DNA of 64,000 nucleotides. Origin: Podarcis bocagei. Taxonomy: Eukaryota. This document shows positions 1 through 64,000 of the stretch, in pieces (positions within the stretch are counted from its first letter, which is position 1; every line of letters begins with the position of its first letter). Location: the NCBI GenBank assembly GCA_964188305.1, contig OZ076886.1; one strand, 5' to 3'. The position numbers were made by a program, and so were the translations under genes. The notes beneath the pieces are model-generated. The model had not been told where the DNA came from. It did not search any database and saw only the letters and a program-made list of their open reading frames with translations.

Positions 1-294
1 CAGCGGACTGCTTGCCGGCATGCAGAAGCTTGGGGCGCGCTGACCTCAGCTTGCCCCAAGCTTCTGGATTAGCGCAGGGGTCCGCTAGCCCTGGGAGAGG
101 CGCCCGGCTCTCCCACGCTAGCGGAGACCTTGCCGGCATGCAGAAGCTTGGGGCGCGCTGAGCTCCGCACGCCCCAAGCTCCTGGTGTAGCGCAGCGCAC
201 CTGGGGGGGAAATAAAATTTTTTTCCTTTATTTCCCCCCCTAAAATCTAGGTGCGTCTTATGGGCCGGTGCGTCTTATGGGGCGAAAAATACGG
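1..294 (-). mobile_element. CCGTATTTT-ended (Tc2-like) MITE, partial, with 118-bp hairpin repeats
   Basis: Ends ...GAAAAATACGG|TA; reverse complement matches the left end of the copies at 25629 and 29783. Confidence 0.8.
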
Positions 295-3200
295 TAAGCT
301 CAGCAGAAGTCACACTCCTGGCTGGAGAAGGAGGAAAGTGATGTGAGTGAGTCTGACACTTTGCTTGGGCTTGCGAAGGTTTGGCCACATAACATTAAAC
401 CATGGTTTAATGTTCTATGTAAACCAGACCACTCCATGATCAAAATCAAATCATTCTTGCCTTACTTTTTAAAAAAGACAAAACAAAAAATCTAATTAAT
501 TGCACTAGAGAGAAGATTTACCTGAATAACAGACCACAGGTTTTAAACTTATGAGTCATGTAGTTCAATCTCAGGCATTTCTGTTTTTAAGATCTCTGTT
601 AGAAGGACTGGGGTCTGTTCAAGATCCTGGATTGGCGGTGGCTGACACTGGTGTTCTAGACAGGCTATTGTGACTCACTTTAGCTCATCATATTGTAAGT
701 CATCTTGCTCAGGCTAATTGGATAGTTACACTGCTGCTCCATAAGATTCATACAGAAATATAAATAGACTGTTCACCAAAACTGCTGAATTTTTTTAAAA
801 AAGAAAAAGAAATAGGTACTAGTACTGTTAGATAGAACTAATCATGATAACCAGGCATCTGTCAAGAGGATACGACATTATATTAAGCTTAACACAAGCA
901 CAAATCATCACCAACATTCTTAATTCACGGAAGACAAGAGGCTGAAATTTAGCATGCGTAACGAACAAAGAAGCCACTTGTATATGAGACAGAAGCCCCT
1001 ACAGCAATCTTATAGCCCAATTCTGTAACTTTTCTACAACTTGTGCTAGACGTTTTAGTTTGAACTACTAGTAAGTAATGGGCAATTTATCTTACAATCG
1101 CCACCATCCACTTACCTAGGGTAAGTATGCATGGAAAAAATAGAATGCACTGTGTATTACACAGCAAATATTACATCATCTGAGACTATGTAGTTGTTGG
1201 TCAGTTCTATAGCTTAGTCACACAATCATATCATTTTTTAGAAAAAGATAAAGAATATAAATCACATAAAAACACTAAGGTTCTTTCCTTGAAGTTAAAT
1301 AGTTAATGCAAAACTACTAACATTCTGAGGCAAAGCAACTTGACAGAATTTTGTAACACACATTAGCTCAGAAAGTCATTGGCTGTCAAGTTCACATCAA
1401 CTTGCTTCAGGTGAGTTCCCCCCCCAACCTTGCCTACACCTTTTTCTGCACCCTCCCCACCTCTGGTACACTATATGCCACTTGCAGAATGTCATCCATT
1501 CCTCTCTTTTACACTGTAGCTGCAAGGACAACAGTTCTTGTATTACACAGATCATTAAAAATCTCTTATAAAACCTGCATTATTACTCCTAGGGCCCAAG
1601 CTGCGTGCATTGTATCTGGGCAGTAATAAGCAACTAACAGAGATCACAGATCCAAGGCGGGCTATTTGACATCCCTCACAATATTATCATTGGAGGATTC
1701 ATTCACGTGGTAGAGTGATGTCACCACCACTTCCTGACAACAGTAGGAAAGAAGGATCCCCACCATGATCCTAACTCACGCAAGTTCCTTGTTTACAGAT
1801 GTCACTAATCTAGCAGTGCCCTGGGTCCAGGCAGAAGTGGCTTTCATGCTACAAAGGTAAGACGTGAGCCCACTCTGGGGAATAAGAATCTGGAAAAGTT
1901 GGCAGCTAGCATCAGCTGAGCATCGTCTAGGACCCTGACCTCTAACAACAGAATGAGGATATCAACGTATGTGCTAAGCAACTTCAGGTCTACAAAGGCC
2001 TTCACAACCATGACTATAATTGCATGACAAAGAAAAATAGGACTGCGCACCCTTGCCCTGCCTCCACATCCATGCTAGCCTCTCTCCAATTCTGTCTCTG
2101 TGTTGGGGGCATGTCTGCAATGCAGGAGCCTGATGGACACGTAGGCTTTCCCTGTGAGCCAGAACCCTCAGCAAACATGGACAGACAGCATTGGGAAGTG
2201 GTGGCAGTGTGGGGCAGGAGGTACCAGCACAGTGTGACAGTCCTGCTCTCTTCCCTCACAGGCTTATTGCTGTGTGGTTCTGAATACCTGAACAGGTGAG
2301 TTGCCTCTGACTGAACTGAGGGTAGAAAAACCAGGGGCAGAGGTCTGGGGAGGCTACAGACCACAGCAGAGACCAGAATGCATGTTACATTCTCTAGAGT
2401 TAACAAAGCATCAAAACTGCCGTACTAGCCCTTGAATGGACCAGAAGGAGAAGATATGCACAACTTCTGTAGCTGGCTAGGTATGCATATGAATGCTGGC
2501 AAGTATTCATAGGCAAGCGTAGGTTGAGGAAGACGTTTCAGCGTTATCCTCGCCTTTTTAAGTACAGGACACCTTTAATCTCAAAGGCTGGACATGCAAC
2601 CGTATCACAAAGAAAGACTGCATTACAGCAGATCACTGAAAACTGTCAGACGTGAATCAGAGTATATCTCATAAAACAAGCTATGGCTCTTGGATCCTAG
2701 ATCAAGTAAAAGAGATGCTAAAGATGAGAGGCAGGCGTCCTCCACAGTATTAGCAAGAAAAAGAAGTATTAGCAAGAAGAAGAACAATAAATATGCCACA
2801 GAAGTTTCAGTACATTCTAAGCAGGAAAATTATTAATTTGCAGTGGAGGGATTTCATTGTCTTCAAACAATCTCGCACAGGTAGCAGGAAACTGTACTTA
2901 AATTAAAACTTGAACTGAGCTAATCATTGCCTTGTATTCTCACCTTCATTATCATTATGATGCATGGTTACCAAAAACAAGGCCTGGACCTCCATGAACT
3001 TCAATATTTTAATAAGTATAAAATACCAGGTGTAGCAAAGTAGTAGCATGGTTTTTATCCCTGTTTATCCCCATTTTGTATTGCAGCTGGCTCAACTACG
3101 AGTAGCAGCTATAAAGAGGTGATAACCTGCCGGAAGAGTACATCGGAGAAACACTTTTAGCAGCTGATTCAAAACAAAAATGTGCTTATTCGGATTGTGG

Positions 3201-4355
3201 AATTCGGTATCACAAGATGCAGTGTGGTCACTGGTTTAGACAGCTTTACAATGAGATCCAACAAATATATTTTGAATATGGAAGTCCTGTTTTAGTCTGC
3301 CAGTTAACAGACACTGGAGACAAAGATCAAAAGTGGTATCTCCACAATATCCTCTTTTCTAGACTTCCCAGAGACATGGCGGGCCCCTCTTTGAACTAGA
3401 AGACCTTTGATCTGCTCCAACAAGGTAATTGCTAGGGTCCCATGTACCAGTTTATCTGGAGGGATGAAACATGACTCAGTGGTAGAGAATACGCTTTGCC
3501 TGAGGGAAGGTTCCCAGTTTTATTTGTAAGATCTCCAGTTAGCAGGATCTCACACAGCAGTGTAGGAAAGATCTCTGATTGAGACTCTGGGCAGCCACTG
3601 CTTCTCAGCGTAATGGGCTGGATTGGCTAATGGTCTGACTCTGTATCAAGGCAACCACACAAGTTCATGCGGAGGTATGACACAACATGCAGCCTGAACA
3701 TTAAATTTGTCCACTATAATGAGTAGACCTACATGGAGAACAGAACCTACTCTAACCAAAAATGAAATCAACTGCATTTCAAGATCCCATAGAACAAGAA
3801 ACCCTGTTGGGGATGCTTAATGTCAACACTACATAAAACAATACTGATCTGTTTATATAGAACTCTCTTATTTCCCTTCCATGGTGGCCAGAAGACAAAG
3901 AATTAATACTAGTTGTGTGTGTATGTGTGTAGATATGTGTGTGTGTATATGAACTTGTTTTTGTATGAAATTGTTTTATGCTTGTTTTCATTGTTAATGA
4001 ACTTCAGGAAAAAGTGACAAGACTATCCTGGGGCCAGAAGAGGCATTTACTGGATCAATCTTCATTAGTCTAAGATGGAGGTCTTTTCCCTCCTTAAATC
4101 TTTGGTATGGTTGCGAAACTACGGCTAAAATTTATACAACATTTCCTTGGCTTATTCTGTTAGAACGGGAAATTGGGGCTTCTTTATAATTCTGGAAATT
4201 GTCTAAACCACTTCTTAAGCCCCTCCTCATTCCTTCCCACCACTTAAAAAAAAAATAGTAACTCATCTGTTGCAATATTTTTAGATGACTTGACTTGGGT
4301 GTGAATGTCTTGGGAAAGGATGGAAACAAAGTGAAGCTCATGTCAAACTGCTTAC

Positions 4356-4546
4356 TTTTTCTTGTCTTTGTCCTTCTTCAGCGGCTGCTGTGAAGTGGCT
4401 TGCAGAGACTGACACTGCAGGGTTTCAACTGCCACTTTCCTCCTGTTGAAGGCGTTCATCTCCTCCTCCAGCTCTCTTCTCTTCTCCTCCACTTTCCTCT
4501 TCTCTTCCTGATGCATTCTTTTTAGATGTTCAAACTTCTCATGCAG
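4356..4546 (-). CDS. SEPTIN8: Septin-8 exon 9 ([18 protein letters not shown]...[11 protein letters not shown])
   Basis: 191 nt, CAG acceptor, donor AA|GTAAG. Read-through of the donor gives AAG TAA (stop at 4354-4352). Confidence 0.95.
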
Positions 4547-5027
4547 CTGGCCAAAGGAGGGGAGGAAAAAACCCAGTCAGCGCTGCCTCCACTGCCAGGA
4601 AGTAGAACCCAATCCTGACCTACAGCAGGGCACTACCATCCAAGCAAGTGTGTCCTATAGGTCACCACAGAGGGCAGAGTTAAACCCTAATGAGAAACAC
4701 AGGTGTCCCTTCTGGATCCAGCACTGCTCTGATTAACATCTACGTAATGGATCCATGTGGGATGGACTAATTCTGCTTCTCAATACACCTGCATACCACC
4801 ATGGGAAGAATAATCTGCCTGACTTGTGCGGGTTCTTTCCACAGACATCAGTGGAGCGACCACTATAGTGAAAACAGCAATTCCTCCACTCCATTAATAT
4901 ATGGCCTGGCCCTTAGTTCCAGCTGAAGAACAAAGGTTTACAATTATTTGACACCCACTTGCCTGACCTTCATGTGTCAGATTAGCCCCCTGTGCTCCTG
5001 AAGGATAGAAACATGCCTTCATGATTA

Positions 5028-5267
5028 CAGTGGTGCCTCATGTTACGTACTTAATCCGTTCCGGAGGTCCATTCGTAACAGGAAACTGCTTGTAACATGA
5101 GACATGCTTTCCCTAATGGCGCCTCCCACTGCTTCTGCACCGCCGGAGCGCAACTTCCGCTCGCATCCTGGGGCAAAGGTCAACAAGGGGCATCTACTTC
5201 CGGGTTAGCGGATCATGTAACCCACAGCATTCGTAAGGGGGGAGGTACGTAACACGAGGTGCCACTG
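5028..5267 (+). mobile_element. pogo/Tigger-like MITE
   Basis: TA|CAGTGGTGCCTCATGTTACGTAC...GTACGTAACACGAGGTGCCACTG|TA. Confidence 0.85.
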
Positions 5268-5880
5268 TAGTTGAAAGGTTTCTTTTACAAAAAATGAAGC
5301 AGCTCATAGCTAGGGTAAGATAATGCTGGAGGTATGACATGGATGCAGTCATTTTGGGATTATTTCATCTAGGTTTTAGATACTGAAAGCCCTGGAGTAG
5401 ATCTTAATAAATTCAAACACAAAAATTCAGAAGTTTTAAGACTTTCCCCCACAGCTTTCATATCAAATAAAAATTCCTAAGTTGGAGCCAGCCTATTAAA
5501 TGAATTGGAAGTTTCTCACACACAAAAAGTAAGGAATATACTACTGCAATGTATAGTCAAGAGCAACAGATTAGATGACCTTTAAAATGGATTAAACAAT
5601 TAGGGAGCAACCCTAACCCTCTAATGCATTCCCCACAGAATGAATGTCCCTTTAATGCTCCCAGAAGGATCTGGCTGCTCATATCAATGGAGACAGAATG
5701 CTGGATTTGACAGGCCTCTGTCGGATCCAGCAAGGAAGTTCTCATTTTCTTTGATTCTCAAGTGCTGGAATATTGTAATTGTAGTGTCATAGGTATACAT
5801 ACTCACACTCACACCCACCCACCCCCTGATACTTTTGGCCATATGAATCTGTGGCCCAGATTCCATTCTCTGCCACTCAC

Positions 5881-6013
5881 TTCTCTCTCCTTTTCTTTCA
5901 GTTCCAACTCTGTTTCCTTGACCTTGTTCACAAACATTTGCCTCATTTCTTCCTCTTTCTTCTGCAACTCACAGAGGAATTCTTTTCTCTTGGTCTCATA
6001 GGTTTCTTGAAGG
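5881..6013 (-). CDS. SEPTIN8: Septin-8 exon 8 ([44 protein letters not shown])
   Basis: 133 nt, CAG/GTGAGT; coiled-coil region. Confidence 0.96.
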
Positions 6014-6290
6014 CTGGTTAAGACACAAAAGACACAAACCTCAAATCACGTAGATGTTAAAAGGTGCTGAAAAACAACGGAAGACAATAAGCAGCTATAA
6101 AGCTACACCTGCGTATATGTGCTGCGCATGCATGTGTCATAGAGGGAGGCGGTGAGGCATTAAGGACATGACACATTACTGTCTTCCTGCTTACAAGAGT
6201 GCCCCAGATTCTGACAGAACTTGCAGCCTTCACACACCTGTACAGGTATTCCAGCGGAAAGCAAGAATGGAGAGGATGATGCTCTCTCAC

Positions 6291-6459
6291 CTGAAAGGCT
6301 GGCTGTCAGGATCAGTATCTTTGAAGCCCATTTCTTCTAGCTTACACCGCCTGTAAAGCTCGTAGTGGCGAGTGTGAGTTTGCTCCCGCAGATCTTCCAT
6401 GTTGACACGGATCAGCATCTCTCGCAGCTTTACAAAGTCACAGTGGCTTTCATTCTCAA
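6291..6459 (-). CDS. SEPTIN8: Septin-8 exon 7 ([18 protein letters not shown]...DSQPFS)
   Basis: 169 nt, CAG/GTGAGA; septin unique element. Confidence 0.97.
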
Positions 6460-6514
6460 CTGAGCAAATGAAGAGAAGGAGCGTAGCCATTGAAAAAAAA
6501 TGGATGGTTTATAC

Positions 6515-6766
6515 CAGGGGTCAGCAAACTTTTTCAGCAGGGGGCCGGTCCACTGTTCCTTAGACCTTGTGGGGGACGGACTATATTTTTTGGCAGAAAA
6601 TGAACGAATTCCTAGGGCCCCCCCCAAATTACCCAGAGATGCATTTTAAATAAAAGCACACATTCTACTCATGTAAAAACATGCTGATTCCTGGAGTGTC
6701 CGCAGGCCGGATTTAGAAGGCCATTGGGCTGGATCCGGCCCCTGGGCCTTAGTTTGCCTACCCATG
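6515..6766. mobile_element. hAT (Charlie-like) MITE
   Basis: CAGGGGTCAGCAAACT...AGTTTGCCTACCCATG, 8-bp TSD GTTTATAC. Confidence 0.88.
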
Positions 6767-8334
6767 GTTTATACACACCAACTTGACTCAAAATCCTGGG
6801 GTTTCCTTTGTTGGTGTAACGTTCTAAGCAGAATTGAAGGAGTGTTTCCTCCGTTAAGAGGACAGCTTCGTGCCGTCCGATTAGCAAACCTTATAACACA
6901 ATCCTATGCAAATTTACTCAGAGGTCACCCTTGGGTACAAAAGGGGCTTACTCTCTAGCAATTGCATTTCGGATTGCTGCCTCTGTATAAATAAATATGG
7001 AATGCAGGATATCATCCATATTATTGTTATGATGATTTATTGTTTTAGGCTTGTTTATTTGGAAGCAGGAAATGATTGTGTCTGGTACCTATTTGAGTGA
7101 AACTGTTTTTTTAAAAAAATGTTTTTCATTTCTTTATTATGGTATTTATATATCACTAGCTTCTAACAAAAATATTGTGGTTGGTGGTACACACCAAAAA
7201 AGTAATATAAAATCATCAAAACATCATAAAATAAAAAGTACAGAACCAACAATGAACTGAATAAATTTTCTAAAAATACCTGATGAAACAAAAATGTTTT
7301 TAACAGATAAACACCAGAATTTTAGGTGCCTGTCTAATTTAATCAGGAACAGTCTTCTAAAACTACTGGTGCCACTATGCTTGAAAGCCTTGGTTTAAGG
7401 AGCAGCTTAGTTGAGTATGTAGCATGAATTTGTGGCAGCCATGAGGGTGCTTTTGTATCCTTGTATTCAACTGTATTTTAATTGTGTATTGATGTATTTA
7501 TTGCATTATTACCATCTGCTTTTGATTTATATTAATAGATCACCTGAAGTATTGTTTAATTGTTTTTGTATTTATATATAATTTATTTGTAATGTATATA
7601 TGCAATTGTTTTATAAATGTATTAATTGTATTGTAAAATCACTTTGGGATTCTTCATAGGAAGCAATTAATAAATGAAAAAATAGCAACAGCATCTGTTT
7701 TTAATACACTTTGCTATCTTTGGGAACCACTTTTAGCTCAACTTTGTTGTTGGAAAATCAGCTTACAAAAACAAATGTAAAATAAAATACCACAGAGCCT
7801 TGCCAGATCAGCATGCAAATTTTTCGTGTGTGCTTTTAAAGTCCCCCCCCCCTTGGGAACATTTCCACAGATGCTGCAACTGACAAATAATCAGTAAAAA
7901 TAAAAAATGTATAATGACACAATAAAATACCAGCCTAACAATGAAAACAGAGAACAGCCATCAAAATAAACTGCCAGGTGCTAAAAATTAGATGGTGCCA
8001 AGCACAATTAGGGGGAAAAACCTAATTGTCATCTAAAGGTGACATGATAGAAATGTTCTTTAGGAAAGACTTTTATAGGAAAGAGGACTGTGACATTCCC
8101 TGGAGCTGAGGGCAAGCTGACTTTGGCATAAAACTGAACATTAGTAAATCCATTGGGCTAGTCATACTCTGGGTAGGTCTACTGGAATTAATGGTCCATT
8201 AGTCATGTCCATTCATTTCAATGGGTTTACTCCGAGTACGAATAATGATGACTACAGCCCATACAGCTACAAGAGCAGGAAACAATCAAGGAAAGTTTAC
8301 ACAACACTGTCAAGAGGCTTGGCTTCCGACTTAC

Positions 8335-8431
8335 CTTGTACCACACCCCAAGGATATTGCCGAGCCCTCACCATTTTATTTCCAACCTTTACCTCTTCTG
8401 TGCTTCCTACAACAGCAAACGGCAGATGAGC
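8335..8431 (-). CDS. SEPTIN8: Septin-8 exon 6 ([32 protein letters not shown])
   Basis: 97 nt, TAG/GTAAGT; septin unique element start. Not shown in the ORF track, read manually. Confidence 0.96.
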
Positions 8432-8960
8432 CTAAAATGACACATAACCATGGAATTCAGTGCAAAATATAAAATGTCATTTGCGCCCTCAGCCTCAGTT
8501 CAACTCCTCATAGCACAGAATCACATTTCCCACATCTGTGGTATTGGCATTTTTGCTGACAGCAGAACTGCAAAGAAAGAAACTTATTCTGAAAAAACTT
8601 CTGCTGTTACACTAAAACAAGACAAGGGGGGGGGACCTAGCATTTTCAACTATAAACCAAGAACTGAAGATTTCACACAGTCACTTTCTCCACGAACAAC
8701 CTTTGCCAAAAAGAATGCTTTTGGGTAGATTATATATTCCATATCCCACCTGACTCTTCATTGCTCAGATGTATACTATCACGTTGCTTGTTCAGGGCTT
8801 CCATAGATGGGACTCATGGGGTGAATCCTGACCATTAAATAACTGTAGGCAAGCTACTGCCCAAGCAAGAGGTTTTGCTTCAATGACCGCTTATATCTGA
8901 GATAATAGTAATCGTATTGATCCACCCAACAGGGTCTTTATATGGACACAACTCAAAGTC

Positions 8961-9013
8961 GAAGGAAGGAAGGAAGGAAGGAAGGAAGGAAGGAAGGAAG
9001 GAAGGAAGGAAGG
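8961..9013. repeat. (GAAG)n microsatellite
   Basis: Direct reading. Confidence 0.95.
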
Positions 9014-9380
9014 TACTCTGGATGTCTGGTATTCCTACTCACTCAGCTTCCACAATCCACAGCTTAATCAGGTATAGGAAGAGGCAACTTGTAGATCCTG
9101 TCACATACACAGTATGTTTAGAGATAGCATTGCAATTTCACTCCCCATTCCAAAGTTGAGTGTGAAAGGGATGTTCCATATCTCCACTCTGGCACTGTCT
9201 GCTGTTATGAAGTTGACCATAGTGCAAGCTTAAGCAAGAGACATTTTAAAAAGAGTGTCCAGTTCAGGTAATTGGGTTGTGTAGGACTATTTGTGTACCA
9301 CAGTTCAGCATTTTATTTACTGGGAAAGTACTAAGTAATTTTGGTAATACCCATGAGTATTTATTGTATATGATGATAGC

Positions 9381-10233
9381 TGTGACAGAAAAGTTTGTTT
9401 TTCCTAGGGCTGGTTGGGCCCCCAAGTATTTTCTTTTTCTTTTCCCCATGCCAGAAAAGGATTAATGTATGACAGCCTCTGATTGGCTGAGGTTCAGGGT
9501 GGGGAGTTGAAAAGGAGAGGATTTGGAGAAAGGGAGGGGGTTTTGGAGTAGGTTGGGATTGAGGGTGGGAGGATAGGCAGGAAGAGAGGGAGTGAGAGTT
9601 GGTTCTGGGTAGAAGCATCCACTCTGAGGAAAATATCACAAGCTAGAGAAAGAAGTCTCTGAGCTTAGTGTGAAGGAAAGTGTGTGGTGTCCTGTAAGAG
9701 TAATTAGGCCAGGAATTAACTGGGAGGCTGAGGCTGAGCCAGAAGAAGTAGAAGCCGTGAGAATACAGTCTACTTAGGACTCATTCCAGTCAGGAGGGGA
9801 GATATTCTTCTAGTATTAGAAGACTCCCAAACCAGTGAAACCTTGGGTCTATTACTTGGAGTACCTCAGGAGTAGGGTTGTCTAAGGGGTGTGTAACTGA
9901 TAGAAAGTACCACCTTGTTAAGAACCAAAGTATTAAGTGTGAAACAACTGAGAAAACCTTGAAGTGAAATAACATTGCAAACTGAAGTATCCTAAGTTTT
10001 ATCCACTCGTGTCATAAACTTCCTTGTTAAATAAAATCGTTATTGTTTATTTGAACAAATCCTGCCTGAGACTCCTAATTATTAAGTTTTACCTCATGCA
10101 AGTCCCCCACAAGATAATCTGAGGCAGTTTGAGGGAATTTGTGGAAGTGGTGTTCTGTGAGGTGGGCACATTCTATTTTTAAGTGAGTGCGCCCCAACAG
10201 CGCCAGGGGAAAAAGGGCCACCGCGCCGTCGCA
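9381..10233 (+). mobile_element. Solo LTR (853 bp)
   Basis: TGTGAC...GTCGCA termini, 5-bp TSD ATAGC (9376-9380 and 10234-10238), ATTGG box at about 9482, AATAAA at about 10030, no internal coding region. Confidence 0.8.
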
Positions 10234-10420
10234 ATAGCCAACCCAACAAGATCCCACTGCTTCCTTATACAACAAGGAGTGCTCCACTGAGAAATGGGAG
10301 GAATAGCACCAAAGCACTACTACAAATAGAGTCTACCAGTTCACACAACCTTCAGTTTTGATATGCCACTGCTATCAATACAAAACTATAAAAACTTGTT
10401 GCAGTAAGCACATTACTCAC

Positions 10421-10582
10421 ATTCATCACAGAGTTAATCTCAGCCACAGCATCATCATCCGTGGGGAACTGATAGATCTGGACTCCATTGCTAACCAGTT
10501 CGCTCATGATCTTAATCTTAAACTTGTGCAACTCGCTCTTGGAAATGGTGTCAGCTTTGGCAATTATAGGGATAATGTTCAC
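10421..10582 (-). CDS. SEPTIN8: Septin-8 exon 5 ([12 protein letters not shown]...EINSVMN)
   Basis: 162 nt, CAG/GTGAGT; G4 motif AKAD. Confidence 0.97.
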
Positions 10583-11043
10583 CTGCAAAAGAAATAAAAC
10601 CAATGGAAGTATTTCCCCCCCCGAAAGAGTTTTGGAGGCCTGTCATTAATTGTACTGTGTTAAGGATACCAGGGTCCCCCAACCTCATTTGTATAAGCAC
10701 ATTAAATTAGGTCTCCGCTCTTCTTTAATATCCCGTTGCCACCAATCCACCCATTTCAAAACCTCCTAGTAGTGCGTATAGTTGAAATTAAGTTAGCCCT
10801 GTTCATTAATTTCAATAGGTCTACTCTTGAGTAAAAGCTAACTGAATACAAGCTGTCTGGAGCACCAGCTAAGAGCAGAATGTTGCTTAGAATTGTGAAT
10901 GCAATTCTGTCACATCAAACAGTTGAACTAGCAAGTGTTACCACTCAAGCATGGAGTAGCCACCCTTGGCCACAGTGTATTCTCTTGCATTCGGATAGCC
11001 AAGGAAATTTACATTATTCTTCCAAGTATTATTAATGTACGTA

Positions 11044-11303
11044 CAGTCATACCTCGGGTTACAGACGCTTCAGGTTGCGTTTTTTCGGGTTTTGGACCAC
11101 CGAAATCCGGAAGTATCGGAATGGGTTACTTCAGGGTTTCAGTGGTTGCGCATGCGCAGAAGTGCTAAATCACACTTTGCGCATGCGCAGAAGCAGCGAA
11201 TCACAACCCACACGTGCGCAGATGCACAGCTGCGGGTTGTGAACGCTGCGGGTTGCAAACGTGCATCCTGCACGGATCATGTTTGCAACCCAAGTGTCCA
11301 CTG
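11044..11303. mobile_element. pogo/Tigger-like MITE
   Basis: TA|CAGTCATACCTCGGGTT...AACCCAAGTGTCCACTG|TA; internal TGCGCATGCGCA repeats. Confidence 0.8.
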
Positions 11304-14300
11304 TAGTATGATTAGGACCTTTAAAGTAAAGCAAGAGGGGGAAAAAGAACTATTCTGAGTGAAGTCAATGTGACACAATTAAATCTAACCAGTGTCAAAA
11401 AATTGACTTTCTATCACAAAAATCTATTTTTTTCTGAGGCCCTGCAGTACGTCAGCTAGCTTGGAGTTGTAGTCCAAAATATCTGGATGAGCAAGACTGT
11501 ACCATGGGTATAAAGTAAAGCAGAGATCTACTTTGATCTGCTCTAATCCTGTCTAATAACAGTAGTTTGCTTTCAAGAGGCAAATGAAAAGAGATTTTGG
11601 CCGGGATTCATAACCCCCTCCATACAAACAGAAAACACACGATGTGTGTGAATAATACTTCCATTCCATGGCAGCCCCTTGAACCTCTTGGGTGCAACTC
11701 TGGGAGCTCCCTGCTTCAGGTAAGACTTTACACAGGTTGTAGGTATTGGATGCTACTGTTGGAAAAGAGCATGTTGTGCTTTAGATCTAAGCCTCCCCTT
11801 GCTTTAATTTCCTGGCAGGCTTTGTGAACAAATGGAATTTATAAGCAGCTGGCAGCCAATTAAAATGTTGTTATTTCTTAAACCTAATTGCTAAACCATG
11901 AATTCACTGATTCCAGCAATTAGCTTGAAGAAATGCAGAGGTGCTGATTTTTTAAAAAGGTGAATTTATTGGGGGGGGGGGGGGAGCATGGATGTGTTCC
12001 AAGAAGAACAGAGACGCACGCTCTAAAAAAGCAGCATGAAAAAGCAAGCCAGGCAATTTCAGGGAAATGGAGCTTAAAGTTGAATACCTGGTGGCCCACC
12101 AACACACAGGTACTTGAGTGACAATGGCTTTTCCATGTCTGCCTACAGAACAAAGTTCCCAGCAAATTCAATTTGCATTGAATTGGCAGGTTCATGGCTT
12201 ATTGCTCTTTTGCTGCAACAAAGCACTGTCAGGGTCATCGAAAAGACACAGTTGTCAGTGCTGGCCTGGATTAAAATAACTGCAAAACTAGTCTGTTCAC
12301 CCAAAGGAGGCTTTAGGCTTGTTTTTCCTTAAACAGCAGCTTCCCTCACACCTTCAGTGCAAACTGCTTTGGAAAAGAAAGAGTTGTAAAAGCAGTTTGT
12401 GATCTAGCTTGAGAGTCAACTGCTGAAAAGAGTAAAATATGCCACTTGGCTGACCCAAGCCAATTGTACAAGCCCACTCAGTTCTTTGGAGCCCAGCCAC
12501 CATCTCCCATCACTATACTGTGAATTATAGAGCAAGCTGGACAACTTTTCATTATCTTGGGATTTCTCTTAAAATATCCCCACAGTTAATCAATCTGTCC
12601 TCGCAAAACTGCATCCAAAATTGCATCTTCTTGACCTTCACTCCCAATTCCATTTCCAGAGCTAGAAACAAAGCCAGAATCTCTCTTCTGAATTATCAGG
12701 TGAAGCCACCACAAGGAAAGAACAAGCATGGAACGAGATTAAAGATATGCAACATCAGCATGCTAAATATTGAAGCCAACATAATAAAACATACATGTAT
12801 CATAAAAGCCCTTTTAGAAACAGGTGGTTTTCCAAAACAGAGCTGTACTTTACTGCGCCAAAATGTATGCTGAGTTAAGATAAAGTGGTAAATGAGACGG
12901 GGTTGGATACTTTTAACTTGTGAGTGTCGAGATATGAATGGCTAGACATGGTGCAATCTCAGCCATCTATTATTTAATGTAGTAATTCAGCTTTGAAGAC
13001 CATTTTTGGCTGTCTGGAAGTAATCAGATAAAGTAGGCAACAGATCCTTTGGTTATGACCTCAGCTGCACCCCAGTGCATGATGGGAAAGAGAACTGCGG
13101 AGAATGATCCTCCACCCTGGAAAAGCCTGGTGAAGTCATTTGGATGAACCAGATACATTAATATCACAGGAAACCCAGACAGTCTACCCAGTGTCTGACA
13201 TCACCATGCTGACATTGCAGAGTTGTTGAACAGCTGCCCCCCTCCCCATCAATGCATAGCTAGTTGAGATGCCTACATCTTTGCTAAGCAGATGTTTGAT
13301 CTCAAGCCAATGTAGTATCCAAGCCACATCTGAATCAGGAGCAGCTCTCGGAAAGGGACAAAGAGCAAGTTGGAAATTGAGAGCGTTATTTCCTACGTAT
13401 GCCACAGACCTGGGTTCTGAGGTTCAGACTACACTTAATAATTACATTTTCTTCACCAAGGCACTCCATTCTGAAAAATTAGGATACCTCTCTGGCCACC
13501 AGAAACGTACTGTTTATTATTATATTAATCTTTATGCCCCTGTAAATAACTTCCTGTGAGCTGTAATGAAAGAGAGCAAAACATGACAAAGTTCTGCAAT
13601 GGAAGCACACAATCCTAGTTAGCCACTTGTCTTTCTACTTGTTATTTCTACTATTTTATTGTCAGCCCCATGCTTTGAGATCTCGATATCTTAAATACTC
13701 ACTTCATATGCCAACAAAGACTAAACTGGAGCTATCAATCAGACCTTAGTGTTTACTTGGGATTAATTCTCTCTCTCTTTCTCTTTTTCTATTACATATG
13801 CATACTTGAGCATTATACACATATGAATCTGATTAAATATCTATGCATGCAGGATTAAGGATTCTGCCAGCGTCAGAAGTGGTTGCTGGGGGGTGGGGTG
13901 GGGATATAGTATAGCCTCCAAACAGCAACACACAAAAGTAGTGGGCAAAGCTCAGCATATGCAGCTCAGGATTCAAGCTGATGGAGCCGAAATATATAAG
14001 TGACTCATCTCTATTCCTCAGCAGATGCGGTGTTCCAATTAATCCTTAGCAAAGTATATCATTTGGTCATTTAAAATGTTTTACGTTCTTAAAGTTAAAA
14101 AGGTCACCCAATAAAAATGTGAACTTTTTTGTTTTGAACATGAATCCTTTCACGTGAATGACCTTTGCCCTCTGCCTCAAGCTCTCCTCACAGCATGGAC
14201 TTCAGAAGACTTGCTTTTTCACTTTGAACATCACACACCTAGTCATCAGCTAGGAGGAGAGTTGGCTGGCTGAGCACGTGCTGCATGGAAGCAATTATCA

Positions 14301-14507
14301 GCATTGCTAAGATGGTCTACATCTGGCTACAGCCACAAATGGTTGCTGCCTTACTGAACTCACCAGAACAATGCATCCCAATGACTACTGCATCAGAACG
14401 ACTGCCGTTAACACAAACTGATTTACTGCGTTGACCATCTTCTTATAACTTCTGTTAAGTTGTTTCCCACACACAATAGTCAGGTCTGTCTTACTTTAAT
14501 CAGAACA

Positions 14508-14891
14508 AAATAAAAAAATTCCTTCCAGTAGCACCTTAAAGACCAACTAAGTTAGTTCTTGGTATGAGCTTTCGTGTGCATGAACACTTCTTCAGATACA
14601 CTGAAACAGAAGTTGCCAGATCCTTCTATATAGTGAGAAGGTGGGGAGGGGTATTACTCAGAAGGGTGGTGGGAATGGGAGATTGGCAGATAGCTGAGAT
14701 GAGCCTGTTGACGACTCTTAACGACTGCAATAGGTCTTACAGGAAAAGGCAAGGGGTGAGAAGGTGAAAAATGGCTTAGTCATGTATAATGAGATAAGAA
14801 TCCAATGTCTTTGTTCAGACCAGGTCTCTCTATGGTTTTAAGTTTGGTAATGAGTTGCAATTCAGCAGCTTCTCTTTCCAGTCTATCTGTA
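14508..14891 (-). mobile_element. Penelope-like element 3' fragment (GIY-YIG C-terminus + pLTR-type tail)
   Basis: Minus frame DRLEREAAELQLITKLKTIERPGLNKDIGFLSHYT* resembles the PLE endonuclease end (R..AE...I..L.T..P.GLN); flanked by 15-bp direct repeat ACTTTAATCAGAACA (14493-14507 and 14892-14906). Confidence 0.85.
14562..14599 (-). ncRNA. Minimal type-I hammerhead ribozyme motif within the Penelope tail
   Basis: Minus strand GUAU-CUGAAGA-A-GUGU(ucaugc)ACAC-GAAA-GC-UC^AUAC: CUGANGA and GAAA boxes, stem I GUAU/AUAC, stem II GUGU/ACAC, UH cleavage site. Confidence 0.75.
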
Positions 14892-15330
14892 ACTTTAATC
14901 AGAACAGTGATACGTAAACGCCATGAGCCTACAGGATTTCCTTCCCCTAACTTATTTCCCCAACCCATGCATATCTCAGCACTGTTGATACACTCTGGAT
15001 TGCTCAAAGAGAGACCTTCACAACAACAAATTTTATAACTCTGAAGTGGCCTAGAATGAATGTAATGAAGTGGGAAGGATAGTGTCTAAGGCAATTGCTG
15101 AGAACAGGGAGTCTTTTACCTCCTTGGCAGAAGAAGTGAATAAACATTTATATTTATTGATTTAGACCATTTCAATGCCACTTAATATTTTAAAACAATC
15201 TCTAAGTGGCGTACAGAAAACTAAAGCAAATAAATTAAATTACACAGTGATTGGTGGTTGAAGGTGCCAACCAAAGCTTGTACTTAATTGAAAGTCAATG
15301 CTCGTAGGACGTGTGAGGTAAAGCACATAC

Positions 15331-15517
15331 CTTACTATCCAGCTTTTTCATGGTTACCAGATCCAAGGACTTCAGTGAGTGACCAGTTGGAGTGATGAAA
15401 TAAAGGCAGACATGGATTCTTGTATCATGATAATTAAAGAGGGAACGCCGGATTTTGAGCTCTTCTTGTAAGTAGTTTTCAAACTGCGTGTCAATGTAAT
15501 CTACTATCGGCCTGTAA
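15331..15517 (-). CDS. SEPTIN8: Septin-8 exon 4 ([20 protein letters not shown]...KKLDSK)
   Basis: 187 nt, TAG acceptor and GTATGT donor; septin core sequence. Confidence 0.97.
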
Positions 15518-16967
15518 CTAAAAACAAATTCCATTAGCAACCTGAATGCTAAAGTTAACAAAGAATGACTGGGCACTTTCAAGGATGCTGTGAAAGCAAT
15601 GGCCCAGTCTCCCCCATCTGCCAAGTTTTGATAAGAATTCAGTGCAAGAGATGTTAAAAACCTTTAGTGCTAACTGATGACAGGTTACCTCATGAGGTAA
15701 AGCTAAAATTAGGCAGAAGGTGGTGCACACACAAGAAGTGAAACTGGAAATAAGGCCAAAAGCACTTCTGGGGGAAGGGGTGTTATGCTGATGAGCTGAA
15801 CTTGATAACTTTGTTATAAAGCAGAAGTGATAACATGAAACCACAGTTACTCACTACACACTTGAGTTATAACCAAGGATGTTCACACTGTTCATATGTC
15901 AAGTGAGCATCCAATGGCAGCTCATTTACGGAGTTCACAGAGTTAGTTGGGTTAGTCACCATCTGTCAGCTGAACCAACCGTACAGAGTGGTTGCAAGGC
16001 TAAAATACTGCTCCACACTCCCCGGATGAAGGTCAGGATACAAATATAACTGAGAAATACATAATTAATGTATAATACAATAAATATTTGATAGGCATTT
16101 ACTCAATTCATTACCCACTCTTCACCATAAGGTCCCAACTGGTGGGTATTTATTTATTTTTTGCAGCTAGTTTTCCTCATGGCTGAGGAAAACCACGAGC
16201 TGCCCTGAAAAGTAAAAAATTGGTAAGAGATTTGATCCTTACAAACTAAAACGTTGAAGTTTTAAACAAGTGTTTTCAGTTACACAGCCTAAAAAAGATT
16301 ATCGGGGTTTAAAAAAAAGTGTGGGAGAAGAAAAAGAGCATGGGAGGGGGGTCCAAGTCTGCATTACATTATGCATCTTTTAATCAGACATCAACTGTCC
16401 TCAGCTACTTGTTTCTAAGAATGGAAGCCAGAGAAGGGTGGGGGCTACATGCAAAGTGCTAGGGTCACAAAGGAACAGAGAAAGCACTGATTGTTTATCA
16501 TCTGCCCAAGAAGAGAAGAGCAGCCCTGTTGGAGCAGGTTAAAAGGTCCGTCTAGTTCAGCATCCTGTTTCCCACAGTGAACAACCAGATGCTTCTGGGA
16601 AGCCCACAAGCATGACTGAAAGGCCCTCTCCTGTTGATGCTCAGTGCAATTATGGACCTAGGATTCCTTCCTCCAAATGGTTATTTCCCTCACTCTGGAG
16701 GAGGCACAGCAGCCGCCATTTTGCAAATGAGTCAGGGCAAAACTTAAGAACCAATTAGCTTACTGTTTAGAGCAATGGGAGGACAGGCAGAAGCAGTTAA
16801 TGGAAGGGAGGAATAGCACCTCAAGCGTCAACCTAGGTGTAACCCACCGAGTTGAGTAATCAATAATCAATACAGCCGGTATGTCCAAAGGCCAGTGGTC
16901 AACATTCAGTACATAATGTCCCACCAAGCCCAACTGTGAATGGGTAAATCACTGTGTCCTAAGCTGC

Positions 16968-17120
16968 CCATTGTTAACCTGGTGCCCTTCAGATGTTGTG
17001 GGCCGCAACTCCCATTGGCCCCAGCCAGTGATAGGAGTTGCAGTCCAAAATGACTGTGCTGGCTGAGGTTGATGGGAGTTGTAGTCCAAAACATCTTGAG
17101 GGAACCAGGTTGGCAAAGGC
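16968..17120. repeat. Dispersed palindromic repeat (CAGATGTT..AACTCCCA...TGGGAGTTGTAGTCCAAAACATC); related copies at about 11460, 22295, 47690, 49550 and 55100
   Basis: Self-complementary arms and multiple degenerate copies in the window. Confidence 0.7.
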
Positions 17121-17250
17121 CGCCCAAAGCAGCTGATCACATTATGCATGGCCACTCTCATGTGAAGCCCAGCATATTCCCAAGACATTACATTCCTCTA
17201 CACGTCGAAGCACTGCAGGCTTTTCTGCACCAAATCGGAAAGTGACTTGC

Positions 17251-17446
17251 CTTTCATCTTTATTGATCTGATCCCCAAACCCCACAGCATCTACAATGGT
17301 TAATTTCAGGTGGACGTTGCTTTCCTGCAGGTCGTAAGTCCGTGGCCGCAAGCGAACAGCATGCTCATAGTGACTGGCTTCTTCAGTCTCAAATGTTGTA
17401 TTGAAGAGAGTGTTCATCAACGTTGACTTCCCAATGCCAGTTTCAC
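17251..17446 (-). CDS. SEPTIN8: Septin-8 exon 3 (P-loop GETGIGKST ... [13 protein letters not shown])
   Basis: 196 nt with G1 and G3 GTPase motifs; AG acceptor; donor is AG|GCAAGT (GC type). Frame is continuous with exons 2 and 4. Confidence 0.96.
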
Positions 17447-19487
17447 CTGAGAAATTCCAGAAATAAGGAGATGCATCATGGTCTTTTCCCCCACTAAATA
17501 TTTCTCATGATTTCAGAACAAATGGATTTCAGGGAGTTCGCAATAAAGACCCTTTGATTTGTCTACAGCTTTCTCCTCAAAGGCTTCTAACAAACAAAAC
17601 AAACCTTCAGTATGTGCAACTCCTCAATCTCTGTTAAAACACAGATGGTGTCTCCCACCTCCCACCCACTTCCTTTGTTTTAGGAGCAAAAGGCAGTATT
17701 ACTACCCTTTCTATAAACATGCCACTTTCTTTTAAGTTCGATCCTCTGTGCTGCTAAGCAGCCATGGGCTAGCATTGCTTTTCCAGACATAAAACTGAAA
17801 AGAGCAGCAAGATGTGAAGACTAATAAGGGAAAGGTTTACAGAATGTCAACACGATCTCTCCGCAACCCTATAGGAAACTTCCAATGTTCTAATTATGGG
17901 CAAACTCCCCTTGAGAGATCATGAATCAGTGTGGAATAGTGTAATAATTTCAATCTAGTCTGGATATTTGACAGATGGCAGAGCACCAGAAACCCCTGGG
18001 CTGGAGTATGATGCAAGGACATGTTGCAAGGAGAGCTGGCAGAGCAAATGGGAAGTGAATCAGGGAATACTTGCTCCTGGCTATGGCTGGCGGCTACCCA
18101 AGCTTGTGAAATAGTGGAGCTGTTTTGTCAGAGAGGCAATGAAGTGTGGGTATATTTTGAAACATGAGTTAACAGAAAGCTTTCGAGGCTGGCCCAGTCC
18201 CATTAGTAACTGAGATTCTATCAAGACATTCCAAGCCACAGAAAGGGTCTTTATATATTTCTTTTGATTTATGGCCTTTAACCTTAATCCTTCCTGCTTG
18301 CCCATACTGCTGCCTACGCAACTACAGTATATGCTTAGTCTTCCTCTCAGAATCAATGTCGATCATCTTTATTTTGCTACATTAATCTGAGGTGAATGGA
18401 GAACAGAGAAAGGAATTCAGCATTATTGGGGGTTTCCTTAAAATCAAGGTCAAACTCTTCTTTTCTGAAAGCACATATCCAAATACCATCCAGCTACAGG
18501 CTTAGAAAAGCAGGCCTTGGAGGTCTGAACAACCTTTAAAACTACAGGTTATTCCAATAATAAGGATAAAAATATCCCAATTCCACCGCTCTGTTTCTTT
18601 AAGTCCCACCACAATTACGATCATTTGCTCCCCATTTGTTCTAGTACAGAAAATAAATGATGCTTCCCTGGTTAAATAACTTAGCTGATTAGAAAGATGT
18701 GATGTGAAAAATAAAGGGGAAGGGGAAACATACCAATGAGTGCGACAAAATCACACAGAAGTTTTTGTACACACCTATAGCTCTCAGCAGAGACCTGGAG
18801 TATATTAAATTCTCTCCTGAGCTATTCTGCTAAGCAGAAACCATGAGCACATAGAACAATGTATTTAAAAGTATTTTCCAGTACTCGCCAGATTGGACTG
18901 GGAAAAATTATAATTAGCACAATAAGCATTTATGGAATTTTTGCTGCAGCTAAATCTGCAAAAAGAAAAGAAAGAATTTGGCCTTGTAGGTTGCCTTCTG
19001 GAGACCAAAACCTGTTCCCCAGCAATCATATGCATGTTTCAAAAATTGAAACAAAGATCAAAGGCCCCAATTATCATTGCCAGAAGCAAATTATTCCAAT
19101 CCGATTCCAATCTAACCACCGTGACTTCAATGCTCCCTGTGAAAGTCATAAGATAGGGGAGACAACTCTATCAAACTATGGAGGGAGAAGGCAAGTAAGC
19201 AAGCCAGCAGCTTCAGCAACAACATATGGTGCAAGCCACCCAATCCTGTATTCACTGAGTTTTATTCTAACCAATGGTTGAATCTCGTAGGAGCAGGTCC
19301 AGCCATTAGAAATGCAAGCTACCTGAAAATCCAGCTTCTTAACGTGACTTTTTCACAGTTGTGAAAGCAATGTATAAGTCATGGCCTTCATCAATATCAC
19401 AGGGAAACCCAGTCATATAGAAAGCAAGCAAAGCCCTTACCCCACTAAAAAGGAAAAAAAAGGGTGAATGGTGTTGAAATCCTATTA

Positions 19488-19719
19488 CAGTGATACCTCG
19501 GGTTAAGAACTTAATTCCTTCTGGAGGTCCGTTCTTAACCTGAAACTGTTCTTAACCTGAAGCACTACTTTAGCTAATGGGACCTCCTGTTGCTGCTGCT
19601 GCCGCGCCGCCAGAGCACGATTTCTGTTCTTATGCTGAAGCAAAATTCTTAACCTGAGGTAATATTTCTGGGTTAGCGGAGTCTGTAACCTGAAGCGTAT
19701 GTAACCTGAGGTACCACTG
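19488..19719 (+). mobile_element. pogo/Tigger-like MITE (GGTTAAGAAC family)
   Basis: TA TSD, TIRs, near-identical to the copies at 28665, 29002 and 50056. Confidence 0.9.
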
Positions 19720-20318
19720 TAGTAGTTTTAGCCTTGCCTCAACAAAGTACATCACATTTCAAATTTGGGAGATTCAGCTCTGCCCATCAGCCATGGTATA
19801 AGGTGTTGGGACTGCTCTATTAAGGCAATGGGGAAGCACCTGCCAAACTCAGCCTGCCCTCATTCAGCCCCTGCCTGCCTGCCTTCTTACTTACGACCAG
19901 ACCAGGAAGGAGGGTAGCTCGGCCTGTCATTGGCTCTGACTCCACCTACTGCTAGGGCTCCCTGCTTTTGACTCCACCAGTCCAGTCCCAATGGGCACCT
20001 GCCACCATGGGCAGAAGGCTGTGGTTTAAAAACAGTGCTTGAAAAACACAAGAAGCTACCTTACACCAGGTCAAATTCTTTGTCTATCTAGCCTAGGAGA
20101 GCTACTGTCAGAGTAGATGAGGCAAGGTCTTAGGCTGAGATCTCTCCTGGCCCTTTTAACTGGAGACACCAGGGATTGAGCCTGGGATCTTGTGTGCATA
20201 CAGAGCACGTGTTCTTCCACTAAGCAACCAGCTCTCCCAGGCTTCTAACAAGTTGGTTTCTTCTACGTGTTGTTTTTGTCCAAGTGTTTTTCTCGTTTGC
20301 AGTGCACACTATACTCAC

Positions 20319-20433
20319 CCACACAGAGGATGTTGAAGCTGAAGCCTTGCGCTACGGATTTGCTGACAAGCTGATCAGGAAGACTGTCAAATCCAACATG
20401 GCCTCCCAGAGCGAGATTCCGTTTTTCTTCATT
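20319..20433 (-). CDS. SEPTIN8: Septin-8 exon 2 ([39 protein letters not shown])
   Basis: C-rich tract then CAG acceptor and GTGAGT donor, 115 nt; SEPT6-group motif [13 protein letters not shown]. Confidence 0.96.
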
Positions 20434-21313
20434 CTGCAGGGGGGGGGGGAGGAAAAGAGAATGCTATTATTTAGCAGGGGTTTTCTGAAAGGAAGTTAGC
20501 AGAAACTGGAGGTGAAAAATATAAAAGCCATAAACACACTACCATTTCCCTTGAAACCAAGCAGACTCCCTAGTCACAGAAGCAATCCTAGCACTGCCCA
20601 CACAGAGGTTTATTATGTTTTTATATGCCACATTCCAGACATACTGGTAATTATAGTCAAGCATCAGAAAAAAGGGGGGGGGGAGAGAAACTCTCCCTGA
20701 TCTAACAAGGAATTGTCTTAAAGAGACAGAAGGCTTCAACTGTGAAGCCATTTCAAAAGGAAAACCAACACACAATTGGATCCGGCGGCTTTCACTGTGC
20801 AAAGGAGTAGGCGGGGGAGGGAAGAGACAAATTCGCATGTTTTATTTATTACTTTCTTAATCCTTTCATTTTCTAAAGTCTCCTGCATCTGAATCGTGTT
20901 AGCCAAGGGGAGCAGCTTTGGGAGCTCTTGATCTGTTTCCTTTGAATCTGCCATAAGCAGCTTTGTTCACCCGCACTCCTGAAGGGGGGGCGAAGGTGGT
21001 GGGGGCTGCACATCACTCACCTCACCATCTGCGACCGCACTAGGTTTTCTTGTTACGGTGGTATCTTGGGGGTCTTTCTACACTTTCCATTTATAGTGGG
21101 ATAGTTACTGTTTGAGCCGGTGGTTTAAAGAGTGAGTTTGGTAGCTGACTGTCTGCACCTTTGCTTATATGTCACTATTATTAGAGGGCGAGGTTTTCCT
21201 TTCTACATCAAAGGTAGGCTATGACCAAGTTGAGAAAAGTTCCATGGCTGTAGGTCACACCCCTAATACCGCCTTGCGCTCCTCCAGCCAGTAAATGGAG
21301 TTATAAGCATGTA

Positions 21314-21748
21314 CAGTGGTGCCTCGCAAGACGAAATTACTGTATTTTTTGCACCATAACACTCACTTTTTTCCTCCTAAAAAGTAAGGGGAAATGTCTG
21401 TGCGTGTTATGGAGGGAATGCCTACGGGTGGCATGCCTATGGATTTTCCTCCTCTAAAAACTATGTGCGTGTTATGGTCGGGTGCGTGTTATAGAGTGAA
21501 AAATACGGTAATTCGTTCCGCGAGTCTTTTCGTCTTGCGATGTTTTTCGTCTTGCGAAGCACGGTCCGTTGTAACTGCGCCTCTTCAAGCGGCTTTAAGA
21601 AAAAAGCGAACAAACTCGCAAGACGTTTTCATCTTGCGAAGCAAGCCCATAGGGAAATTCATCTAGCGAAGTAACGCAAAAACCGAAAAACCCTTTCGTC
21701 TAGCGAGTTTTTCGTCTTGCAAGGCATTCGTCTTGCGGGGCACCACTG
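21314..21748 (+). mobile_element. pogo/Tigger-like MITE (CAGTGGTGCCTCGCAAGACG TIR), host of nested insertion
   Basis: TA TSD, TIR pair, repeated internal CGTCTTGCGA motif. Confidence 0.88.
21340..21508. mobile_element. Short Tc2-like MITE nested in a pogo/Tigger-like MITE
   Basis: TA|CTGTATTTTT...AAAAATACGG|TA interrupting the host sequence AAAT-TA-ATTCGTTCCG. Confidence 0.85.
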
Positions 21749-23503
21749 TACATGAGGGCAGATGCTATTTATTTAATGCCTAATATTTTGGAGTACTGAT
21801 CTGGAGGGAGAATAGAGGATTAGAAGAAGACCTATATGTCTGCCTGAGCTATAGTGAACCTGGCTACCGTGAGGAAATTTTGTCTGAGGATAAGGATTGC
21901 TGTCCTGGGCAGTACTTTGACTCTGTGCTGTTGTCACTATCTGCCATCTCTCTCCTCTGAGCATGCAAACCAGCAGCTTGCACTGGTCAAAGGGAAGTGG
22001 CCTTGAAACAGACCGTCACCTAAACCATCCCCACTCCACAAAAAGTGAAATGGTGCTTGCACACATGCCACACTACTGAAAATATCGAGTATATCCATTC
22101 CAGATCTTTCACAAAAGTCAGATTTTTTTTGCACTATGAAAAATGGGATGAAATGGGTTCCTCACCCCAAAACAAATCTCCACATACTGTCACATTAGCA
22201 GAGAGGTTGCAGGCACCCAGTTGGTAACCCCTGTTGTACATGTTTGAGTGCTTGTCCTCCGAATCAACACAGGAGTTATCTGTAACATTAAACCAGGGGT
22301 GGCCTTCCAGATGTTGTTGAACTTCAACTCCCCTCTGAAATCAAAAGAGGAACTTCCCTCATCTATTATTTTAAAAGTTGGCCACCCACTTCTCTGCAAA
22401 CACCCTTCATTTAATGATAATTTTATTACCAGGATTGCAGTGGTTTGGTAGCTCCACAGGTAACAATTTGGAGAACTGTCCCAGAAAGACTACCCTGTGG
22501 GTCTACTTATGTGAAAACTGAGGTAGGCTTCTAATCCCTCAAAACTATATGGAGGTTAACTGAGAGTAGGAAATGTACAAACACTGATGCTTCTGGATTG
22601 AGTTTCTCCGTTCCCACCCGCATAAATCCTGTCTTGATGTTCCATCAGGCAGAACAGTCTACAGAAGCTAAGTGTTTATGAAAACCTTCACTGGTTGCCA
22701 ATTTTAAAATTTATTCCAGTGGAGGACTTGAAGCCTTGAGACTTCTCTCCAAGATTACTAAACAAAAGATTAACTTGTTGTTCAACTTAAGACCAGCTCA
22801 AGCATTTTAATGTCCTCTTTCAAAAGACTAAGCACACACTCCCTTTATTTTAAAAGGCAAGAGAAGAAACACAAAATACAACTTTCTTGGCTGTGACAGA
22901 ACTCTGCAATTCAAGCTCTCTTTCTGAAATGATCTCATCTTTTTTTACGGAACATATTGATAGACATTTGTGCTCCCGCTCCCTTTTCCTCCACCAAATG
23001 AAGAACAGCACAGAGAGTCTCCAGACAGGATTTCAGAATAGGGAAATATCCTGACCACAGGGCCATCTTTCCCATAGGCACTAGGAGTGAAGGACACCTG
23101 GGCGCCGGGCTCTCAGGGGTGCCAGGCCAAGAGTCTGGGGCCCGAGAGTTGAGTCAGGGGAAGAGCCCACCTGTTGGTTGGAGCGCCGCAGCGGGCTCTT
23201 CTGCTGCAGGCCGCTCTGTGCCACGAGTTCGGGGAAGTTGCAGTTAAGCTCCCTCCTCCCTAAGCAGAGCTCTTCAATGTGAAGAGGGATCCTGGACCAA
23301 TGGGCACGTGCGCACACACTTGTACATAGGATTTCTTTGTGTGGAAATAATATAGGGGTTCAGCAAATACAAGGCAAGTGGGGCTGATGCTCAGTACAAG
23401 TGTGTTTACAAAGGTTACTAGCCCAGAAAAACTGGGTAGCCTGAAAACCTGCTCCACATACGTACGGTAGGCTCAAATATTAAATGAATGTGAGCATCTA
23501 AGG

Positions 23504-23663
23504 CAGGCATGTCCAAAGTCTGCTTTAGGGGCCTAATCCGGTCCCTGTGGCAGTTTATTTCTGGGGTAAAATCCTTTAAAAAAGGTCAACAACTTTGGTC
23601 AGCCTTCACGGCCCTTCACTTCATCAAATCTGGCCCTCTTTCAAAAAAGTTTGGACACCACTA
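23504..23663. mobile_element. hAT (Charlie-like) MITE, degenerate
   Basis: CAGGCATGTCCAAA...TTTGGACACCAC; flanks ATCTAAGG and ACTAAGG. Confidence 0.65.
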
Positions 23664-23902
23664 ACTAAGGTATCATTTTAAACAAGATATCTTTAAATCT
23701 CAAGGAGGGGATGGAGAGGGGAGAGCAAGAAAATGACATCAGGCAGGGAGAGAATATTGCACAGCGAGGGGGTGTCTAACCATTCCCCAACCACAACCAC
23801 CCTGATGTAAGCCACACACTCAAAAATCACTGCTGGCACAATTGGAAGTTTCTGTTCCAAGGCCAATTTCAGCTTGAGGGATGGAAGGATGGTGGCAGAG
23901 GG

Positions 23903-23988
23903 TTTTTTTTTTTTAATATAATTTTTATTAACAGGCCAATCAAATCACATTTTCCAAATCAAATTAGTTCCAAATTATACAGCCAGAA
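23903..23988 (-). mobile_element. Very short L1-type tail insertion
   Basis: poly(T) plus AATATAATTTTTATT (tail signature shared with 56170-56194); direct repeat GTGGCAGAGG(G)TTTT on both sides. Confidence 0.68.
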
Positions 23989-25628
23989 GTGGCAGAGGTT
24001 TTTAGCAGGACTGCAACACACAGGAAAAGGATTAAATCCTCCTTCCTATATGCTGCAGTCACAATTTTACTCCTCTTCAGCAGCTGATGTATTCTATTGA
24101 TATGTATCGCTACTGTCTTTTTGTGAGTTAGCCATTATAATTTATGTTCTGCTTTATGCTGCTTTTATTGACTGTGTGTCGTTAGCTACCCAGTGCTCCA
24201 AAAGGGAAGAAGGTTGGGATGCACAAAATGCTAAATAAATATTCAAATAACTTTTTAAAAGTGCATTATTACACACTTGTGCCATGTAGCTCAGTGGTAG
24301 AGCATCAGCTCTGCATGCAAAATGTCCTAGATTGCCATTCAGTGCATACAGTACTGAGCTGGATAGGCTAGTGGTCTGATACAAGACAGCTTCCTAGGAA
24401 CTTAGTTTGGCCCTTAATTCATTTGTGCTGGAGGTGGGGAGAAAAGAACTAGATCTTTTCCATTTTACAGAAGCTTCTCTTCATGGTCATCTGAAGTCTG
24501 ATCCTCCTCACCAAAGGAAGCCAGGTGAGTGACTTATTACAAGCCTGCTTTTATTACTGAAATACAAAATGTGAATTAAGGACTATCCAATCACTTCAGC
24601 TGGCAGTCTGTATTCTTAATGAAAATTGCCCAGGGAGGATATGTTCCTCACACCCACCTTCTCTAAAGCATAAATGAAAGACAAGTTATAAACATAAAAC
24701 CAAAACCTTTGAAGGCTGTGTCATTGACACTGCCTGGAAAGGAAGTAAACAAGGTTTTGCCAGAGAGCTATGATTAGAATATGAATGCCCCGAAAGACCA
24801 GAGACATGTTCCTAGGCAACAGCCAGAATCAGTATTATGAGTTTATAAGAAAGCTCTGTCTCAGACAAGCCAAATCGCAAAACCAAGACAATCCAAAAAC
24901 GGGAAGATGAAAAGATAATATGTGCTTTGGGAGTTTATTTTATGCTTCCCCTCCTCTTCTAATATGTTCACAGTTGCTTCTGAGTAGCAGCCAAAAAGGA
25001 GACTGCATTACTCAGCCCATTTCTCAAAAATTAATACTGTAAAACCAACGAGAAAGTCAATGGTGGCCTTACTGTTGTAGTTTTCCATCCGATTCCAAAC
25101 AAACAATTCTTGTGACTGAAGTAGAAAGAACAGAAGAATCAGTTGTCAATAAAAGCTCAACCAAAGGCCTTGGTCCAGCAATCCACAGACTTATTCAGGT
25201 GGATCAACTCCTGCACGTGGGAGAGCCAGTCACATCTGGTGATAGAAACCCCGCTCCAGTTCTTGCATGGACATCTCTTTGGATGAGCCTGGAGCTGTCT
25301 GTCACTATAATCAATCACAAGACCCAGCACACGAACACCATTTGAATGCCAGTGCCCATCAATTCTGGGGTGTGTGTGTCGGCCCCTTCAAATATTTTAT
25401 TGGGGGGCAGGGTGAAGGGACATCAGACCCTAGGAGTTGACTCCTATGGTGGATACCAAGAAACACAATACTTGCAACATTTGCCACTGCTGTTAGCAGC
25501 CTTGAGACCATTTGGTGGAAAAGGGGGATACAAATGCAACAAATAATTAAGATAAACAAACCTTACACACCTTGGGCAGGAAAAAAACCACCAGACAACA
25601 TATCTGAAATACCGCAGCACATGAACTA

Positions 25629-26692
25629 CCGTATTTTTCGTCCCATAGGACGCTCCGTCCCATAGGACGCACCTAGTTTTTTTGGGGGGAAATAAAGGAA
25701 AAAATTTTTTCCTTTATTTCCCCCCCAAAAGCAGGTCGGGGAAACCGAACCAGGTTGAGGAACAGCGGGATGGCGGTGCTGCGCTTCCCTGCTTTCCCCC
25801 GAGCTTGTGGGGCTGGCCGATGTCTGCCTGGCGCGAGGGGCGCTCTGCTTCAGGGCGCCCCTCGCGGTGGGCAGCAGGCTGCTATCCGCAGCGTGGGGAG
25901 CCCTGCGGGGAACTCCTGCAAGGCTCCCCACGCTGTGGATGCCTTCCTGGCGCGGGGGGCGCTCTGCTTCAGGGCGCCCCACCCGCTGGGCGGCAGGCTG
26001 CTATCCGCAGTGTGGGGAGCCCTGCGGGAAACTCCTGCAAGGCTCCCCACGCTGCGGATGTCTGCCCGGCGCGGGGGGCGCTCTGCTTCAGGGCGCCCTG
26101 CCCGCCGGGCGGCAGGCTGCTATCCGCAGCATGGGGAGCCCTGCGGGGAACTCCTGCAAGGCTCCCCACGCTGCGGATGTCTGCCCGGCACGGGGGGCAC
26201 TCTGCTTCAGGGTGCTAGGCCCGCCGGGAGGCAGGCTGCTTCCGCAGCATGGGGAGCCCTGCGGGGAACTCCTGCAAGGCTCCCCACGCTGCGGATGTCT
26301 GCCCGGCGCGGGGGGCGCTCTGCTTCAGGGCGCCCCTCGCGCCAGGCGGCAGGCTGCTATCCGCAGCCTAGACATCCCTGCGGGACCTCCCGCAGGGCTG
26401 CCTAGGCTGCGGATGTGTTCCTGAAGCGCCAGGCACTCTGCTTTCAGGGCGCCCGACGCTCCGGGAAGCAGGCTGCTATCCGCAGCCTAGACAGCCCTGC
26501 AGGACCTCCCACAGGGCTGCCTAGGCTGCGGATGTCTTCCTGAAGCCTGGAGGGCGAGAGGGGTCGGTGCGCACCGACCCCTCTCGCTCTCCAAGCTTCA
26601 GCAAAAGCCTGCATTCACCCCATAGGACGCACCCAGATTTCCCCTTCATTTTTGGAGGGGGAAAAGTGCGTCCTATAGGGCAAAAAATACGG
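25629..26692 (+). mobile_element. CCGTATTTT-ended (Tc2-like) MITE with six 118-119 bp GC-rich tandem units
   Basis: TA|CCGTATTTTTCG...CAAAAAATACGG|TA; subterminal CCCATAGGACGC repeats; unit starts at 25819, 25938, 26057, 26176, 26294, 26412 and 26531. Confidence 0.9.
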
Positions 26693-26962
26693 TAATCAAG
26701 GAGGGCTTGGAACTGAAAATGATAGTCTTTGACACACTGCACAAAGGAACTAAACCACACAAAAGGGAGAAATGTGTTTGAATCTTTACTAAGACTATAA
26801 TCAGCTGACTGACCTTTTGTTTATAAGCTACTTTAGATGTGCTGCCTCAGCAAGACCAGACCCACCTAATTAGTTTGTTGATTGTGCTGTAAAGAGCCTT
26901 TAGTTATTAAGCCCTTGATTCTCCAGCCTTTTACTCACTGCCCAATAAAAATCTAGTCTCCT

Positions 26963-27228
26963 ACTGGAAGGACAGATCCTGAAGCTGAGACTCCAATACT
27001 TTGGCCACCTCATGAGAAAAAAAGACCCTGAACCTGATGTTGGGAAAGATGGAGGGCACAAGGAGAAGGGGACGAAAGAGGACGAGATGGTTGGACAGTG
27101 TTCTCGAAGCTACCAGCATGAGTTTGACTAAACTGCGGGAGGCAGTGGAAGACAGGAGTGCCTGGCGTGCTCTGGTCCATGGGGTCACGAAGAGTCGGAC
27201 ACGACTAAACGACTAAACAACAACAACA
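26963..27228 (+). mobile_element. BovB/RTE LINE 3' end
   Basis: LKLRLQYFGHLMR...WRALVHGVTKSRTRLND-type terminus and (CAA)n tail. Confidence 0.9.
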
Positions 27229-28664
27229 GCTGACATTTAAGTGTCCTCTCATTTGACCCCATGTAGGGCCTTTAATTCTAAAAAGGTGTGCCAGAGCAAG
27301 TAAGCAAGCTCTCTAGGCAAAGCTTTATGCCTAGCACACAGGAAACTGTCACATGCCCATGTTGTCAATGTGAAGAAAAAGCCTGGTTCCTCGTGCCTCC
27401 ATTCCCTTGAGTGAGGCACATTATCTCCAGAATCCACAGGAAAGGTGCTGCCTGGCAGGAAAATTTGGGAAATCCTGGTTGCCATTTCTATCAACTCCCT
27501 ATTTCTGTCTCAGAGGGTGTCTTGGGTCTTCCAAACTCCTGGCCAGGTGTCACACTAGTTACCTGCCCAATGTGGCATAGGTTCTGATTGGTCAAAAGGA
27601 GCCGGGGTGTGCGTCAGACACGGCCAGCACACCCATGAGGCAAAGTGGGGCAACTGCCTCAGGCAGCAGGATCCATTGGGGCAGAAGATCCAGCCTTCAA
27701 GGAATGCATTGCCAGGTGCAATGTGCTCCTTGGAGGTCAGATCTGCCACCTCCTCAGCAGAACATCCAATGCCACATCTATAGTGACAGGAGGCACTGCT
27801 GGTCTCTTCCCATGCCTGGGCAGGAAGTGGCAGGGGCTGCCCTCTGGGGTCTCCACCTGCCCAGTGTGATTCAGAGAGGGCCCTTTCCCCCCAGCACCAT
27901 GAGAGATTTTGATTCCCACTTCAACCACCAGGTAAGGTTGATTTGATTCCTCCATTTGTTCCCAATGTTGGTCTTCACTCTCCCCCCTTGATCCTGGTGG
28001 AAATCTTCTTCTTCTTCTCTGGCAGGAGGCACCATTTTCTGGTTTGCCTGTGGTGCCCGAATGTATTCAGTCATCCTTGGGGGTCAAGAGAACCCCAGAA
28101 CAGTGTGCAGGAGAGGGGGAAGACATTGTTCTGCTGGCAAGCTGATACGCTTGCGCAGATGGAACAGTCCACACAGTGTGACGTACATTCATTTTTATTA
28201 AGAACAGCTAGGCGTGTTGGCTTTAAAAATGGAAAATAGTTGTAAATTCAAATGTCATAATGCACAGTAACTATCTCTGAGATATAGGGCACTCTATAGG
28301 ATCCATTGATTACTTTACCGGTAAGGAAATCTGTGACTCGGTTAATGTCACTCAGGGTGCCCAATTAGAGCACAGCTGCAGGTCAGAATATTCAGACCAC
28401 TAAACTGTTGGCATGAATTGTCAGGGCAGGCTGCAGTCCCAAGATCAAGAGCATTGTGACATGTCCTCTATTACAGCTTAACTTGCATGTTCTATAGCCA
28501 CCTTCTCATATCCACAATTTTGAAGGGGGGAGCTTCTCCCGTCCATGGTACCAGGGGAAAATGTTCCTCTTCAAGCAAGCCTTTGGCTGGTTAAACAATC
28601 TATGGTCTTTAAAATGTGTTTGTGGGAGGGGGAGCTATTAAGCTATTTGGGTTTTTTGCTATTA

Positions 28665-28890
28665 CAGTGGTACCTCGGGTTTCATATGCTTCAGGTTACA
28701 GACTCCGCTCACCCAGAAATAGCACCTCGGGTTAAGAACTTTGCTTCAGGATGAGAACAGAAATCATGCTCCGGCGGTGCGGCAGCAGCAGCAGGCCCCA
28801 TTAGCTAAAGTGGTGCTTCAGGTTAAGAACAGTTTCTGGTTAAGAATGGACCTCCAGAACGAATTAAGTTCTTAACCTGAGGTACCACTG
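28665..28890 (-). mobile_element. pogo/Tigger-like MITE (GGTTAAGAAC family), inserted in an L2 3' tail
   Basis: Reverse complement of the 19488/29002 copies; TA TSD; flanks 28577-28990 align with the L2 tail at about 45200-45370. Confidence 0.88.
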
Positions 28891-29001
28891 TATATTATGT
28901 ATTTTGTGTTTGCATTTTGCATTTTTATGTAGTAAACTGCTCTGCAACCTTTGGGTGAAGGGTGGTTTATAAATTTAATAAATAAATAAAAATGCAACAT
29001 A

Positions 29002-29259
29002 CAGTGGTACCTCGGGTTAAGTACTTAATTCGTTCCAGAGGTCCGTTCTTAACCTGAAACTGTTGTTAACCTGAAGCACCACTTTAGCTAATGGGGCCTC
29101 CCGCTGCCGCCGCGCCACCGGAGCCTGATTTCTGTTCTTATTCTGAAGCAAAGTTCTTAACCTGAAGCACTATTTCTGGGTTAGCGGAGTGTGTAACCTG
29201 AAGCGTATGTAACCTGAAGCGTATGTAACCTGAAGCATATGTAACCCGAGGTACCACTA
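29002..29259 (+). mobile_element. pogo/Tigger-like MITE (GGTTAAGAAC family)
   Basis: TA TSD, TIRs, expanded 15-bp GTAACCTGAAGCGTAT-type repeat near the right end. Confidence 0.9.
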
Positions 29260-29261
29260 TA

Positions 29262-29511
29262 CAGTGGTACCTTGGAAGTCAAATGGAATCCGTTCCGGAA
29301 ATCCGTCTGACTTCCAAAACTTTCAGAAACCAAGGTGCGGCTTCCGATTGGCTGCAGGAAGCTCCTGCAGCCAATGAGAAGTTGCAGAAGCCACGTCAGA
29401 CATTCAGGTTCCAAAGAACGTTCGCAAACGGGAACACTCACTTCTAGGTTTGTGGCGTTTGGGAGCCAATAGGTTCGCCTTGCAAGGTGTTTGGGATCCA
29501 AGGTATGACTG
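29262..29511 (+). mobile_element. pogo/Tigger-like MITE, different subfamily, abutting the previous copy
   Basis: TA|CAGTGGTACCTTGGA...TCCAAGGTATGACTG|TA; internal hairpin ATTGGCTGCAGGA-AGC-TCCTGCAGCCAAT. Confidence 0.82.
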
Positions 29512-29782
29512 TACTTTCAGCAGAGTGCAATCACTGGCCCATCAGAATACAGTTTCAAAAACAGGATATGATATAGTTCTTGAACTAAAAGACTTGCTAC
29601 AGCTGCAGAAAGGCTGCTTCCACTGCCCCCCCCCCGGTCCATGAGGGGAGGGAACTCATGGAGGAAGGGTGGGTTGCCTTGGGCCTGCTCAAGAATCATG
29701 GACTTGCTAGGCTACATTGGGGTGAGCATGTGCAACACACACATTTTTTTTATTTTAAGAAACCTGCCAGCATCAATAAATA

Positions 29783-30382
29783 CCGTATTTTTCGTCCTAT
29801 AGGGCGCACCGGCCCATAGGACGCACCTCGTTTTTTGGGGGGGAAATGAATAAAAAAAAAATATTTTCCCCCCCTCCACCCTGGCTGCCGCCCCAAGCCT
29901 TGCGCTCACCTGCCCGAAGCACGGGGCACCCTCCGGAGGGCTCCCCGTGCTTCGGGCAACAGGCTGCCGCCCCAAGCCTCGCGCGCTTGGCGGGACCTCC
30001 TGCCGGGCGTGCAAGGCTTGCAGACACTCGCCCAAAGCACGGGGAGCCCTCCGGAGGGCTCCCCGTGCTTCGGGCGACAGGCTGCCGCCCCAAGCCTCGC
30101 GCACCGGGTGGGACCTCCTGCCGGGCGCGCAAGGCTTGTGGACACTCGCGGGGGCTGCAGGCTGCTGCCCACAAGCCTTGTGAGCCCGTGGGAACTCCCA
30201 CCGGGCTTGCAAGGCTTGCGGATAGCTTCCTGAAGCCTGGAGAGCGAGAGGGGTCGGTGCGCACCAATGCCTCTCGCTCTCCAGGCTTCAGCGAAAGCCT
30301 GCATTCGCCCCATAGGACGCACACACATTTCCCCTTCATTTTTGGAGGGGAAAAAGTGCGTCCTATGGGGCGAAAAATACGG
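29783..30382 (+). mobile_element. CCGTATTTT-ended (Tc2-like) MITE with about 2.5 hairpin units
   Basis: TA TSD, TIRs; right-hand ~150 bp nearly identical to the 25629 copy; unit period 118 bp (29913 to 30031). Confidence 0.9.
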
Positions 30383-31775
30383 TATATGATGTTCAGAACT
30401 GATTGTGAAGCAAGTGCATTTACTGTTGTCAAGCTTTTATAGAGGTGTCAAGAATGCCTTTATGCAGGGGTAGGAAGCCTTCATGGTTGTCAGATCAACT
30501 TTGTTTTCTATTAGAACTACCAGCGGAAGCCACGTGGTTAAAATAATAAAAAACCCAGGGTGCCTCTGACTACATTCCAAGCCTAGGGATTTATTTTTCA
30601 ATATCAGAACTAAACTGAACTGAGGGCACAGTCCTTTCACACAAATATCTATTCCTGGTTAGTTTTCTTCCTTTCAGCAGCCTAATTTAGATGGGGGGGG
30701 GGGTTATTTAGTTGTTGCGAATGTTTAAACAGCTAGGAGTCAGGAAAAACCCTTGCTGATCTAATGCAACCCCCTGGAAATACACCAGTAGATCCCAATC
30801 TGTTGTGTGCCAACCCCTACCTTAATATACCACCAGGTTTTCATTATAAATATTTTCCATAACAAACCTCATGCATAGTGGCCTGAGCACCTACAAAGGG
30901 GAAAGCCCTCTGTCATACCAGCTAAGGACACAAGGGGAAGCCAGTTTCTGCCTTTCAATGTGAAAAAAAGGCTGCAAAGACTGCGCCTATGAGCAAATAG
31001 TTTGAGCACCACTTCCAGACATTGGACTAAGGCACTGGAAAAACTATGCTCAGTGGGAAATTAAGGATCTCCTCCAGTCCCACAACATCTGCAAAGCAGG
31101 AGAGAAACTACTTCAGTCATTCCGCATTTCCTTCTGTGGCACATGCCTCAAACACTCTGATTCTGTTCCAAAGGAATGGCATTGATTTAAATAGGACTTC
31201 TTTGCTTCCTGAATGAAAGGTTTTAACAGCTTAGCAAACTATCCCATCCTGTGGCTCAGTGGGATAATTCAGAGTACAGGATTAGGATAAATTGGGTATT
31301 TTGTACAGTAATTGGGCAAAAGATATTGTCACTGGTTAAGCAGTCACATCATAATCCAAGACAGGAGTTGAGAGGCAGAAACAGAGACACAGAGAGAGGG
31401 AGGATGGTGGGGAGGAAGAATAATTTGAGAACTGTTTCACAAGGCAGGGTGTGGGTAAGCAGAGCAGAAACATATCTCATAAGAAGGACTGTTGCATGCA
31501 GCTACTGAGGAATTTGGGTGGCCTAGAGGCAATGGTTTGTATTAATTACATGCAGCTATGTATGCTAATTAGCTGTGGTCCTCCGGCCCACAATGAATTG
31601 CCAAATGTGACCTTCACATTGGTAGGACGTTCAATGGCCCTCTAAAGTTATTACAGCAGCTTGTTCAGTGAAATCCAAAGTTCCATTCGTTTTGTGCAGC
31701 AGAACACTTGTTGTCAGAAACTAAGTAGATATCAGCCATTTGATGATGATGAAGAAGCTGTTTAAGAATCAGTTC

Positions 31776-31929
31776 CAGTGGCGTAGCGTGGGTTGTCAGC
31801 ACCCGGGGCAAGGCAAGTAATTTGCGCCCCCCTAACCCGTGGATTTTAGCACTCGAGTGCGAGCGTGCCCCCCCAGATGTTGTGCCCGGTGCGGCTGGCC
31901 CCCCCTGCACCCCCCACGCTACGCCACTG
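31776..31929 (+). mobile_element. hAT-type MITE (CAGTGGCGTAGCGTGGG TIR)
   Basis: 17-bp TIR, perfect 8-bp TSD ATCAGTTC. Confidence 0.92.
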
Positions 31930-34900
31930 ATCAGTTCATTCACCATTCAGGAACAAACGCTTTCAAGCATCAAAAACCCAGACTGCATCTGTGCTAAGCA
32001 ACACTTGTAGCCAACTTGAGCAGATGGGAGGGGGGACCACACAGGAAGGGTAACATTCTCTTCAGCTCCTTCATTTGCAAACTGCAGTACTATCCCAGAA
32101 TGCAGATCAGGAATGAAGGAGGGAGAATCTTCCAAACCACTTTTTGCGATGCTGCTTCTGTTGATCTGGAGTGCATAGCAACCAAACCTTTCAAGCTTTG
32201 TTTCAAGCTTCTGTAATAAAATGTACAGCTTTCCAAATGGGTAAACCAGAGGTGGATTTTGGGCAGTGTGACTGGTTCTGCCACACTGGGTACTGAGCCT
32301 AGGGGGCGCTGCAGGGTGCCATAACTATGATGTAGTGAAATGAGCAGAAAGGAAGGAGTGAGGCCGGGGAGACGACTTTTGGCCTCTCACGATGTGCCAC
32401 TGAAAAGTGAAAGACCAAAGTCTGCCTCTAGGTAAACCACTTCAGGGTGGGATGTTTATTGACTTCTCTGATTCTCCCCCCACCCTTCTCCAGTCAATGT
32501 ATCAACAGAAATTTCATACTCTTCTTGTACCTTTAACTACAGGCATCTGTGGGCAGATCCACACCACACTTTTTAAGCACACTCGAGGCACATTTAAAGC
32601 ACATGGTTTCCCCCAAAGAATCCTGGGATGTAGCTTGTTAAGGATGCTGGTAACTATGTCTCTGTGAGGGAAAAACTCCCATTCCCACAATTCCTTGAAG
32701 GAAGTCATGTGTTTTAAATGCATACTGAATGTTGCAAAAAGTTGGTTCACTAGGAATGTGAAGATAATCAACCTCTTTGTTGGCCCACCAAGCTCACAAG
32801 TTCCAACCCATTACTTTGCTGTTTCCTTTTCCTTTAAGGGATCAAAAACAACAACCCCGTCCTCATATTCTGCTGTACCCATTAGAACAGCAAACATCGA
32901 GAGGAAAATCTTTGCTTCTGCTCAGCAAAGCAAGAGCTTTATTAGCAATGCCACTCAGACCTTTTAGAAGCACTTCTCTGATGCTGAAAAAATGGGGTTC
33001 TCTGGAAGGAAAAAAGGCCTTCTCCTCAACAGTCGCAGCATATTTATGGAAGGCTACTCACTGGGCTGGGGCTCTTACCAAGCAAGCTGATCTTACATTT
33101 GAGCCTCTTTATCTAAATGCTGTTTCTGGACTCACCTTAAAAAGCAAACAATATGTCACTTATCTTTGCTTAGGTATGTGCTGGATTGCTCAATCTCCGA
33201 CTTCTTCATTGCTAAGCATAGCTGAAGGATGATCAAGGTATTAAAAACTTACGTTGTGTAAGAAATAGCTGCTCAGTCCAGAAACACATGCTCTCCCAGT
33301 TGCCCATCCCATTCATGACAGCGGAGAGCTGCTCTCTCTTTCCCACACTGACAAACAGGACATTTGGTGAGCTTGTAATTTCAATAGCAGGCATGAATGC
33401 AAAGTAAAAAACCAAACCTGTATTTGACTATAAAAGAAGAGGACAGTATTGTACACATCAATACAACACCAAAATACAAACTCATATTTCTAACTGGCCA
33501 TGCTTGGATTACATTATGCCTTAAGTATTTAAAAAACCCTTTGGAATTTTGCATTATAATATTTTCCTTACCTAAACAAAGGATAGACTCCAAGTTCCTC
33601 CAAATTTGGGGAGGAGAGTTTGAATGGGATCCAAAAGGCTATGCATGGCATTTTGTTCATGTAGGTGTTTTTTGTGCCCCCTTCTCACTACAGCTCCATG
33701 TGATCCTCAAGAAGGTGCCCGGGAAACCCCTCCAGAGGAGAACGGCAACACAGTGCAGAGGAATTAAATGGGAACAAGTGAAACATGAAACTCCCAGTGT
33801 GTATATATTGACATTTATGCAGGTCTCTTTTAACCCTGGCCTTTGTTCCCCTTGGCACAAATTGCAAGAGGTGCTAATTAATATCTCTAGAAGTTCTCTT
33901 GCCTGAATCACATTTTTACAGCAGTCAAATATCTCTACACTGCCCCCCCCCCCTGCCAGAATCCTCTCCAATGTTTTCTAAAAGCATTCATGGTAAAACC
34001 TGACAGACATCTATAGATCAGAATTATGGTACCTCTTCCCTTCTCTAGACCAGACAAATAAGCCAAAGATAAACAGATCAGGTCAAAACTCTAACCCCTG
34101 TCAATGTGTGCACACTGCAAGAATAGCCATCCAACTATTTGTACAGATGGGTAAGGCTTCAGGAATGATGCTCCCCCACCCTACACAAAGTGAAAGAATG
34201 TTGCACTTAATCAGGTTTTTCTGATCTGTTGCTGTATTTATACAAGGCAGCCTAATGTTGCGAGAGCACAAGGGAACAAACTTAGGGTTTGCTCTGGTCT
34301 AGTTCTCACTAAAGTGGTAAACCTGTCTCAGACCTGGGCCACTTCAGCAGGCAGGCCCTTTATTTGCTTACTTATTTTTTTTACGGTTCTTAGAAAAATA
34401 CCGTACAAGGAAGAAGGTTATACCAGCACTATTCCTCCTGTCATGTTCAGGGATTTATTTTTATTTTTATTTGGAGGAGCGGTGAAATCTGGGGACCCTT
34501 CCATCTGCAGCCCCAAGTGGCACATGTCAGACACGGTTACACCAAATTAACTGGGCCTCTTATCACTGCTGCACAGAACACACTCCTGCAAACGTAACTT
34601 GGACCTTGGAGAAGTCGGCGAAAAACAGGGAAACCATGAAACAAAAAAATGAAAGACATTTCCTCCAGAATGACCTTAAGGATGAGAAAGTTCATGATTT
34701 CAGCAGAACAAGAATTCCATTCCCCAAATGAGTACATGCTGGAAAAGATAAACAGCGTCTGGTTTGGAAAACGAAAGGCCACAGTCAGTTCTGTTAGCAA
34801 GCCCCTGCTCAGTCGAACTTTCAGAGGAGCGAAAAGCACCCTTCGCCACCAGTCTCAAAGCTCTTCAGCAACAGAACAACACAATGATGCACATTTGAAA

Positions 34901-35689
34901 TCTAAGTACTTCAAATCCTTAAGCAGTTGTTCATCCAAAACTCTTAAGACAAATCCTTGGAAATTTAGACATTTTTCCCCAAGGCCCACCATTCCAAGAC
35001 ATTCAAGGTGAGTGGTATAAAGAGGGTTTATCTATGCAGAGCTGTAGGGCAGGTCGGAGAAAAGCAGCAGCCCTAGGTAAGCACTGTGTTCAAGTGGGGA
35101 CTCGGGTCCAAGACTAAAATACTATCCACTTATCACTGGTGCAAATGGGGAAGAGTGGTTCTGCCCTTCATCTCCTCTCCCAGGCACAGGTTTAGACAAG
35201 TCTGCACTAGAATATAAATAAATATGTCCTGTTGCAGCCTAAGACAAAGGTTCTGTATGTACCCTGTATCAATTATGTAGGCTAAGGCTGCAATCATTTA
35301 CCAAGTTCCTTAGGAGTAAGCCGCCCTGAACATGGCTAATGTGGATTTAATAACTACCTGTGTTGCTGATATTCTGGCATTTCCCCTTTTAATCTCAATG
35401 TACGTTTCATAAGCAGTTCTGAAAAATCTTTGGAGTTAACAAACCTTGGATATAAATATATTAAATGAATAAATTAAATAAAACATAGTCATTCAGATGT
35501 AGGTGATGTGTGCCTTAAATCCGCAGGGCCAAGCGGGAAAAAGGGGCCATGAATCCATAAATTCACTCAAGCAGTGGTAAACATGATGCGTGCCAGTCTC
35601 GTCTCTCTTATCCCCACCCTGTAGAGATAGGAAAGGAGCAGTTGAAAGTTGCATTGTATCAGTCACACTGCAGTTCTAAGGTTCTAGGA

Positions 35690-36155
35690 CTGGGAGCGGC
35701 TGCCAAGACCATATAACATTGGTCCTGAAAGACCTACATTGGCTCCCAGTACATTTCTGAGCACAATTCAAAGTGTTGGTGCTGACCTTTAAAGCCCTAA
35801 ACGGTCTTGGCCCAGTATACCTAAAGGAGCATCTCCATCCCCATTGTTCTGCCCGGACACTGAGGTCCAGTGCCAAGGGCCTTCTGGCGGTTCCCTCACT
35901 GCGAGAAGCAAAGCTACAGGGAACCAGGCAGAGGGCCTTCTCGGTAGTGGCACCCGCCTTGTGGAACGCCCTCCCACCAGATGTCATAGAGAAAAACAAC
36001 TACCAGACTTTTAGAAGACATCTGAAGGCAGCCCTGTTTAGGGAAGCTTTTAATGTGTGACATTTTAATGTATTTTTAATCTTTGTTTGAAGCCGCCCAG
36101 AGTGTCTGGGGAAACCCAGCCAGATGGGCAGGGTACAAATAATAAACTATTATTA
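35690..36155 (+). mobile_element. L2-clade LINE 3' fragment
   Basis: DLHWLPV...FKVLVLTFKAL...RAFSVVAPALWNALP...FRRHLKA motif set and (TAT)n tail. Confidence 0.88.
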
Positions 36156-36373
36156 TGACAACCTGGAAAGTGCTTTGCAACTGTAGGGATGATCCATGTC
36201 TGTGCTCCAACTCCCTGCTCAAGAAGAGGGTAGAACAGCCTTCACCATCCTAGTAATGCCCAGATACCTTGATCTACAATTTCCATCTGTCCCTGCCAAC
36301 ACAACCCCATCCCTGCCCTCATGCTGCCCTTGGTAGGAGGTGCCCAAGCACTAAGAGGCATCAGAGACAAGAC

Positions 36374-36539
36374 AAGAAGAAGAAGAAGAAGAGTTTGGAT
36401 TTGATATCCCACCTTTCACTCCCCTTCAGGAGTCTCAAAGCGGCTAACATTCTCCTTTCCCTTCCTCCCCCACAACAAACACTCTGTGAGGTGAGTGGGG
36501 CTGAGAGACTTCAAAGAAGTGTGACTGGCCCAAGGTCAC
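36374..36539 (-). mobile_element. 5'-truncated CORE-type SINE (same family) with (TTC)n tail
   Basis: High similarity to 38130-38285; ACAAGAC on both flanks. Confidence 0.8.
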
Positions 36540-38127
36540 AAGACCTGTACCCTTTGTAGGGGAAGTACGGGGTCCCAGCAACCATGGATTTTAATCTGGC
36601 TAAGGCACCAGCCTATGCATGCAGATCCCTTCAGGGAAGCTGTCGGCCCAACAAATTAAATTAGTTGGATGGTGATTGGAGAACAGGCACTTTGGGGACA
36701 TGACATATGGCACCTTTCCTAGAGAATATCTAGGGAGGCTCATGTCATCCCAATTCCACGGTGGTGGTGGTGGTGGGAAATCTAAGAGCACAGCTCTGGC
36801 TCAACTCCCTTTTCTGCAAAGGAATTATTTGCCCTATATCCTTTTGTGAGGTAAGAAACATCCCAAGCCGGCTTCAAGGCAATTCAAAAGGGAAATCACA
36901 GCCATCAACTTTCCCACAGCAGTCCTCCACAGAACATTTCACAGTTGTGGTCTGTTATGAAATGAGAGAGAGACACATGACCTCTTCTCACACTGTTGCC
37001 TTAGCTATTGGTAACATTTCTGAAATGTTTTTCTAACTCCTTTATTTGCCAAGAACACCCTATCATCTCAAGAGCTTTACATCAAACCTCAGCAGCTGAG
37101 GGTGAAGCATAAAACCATTAGCACAGGGGGGGGAGGGGGGAACCCAGCAGAACAAGCCCAGCTCCCCAGATTGTGCCACATCAGTTGTCAGCTTCTTATA
37201 ATAGTTCCTTCCATCGCACTTTGCATTTAGCAACGTGGGGGTGAGGGGGGTAGAGAGAGGAGAGGGGCTGGCTTGTTTTAAACATAGTGTGGGAAGTGAA
37301 GGCAGCTTCCCAAAGAGAAAATGAAAAACAAACCCCAAACCCATACAATCTAATGTGGGACGGAGGTTTAGAAACATCAACAGTTGACAAGGAAGAGTGA
37401 CATGCTTCATAAGGGTGTCCAATCCAACGAACATCTGTTGTGTGTATTAAGGGCATCAGGCACACAATATAGCCATCTCAAAGTGAACAACCCAGAACAC
37501 ATAAACCCAGAACAAAATCCCCAATGTGAATTATGAAAGAAGCACCAAGAAGGCACTTCACACATGCTCAGAAGGGTCGCTAAATATCCCGAAGCCCAAC
37601 TATAGCCCGCAGGGCAGAGCTTAAACACAAGCTGCTGGCTCAAGAAAAAAATTATGCTCCAAGTTGCTCCCATCAAGCTTTAAGGAGAAAGGGACCAAGA
37701 TGAGTTGCAGAGAAGCAGCAGAGATACACTCTTCATATCACACTTAAATTACAATTATGTTTAATAGATGCATTCCACACTTCCAGTTCTGCAACCATGA
37801 ATAATGGCTTAATAATGAGACCTTAACTACTGGGTGTTTGTGTGAGATGGAGTCCTTATTCATCAGGATTCCATATGACATTGGCTTTTAGGTCATGCAG
37901 GGTTTCTGTGGGAGTGCTGGAAGTATTGAGAATCAAATGTTATTCCAACCACAGCTTTGGATTCAATGATCACTACTGGTATTTAAAAGGGAAGCTCAGA
38001 ACTCCCCCATAGAAGTAACATAATGGCCTGGTTCTGACAATCATTTCTCAGCTTAAACAAGCCAATATATGCACAAGCCCTTTGCTCATGCTCTCTTTCA
38101 TTTTGCCACCTTTTCACTCCTTGAGTT

Positions 38128-38372
38128 TGAGAGAGTTTGGATTTTATATCCCGCTTTATCACTACCCTAAGGAGTTTCAAAGCGGCTAACAATCTCCTTT
38201 CCCTCCCCCCCCCCACAACAAACACTCTGTGAGGTGGGTGGGGCTGAGAGACTTCAGAGTAGTATGACTAGCCCAAGGTCACCCAGCAGCTGCATGTGGA
38301 GGAGCAGGGAATCGAACCTGGTTCACCAGATTACGAGTCCACTGCTGGCTCTCTTGGCATACACTGCAGTAA
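38128..38372 (-). mobile_element. tRNA-derived CORE-type SINE (Squam3-like)
   Basis: Minus-strand B-box GGTTCGATTCC followed by MIR/CORE-like GGGTGACCTTGGGCTAGTC. Confidence 0.8.
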
Positions 38373-39692
38373 GCTGGTAAGTTTTCAACTAACCATACCT
38401 TCTCATTCCATCCAAACTGGGAAACTATGGTTACCTTGTTTCAGAACTAGCCAGAGTTTTAAACCAGCTATTGCAATAAAGATGAAAAATTCAAAATGTG
38501 AAATCCTAAGTCTGCAGTCCTACACACACTTAACTTGGAGCAAGTCCCGATGAATTCAATGGGACTTACTTCTGTATAGAAATGTAGGCTTGCACTGTAA
38601 TTCCCGTAGGGTCAGAGCAGGTGTGCAGTTGTGAAGTAGCTATTCAACCATGTTTTATGAGCACCAAATCAACTCTTTGCTCTCCCTTTTGGCATCACAG
38701 GATAGGAAAGTGATTCAACACCTAAATCAAAGTCGGCCAACATAATGGGCAGCCAAACTGTATGGATGGATGCTAACTTTCTAGTGACTTCAATGGAGGT
38801 CCTTAGACCTTGCTTCCAAGTGTGCACAGGAATGCAGCCTTGGATTTCATTTAGTGTATACTGTATATCTTCCAGGGGCACCAAGTTACCCAGCAGATAT
38901 CGGTTATCAGCCCGGAGAATGTAACAAAACTAAAGAATCCATGTCTGTGCCACTATTGGGCAGAGATTTATATTTTATCCTCTCAACAAAACCCTGTAGG
39001 ATGGATTAAGTTGAGAGATCGTGACTTGCTCAGGGCCACCTAGCAAGCTTCATGGTCGTGCAGGGATGGATGTTCGGTTTGGCTACATCTCTAATTAAAT
39101 TAGGATTGATCTGCCCTTCTAGAGGCCATCATTAAGGTCACAGGCAGACAGAACACACTGATGCTCCAGCAAAATCTTACATAACAACTGGGGCTGGCAG
39201 GGGGTGGGGGTTGTATTCACATTCCATTGTCTTACACAAACATACCCGAAATTTATGATAGTGAAAAACAAACTGTTTTGAACAATATTTTAAATTTAAT
39301 TTTCAAAATGCAGAACAATTCCCACAATATATTTCATAATAACTAAACACAGAGCTCCTTTTGTTTGACAAAGGGCCTTCCTAAGGTATTACAATTCAGG
39401 GGAATGGCGCTTGATGTTCAAACTAGTATTGGTCCTTGGTAAAAGTAATGGAGGGGGGTGGGAGCGAAAGCCAGGTTGCTGAATCCTGTATCACCAGACA
39501 CCCAGTTTTGAATCAAAAAATGTTTTCCAAGGATAGACTGTGCAGCATCAGATAAATGGGTCACAGCCCAGTTCATTTCATGCATTACTTTCTCCCCATA
39601 GCCAGCACTGCATAAGGGCTTGAAACTAATGCAGAATGCTCAACATTTTTGTTCAGAGATTTAAGAAGGGAAGGAGAAGAAGTTACGGGAGG

Positions 39693-42600
39693 TTCAGGAT
39701 ACCTCTCGTTTGGACAAAAACCACCACCATCAGAAGAAGAGCAACAACTTGGAGCTGTTGGAGGAGTCTTAAGAAAATAACAAGATGGCTTTGCAATTCC
39801 TTAGTTGGAATTGTAATGGACTGAATGGGCCTTTGAAGAGAAGACAAGTATTTCATATTTTGAATAGAGAACAACTGGACTTGATATGTCTACAAGAAAC
39901 TCACATAACTAGAGCTCACAGGAGATTACTCACAAATAAAAGGCTAGGACAAGAATTTATCTCATCAGACAAAGTTAAGAAGAGAGGAGTGGTAATATAT
40001 GTGAAGGAGAAATGGGCTCCAAAAATGATATTCAAAGATGAACAAGGGAGATATCTGGCTGTGGAGATACAAGTACAAGGAGAAAAACTTCTAGTTGTTG
40101 GAATTTATGCACCAAATGAAGGCAAATCTGACTTCTTTAAGAGACTTCATGAAACTTTGACGGACTATCTGGATTACAATATGATAATCATGGGAGACAT
40201 GAATGGCGTGGTCTCCACTAATATGGACAAGGCACAAAGACTAACAGTCACTAAAGAAGGGAGACTCCCTAAGACTTTTTTCGAAATGACAGAAAATATG
40301 GACTTGATAGACATTTGGAGAACAAGGAACCCTCTGGAGAGAGAGGGAACCTTTTTCTCCCAAGCAATGATGACCTGGACCAGAATTGACCAAATCTGGG
40401 TTACTAGTGGACTGGCTCCAAAGATTAAGAAAGTGGAAATCTGCCCAAAAACTTGTTCCGACCATAACGCCGTGAAGATGGAGATGAAACTCACAATAAC
40501 TGGTCAATTTAGATGGAGAATGAATGACACCCTCTTTCGAGATAAGGAGATTCTCACGAAGGCCCAAAAGACCCTAAAAGACTATTTTGAAATAAATTTG
40601 AGGACCGACGTGGAGAAAAGAGTGATCTGGGACGCAAGTAAAGCTGTTATGAGAGGATTTTTGATTCAACAAAATTCAATAAAGAGGAAAAAACAAACTG
40701 AGAAAAAAGAGAAGATTTTGGAAATGATAAAGGAAGGAGAGAGGAAATTAAGAACAAAACCAAAGTCTCAGGACATCTTAAGAGAGATCAAGTTATATCA
40801 AACACAATATATGGAATTGATGAACCAAGAGATTGAATGGAAGATAAAGCAAATGAAGCAAAAGACTTTTGAATCAGCAAATAAATGTGGTAAACTTTTG
40901 GCATGGCAACTGAAGAAAAGGCAGAAATTAAATACAGTTACAAGCCTAGAGGTGGATGGAAAGAACATATCTAAACCCAATGAAATTAGAAATTGCTTTT
41001 TAAGTTATTTTAAAAAACTTTACACTCAAGGCCCGCAAAATGAAGAAGATATAGATAAATTCCTTGGAAGATATGGACTACGAAACATCTCTCATCAAAG
41101 TAAGATGGATTTGAACCAGAGAATCTCAGATCAAGAGATAGAGGCTGCCATTCAGAATATGCAATTGGACAAATCTCCGGGACCAGATGGACTGACTTCC
41201 AGATACTACAAATCGCTGAAGGAATGGCTGACTCAACCACTAAGAGAAGTTTGTAATGAGATTCTTGAGGGAAAAAGGGCACCTGAATCGTGGAAAGAGG
41301 CATATATTTCACTCATACCAAAGTCAGAGACTGAAAAGACCCAACTTAAGAACTACCGCCCAATATCACTGCTTAATGTGGATTACAAAATTTTTGCAGA
41401 CATTTTGGCAAAAAGATTTAAAAGAGTCTTGATGGAGAAGATTCATAGAGACCAAGCAGGCTTTCTCCCTAATAGACACCTAGCAGATAATGTAAGGAAT
41501 GTAATAGACATTTTGGAAAAGCTAGAGGTGAATATAAACACTAAAGCAGTATTGATCTTTGTGGATGCGGAGAAAGCCTTTGATAATATTTCTTGGAGTT
41601 TTATGAGGAAGAATCTTCATGGGATGGGGGTAGGCCAGGGTTTTGAGAATGGTATGGCTGCAATATATTCTGAACAAAAAGCTAAACTGATTGTAAATAA
41701 TGTTGTGACTGAGGAACTTAAGATAGAAAAAGGAACACGACAGGGGTGCCCAATTTCCCCATTACTTTTTATTTCAGTTCTGGAGGTGTTACTGAACATG
41801 ATAAGAAATGACCAGCAGGTCAAAGGTGTGCAGGTCGGAGCTAAACAGTATAAGTTAAGAGCGTATGCAGATGACCTAGTATTGACTTTGCAAGAGCCAA
41901 ACACTAGTACGAAAAAGGTCCTAGAAATAATACAACAATTTGGCCAGGTAGCTGGATTTAAGTTGAATAAGCAAAAAACTAAAGTTTTAGGGAAAAATCT
42001 AACAGATATGGAAAAGGAGAAATTTCAAGAGGAAACAGGTTTGACTGTGGTCAAGAAGGTGAAATACCTAGGGGTTTATTTAACATCTAAGAATGCGAAT
42101 TTGTATAAGGACAACTATGAAAAATGTTGGTCAGAAATTAAAAAAGACCTAGAAATATGGTCAAATTTGAAACTGTCAATGTTAGGCCGAATTGCAGTAA
42201 TTAAAATGAATGTATTGCCTAGAATGTTATTTTTGTTCCAGACCTTGCAGATTCTTGACAAGATGGAATGTTTTAAGAGGTGGCACAAAGACATCTCGAA
42301 ATTTGTCTGGCAGGGCAAAAAGCCCCGAATTAAATTTAAAATATTGACTGACGCTAAAGAAAGAGGGGGTTTTGCCCTGCCGGACCTAAAATTGTATTAT
42401 GAGGCAGCAGCTTTTTGCTGGCTGAAAGAATGGATGCTCCTCGAGAACACGGACATCTTGGATCTGGAAGGTTTCAATAATGCTTTCGGTTGGCATGCAT
42501 ATCTTTGGTATGATAAAGTTAACAGCGCCTTTAAAAATCACATTGTTAGAAAAGCATTATTTAATGTTTGGATAAGATATAAAGATCTATTGGAAAATAA

Positions 42601-43787
42601 AACCCCTAGATGGGTGTCACCAGTGGAGGCTAAAGCAGTGAAGAAACTCAATATGGAGGTCGGATGGCCGAAGTATTGGGAGATCTTAGAACAGGATGGA
42701 GATAAATTCAAACTACAAAGTCAGGAGAAATTGAAGCATAAAGTAGAAAATTGGTTCCAATATCGCCAAATAATGGAATTTTTTAAACAGGATAGGAAAA
42801 TCGGTTTCCAGGTGGAAAAATCAAAACTAGAGACCGAACTGTTAGAACCCAATACTAAGAATTTATCTAGAATGTACAACTTGTTGTTGAAATGGAACAC
42901 ACAGGATGAAACAGTTAAATCGGCTATGATTAAGTGGGCTCAGGATGTTGGACATAACATTATGTCAGCTGACTGGGAATGGTTATGGAACACCGGTATT
43001 AAATTTACGGCATGTAATGCCTTAAAGGAAAACATTATGAAGATGGTTTACAGGTGGTACATGACCCCAGTCAAACTGGCAAAAATCTATCATTTGCCCG
43101 ACAATAAATGTTGGAAGTGTAAAGAGACTGAAGGTACTTTCTATCACCTTTGGTGGACATGCCCGAAGATAAAGGCCTTTTGGGAAATGATCTATAATGA
43201 AATGAAAAAGGTACTTAAATGTACCTTCTCTAAAAAACCAGAGGCCTTCCTCTTGGGCATTGTCGGCCAATTGGTGACAAAGAAAGATAGAACTTTCTTT
43301 ATGTATGCCACAACAGCAGCAAGAATACTTATCGCAAAGTATTGGAAGACACAAGATTTACCCACTTTGGAAGAATGGCAGATGAAAGTGATGGACTATA
43401 TGACACTGGCCGAGATGACAGGCAGAATCCGTGATCAACGAAAAGAGACGGTGGAAGAAGAATGGAGAAAATTTAAAAGTTATCTTAAGGACTACTATAA
43501 ACTTAATGAATGCTAAAATGTTGTGGTTTCCAGAAGCAAAAGGGTACAGGGATACAAGGTTAGACTATAAAAGAGATTAAGATGACAGAGATTAGAAAGT
43601 AACAACTGGGAGTTGCTTGTTGAATTATGGACATTGGGATGCAGAGAGGGGGGGTATGGGGAAGTTCAAGAAAAGAGGTTTATGAAAATATGTTTGAAAC
43701 TATACATGTATGTCTGTCACTTTTTGTGTTTGTTTGTTTTTCCTAAAAATGTTGTAAAACCAATAAAAATTTTATATATATAAAAAA
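39693..43787 (+). mobile_element. L1-clade LINE, 5'-truncated, antisense in SEPTIN8 intron 1
   Basis: Perfect 16-bp TSD AAGAAGTTACGGGAGG (39677-39692 and 43788-43803); AATAAA at about 43762 and an A-rich tail; putative ORF1 C-terminus ends with TAA 4 nt before the ORF2 ATG. Confidence 0.95.
39785..43516 (+). CDS. L1 ORF2p: APE endonuclease + reverse transcriptase + CCHC knuckle, 1243 aa, uninterrupted
   Basis: APE motifs (SWNCNG, LQET, GDMN, SDH); RT motifs (KSPGPDG, YRPISLLNVDYKI, DAEKAFD, GTRQGCP, YADD, YLG); C-terminal CWKC...H...C. Confidence 0.96.
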   Translation: MALQFLSWNCNGLNGPLKRRQVFHILNREQLDLICLQETHITRAHRRLLTNKRLGQEFISSDKVKKRGVVIYVKEKWAPKMIFKDEQGRYLAVEIQVQGEKLLVVGIYAPNEGKSDFFKRLHETLTDYLDYNMIIMGDMNGVVSTNMDKAQRLTVTKEGRLPKTFFEMTENMDLIDIWRTRNPLEREGTFFSQAMMTWTRIDQIWVTSGLAPKIKKVEICPKTCSDHNAVKMEMKLTITGQFRWRMNDTLFRDKEILTKAQKTLKDYFEINLRTDVEKRVIWDASKAVMRGFLIQQNSIKRKKQTEKKEKILEMIKEGERKLRTKPKSQDILREIKLYQTQYMELMNQEIEWKIKQMKQKTFESANKCGKLLAWQLKKRQKLNTVTSLEVDGKNISKPNEIRNCFLSYFKKLYTQGPQNEEDIDKFLGRYGLRNISHQSKMDLNQRISDQEIEAAIQNMQLDKSPGPDGLTSRYYKSLKEWLTQPLREVCNEILEGKRAPESWKEAYISLIPKSETEKTQLKNYRPISLLNVDYKIFADILAKRFKRVLMEKIHRDQAGFLPNRHLADNVRNVIDILEKLEVNINTKAVLIFVDAEKAFDNISWSFMRKNLHGMGVGQGFENGMAAIYSEQKAKLIVNNVVTEELKIEKGTRQGCPISPLLFISVLEVLLNMIRNDQQVKGVQVGAKQYKLRAYADDLVLTLQEPNTSTKKVLEIIQQFGQVAGFKLNKQKTKVLGKNLTDMEKEKFQEETGLTVVKKVKYLGVYLTSKNANLYKDNYEKCWSEIKKDLEIWSNLKLSMLGRIAVIKMNVLPRMLFLFQTLQILDKMECFKRWHKDISKFVWQGKKPRIKFKILTDAKERGGFALPDLKLYYEAAAFCWLKEWMLLENTDILDLEGFNNAFGWHAYLWYDKVNSAFKNHIVRKALFNVWIRYKDLLENKTPRWVSPVEAKAVKKLNMEVGWPKYWEILEQDGDKFKLQSQEKLKHKVENWFQYRQIMEFFKQDRKIGFQVEKSKLETELLEPNTKNLSRMYNLLLKWNTQDETVKSAMIKWAQDVGHNIMSADWEWLWNTGIKFTACNALKENIMKMVYRWYMTPVKLAKIYHLPDNKCWKCKETEGTFYHLWWTCPKIKAFWEMIYNEMKKVLKCTFSKKPEAFLLGIVGQLVTKKDRTFFMYATTAARILIAKYWKTQDLPTLEEWQMKVMDYMTLAEMTGRIRDQRKETVEEEWRKFKSYLKDYYKLNEC

Positions 43788-44944
43788 AAGAAGTTACGGG
43801 AGGGATGCACTAAAACCATGGAGAGAAAGGAATTTCTATATATGATGTTAGCTCAAACTATGACAACTTGAGCTTGGGAAGTTAAGCTATTCCCAATACA
43901 TGAAAATAAAAGGTGTTGGTCATCACTGTAATTCCTCCTGAATAACTCTACAGTAACATATAAGCTTTTGAACACCGCCAATGGCAGCTTTAAACCTACA
44001 CAAATCCCATCCAGCTTGGCTTCTGGTAGCAATTATACAGCATATACTGCCTTCACCATTCACCTAATAGAAACGATGTTTTAGATTTCTTGATGCCACA
44101 CAAAAGCAATAACCTGAGCAGCGCTTTTGTGCTTTGTTTTGCATTCTGAGTGGTTCAAACATTATCACGGGAACAATTTTCCTCCGAGCTAATTACTCTC
44201 AATAGAAACACAAGTAGCCACTGAGAGCAAGTTTCTGGCAAGGTTTCAAGGTACTGGCGCTGGAAGGGAATACAAATGACTTGAGCTTGCTGTTTTAGCA
44301 AAACCCTCAACTCGGTTTATTTTTATTCCCATTGTATCAGTGCCTACATGGATGTGCTTTCAACACTAACAACAAACAGCAGAACTTTTAAGTTATTCCT
44401 CCCCTCAAAAAAATTGGCATTACCACAATTATTTGGCATTTATGCTATAACTAGTGAAATTCCATCATTATGATGGACTGGGGAGGAGAGGGGGGGGTCC
44501 ACGTTGCAGGCACTTCAAGATGCGCAATTTGGCTGTGTGCATAGACAGAGGAAATCCCATTAATCCCACAGTGCCTGCTCCAGTATCAAGTTTTGCCCTC
44601 CTGCCATGATGTACCCAAGAACGGCAGTTTACGCTCCTGCGCATAACTGCATGCTTTCATTCTCACTGTGGATTGTCCTCCACTATTGACTGTTTCAAAC
44701 GCTCTCTTTTGCGAACCGCATGCAGATTGCAACCAACAGTGTGACGTGTACACGTGCATTTCACTGCGCACACATGGGCAAGTGCAGCTTCCGTACATGT
44801 GTGCATGCCATCAGTGAAGCGGACATATGATCATCACATGATACTTTTTTCCACTCCACCCCCCCCCCCCCATGGATGAGCTTTCCATTCAGGAGGAAAT
44901 GCTGCGAGCCCTGTTGATTCAGGCTGCTTAACTGTGCTCTTGCT

Positions 44945-45375
44945 TTAATCTCAACTCTCCCACTTTGATTTGCCCCCACACTAAAACTCCACGGAAGGTC
45001 CCGATAGACCTCTTGTCCTTCGGCATATATAGGCACCACCGTTTAGCTCAGCTTACTGGACTGGAGTGTTTGTCTCTTGGGTATATTCTTGGGTATGAAC
45101 GCAATTTCCATCATTCCGCTTGCGGAATGCTCTCCCCAGGGAGGCTTGCCGGGCGCTTTTGTGACATATTTTTAGGCACCAGGCAAAAACATTCCTCTTC
45201 TCACAGGCCTTTGGCTAATTAAACAATCTATGGCCTTTTAAACTGTGCGTGTGTGCGTGGTTTTTATTGTTTTTGTTTGTTACTATGTTATGTATTTTTG
45301 TGTTTTTACATTGTATAACCCACCCTGTGATCCTCCGATGAAGGGCAGTATAGATGTGTAATAAAAAAATTAAAA
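44945..45375 (+). mobile_element. L2-clade LINE 3' fragment, decayed
   Basis: Degenerate LHW...WNAL.....F.....KTFLFSQAFG* end and AT-rich tail. Confidence 0.65.
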
Positions 45376-45999
45376 AATTTCACTCTAGCACCCATTACAA
45401 TGCCTCTCCCCCCTTTTTCATTTCCCCCTATGAGGCATCAACCACCAGGCTGTGTACACACCGTACCTTTAAAGCACATTTGAAGCACATTCTTGCCCTC
45501 AAAGATTTCTGGGCACAGGAGTCTGCCCTTCACAGAGTTACAATTCCCAGAAGCTCCTAACAAACTTAACCCTTAACAGTGCCAGCAGCAGTGCACAAGC
45601 TCAACTGTCATATATAACAGCCGCAGTTGCACTATATATTTTGCACATGCAAATGTCGCCGCACACCATCCATCAGTTTTGAATGTTCCACTGACTACCC
45701 TATTAACAAGGGTTCCGGCTAGTGGGGTGGCTGCTATGCCAGCAGAAAGACACCTCTGAATATTACCCTACATTCATTTAAAGAATTTGCATCTTCAGAA
45801 AATCCCAGTGCAGGAGTTAGCCAACCCTGAGTTAGTTCCTTTCATAACACAGAGTTCCACTTGACTTATGCCATAGGCTGCAACACAATAAATAAACCTC
45901 CAGATGGCCAGAGAAAATGCTTGTGTGAATTAGCACAAGCTAAAAGCCAGGAAGGACACAATATAATTGTTCAAATGAGCAGTTAGAAACCCATAGATG

Positions 46000-46167
46000 C
46001 AGTGGCGTAGCGTGGGTTGCCAGCACCCGGGGCAAGGCAAGTAATTTGCGCCCCCTAGCCCGTGGATTTGCGCCCCCTAACCCGTGGATTTGTGCCCCCT
46101 AACCCTAACCCCCAGATGTTGCGCCCGGTGCGGCCAGCCCCCCTGCACCCCCCACGCTACGCCACTG
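46000..46167 (+). mobile_element. hAT-type MITE (CAGTGGCGTAGCGTGGG TIR)
   Basis: Perfect 8-bp TSD CATAGATG; three internal ~21-bp repeats. Confidence 0.92.
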
Positions 46168-47087
46168 CATAGATGCAAGGCAGTATCAGATCGTTTTAAC
46201 TAACCTGTGCCTTTCATAGAGTGCAATGAGATTATACAATGTATACAGTTATATGTACACAATGTATATATAACAGCAGCTGTACATTTTGTAATTGTTT
46301 CATTTCTTCTTAACAGGAGGTTCCTGCAGACCCAACATAAATATACAAAACACTTCCCAAACTTTCCATCTGACATTTCCAACACACTACAAGGCACAGT
46401 CTTAGTTTGTGCCTCATAAATGTGCATTTAAATGATGTTGCCATTCAGAGACACCCACAGTGTTGGCTTAGAAAGCCATTCCTTGGCTTCTGTCTTGTTT
46501 AGATGCCAACATTTACACAATTAAGGATTTGCAATGGCCAGAGACATCTGGCAACTCAAACAAAACATTGGCTGTGTTCTAGACAGGATAATGGCACACA
46601 CAGAGGTTTGACAATCAGCCTTCAAAAAAGAAATTATTCTGAAAGAAAAAAATTGTTGTTTGTTTTAGTAAGCATACTAAGGCATACATAAAACTAGTAT
46701 GTCCCATGGTTTTATGGGGAAAGAGATCTCTCATTCTTTCACAGAGCTAGATAAAAAGTGTCTGAAAGAGACAGCACAGATTGGTTAAATGCATAATGGG
46801 CATGAAATTTCATTCATGCATGTTGCGCGAATGCATATCACAGACTTGAGGAATTCAAGGCTGATAGAGGTTTGGACTATTAGCTGAACTGTGTTTGCAT
46901 ACCCTCACGTCCAAGATAATGTGATATATATATATATGTGCAGTGTCAACATCACGTATGGGGCTTCCAACAGACAGTTCACATTTCTATAATCAGCTTA
47001 TGTCAATAGGAAGATACTATTTAGCCTCAGTAGAAATGGTAGGTTCAGGCCCATAATTACAGCTGCTCATCATTACTGGAGTAAAAG

Positions 47088-47518
47088 CAGGGTTCGAAAT
47101 TAGCAGGGAGCCAGGTGCATTTCACGCATAAAGATTCTCCATTTGCAAGCAGCTCAAAAAGTCTGGGTGCCATTTTTTTGCACCTGGCTGACACTCAAGG
47201 ATTACTGAAATGTATGTGCTTTGAAGCCTCAAAGAATATGTTAAGGACAGACAATATGTTAAGAGTACAGTAGAGTGTTTTGAAAACTGAAATATATACC
47301 AGTATTTTTATTGTAAGCACCAAATTAAACGTGTATTAACAATTTATGTTAGAAATGTGATATTAACAATATGTCACTTATGTGAATTGCGTATTAGTTC
47401 ATGCTTATACAATAATAAATAAAAAGTGTTGCTGAACGGCAACTAGACATTCTGTTTTGGCGTCCACAACCCAGGAGCCATTTGGCTCCTAGCTTTTCTC
47501 TCCCAGTTTCTAACACAG
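47088..47518. mobile_element. hAT-type non-autonomous element
   Basis: Imperfect TIR CAGGGTTCGAAA / TTTCTAACACAG, perfect 8-bp TSD AGTAAAAG. Confidence 0.75.
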
Positions 47519-48798
47519 AGTAAAAGCCACTAGCAAACAGAAAAAGCTCACTTTTGCTTCTCTCTGTTATGCACTTCAAGTTTCGAGTTGCGTAAGTAAT
47601 CGCAGCAATATATTGGCAGCCAACTATGTGGGTAATACTTCTGCTGAGCATCTGACTTCCCCGCCCAGGAATTATTAAATCGAGGACAGGGAACCTGTGG
47701 TCCTCCTGACTCCAACTCCCATGAGCCCTGATCATGAGCCACGATAGCAGGGTTTTTTGTTTTTTTAAAAAGCATATCTGGAGGGCCAAAGGTTTCCCAC
47801 TCGATTAAGATTAAATGCACCGAGAAGAATCCCCTTTGGGCGACAGCTGGTTCAGAATGAAAGAGGCTCATCTCTTTGAGATCCTGCACACAACATCCAC
47901 AAGAAACAGCCCCTGTTTTCAGTGCGACTTGCTCAGAGGTGAGCAGAGGGAGTCGAGTCCATGCAGACATGCACAGGACCCAGCTGCAAGGACCCTTTTT
48001 TGAATTGCAGCTGCTGTTTCCATTCCTGAAGGCCAGCTGCCCATCTCCTGCCGCAGAGACTAAACAAATACTGCAGGGCAGGGCAAAAAGTCCATCGGAA
48101 TGGGAAGATCCCCGATGCCTCGGAAGGAGAAAGTCGGCTGGTGGGTCTTATCCGACTACCTACGACAGTCCACTCCTTGGGTGCAGGCCACATGTATTAA
48201 AACGCTGCGGCAGCCTTGGCACCTGGTACAGCTGTACAAAACCCATAGAGGATTCCTCCCCCCCCCCCAGGCTGCAACCCTACCCAGAAATAAGCCCCAC
48301 TGAATTTGGCGGGGCTTACCCCCAGGTAAGAGGGGTGGGAAACGCAGCCTTAGCCCCCACGCTCCCACAGAGTCGCGCCGAGGACTACAGGTCCCCACCA
48401 TTCCAGTCCCTCCATCGCCATCTATCCTGGCAGAAAGGCACAAGCCCCCTCCCCACCCTGCCAAACGCGTGTTTCGTGGCGGAGCTGGCAATCCGGTGAG
48501 TAAGTGACAACACGCCTGCCTGCTGGAGAGTGCGCCGAGACGCGCAGCCTCTTCTGCAGAAGGCGGCGACTCCCTTCCCCGGGAGATCCCTGATGCCCCA
48601 GGCTCAGCCCAATTCAGACGGGCAGCCCCCGCGCGGCCCGGAGTCCCGTCCCTAAACTCCCCCACGGCGAGCCCTTTCCCACGGCGCAGCCCCCGCCAGC
48701 CCGGGTCTCTAAGCTCTTGGAGGGAGCGGCGTGCGCGCGGCGCCCCTGCCCTCCTGGCTAGAGACGAGGCTGCTGCTGCTGCGGCTGCTGCTACTCAC

Positions 48799-48828
48799 AG
48801 AGAAGCGCTCCAGCTCCGTCGCAGCCAT
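48799..48828 (-). CDS. SEPTIN8: Septin-8 coding exon 1 (MAATELERFS)
   Basis: Minus strand reads GCC-ATG GCT GCG ACG GAG CTG GAG CGC TTC TCT|GTGAGT. It has a Kozak-like start and a phase-0 donor, matches the SEPT8 N-terminus (MAATDLERFS), and lies in a CpG island. Confidence 0.93.
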
Positions 48829-49182
48829 GGCAGGGAGATCCGGGGGCCGAAGGGCGAAGGGGTTCCTGCTCCTGGGGCTCTAGCAAGCCGTCTTGCCGGG
48901 AACCTGCTCCTCTCCTCCTGCTCCTCCTCCCTGGGCTGAGGCAACTGAATGAATCCAATATGGCCACTTCCTGGAAACTCCCCCTTCTCCGGCTGGGGAG
49001 GACGCGGGACGCCGCCCTCGCCCGGGGCGCCGTGGGGCGGCGAGGAGCTGGCGGAACCGGGGAGCCCGCTCGTCCCACGGAGCCTCGACGCCCAGCCCGT
49101 CCGGCAGGAGAACGCCCCGCGAATGGGAAGGGGGAAGGCGGCGGCGCCGAACCGCAGCTGCCCGGCGTGCGCGGTCCGGAGA

Positions 49183-49204
49183 AGGATGCTGGGAGTTGTA
49201 GTCC
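49183..49204 (-). promoter_or_regulatory. ZNF143/THAP11-type SBS motif GGACTACAACTCCCAGCATCCT
   Basis: Close match to the ACTACAnnTCCCA(G/A)nATGC promoter motif, next to a CCAAT box at the upstream edge of the CpG island. Confidence 0.7.
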
Positions 49205-50055
49205 GGGGCTTGATTGGGTCGCTGCGGTTTTCGGGCGGGTAGAGCTTTCCTTCCAAGCGATTCCCAGGTATCAGCACAGAGATCACTGCCGCCTAACCTA
49301 CCTCACAGGACTGTTGTGGGGGTAGCAGGGGGAGAGCGGGAAGCATGAGACCCCCCCGGTACAGGGTGGTATATATATTCAATAAACAATAATAATAATA
49401 ATAATAATGTACGCCGCCTTGAGCTCCTTGGAAGAAAAGGTGAGCTACAGAGGCAATAAAGAAAGAGACGCATAAAACGTAAGCACCTTGATATTGTGCT
49501 CCTTTCTCTACCTTGCTGGGAGGGGAAGAGTGGCTTGTCTATAACACCATCCACTCCAACCAGATGTCCTTTAGATCTTGTTAGATCACAGCTCCCAGTA
49601 TCACTCAGCATTGGCCATGTTGGCTGAGACTGGTGGGAAGTGGAGGACCAAATCGTCCTGGAGGGTCACTTGGAGCGCAAAACATATGATGTTTCCTGGG
49701 AAGAAAGCAGCACTGGATTTATCACTCTGCAGGTGGTTCCCCTGCACCAGGTGCTGAGCTGAGGGGGCGCAAAATGGAGAAGATCCATTTGGGGGGTGCC
49801 AGATTTTGGGCTCTCTCGGGGCACCATATTATCAAAGATTACCAAAGTCCGCCCCTGAAGGAAGCCCCAATGAATTAAAGGGGGCTCATTTGGAATAAGA
49901 GGGCAGCCTTTGAGAGCGACTGGAAGTTTTCAATCAAGGGTGTTCCCATTTGTTGACTTATTTGCAACAGTCGCACAACTCCACTTATTGTTAGCCACTA
50001 TGTTGCACCAAGTATTCAAAAGTTCTGTGGGCTCATAGGAACGCCAATCCTACTA

Positions 50056-50423
50056 CAGTTGTACCTCAGCTTAAGAACTTAATTCGTTCTGGAGGTCCAT
50101 TCTTAACCTGAAACTGTTCTTAACCTGAAGCACCACTTTAGCTAATGGGGCCTCCTGCTGCCGCCACGCTGCTGCTGCGCGATTTCTGTTCTCATCCTGA
50201 AGCAAAGTTCTTAAGGCAGTGGCGTAGCGTGGGGGGTGCAGGGGGGGCGGCCGCACCGGGCGCAACTTCTGGGGGTTAGGGGGCGCAAATCCATGGGTTA
50301 GGGGTGCAAATTACTTGCCTTGCCCCGGGTGCTGACAACCCACGCTACGCCACCGACCCAAGGTACTATTTCTGGGTTAGCAGAATCTGTAACCTGAAGC
50401 GTCTGTAACCCAAGGTACCACTG
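50056..50423 (+). mobile_element. pogo/Tigger-like MITE interrupted by a hAT MITE
   Basis: TA TSD and family sequence, split at 50217-50355. Confidence 0.88.
50217..50355 (-). mobile_element. hAT-type MITE (same family), nested
   Basis: Reverse complement of the 46000 family; right flank ACCCAAGG, left flank AGG only. Confidence 0.88.
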
Positions 50424-51635
50424 TATTCTGATCACAATATGTTTGTGCTGAACAATATATCTGTTATAAGTCCCACGGGTGTTGGGGTGGGGAAGCACTT
50501 CATGAAGACTGCATGGGAGGCCTGTTTCCATCTGGGTCTCAAATGGCCTTGTTTCTGGAGCCAGCCCAAGTGGTAACTTGGGGGAAAGCAAAAACATTTA
50601 ATCAAGCAATGGATATTATGATCAGCATCTTATTTGCAGCTGCTTGGGGTGCCTCAAATATAAACATTTAAATGTTGTTTTTATGTCATTCCACACTTTA
50701 AAAAATAATGAAGTGGTGTACAACGCAATGGAAAAATTTAAAATAAAACCAATACCTTTCCAGTACAACCATAAAACTAGCAAATCCTAAGCAAGCAGAT
50801 TAAGAGCAAGCTGGTATTAATATCCTAACAAAGCAGGCCTGGCCTGGCCTAATCCTTTGTCCAGTTGAGAGATGAGAGCCATACACTGTGAGCTTGTTCG
50901 CATCTTCCCCTTTGAAGATGAGATTAGATACCATTTTGTCAAATACAAAATCCACTTTGAATGTAAGAGAGTTATTTATACGTTTCATCAATCTTCTCAC
51001 ATGAAGATGTCTCAAAGCACTTACAAATCCATGAAAACCAAAACACCTTGATATTCAAAACCAAAATGCATCAAATAAAAATACAATAAAACAAAACCCC
51101 TAAAAGTGCTCATCCACTAGTAATGGATGAATCCTACCAAACCTCTCCTCTCCTCCAGACTTGAAGATGAACTCCCAAAACCAGGCCAGATATCACAGAG
51201 TATGTAACCAATTACCATGTTCAAGCATGTTCAGGCCCGAGTCCCTGTCAGAGAGAAAGGCAGGGTATAAATAAATATATACCGGTAATGTAATAACATT
51301 CACTTGTTCACATAAATGAAGAGGGTATTTTTCTCTCCAATTAATTTTTGTACCCGCAAAAGCTACATTTCAGTGGCTGTGAACGGTTTTCTTATTATAC
51401 TACAGGACATTTCACTTTCCTGGGCTTGCTGCAATCCAAACCAGCATGAACAAAGCCACTGCTGCACCTCAGCACCACTGCTCACACCAGCCAGGTTGAA
51501 AGGAAGGGTGTGGCGGGGGGGGGGGGGGGGAAACACCCCTTGCTGTGCCAGATCCCAGGGTGGTTCAGTGATGTTGCTGTCACATGATGGGAGGAGGGCT
51601 GGCTCAGGAGCCAGCTCTGCTCTCACCATCTCCAT

Positions 51636-51807
51636 CAGTGGTGTAGCGTGGGTTGTCAGCACCCGGGGCAAGGCAAGTAATTTGCGCCCCCTAACCTGTG
51701 GATTTGCGCCCCCTAACCCGTGGATTTGCGCCCCCTAATCCTAACCCCCAGATGTTGCACCCAGTGCGGCCAGCCCCCCCCCTGCACCCCCCCACGCTAC
51801 ACCACTG
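51636..51807 (+). mobile_element. hAT-type MITE (same family)
   Basis: Perfect 8-bp TSD ATCTCCAT; both TIRs read CAGTGGTGTAGCGTGGG. Confidence 0.92.
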
Positions 51808-51989
51808 ATCTCCATTTCCAGTGGGGATGCTGCCAGCAGTGGCTTCCATTTGAGGATGTACAACTGCAGTGCTCCTCACCAGCAGAGCCAGGCAGGTCTG
51901 GCTAAACCCCCTTCAGTATGATGGATTGTGTTTGTGTGTGCAGATGGCTCTGTTAGGCAGGGCAAAAGTTGGCACTGATGTTCCTTCGA

Positions 51990-52220
51990 TACTACTACTA
52001 CTACTAATAATAATAATTTATTAGTTATACTCTGCCCATCTGGCTGGGTTTCCCCAGCCACTCTGGGCAGCTTCCAACAGAATATTAAAATACAATAATC
52101 TATTAAACATTAAAAGCTTCCCTAAACAGGGCTGCCTTCAGTCTGGTAGTTGTTTTTCTCTTTGACATCTGGTGGGAGGGCATTCCACAGGGCAGGTGCC
52201 ACTACCGAGAAGGCCCTCCT
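51990..52220 (-). mobile_element. L2-clade LINE 3' fragment
   Basis: Reverse complement of 35930-36155. Confidence 0.85.
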
Positions 52221-52579
52221 TTCTTACAATAATAGGAAAGAAAGACCTGTTATGCACTATGACTGAGGGTTAGAGGCTATGCAAGATCATGCACTAATCT
52301 TTTCTGGATACTTACTGTCCTTATAATTTTCAAGTGAGCAAGACCAGAGATGTGGCACTCATCTCAAAAACCAATTAAGAAAATTCAGGGAATTCAGGGT
52401 TTGGAAATCAGATATAATTCAGTTTGGGAGATGGAAGATGTAGACAGGGAGATTCGTTTTTAAAATAAGCCCTGTCTTCACTACTACAAAAGGAAGATCT
52501 GTTGAAGAAGTTTCTGTGAGGCTTTTTCTTATGGGACCAGATTAGTCACTTACACAGTGGTTTACATCAAAAGGAGAAG

Positions 52580-52982
52580 CAGGGACGTCTTTAGCAGATG
52601 CGGCACCGGGGTGCAAATATCCGCCCAGCGCCCCCCCAATTACCACAGATAGTGTTGGGGTGGCCTTAGCTGCGCAGTGCCAGCCATCGGGGGGGGTGCA
52701 ACTCTCCCTCATGCCGCTGCGGGAGAGCAATCCCCACAGAGGCTTGGGAATGAAGTTGTGCCCCTTCCAAGCCTCCTTGGGAGGAGAGTGATCCCTGCAG
52801 AGGCTTGGGAGGGAAGCTGCAAGACCGCCAGCCTTATGATTGGTGAGGCGCAGCTGGCAGGCATGCAGAGCAAGGGTAGGCCGCCGGCAAAGCCACACAG
52901 TTTCCCCACTTGCTGGGGTGCCCCTGAGAGGCCGGCGCCCTGGCGTGACGCACCACTAAGCCCTATGGGAAAGACGGCTCTG
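52580..52982. mobile_element. hAT-type non-autonomous element, GC-rich
   Basis: CAGGGACGTCTTT...AAAGACGGCTCTG, perfect 8-bp TSD AGGAGAAG. Confidence 0.85.
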
Positions 52983-54363
52983 AGGAGAAGCATGAATCAC
53001 TGCACCATAGAAAGCAGAGCATTCCAAGCATGGCACCCTGTCAAGGAGATCACTTGGTAAAGATGGTTACGACGCAATGTTGATATTGACTGATAAGTGT
53101 AGAGAGCATACAAATAATGGAAACGTTTGCTTCTGTGAAGTTAGGTATCTGTAAAGCAAATATGTTTGTGTTGTGAGGTACTTGTTTTCACAAACTATTA
53201 TTACACAGGCATCTAAACATTTACCATGACAGACTCTCACTCAGTCACTTTGGTGTAGAGTTACACTGAGGCTTTTCTTTGCAAACAGGCAGCTTTAGAT
53301 ACCTGGCCAATGTGCAACAGGTAGGGCTTGCCCCACTGTGTTTTCCAACTCATACAATTGGAAGGAATCCTGAATGCCATCTCGTCCAACCCTCTGCTCC
53401 ACATGTAAATTGCAGGAGAGGATAAGGACATGAGAAGAACATGAGACAAAAGTCTATCTAGTTAGGGTGGTCATGTATCATTTTTTACGGAGCAATGTCC
53501 TGCACCTGAAGAACTGCCAGAGGATAGTCAGCCCTCAGTTTGAAGGCTTGCCTGGTCTAAGCTCAGATTGCAGATTAAAAAAAAAACTCACAAGGAGGGA
53601 GAGGAGGACCTTTCAGAGTTGCCCGTCGACGGGTAGCAACCTGGACAATGTTCAGGTCATCTAGTCACAGTCCAGGAGCGAAATGAGGCTTTATTTCACC
53701 CACGTCAAAGACCCAGTTTGGCACAAACACCCCATGTGCATTTGTGTACAATTGGGGTAAAAAACATGGCTAGCCTCCCCCCCCCCCCCCCGCTCTGTAG
53801 CTACGGCTCTCCACAGGCTTCCCAACTATAGTAAGATGCATTGCATTTCTATCAACATTGTTGTCGTTGTTTCTAAATGTGCATTCCCTACATACAAATT
53901 AACCCCTTTATGCAGACCTGCATCATACTTTTTCCTCTCTTTTGGTGATGCTTTGGCAAGGTTCAGTTCAGCACTCTTTCCCAACAGGAGCCCTCGCTCG
54001 CTCGTGTTCCCCAGCAGCTGGTATTCAGAGAGGCCTCTTATGCTGGAGACAGTGCACAGCCATCATGACTAGTAACCATGGATGGACTTATCCGCCATGA
54101 ATTTGTCTAATCCTCTTTTAAATGAAGCAGCTACAGCATCTGTGGCAGATGGCCATGCAGCCTCTCCTTGAATACCTCCAGCCAAGGAAAGCTCCCCACC
54201 TTTTGGGGAAGCCGCCTGTCCCGCTGCTGAACAGCTTGTTCTGTGAGGATGTTTCTCTTAACGTTTAGCTGAAATCTACTCCCCTGAAATTTCCAGCTGT
54301 TCCCCCCCCCCTAGCCCTAGAGGACAAATTCTGTTCCATCTTCTGAGTGTCATCCTTTTAGAT

Positions 54364-54728
54364 CAGGAGTCACCAACCTTTTTGAAACATTTTGTGGTCA
54401 CATTTCAAATTTTGAGATAGTGCTGGGCGTGCCAGCCACAAAATGGCTGCCACAGGGAGTATGGCATAACATAAAATAGAGCAACAGCCACCTGCAACAA
54501 TTTTATGTTTATCATGCCAGCATTACACACACAGAAACACACACACGCACGTGGCCACATCACACTCACTCCTGCACATTTTGTCGCATAATGTTCTTTC
54601 TAGAAGGGCTAGAGAGGTTCTTATTTTTTTAAGTAGAAAACTCAGAGGCCAGGGCATCTGTCTGGGGGCACGAAAGAAAGCCTTCAAAGGTGCTATGGTG
54701 CCCGTGGGCACCATGCTGACAACCCCTG
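54364..54728. mobile_element. hAT (Charlie-like) non-autonomous element
   Basis: CAGGAGTCACCAAC...GCTGACAACCCCTG, perfect 8-bp TSD TTTTAGAT. Confidence 0.82.
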
Positions 54729-54914
54729 TTTTAGATATTTGAAGACTGATGTCCCTTAATCATATCCAAGATGGCTTCCAAATCCTGAACTATCCTGGCC
54801 AACCTTTTTTTTCTCATAGCCACACAGTTGGAGCCAATTGGGTCAGATAGTTAAGGGATATGTCTCTTGAATTCTAAGGCAAAACAAAAAATCCTCGTGG
54901 TGAACACAAAAATG

Positions 54915-54959
<45 letters not shown>
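54915..54959. repeat. (CA)n(GA)n compound microsatellite
   Basis: Direct reading. Confidence 0.95.
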
Positions 54960-54962
<3 letters not shown>

Positions 54963-55729
54963 GTCTCTCACTATGCTTAGCTTAAACTGCATCACTCAGA
55001 AATGGTAAGTGACAGAACCAGGCACCTCTACCATAACCTGAAGACTCAGGAAAGTGAGGAGTTTATGTTTTCAATGATCTCTTCCCATTCTGCTATGGAA
55101 CAGTTGCTTGGCGCTGGGTGAGTTGTGGGATCCCAGAGGGCAGAATAACTTTGGAAGGGGGTTGTGGAAGTTCAAAACATCTGAGAAACACTGCAGCGCA
55201 CATCACGGGATCTGTCCATGAGTGGCTATAAAGCTGCCCTCAGAGAAGGAGAGCGAGTCCTTGGCAGGCAAACAATGTGTGACTGTCCAGAGAAGATTCG
55301 TCCCTGTTCATCTCTCCATGAGTATCACCAAGAGCCTTTCATGGCTTATAATACAAACAGTTTCGGAGGCTTCTGAAGTGGAGATAACATTTGCATTGGA
55401 TTTCACCCATTTGCATCTTCTCTCCAAAGTCTTAATATTGGCTCAGTCGGCACACATTAATTCTGTGTTTTGCTTTTTAATGGGTCTGAGACTGCATAGT
55501 AACATTTGACTTAAATGTCTGTGAGTAGCCCAAACCAGAGACATTTTCTCTCTTTTTAACCCAAGGCAGCCATTAAGGCTGCAATCTCCAATGGGTGCCT
55601 GCTTGGTCCATATTTGTATGCGCAGGTAGAAACACATTAATCCTTTCTTTTGCTTCCTGCTGGCTTCCCACTGTTAAATCCCTACCTCAGATTTAGGCAC
55701 AACCAGTAACAATACCCGCCCCCCCTCCC

Positions 55730-57240
55730 ATTTAAAAGGCCATAGATAGTTTAATTAGTCAAAGGCCTGGGAAAAGAATGTTTTGGACTGGTGCCTACAG
55801 ATATGTAACAAATACAGAGGTAAGCTTCCCTGGGGAGATCATTCCACAAACAGGGAGCCACCACAGAAAAGGCCCGTTCTCGTGTTGCCACCTTCCGGAC
55901 CTCTCAAGGACTCACACAAAGAATTTGCAGAAACAAAGAAAGAATATTGACTCGATGGTAGGATTTAAATAAACATTCACAATTTTATGGATAGGGAACA
56001 AATATTATAACAAAGTGAAAATATGATATATTGTAAAAAAAACAGCAAAATACAACGGAGAGGATAACAAATCAGAAATGGAAGTTGAGGGAAGTCAAAA
56101 GAGAGGCAGGGGGATATGTTATACAAACTGTATGTTATGGATAGAGTATATTTGTGATGAGAAAAAAGAAAATTATAAAAATTATATTAAAAAAGGACTC
56201 TCACAAAGAAGGGCCTCAGATGATGACTGCAGGGTCCAGGTCAGTTCATATGGGGAAAGGCAGTCCTTGAGGTCTTGCAGCACTTTGAATTGGGCCTGGA
56301 AATTAATTGGTAGCCAGTTGGACTAGGATTGGTGTGAAATGCTCAAACCATCTTGCCCCCAGTGAGCAACCTGGCTGCTAAATTCTGCACCAGCTAAAGT
56401 TTCTGAAACATCTTCAAAGGCAGCCCCACATATAACCAATAATCTAACCCAGTAGTTACCAGAGCATTCCTATCTGGATTGAGCTTCAGTTTGTTGGCTC
56501 TTATCCAGTCCATTACCGAGGCAAGACAACAGTCTAGCCCACCCACTGCCTCACCTGCAGATGTAAAGGAGAAGTAGAGCTATGTGTCATCAGCATATTG
56601 CTGACAGTGTGTACTCCAAAATGTTGCATGACCCCACTCATGCAGTTAAACAGCATGGGGGATAAAACAAAACTCTGAGGAACCCCACAGTGAAGAGTCA
56701 AAGAGCACTTACCAAGCATCAGCCTCTGGAAATGACTGTCCAAGTAGGACCAGAACCACCGCAAAGTGGTGCTGCCCTCTCCTAATTCTGACAGCCACTC
56801 CAGGATACCATGATCAATGGTATTGAAAGCCACTGAGGGGTTGAGGAGACAGGGACACATTTCCCCTGTGTCCCTCCCAAAAGAGGTCACCATACCAGAG
56901 TGACCAAAGCAGTTTCTGTGTCAAAAACAGGCCTAAACCCCAATTAAAATGAATCTAAAACATCTGTTTCCTCCAAGAGCACCTTGATTTGGACCATGGC
57001 TCAAGAATCTTGCCCAAGAAGGGGAGGCTGGCACCTGGCCAGTAATGACTGAGATTTTCCAAATCCAGGGAGGGTTTCTTGAGGAGTGGTTTTACCACTG
57101 CCTCCTTCAAGCAGAATGAACTCTGGTGAACCACAGCAACTCCCCCTGCCCTGCCCTCTAGCCTCGCTTGATGCTGCATGGAGTACCCAGTAGGGCAGAC
57201 CTGAGTATCTCCCCCACCCAGGTCTTGGTGATGACCTGAC
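55730..57240 (-). mobile_element. Decayed L2-clade LINE (RT region), interrupted by an L1 tail
   Basis: Broken frames with LKEAVVKPLLKKPSLD, AFNTIDHGIL, CGVPQSFVLSPMLFN. Confidence 0.82.
55924..56192 (+). mobile_element. L1-type 3' UTR fragment inserted into L2
   Basis: A-rich segment ending ATAAAAATTATATTAAAAAA, flanked by an 18-bp TSD AAGGACTC(A/T)CACAAAGAA with one mismatch. Confidence 0.72.
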
Positions 57241-58693
57241 ATTTATAGTAGTAGCATCACCACCATGCTATGGGGCCTTGTGGAAGAACAACCAACCATA
57301 CCATAGGACTGCAGGGAGTTGGAGGCAGGCATCAGATACAACCACCTGTTGCTCCATCTCTGCTTCTCCCCTTGATCACTTCGGTGCTAGATAACTGCCA
57401 TTATCCCAGCTCATGTAAAAACAGGTGTGGGGAGGAACAACTTGGGATTTAAGATAGCTAGTTTGAACCATTTCTTACTGCCACCACTGCATTCAGAACT
57501 CAACCAAGACACAGATGCAAGCCCGAAACATTTTCCCCTGGGTTGTATTTGAATTAAGATAGCAGAAGCTGCCACCAGCTTCCAAGATTGCAGCAGCACT
57601 TCCACAAGCTCCTTTGATCACAGCAGTGCCTGTTATCTGTTGCTAGCTGTATCTGTGTGCAGGTCTGTTCATGTTGCCATTTCCCCACATGATCCTGTAT
57701 CCAGGAACAGTCAGGGTGACCCGTGAAGTGTAGTAAAAAGCTGCTTATTTCTCCCACTTATGTCCTGAAAGGTAACCTATATTCCAAGCAACTTACATAA
57801 AGAACTCCAGCACATTCTGACTCAGCTATGCGGGCATGTTCAACGTAAGGCAAATTTCTCTGTATACATTTAAGGTCTGCTGTTTACAATTTGCATACCA
57901 GGCAGCCCTTCCACAGATGTTTGTGTTTTCTATTCTTTGTCCAGCAAATTTAAACAATCTTAAATATGAGCTGGGCTTTGCACAGGGAAGCAGTTTACCA
58001 TGCAGTATTGCCACCCTGGTCCAGCTGCAATGAAGCTTGGGAAGCAGAGTTGATTCCACTCTTGTCCCATAATACCAGGTTCACCCTCTTACTTCTAGGC
58101 TTTCAAGCACAGACTTTTAACTGATTATTACTTGGCTTCTGGCTAAGTTGAAAAATCTCACATCAGTTACAAGAATTGTGGGATGGGTTTTAAAGGGTAG
58201 TAGAGAATGTATTAATTGCAATTTATCGCTTCAGGCTCCTGTATGTGTGGGTTGAACAGAGTTTTAAAAATCCCATCCTTGACAGCAAAATTAAAAGCAT
58301 AGGAACTAGGCTGCAAAGCCTCCATTTGAGCAAGTCTAGCTACAAAGTAAGCTGCTTTCCCCAGTGCTGGATTTATATATAAGCTAAACATGCTATAGCT
58401 TAGGGCCCCACTCTCTTGGCCCCCCTCAAAAAAATTTCACTATTAATATACTTTTTCTTAATTGTATTTCAGTTCAACAATTACTTTGATAAAATACATA
58501 TTTTGTTATGTGCAAATGGCTTTAGATACCTATTAGGTCTATAAATACAGCACAGGAGTCAGTAAAATTTTAAAGCCGTGGGCCGGTCCACTGTCCCTCA
58601 GACTTTGTGGCAGGCCAGAGAAGTGGCATCAGAAGGGGGGGGGCTGGAAAAAGAGGCGAGGGGGGGCAAGTAGTCCTCCTCCCCACTCCAGCC

Positions 58694-58985
58694 GTTTGTC
58701 ATTGCTTTTCTCCCAAGAAGCAGGCGTCTTTTAATTTCGCAGCTGCTGTCACCATCTGCAGTGATCATGGAGCCCAAGAAAGTAAAATCTCTTACTGCCT
58801 CCATTTCTTCCCCTTCTATTTGCCAAGAGGTGATGGGACCAGTGGGACCATGATCTTAGTTTTTTTGATGTTGAGTTTCAGACCACGTTTTGCTCTCTCC
58901 TCTTTCACCCTCATTAAGAGGTTATTTAATTCCTCTTCACTTTCTGCCATCAAAGTTGTATCATCTGCATATCTGAGGTTGTTAA
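58694..58985 (-). mobile_element. BovB/RTE RT-domain fragment
   Basis: Minus strand encodes NNLRYADDTTLMAESEEEL...GLKLNIKKTKIM and DFTFLGSMITADGDSSCEIKRRLLLGRKAMTN. Confidence 0.9.
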
Positions 58986-59038
58986 CAAATAAACTACTGC
59001 CCCCCCAAAAAAAAACGGGGGGGGGGGAGAGGAAGATT

Positions 59039-59423
59039 GCTGAAGAATTGATGCTTTTGAATTATGGTGCTGGAGGAGACTCTTGAGAGTCCCATGGACT
59101 GCAAGAAGATCAAACTGATCCATTCTTAAGGAAATCAGCCCTGAGTGCTCACTGGAAGGACAGATCATGAAGCTGAGGCTCCAATACTTTGCCCACCTCA
59201 TGAGAAGAGAAGACTCCCTGGAAAAGACCCTGATGCTGGGAAAGACGGAGGGCACAAGGAGAAGGGGACGACAGAGGATGAGATGGTTGGACAGTGTTCT
59301 CGAAGCTACCAGCATGAGTTTGACCAAACTGCGGGAGGCAGTGGAAGACAGGAGTGCCTGGTGTGCTCTGGTCCATGGGGTCATGAAGAGTCGGACACGA
59401 CTAAACGACTAAACAACAACAAC
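59039..59423 (+). mobile_element. BovB/RTE LINE 3' end
   Basis: RIDAFELWCWRRLL...SRTRLND*, (CAA)n tail; highly similar to the 26963 copy. Confidence 0.92.
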
Positions 59424-61223
59424 TGCCCAACAAACCTAGACCTAGATCATGTCTAACTTCAAGTGTAACTCCCCTTTTAAAAAAATTGAGCAAAAAGATT
59501 ATTCTACAACACTAAGATTTTTTTTTAATTGGTTCTTGATTTGTATCCAGCTCTTTGCTCAGAGAATGCCTTTTATCTGTGGATGCCCCCCGTCTCCCCA
59601 CAATCTCTTGATTGTTTATCCATTGAAATGTTACTGCGTCTTTCACCCTAAGAATGGAGAAGCTGTTTTGCCTGCACATAGCACACCCTTTGTTTCAAAG
59701 GAAAATATGAATGAGGAAATTCGATAGCACTGGCTTTCATGGTTCTGTTTGTTGTACAATGCAAGATTGCATTCCAGGAGCAGATTCACTTGGTCAGAAC
59801 AGTTTAAAAATATCACCATTTCTCACAATGGAGGGTTAGCTCACTACCGTTCAGCTATGAAGCATGACTTTCTCTTCACATTGTTCATTCTCCTATTTTT
59901 CCGGCTCATTCAGCATTGCTGCTCTTTCTCTCCACCTGTATTGCAACATGATGCCACACCTTATTTACAACAGTGAAGTCTGGCTGTCACTTAAATTGCT
60001 TTTAACCATAAGTTTGGTTGGGAAGGAACATCTGGGTGGAAATCTGTTTGCGTTAGGAGTTAAATCACTCAGCAGAAGTTGAATTTCATGCTGAATCCTG
60101 GTTGGAGAAGCACAGTTTACCCTGCATATAACCACACTGAGATTCTGAGTTTAGAAGAAATAAGAAAGCTATGTTTATTATGGGAATACACGTCTGACTG
60201 GAAAGGTCCTAGTTCTATTTAACTAAGGTGGAGATGCCTTGAGCCATGTTTGCTCTTGCATCTCAACAGGAAAGACACAAAAGATATGTCCTCTCCCAAG
60301 ATGAGAACGAAGAAGGAAGGAGGAAATGAAGTCAGCAACCCTAAGAGTATCAGTCTAGTACCTGAGGGCAGGTCAGCACAAGTTTGGTCAGAAAGGGCAT
60401 TCTAGGAAACTTGTCCCTGTAGTCTACTTAACTGAGCTTAAAAATGTGTAGTTGAAACACAAGCACATTCCACCCTTAATTCTCCCTGCCTTCATTTCTC
60501 TCCCCCAATATATGAATTTTAGATTGTTAGCACCTCAGGACAAGAGTCTTGTCCTTTCAGACTTTTTAAATTGCTGTGTGTGGTGCAGCAATAATAATTT
60601 ACCAGTGCCTAAATCAAGATAATTACCATAATATGGAATCCTTGTCTCTATTCTCCCTCTCTCTCTTCTTCTCCAGTGCAAGGCACATATTAGTTTAAGA
60701 TTGGGACAGTTTGTGCACAACCGAAAAGCAGCAGCCACAACAAACACCCTCTAACCAAATGCAGCTCTGCACTCATAATTCCCCACCCCTAAGGTCATTT
60801 GATCCTTAGATGAATACAAAAATTTCTACCTAGTAGATGCTATTCATTGAGCTACTTTCTGCTGTAATGTCCATAGTCAGAGTAATGCTGGCCTTCTGCT
60901 TAGACTTTAAAGGAAACACATTGGCACTAACAGGCTCCTGAGAGATGGTACAGACTCAGGAACTTGCTTGTGGGACTCAGTACTGTCTCAACAATATTTG
61001 TGTTAATAATAATTGTTTTGGGTAGATTTGAGTCAGCACCCTTGGGCTCACAGAAGGGCTTTTGATCCAGTGAAAGCTAATGAAAGGGGAAAAGTGGGTG
61101 ATTTTTACCAACTGCTGCTCTGCCACCCCCCCTCCCTCCAGAACAAGGCAGAAGGTGGCATGGGGACTATGGAAGGAAGCATGTTTCAATAAAAACACTC
61201 TGCCTTCCTTTTGAGGGCTACAG

Positions 61224-61395
61224 GCCATAGCTCAGTGTTAGAACATCTGTTTTGCATGCAGAAGGCCCCAGAGTCAATTTGCGGCATCTCCAGATACAGT
61301 TGTGAAAGGAGACCTACTGCCAGTCAGTGTAGGCAATGATGAGTGATTTGGGTCACTGGTCCAAGTTCATATAAGGCAGTTTCGCACCTTCCTTT
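61224..61395 (+). mobile_element. Old tRNA-derived SINE (related copies at about 3470-3670, 24280-24400 and 20057-20240 minus)
   Basis: A-box TAGCTCAGTG(G/T)TAGA followed by a shared body ending in ATAAGGCAG(C/T)TT; no intact cloverleaf. Confidence 0.65.
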
Positions 61396-61844
61396 TCTGT
61401 TAACATAGATACCTCCGCTGGCCTCAAAGATCTTCCACGCACACCACCAGGACACCACTGGGATTCCATCCAATGGTTTTGTAGGTTTTGTTTGCTGAAG
61501 GTGTAAGTTACAAATTGAGTGAAGAAACGAAGAGTTACAGATGCTGAAGGCAAACACAGTGGGTGGTTTTCTAAGAGGTAGGTGCTCTAAATATAATGAT
61601 GTGTCAAGTTAGGCATGCCTTGACAGTTTTACAAAATTAATTCACCAAGGAACCAGTAAAAACTTATTTAGTTGAGGTCTGGTGATGGGAAACACACATT
61701 ACCCTAAGAATTCATGATTTAAATTATGTTTTAACATTTGGGTTAGACCAGGGAAGTTTTGTAATGTTTAATGTTTCATTGTTTTTGTGTATTCTGGAAG
61801 CCACCCAGAGTGGCTGCGGCAACTCAGTCAGATGAGTGGGGTAC

Positions 61845-61845
<1 letters not shown>

Positions 61846-61890
<45 letters not shown>
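61846..61890. repeat. (GTT)n microsatellite at the end of an L2-type tail (about 61735-61845)
   Basis: Direct reading; upstream sequence matches the 36060-36140 tail. Confidence 0.9.
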
Positions 61891-62069
61891 ACCAGATTAC
61901 ATTCATCCTGATGATACAAACATCCTTTAAAAATTATATAATATAGTGTTGTTTATAATGTTAAAGGATTTGCTATCAGATTTCTGTGAATAGGGCTACT
62001 GGCTGGAATCTTGGACTTGACAAAGAAGTGTTAGTAGCCCAGGATTTTCAGGTGTCTCTCCATAGAAGC

Positions 62070-62197
62070 CAGGGCTTTTTTTTTCCACCTGGAACTCGCC
62101 AGAACTCAGTTCCAGCACTTCTCAGGTGGGTCCCATTGCTGTTCTAAGAGAACGAGGGAGGTGTTCAGACACCTCTTTTTCTAGAAAAGTAGCACTG
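62070..62197. mobile_element. hAT-type MITE, degenerate
   Basis: CAGGGCTTTTTTT...AAAAGTAGCACTG; flanks ATAGAAGC and ATGGGAGC. Confidence 0.65.
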
Positions 62198-62330
62198 ATG
62201 GGAGCTAATTGTTAGAGGATGACTTCTTGATACAAGCCCACTCTTTATTGTTCTAAATCGGAAAACCAGTCAGAGGCAAGGGTTGTGGAGGGACATACCT
62301 TTCCATCTCCCATCTAAGGATGATGTAATC

Positions 62331-62475
62331 CAGTGCTTTTTAAAAAAGAAAAAAATGGGTGCCGGTACTCAACACAAAGTTATTACAGTAAGGGCCACAC
62401 TTTTAACATTTGCGGGGGCGGGGAAGGTGCTAGTACTTTGTACCTTTGAGTACCCCCCAGGAAAAAAAGGCACCA
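62331..62475. mobile_element. hAT-type MITE
   Basis: CAGTGCTTTTT...AAAAAGGCACCA, perfect 8-bp TSD ATGTAATC. Confidence 0.8.
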
Positions 62476-62737
62476 ATGTAATCTAAGTTGTTGTGTGTCT
62501 TAGAAAGGTAATAAAAAAGGAAGACTGCAGTTTTCTGAGCACAGAACAAGAGGAAGAGAGCTCTGTAAGCATTTGGGGAATTGCCTCTTCCTAAAGATTT
62601 GATGTGTGCCAGTGGTATTTTCGGCTGGAGTGTTTAAACTGCACAGCCACCCATGCACAGTCTGTGCATTTGTAAATAAACCCAGATTTTGCAAAATGCC
62701 AGAAGCCTCCAGCGACTTCCTTCCAAAGTAGTAGTAG

Positions 62738-62812
62738 TTGTTGTTTAGTCGTTTAGTCGTGTCCAACTCTTCGTGACCCCATGGACCAGAGCACAGCAGG
62801 CACTCCTGTCTT
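62738..62812 (-). mobile_element. 75-bp BovB/RTE 3' tail insertion
   Basis: Reverse complement of the BovB tail; 18-bp TSD CTTCCAAAGTAGTAGTAG (62720-62737 and 62813-62830). Confidence 0.88.
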
Positions 62813-63922
62813 CTTCCAAAGTAGTAGTAGATGACAAAAGTGGGGTGGAGGTGGTTATTTGACCTCCCTGCAGGTGAAGTGCTTCTGCTTACCAGGAGGG
62901 GGAGAAGCGAGGTGGCAGTGACGCTGGTGTGGTCCAAACACACCAGCAGGGCCAATTTGACACTCCACCACTCTCCCTGCCACCTCAGCCTCCACTCTCC
63001 TTCATGGTGAGCAGCGATGATTCACTTGCTGAGAGGTCCAGAAAGTGTCTCTGTTCCACCACACCATCTGCTACTGTTCCAGAGGAAACCAAATCTGGGT
63101 AAGGTCGTGTACCACTAGGACATCTCACCTGAGCAGCTGGAGACTTATCAAAGGGATTGCGAAATGTACTCCACAGCAAAGGTGACAAGAAAGAAGGGGA
63201 AATATTTGGAATTGACAGGAACTGCCAAAGCTGATCCTGGCAACTTCTTAGCTGTAGGAATATTTGGGTTTTTGTTTTTTAAAGCATTTAAAAATGTGGA
63301 TACTGTTTTTGCTCTTTTGTACTTTGCCACCCTGGGCTCCTTTCGCAGGGGTGGCGGCAGCAGCGAGGTGGAAGTTAAATAAATAATAATTTCACATGTT
63401 GTTCTGTTTTATAAGCACTTCCATATAGGAAAGAAGTATGAAACCTGAGCATAGATAGCTAAACATGATAATCAGACATTAATTTTGCTGTGGTTTATTT
63501 GCACAAGGAAATTGTGACTGTGGCTTCCCAGTGTTTGTACATATAGAAAAAAAACATTCATTAATTGTCGCAAAAACCAAACCTCAATTACCGCATCTGA
63601 AAAAGTATTTTTGAATTGTGCCCACCAGTGCAAATTGTGACTTCTGGTTCCAAGTGCATGCACACGGAGGCACATAATTTTCTTGATTGCAGCTCATAAA
63701 TGTTTTGCAAGAAAATCAGTCCACATACAAGTGCACTATTCATGAATAATGTTGTTTGCATATATTTTGTACATTTCTATGGCCCTGAATATACTTATAG
63801 GTGTCTCTGAACATTTCACTAACATTTCCCAAGTTGCTGGCACCACTAGTGGGACAATAGTAGGAGGTTTAGTTAGATCTTGATAGTTCATCTGAGCTAG
63901 GCTTCACCAAATCTTTATTATT

Positions 63923-63925
<3 letters not shown>

Positions 63926-63972
<47 letters not shown>

Positions 63973-63976
63973 CAAC
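63926..63976. repeat. (TAA)n microsatellite
   Basis: Direct reading. Confidence 0.95.
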
Positions 63977-64000
63977 TTTCATTTATAACAAATAAATATT

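Follow-up and report, generated by a model that had tools for sequence, protein, structure and literature searches.

A minimal hammerhead motif in a SEPTIN8-like intron of Podarcis bocagei, very probably brought there by a recent, 5'-truncated Penelope-like insertion

Results

The Host Gene and the Motif within Its Intron

The DNA analyzed here, a stretch of 64,000 nucleotides (64 kb) from Podarcis bocagei that we call the window, carries on its minus strand the exons of a septin gene, which lie at ~20.3 kb, 17.27–17.44 kb, 15330–15516, ~10.5, ~8.4, and ~6.4 kb. The segment 15328–15624 matches the Pfam Septin family (E 1.4e-21), and when a single exon (15331–15516) was searched against solved structures, Septin-8 was its best match, ahead of Septin-11 and Septin-6. 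The intron of this SEPTIN8-like gene that concerns us is ~4.7 kb long and contains a minimal hammerhead motif. Because the septin exons are on the minus strand and the relevant exon ends at ~15330, the motif is in sense with the gene and lies ~730 nt past the donor, as a preliminary description of this DNA had claimed; the exon order is also consistent with that description's numbering of the intron as the fourth, and the motif is indeed part of every SEPTIN8-like pre-mRNA that is made from an insertion-bearing allele. The coordinates of the various features are collected in table 1.

Table 1. Features at the septin locus and in the insertion, in window coordinates
Feature	Position	Strand	Basis
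Host septin exon (...KKLDSKV)	~15330..15516	-	Pfam Septin, structure match; donor ~730 nt upstream of motif
Target-site duplication, 5' side of element	14892..14906		Perfect 15-nt direct repeat; single copy in organism E
5'-truncated PLE-family retro-insertion (putative family label), 384 bp	14508..14891	-	Depth jump and loose ends, four species
ORF 3'-end remnant (...RLEREAAELQLITKLKTIERPGLNKDIGFLSHYT), last ~35 codons	14780..14886	-	Translation; stop 14780-14782
3' UTR / pLTR start	14600..14779	-	Sequence; TATATAG 14626-14632; pyrimidine tract and CAG ending 14601
Minimal type-I hammerhead motif	14562..14599	-	Sequence; 38 bases
Private G-to-U substitution, helix II	14583..14583	-	Plus strand A; C in ~99% of family depth, four related species
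Tail downstream of cut, 58 nt, T-rich end ...GGAAUUUUUUUAUUU	14504..14561	-	Loose ends 14504-14507
Target-site duplication, 3' side of element, ACTTTAATCAGAACA on plus strand	14493..14507		Perfect 15-nt direct repeat; single copy in organism E

Read on the minus strand, 14562–14599 is GUAU CUGAAGA A GUGUucaugcACAC GAAA GC UC^AUAC, which is letter for letter the motif originally described. Its short helix I consists of 4 bp, formed by GUAU (14599–14596) and AUAC (14565–14562), and both catalytic boxes are present: CUGAAGA at 14595–14589 and GAA at 14573–14571 (C3-U4-G5-A6-N7-G8-A9 and G12-A13-A14). The A at 14588 is an unpaired bulge that follows the first box, and G14587 pairs with C14574 (G10.1-C11.1). 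Helix II of this copy is GUGU/ACAC, 4 bp around a 6-nt loop, with a U.C mismatch in addition. Helix III is reduced to the palindrome AGCU (14570–14567), with A15.1-U16.1 and palindromic 15.2-16.2 positions, so that there is no closed helix III; H17 follows as C17 at 14566, and the predicted cut falls after it, between 14566 and 14565, where it had previously been placed. The minimal hammerhead ribozymes (min-HHRs) of metazoan Penelope-like elements (PLEs) have as their hallmarks two catalytic boxes, G10.1-C11.1, palindromic 15.2-16.2, a short helix I, and a long helix II (Cervera & de la Pena 2014, PMC4209133). All of the core features of the published PLE type, and those near the core, are present here, which bears out the description of the motif as a minimal hammerhead of Penelope type.

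A relaxed descriptor modeled on the published definition (a 4-bp helix I, then CUGANGA with or without a bulge after it, a helix II of 4 bp or more with a loop of 3–8 nt, GAAA, a palindromic helix III of 0–4 nt, and UH) had a single match on both strands of the 64-kb window, at 14562–14599, and a simpler gapped pattern had the same outcome; the descriptor gave no match at all in 200 dinucleotide-preserving shuffles. Covariance and descriptor searches, which had been suggested as a check on the motif, gave different answers. The Rfam hammerhead models (types I/II/III, HH9, and HH10) matched nothing at the gathering score in the whole window, and nothing at E<=10 in the 600-nt slice 14300–14900, whereas the descriptor search finds its unique site. 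The silence of the Rfam models is to be expected, and does not count against the motif, because the motif has no closed helix III.

The Insertion That Carries the Motif

The hammerhead belongs to a larger unit which, in minus strand order, comprises an ORF's end, then ~180 untranslated nt, then the hammerhead itself, and last the 58-nt tail. This unit of 384 bp is bracketed by a perfect 15-nt direct repeat (ACTTTAATCAGAACA on the plus strand). Homology to the rest of the family, as judged by the loose ends of contigs at both limits, spans ~14886 to 14504–14507, and the five letters 14887–14891 at the 5' junction of the insertion are off the family consensus.

When the 36-residue ORF remnant served as the query of an exhaustive HMMER search, just three short predicted proteins were recovered, of 89%, 80%, and 48% identity, which are encoded on contigs of <800 nt and align to the remnant at their own C-termini; the remnant is therefore the recurrent end of a repeated ORF. 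Longer family copies, seen as loose ends, extend upstream of 14886 in the same reading frame. Neither a GIY-YIG nor a reverse transcriptase (RT) domain was called by Pfam on the remnant and its three matches, these pieces being too short for Pfam. The putative label "Penelope-like" thus rests on the ribozyme type and on the architecture of the insertion, the family being known here from pieces without RT or GIY-YIG domains.

Two further sequences are related to the insertion. An independent copy on an ENA metagenome contig (L002), which is taken to be lizard DNA, aligns with the 3' UTR up to the TATA region; over L002:351–697 it has the ORF end and UTR in common with the insertion but departs from it immediately past the TATA region, where it has no hammerhead, and goes on with the UTR a second time. 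The other is a predicted protein of 86 aa (P0002) in which an antisense reading of the hammerhead region (MSFCVHAHFFRYTETEV...; compare window positions 14564–14767, plus strand) is joined to the sense ORF end, and which therefore derives from an inverted (fold-back) pair of copies. A third sequence, L001, was rejected as a comparison copy, being too distant in the alignment.

An Abundant Family and an Empty Site

Contigs of four related species (coded as organisms B, E, F, and G) were placed on 14150–15250 at 85% likeness, with between 8,709 and 21,064 contigs placed per run. In the four species the summed depth, which according to the tool's own warning is not to be equated with copy number, climbs some four orders of magnitude, from tens beside the element to 10^5–10^6 exactly over ~14504–14889/14891. 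In these species the bins of the hammerhead and tail have 3–5 times the depth of the remaining element, as would be expected because the family copies are 5'-truncated, and the depth profile marks the family as very abundant and made up of 5'-truncated retrocopies. Most of these copies end at 14504–14507; a subset continues with a shared sequence, and the full-length ones also continue. This combination of a preferred end with some copies running on is the pattern of tail initiation published for the anole PLE (PMC11167929).

Within the family the catalytic core and helices I and II are otherwise invariant at a 10% threshold, the one exception being C17, which is U in 16–28% of family depth; this variant is likewise allowed by the definition of the min-HHR. 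The copy in the SEPTIN8-like intron departs from the near-fixed letters of the family at just 2 of its 384 positions (14583 and 14831), and it must therefore be young. The first of these departures lies in helix II, which had been described as one substitution away from a perfect palindrome. This was correct, since 14583 is another letter in ~99% of family depth: the U found here turns the fifth pair of helix II into a U.C mismatch, and the letter of the family majority restores it. The private substitution weakens helix II of this copy; it need not abolish activity, a 4-bp helix II being enough in canonical hammerheads.

The contigs also record something of the family's history in the other species. 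Organism G has near-fixed alternative letters (90–98% of depth) at 14680, 14697, 14748, and 14778, which are rare in B, E, and F, an indication that species have subfamilies of their own and that recent bursts occurred separately. In some contigs of E and F the homology runs through part of the tail and then begins again at 14599 (a back-join to 14510–14567), with one letter added in between; such contigs represent short tandem arrays of the hammerhead unit at other places in those genomes.

In organism E one contig of 1,881 nt (record 17) joins 14892–15250 to 14492–14167 without a gap and has one copy of the duplicated 15-mer, which makes it a precise empty site; compared with the window, its flanks show 11 differences in 685 positions (~1.6%). 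Contigs of organism B that approach from either flank break off at the duplication's edges, leaving 8 and 7 letters unaligned, and these overhangs and the repeat add up (8 + 15 + 7 = 30) to the k-1 overlap that neighboring unitigs share; one contig of organism F ends at 14892, where 15 letters are left unaligned. Judged from these contig ends, the site is probably empty in B and F as well. In organism G the flanks are barely covered. A comparison of the orthologous site in related species, which had been put forward as a check, thus finds the element absent in E by direct observation and probably absent in B and F. The precise empty site in a relative means that the insertion is young and lineage specific. 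Since the insertion is young and its site is empty in a close relative, the intact ribozyme core reflects youth and not selection at the SEPTIN8 locus. A conserved intronic ribozyme of the host is ruled out by the same empty site in organism E and, probably, by those in B and F.

The Partner Question

A hammerhead of this kind requires a partner because the motif alone cannot close helix III, and the earlier claim that it could be active only as a dimer, its helix III being reduced to AGCU, agrees with our reading. Searches by pattern, descriptor, and BLAST found no second min-HHR and no other family copy in the 64-kb window. In nearest-neighbor calculations, the double-hammerhead fold, which consists of an intermolecular AGCU helix and two intermolecular 4-bp helices I, has a predicted energy of -5.3 kcal/mol versus -9.7 kcal/mol for two free monomers. 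The preferred dimer (-17 to -31 kcal/mol) is predicted to be an extended duplex, built on the palindrome of helix II, in which helix III cannot form and which would be non-catalytic. Such energies leave out the tertiary contacts of the hammerhead and any protein chaperones and are to be read as indicative.

The native context may complicate matters further. In the predicted fold, a segment just upstream of the motif can pair with the CUGAAGA box: over 14589–14613 of the minus strand, ACUUCUGUUUCAG can pair with CUGAAGAAGU and would so sequester the CUGANGA box. The letters of this upstream segment (ACUUCUGUUUCAG) show little variation in the family.

Discussion

Origin and Probable Fate of the Motif

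We consider it very probable that the motif is a PLE terminal-repeat hammerhead that entered the SEPTIN8-like intron by a recent, 5'-truncated retrotransposition, and that the solo copy left there is most likely inert. The RNA of the element would have been reverse-transcribed from an internal "tail" site, and the copying would have halted within the last ~35 codons of the ORF; the presumed outcome is the 384-bp insertion between 15-bp target-site duplications, its sense orientation with respect to the host gene being presumably a matter of chance. The ribozyme of the parent element presumably acts as a dimer, possibly aided by the element's protein, in processing element RNA that is multimeric or has terminal repeats. 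At the SEPTIN8 locus, where the copy stands alone, lacks a partner, and has a weakened helix II, it would most likely be inert in vivo, to be spliced out and degraded along with the rest of the intron. The locus is, in short, an ordinary young and lineage-specific 5'-truncated PLE insertion with a slightly degraded solo hammerhead, and neither the sequence comparisons nor the folding models gave a sign that this hammerhead would cut host RNA.

The insertion could nevertheless affect its host gene by other means, either through a TATA-type promoter of its own or through acceptor- and donor-like sites that would make a cryptic exon; we regard this as distinctly improbable. A TATATAG (14626–14632, minus strand) is situated ~30 nt upstream of 14599, and it is at 14599 that ~40 contigs per species, in the four related species, start their homology, next to AT-rich unrelated sequence. 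These coincident positions suggest an internal promoter whose putative transcripts would start at helix I. The segment from there to the end of the tail (14599–14504, 96 nt) is the 3–5 times deeper part of the element, and it suggests a candidate class of ~96-nt mini-insertions, for which reverse transcription would start at the first tail site. As to splicing, a pyrimidine tract followed by CAG (cuucuguuucag, 14601–14613, minus strand) ends at 14601, one base before helix I, and an AAG/GUGCUA (14531–14539, minus strand) puts a donor-like junction at ~14536, 65 nt downstream of 14601. Read in the host sense, the pair resembles the borders of a cryptic exon that would enclose the hammerhead, and in the PLEs of Drosophila virilis the 5' end of helix I marks the end of an intron (PMC4209133). 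This support, however, consists of sequence resemblances, and with thousands of copies in existence any strong effect would be selected against.

A more dramatic role for the motif was envisaged in the preliminary description, in which transposon expression was held to be coupled to cleavage of the host intron. The intronic copy would pair in trans with the hammerhead on another pre-mRNA or on a PLE transcript and cut the SEPTIN8 pre-mRNA, with the consequence that host expression would be responsive to the level of transposon RNA. The core is intact and in sense, the self-complementary AGCU of helix III makes dimerization the sole route to an active fold (PMC4209133), and the family is so extremely abundant that partner RNAs should be found in the nucleus. 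We think it very unlikely all the same, and the claim of coupling is unsupported by our results: the insertion is young and missing in a close relative, which speaks against any conserved role, helix II of this copy is weakened, the window holds no partner, and the trans fold is unfavorable, the double hammerhead lying ~+4 to +7 kcal/mol above the free monomers with the non-catalytic duplex strongly favored. The potential pairing of the CUGAAGA box with its upstream segment in the native context weighs against it too.

The published record is hardly more encouraging for such a coupling. Single PLE min-HHRs gave no detectable cleavage in vitro, and even in cis their dimers and trimers cleaved weakly and mostly at non-physiological Mg2+ (PMC4209133), and the anole PLE has no RNA-seq ends at its hammerhead site (PMC11167929). 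As to the effect of a cut, PMC2995048, with reference to Dye et al. 2006 and to the Bentley laboratory, has it that an intron cleaved by a hammerhead in vivo splices as efficiently as an intact one, so that a slow intronic cut leaves splicing unimpaired, and that only a fast HDV ribozyme aborts it. A milder version, to which we attach just as little probability, is that solo sense intronic PLE hammerheads in general, the SEPTIN8 copy included, are cut at a low rate through transient pairing with the family's very abundant hammerhead-bearing RNAs, perhaps with help from the protein of the element; bursts of PLE expression would then amount to a small, genome-wide tax on host pre-mRNAs. Finally, a chance match to a permissive descriptor, for which one might cite the shortness of minimal descriptors and the lack of any Rfam score, is refuted to the point of near impossibility by the empty shuffles (0 of 200) and by the depth of the repeat family, whose core letters are invariant at the 10% threshold over thousands of contigs in four related species.

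In itself the locus is of minor importance: ribozyme-bearing retroelements of this kind are already known, the copy is one among thousands of recent ones, and it has no conservation, no pairing partner, and a helix II below full strength. Its value is that of a well-delimited example, in which the target-site duplications are clean, a sister species has the empty site, and the private mutation is known, and such an example is suited to asking whether a solo PLE hammerhead in an intron is ever cut in vivo.

Comparison with Known Systems

HH9 and HH10, the intronic hammerheads of amniotes that were reportedly described in 2010 (de la Pena & Garcia-Robles), are said to be canonical, efficient, and monomeric ribozymes that have been conserved at orthologous sites over the long term. 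The motif studied here resembles them in its sense orientation inside a protein-coding gene's intron. It is unlike them in being minimal, partner dependent, missing in a close relative, and without a match to Rfam.

The non-LTR retrozymes of animals (PMC7229834; bioRxiv 10.64898/2026.07.22.740005) also share features with it. Their hammerheads are type-I and dimeric, they are kin to the terminal repeats of PLEs, and monomeric derivatives of them are frequent, many being intronic. In Xenopus tropicalis ~44% of the copies that resemble retrozymes or PLE pLTRs overlap introns (bioRxiv 10.64898/2026.07.22.740005), and intronic copies are therefore commonplace. Retrozymes are, however, tandem non-coding repeats that give rise to circular RNAs, whereas here a single unit is joined to the end of an ORF. 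With one hammerhead in 64 kb and the unit attached to an ORF remnant, the identification of this insertion as a non-LTR retrozyme is ruled out.

The metazoan PLE min-HHRs (PMC4209133) share with the motif the CUGANGA and GAAA boxes, the G10.1-C11.1 pair, a 4-bp helix I, the palindromic AGCU, and the habit of occurring massively as dispersed single motifs; most of those on record are single copies from truncated elements, and reptiles are among their hosts. They differ from it in helix II, which has 4 bp and a mismatch in the SEPTIN8-like intron, 5 bp and a CAUG loop in the majority of its family, and 6–8 bp in the published PLE consensus families (7–8 bp in Schistosoma). The lacertid family to which this insertion belongs is not among the genomes shown in that study (PMC4209133).

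A further comparison is with PAc, the Poseidon PLE of Anolis carolinensis, which has a hammerhead in its terminal repeat (PMC11167929). In that element the hammerhead needs the element's own protein and is dispensable for insertion in vitro, and reverse transcription initiates internally at the "tail" (PMC11167929). As far as a comparison by description of PAc can go, the two differ in that the ORF remnant here ends ~180 nt upstream of the ribozyme. The main ORF of PAc starts in helix II, whereas the AUG in loop II of the present motif opens a frame of 9 codons only (14552–14581, minus strand), which reads MHTKAHTKN before its stop, crosses the cleavage site, and recalls the PAc arrangement. 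An AUG inside helix II or loop II is nonetheless common to both, and the present insertion, as a putative squamate PLE with a hammerhead that would belong to its terminal repeat, also resembles PAc in that insertions end at a "tail" shortly downstream of the ribozyme and in that the targets are AT-rich.

Follow-up and report, generated by a model that had tools for sequence, protein, structure and literature searches.

Arm copying is favoured over a selected fold in the covarying two-hairpin minisatellite of a Podarcis Tc1/mariner-type MITE

The stretch of DNA analysed here, hereafter the window, comprises 64,000 nucleotides of contig OZ076886.1 from the Podarcis bocagei assembly GCA_964188305.1. 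It contains a septin gene on the minus strand, with a P-loop motif near 17447 and an AKAD motif near 10561, and six occurrences of a 12-nt terminus, CCGTATTTTTCG, where 0.06 would be expected (at most one mismatch, 64-kb window). These six termini delimit four elements, E1 to E4 (Table 1), of which the three array-bearing copies lie upstream of the septin GTPase P-loop exon, probably in an intron. The original prediction had recognised three TA-flanked elements with common termini, and the terminus search bears this out and adds E4, at 21341-21510, as a fourth copy. TA stands at both sides of E2, E3 and E4 and also follows position 294, the visible end of E1, which is of the 'left' type by BLAST. 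The site into which E4 inserted is the central TA of a palindromic site in another repeat family (window 21300-21560).

Table 1. Positions of element termini, elements and internal features in the window.
Feature	Position	Strand	Remarks
CCGTATTTTTCG terminus sites	283-294(-), 25629(+), 26681-92(-), 29783(+), 30371-82(-), 21497-508(-)		pattern search, at most one mismatch
E1, inverted, truncated by window start	1..294	-	left end = 195-294; ~1.7 units of 118 bp at 1-190
E4, diverged relative, 170 bp, both ends, without array	21341..21510	-	TA-inserted within another repeat
E2, complete MITE, 1064 bp	25629..26692	+	TA target-site duplication at 25627-28 and 26693-94
E2 left terminal inverted repeat and two subterminal CCCATAGGACGC[AT]C repeats	25629..25672	+	
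E2 A/T-rich palindrome, part of shared end region	25679..25730	.	26-nt arms, 96% complementarity, loop absent
E2 GC-rich spacer preceding array, single-copy	25746..25822	+	homologous to 106-bp tandem unit of P. lilfordi copy
E2 array, six tandem units of 118-119 bp	25819..26530	+	per unit: hairpin A, CAGGCTGCT linker, hairpin B
E2 terminal 'T' palindrome	26537..26604	.	34-nt arms, 91% complementarity, loop absent; present in E3 too
E2 right end	26605..26692	+	subterminal repeat, small hairpin, right inverted repeat
E3, complete copy, 600 bp	29783..30382	+	TA at 29781-82 and 30383-84
E3 interior	29908-30143		two 118-bp units, then third unit without hairpin A; T palindrome 30225-30298

The element ends are short and well conserved. 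Terminal inverted repeats measure ~27 nt, with arms 96% alike within one element, and the ends, which contain subterminal copies of a 14-nt motif, are 84-88% identical among the window copies and 86-94% identical to those of a copy from P. lilfordi. Between the array and the right end, both E2 and E3 carry the T palindrome. Open reading frames across the elements matched no Pfam family and are repeat read-through. On the strength of the TA duplication, the over-represented shared termini, the similarity of the ends and the open reading frames without a Pfam domain, the family is, by every feature tested, a non-autonomous Tc1/mariner-type (Stowaway-like) MITE. A foldback architecture was not found: the array units are all direct and the short inverted repeats are unique. 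The terminus pattern had no match in a scan of viral sequences. Two non-lizard eukaryote-like metagenome contigs (L001:6029-6325 and L002:466-785) contain array-less MITEs that share this terminus and the subterminal motif, which indicates that the end design is old and widespread.

Within the three larger copies, the interior is occupied by tandem units of nearly constant length. In TRF, E2 (25819-26542) has a 119-bp period, 6.1 copies and 88% matches, E3 (29912-30149) has a 118-bp period, 2.0 copies and 90% matches, and in E1 (1-200) the best self-offset is 118 at 83% identity, the runner-up reaching 39%; the periods of 118, 118-119 and 118 originally proposed are thus confirmed. Unit lengths in E2, taken from the listed unit starts, are 119, 119, 119, 118, 118 and 119, and a 237-bp higher-order repeat that we considered for this array fits no better (84% vs 88% for 119 bp; TRF). 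Copy number differs from element to element, at 6.1 in E2, ~2.5 in E3, at least 1.7 in E1 and 0 in E4, and no array monomer occurs outside the elements within the window. Among the E2 units, units 1-4 are mutually 86-94% alike and unit 6 is the most divergent, at 76-77% to units 1-4. All three stretches proposed as array-bearing elements (1-294, 25629-26692 and 29783-30382) hold as such, with the qualification that E1 is inverted and truncated, that the third unit of E3 is without hairpin A and that the stems are imperfect.

Each unit consists of two hairpins of ~22-28 pairs. This result was obtained with span-limited DNA folding, since global minimum-energy folds pair neighbouring units together and are uninformative. 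Local folds show hairpins alternating in all three arrays, in keeping with the predicted layout of hairpin A, linker and hairpin B, and the CAGGCTGC linker and three hairpin-B stem versions are as earlier described. Hairpin centres are spaced 63/56 in E2, 62/56 in E3 and 59/59 in E1, and the fold z-score is -19 for E3 and -9.5 for E1. The arrays are 68-72% GC; that of E2, 724 bp long with a GC content of 0.72 and a CpG ratio of 0.63, has the sequence characteristics of a CpG island (>200 bp, GC >50%, CpG obs/exp >0.6). The CpG ratio is 0.71 in E3, 0.73 in E1 and 0.16-0.31 in the flanks. These data identify the interior as a CpG-rich minisatellite, each of its units being a dimer of two ~45-60 nt quasi-palindromes.

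The common period raises the question of whether the units share a geometry or an ancestor. Aligned in 122 columns, all units from E1, E2 and E3 stay in register from start to end, with A opposite A and B opposite B. This full-unit pairing removes a suspicion, raised by a BLAST resemblance of E3 hairpin A to E2 hairpin B, that non-homologous hairpins had been compared. Against a null of unit shuffles that preserve base pairs and composition, homology between E3 and E2 units stands at z = 6-7 (0/1000 structure-preserving shuffles) and between E1 and E2 units at z = 3.9-5.6 (at most 1/1000), and that between E1 and E3 is weaker (z = 1.9-2.7). The alignments and the shuffles show that the three arrays go back to a single ancestral two-hairpin unit of ~118 bp, and the period common to E1, E2 and E3 is thus mostly explained by shared ancestry of the unit. 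The three arrays nevertheless agree within 1 bp despite their unlike partition (59/59 vs 63/56), which is mildly more regular than random indels would suggest, albeit in a small sample.

Comparison with P. lilfordi argues against a fixed period. A 20.6-kb locus (L003), found through a match to an ORF-derived protein, carries two family copies, both with TA at their flanks. The copy with the same ends as the window elements lies on the minus strand at 10036-10916 and has a different interior, also palindrome-rich, with tandem periods of 106 and 55 (2 x 106, 2 x 55). Its 106-bp unit is homologous to the single-copy spacer of E2 at 25746-25822 (score 46 vs a null of 17.6 +/- 2.3, 0/500), so that differing segments of a shared interior were amplified in the different copies, each with its own period. 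Constancy of the period across the family, as first proposed, is therefore not upheld, and on the copies compared the 118-bp period is not a family-wide rule. Of the broader proposal that geometry is retained while sequence turns over, the persistence of the hairpins stands, but the equal period is mostly ancestry. The second copy at this locus, 918 bp long and TA-flanked (L003:5862-6779), belongs to the E4 subfamily and has an unrelated interior with palindromes of 66-73 nt.

The two arms of each hairpin change together. In hairpin A (10 sequences, three elements), both sides are changed in 13/24 pairs and 87.1% of cells are paired, against 40-50% when the partner is slid by 1-3 columns, which also gives at most 6 double-changed pairs; the observed values were reached by 0/500 shuffles, a control that ignores relatedness, a weakness from which the slid-partner control is free. 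In hairpin B (9 sequences), both sides are changed in 10/26 pairs, although 3 of the 10 come from an ungapped MAFFT shift and are better read as a mirrored 1-nt indel, and 89.9% of cells are paired vs 33-46% with slid partners. The claim that stem sequence is replaced on both arms together is borne out by these counts, and the covariation is strong, with 87-90% of cells paired vs 33-50% in the slid-partner control; with four array-bearing copies examined, the counts represent few independent events. The stems are imperfect, 10-13% of cells being unpaired. Unit identity is 58-65% between E2 and E3, 50-56% between E2 and the full E1 unit and 46-48% between E3 and the full E1 unit. Since identity of the ends is 84-88%, turnover is much faster in the interior, which nonetheless stays paired.

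Several features of the hairpins point to copying at the DNA level. In five independent hairpin lineages the palindrome continues across the centre and the loop is absent (the E2 A/T palindrome, the T palindrome, E3 hairpin A, one E1 hairpin and the GAATTC-centred P. lilfordi hairpins), and a rough binomial for 5 loop-less among ~16 lineages gives P ~0.002. Because a folded strand needs a loop, loop-less palindromes are not something that structure alone asks for. The A/T hairpin of E2 contains a 6-nt insertion, missing from the other three copies, complementary to the earlier loop, which it converts into stem, and a 1-nt indel is mirrored across both arms in each of the three B hairpins of E3. 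In the T hairpin, what is the right arm in E3 is the left arm in the P. lilfordi copy, where it is paired with a new downstream reverse-complement copy; one surviving arm has served to rebuild a hairpin on its other side. Double changes are transversional in 18 cases and transitional in 9, and single changes within arrays comprise 26 transitions and 9 transversions (Fisher p = 0.002). With double changes mostly transversional and single ones mostly transitions, the former do not look like two independent point mutations. Differences within arrays affect the CpG-rich stems (10-26%) and hardly the linkers (0-5%), and they are mostly transitions, half of CpG type, and uncompensated. Compensated changes are found mainly between copies or among old unit variants, and decay mainly within arrays.

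We favour arm copying by template switching, together with slippage, over selection on a fold. Arrays would expand and contract through slippage or unequal exchange between units, and DNA synthesis through a hairpin would at times switch template from arm to arm, by quasi-palindrome correction or template-switch mutation, so that the arms stay complementary. A single switch could transfer substitutions and indels between arms, and the same copying could produce loop-less palindromes and new hairpins from an old arm. Inserted copies would then decay by ordinary CpG transitions without compensation. Switching may occur in gap-repair synthesis after excision, which would place compensation mostly between transposed copies. 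The hairpins would then be a by-product of mutation mechanics, possibly of gap repair after excision, and not a selected fold. We hold it to be probable, with moderate confidence, that the family is a lizard Tc1/mariner-type MITE with an inherited two-hairpin minisatellite whose arms are kept complementary by template switching and slippage, with no selected fold. The covariation is the interesting part of the system and is best explained by mutation mechanics. The original prediction had offered structural selection or arm-to-arm template switching with unit amplification as alternatives; switching fits the data better, and selection on folded RNA or DNA fits them less well.

A folded DNA interior might instead be under selection among elements, if copies able to form hairpins or cruciforms transposed better, for instance because their ends were brought together or because they survived gap repair; descendants would then come only from lineages that retain the stems. 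Loop-less palindromes readily extrude as cruciforms, which counts for this explanation, as do the packing of every GC-rich copy examined, P. lilfordi included, with hairpins ~50-63 nt apart and the conserved positions of hairpins in the end regions. The compensated changes between transposed copies and in old unit variants, alongside uncompensated decay of arrays in place, are also predicted by selection acting on the transposing lineage alone. E4, however, a 170-bp copy from a diverged subfamily, is without a strong interior hairpin, and in the 918-bp P. lilfordi copy of the same subfamily the interior is different and contains palindromes. Broken stems did not prevent amplification of units, as hairpin A of E2 units 2-4 has uncompensated transversions in common, and a copying mechanism is required in any case for the mirrored indel, the rebuilt hairpin and the loop-to-stem insertion. 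We regard selection on a folded interior as possible, if unlikely. It is quite unlikely that selection on the active lineage has kept a ~59-nt two-hairpin module, as a folded interior for efficient mobilisation or repair survival, and that the family thereby spreads CpG-island-like minisatellites in lacertids, which could turn into first exons or promoters, a role hinted at by three P. muralis protease gene models with their start in such an array, or into hairpin-RNA loci.

Alternatively, gene conversion or recombination could move whole hairpins among units and elements, drawing on a library of already palindromic modules, in which case the arms would change together because the module is replaced entire. 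Two versions of the middle stem of hairpin B do behave as old alleles across elements, E2 units 1-4 resembling E1 and units 5-6 resembling E3; unit identity between elements is 47-64%, against 84-88% for the ends, and lizard non-autonomous elements commonly recombine with one another (PMC3014272). Such exchange only shifts the question to why each donor module is palindromic, leaves the loop-to-stem insertion and the one-arm hairpin rebuild unexplained, and does not match the scatter of double changes along stems, which are not limited to whole-module swaps; we consider it distinctly improbable. Selection on RNA structure, with the arrays transcribed, for example in the septin pre-mRNA, as hairpin RNA or as microRNA or siRNA precursors, draws on a stem length (22-27 bp) that suits small-RNA precursors, on the strength of the arm covariation and on the location of copies in or near a transcribed gene. 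The copies, however, lie in both orientations relative to the septin gene, several hairpins without any loop would be unusable by an RNA hairpin, and the double changes are mostly transversional. Mismatch cells are balanced between G·T and A·C (32 to 26), so neither strand is favoured, unlike what RNA would predict. No Rfam family reached its gathering score anywhere in the window, and the sub-threshold matches in the arrays are to generic microRNA models, on both strands, at 20-35 bits vs cut-offs of 62-106. On these grounds RNA-level selection is very improbable. Arm copying with slippage remains the explanation that we prefer.

Template switching has been reported to leave several compensatory changes at once, loop-to-stem conversions, stem insertions and perfect new stems (PMC8794818, PMC5453318), and quasi-palindrome correction is established in yeast (PMC3820800). 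All of the features for which these processes account, namely perfect stems, multiple compensation, loop-to-stem conversion and stem insertions, are seen here (PMC8794818, PMC5453318, PMC3820800). The known cases, unlike ours, come from rRNA and microRNA genes, human mutation clusters and yeast reporters (PMC8794818, PMC5453318, PMC3820800), and we found no description in the literature of template switching in transposon-borne minisatellites.

MITEs that carry tandem repeats internally, in copy numbers that vary, are established and have been proposed as satellite seeds; among them are miDNA4, Xstir, DTC84/pearl and Tetris (PMC12628747, PMC12054243, PMC3879986). The architecture was thought to be undescribed, and this stands for the covarying two-hairpin unit only, as MITEs with satellite-seeding internal repeats are well described (PMC12628747, PMC3879986, PMC12054243): the Podarcis family belongs to a kind of repeat-carrying transposon that is already known. 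Units of two long quasi-palindromes with covarying arms are not described in these papers, where the nearest counterpart is the conserved 12-nt palindrome of DTC84. miDNA4 of Xenopus tropicalis (Scalvenzi and Pollet 2014), as summarised in PMC12628747 and PMC12054243, is likewise a vertebrate Tc1/mariner MITE with a TA duplication and an internal repeat that ranges from one monomer to arrays, and is a proposed satellite seed. In the same summaries it differs in being AT-rich (63% AT) and 300-600 bp long, whereas the Podarcis arrays are 68-72% GC, CpG-island-like and made up almost wholly of two quasi-palindromes; hairpin units and arm covariation go unmentioned in those summaries (PMC12628747, PMC12054243). 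Xstir, also from Xenopus (Hikosaka and Kawahara 2004), resembles the Podarcis family in that its tandem repeats derive from a MITE interior and that a stem-loop during replication is invoked for their growth, as summarised in PMC12628747. As described there, that stem-loop forms between neighbouring elements and arrays occur also outside elements, whereas in the Podarcis window arrays are found only inside elements and the unit is two hairpins.

DTC84/pearl of bivalves shares with the Podarcis elements flanking modules around up to five core repeats with ordered variants, and each repeat contains a palindrome proposed as a hotspot of length change (PMC3879986). It differs in its AA target duplication, its 12-nt sequence-conserved palindrome and its microsatellite module, and arm covariation is undescribed for it (PMC3879986). 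Foldback-type elements (Drosophila FB; Tetris) are similarly structure-rich and non-autonomous, with repeats that seed satellites (PMC4079207 as cited in PMC12628747), but they have long terminal inverted repeats of opposed tandem repeats, unlike the ~27-nt inverted repeats and direct array of the Podarcis copies. Closer in host, the TcMar-N families of the lizard Anolis carolinensis are also non-autonomous, have TA duplications and lack a recognisable autonomous partner, and recombination and incorporated DNA make their structure highly variable (PMC3014272); the ends of one of them resemble a Tc2-related frog element (PMC3014272). Compared by description only, they differ in that hairpins, palindromes and internal tandem arrays are unmentioned in PMC3014272.

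It is recognised that transposons can give rise to satellite DNA by way of MITEs with internal tandem repeats, and to this route the Podarcis family adds a clean vertebrate case, with a unit that is nearly only two long quasi-palindromes and homologous units that can be aligned base by base. The array offers a natural record of the birth, correction, extension and amplification of palindromes in a vertebrate germline. Thousands of copies genome-wide could yield the rate and footprint of template switching against CpG decay, and would make the need for structural selection testable. CpG-island-like arrays could affect the annotation, and perhaps the regulation, of neighbouring genes. Translated open reading frames of the elements matched Podarcis proteins only (five matches). 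Three P. muralis models of trypsin-like serine proteases (UniProt A0A670K7T9, A0A670KC09 and A0A670K7R9) open with 55-90 residues translated from an E2-like spacer and A/B array; either a MITE array here provides the first coding exon or the start site, or the models reflect an annotation artefact.

Elsewhere in the window, at 28845-29047, two inverted copies of a different lizard MITE-like repeat form a long hairpin, for which MIR530 is the best Rfam match (56 bits vs a cut-off of 85). The stretch at 14562-14599 matched neither the hammerhead ribozyme nor any other Rfam family at gathering score, and a scan of the window for bacterial promoters and terminators gave nothing, the bacterial models not being apt to a lizard genome. 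A 22-bp unit is repeated 2.7-2.8 times at 46044-46105 and at 51680-51738, 5.6 kb apart, and these sites are probably two copies of another element. The most GC-rich stretch in the window, at 48001-50000 (GC 0.59), may be a CpG island.
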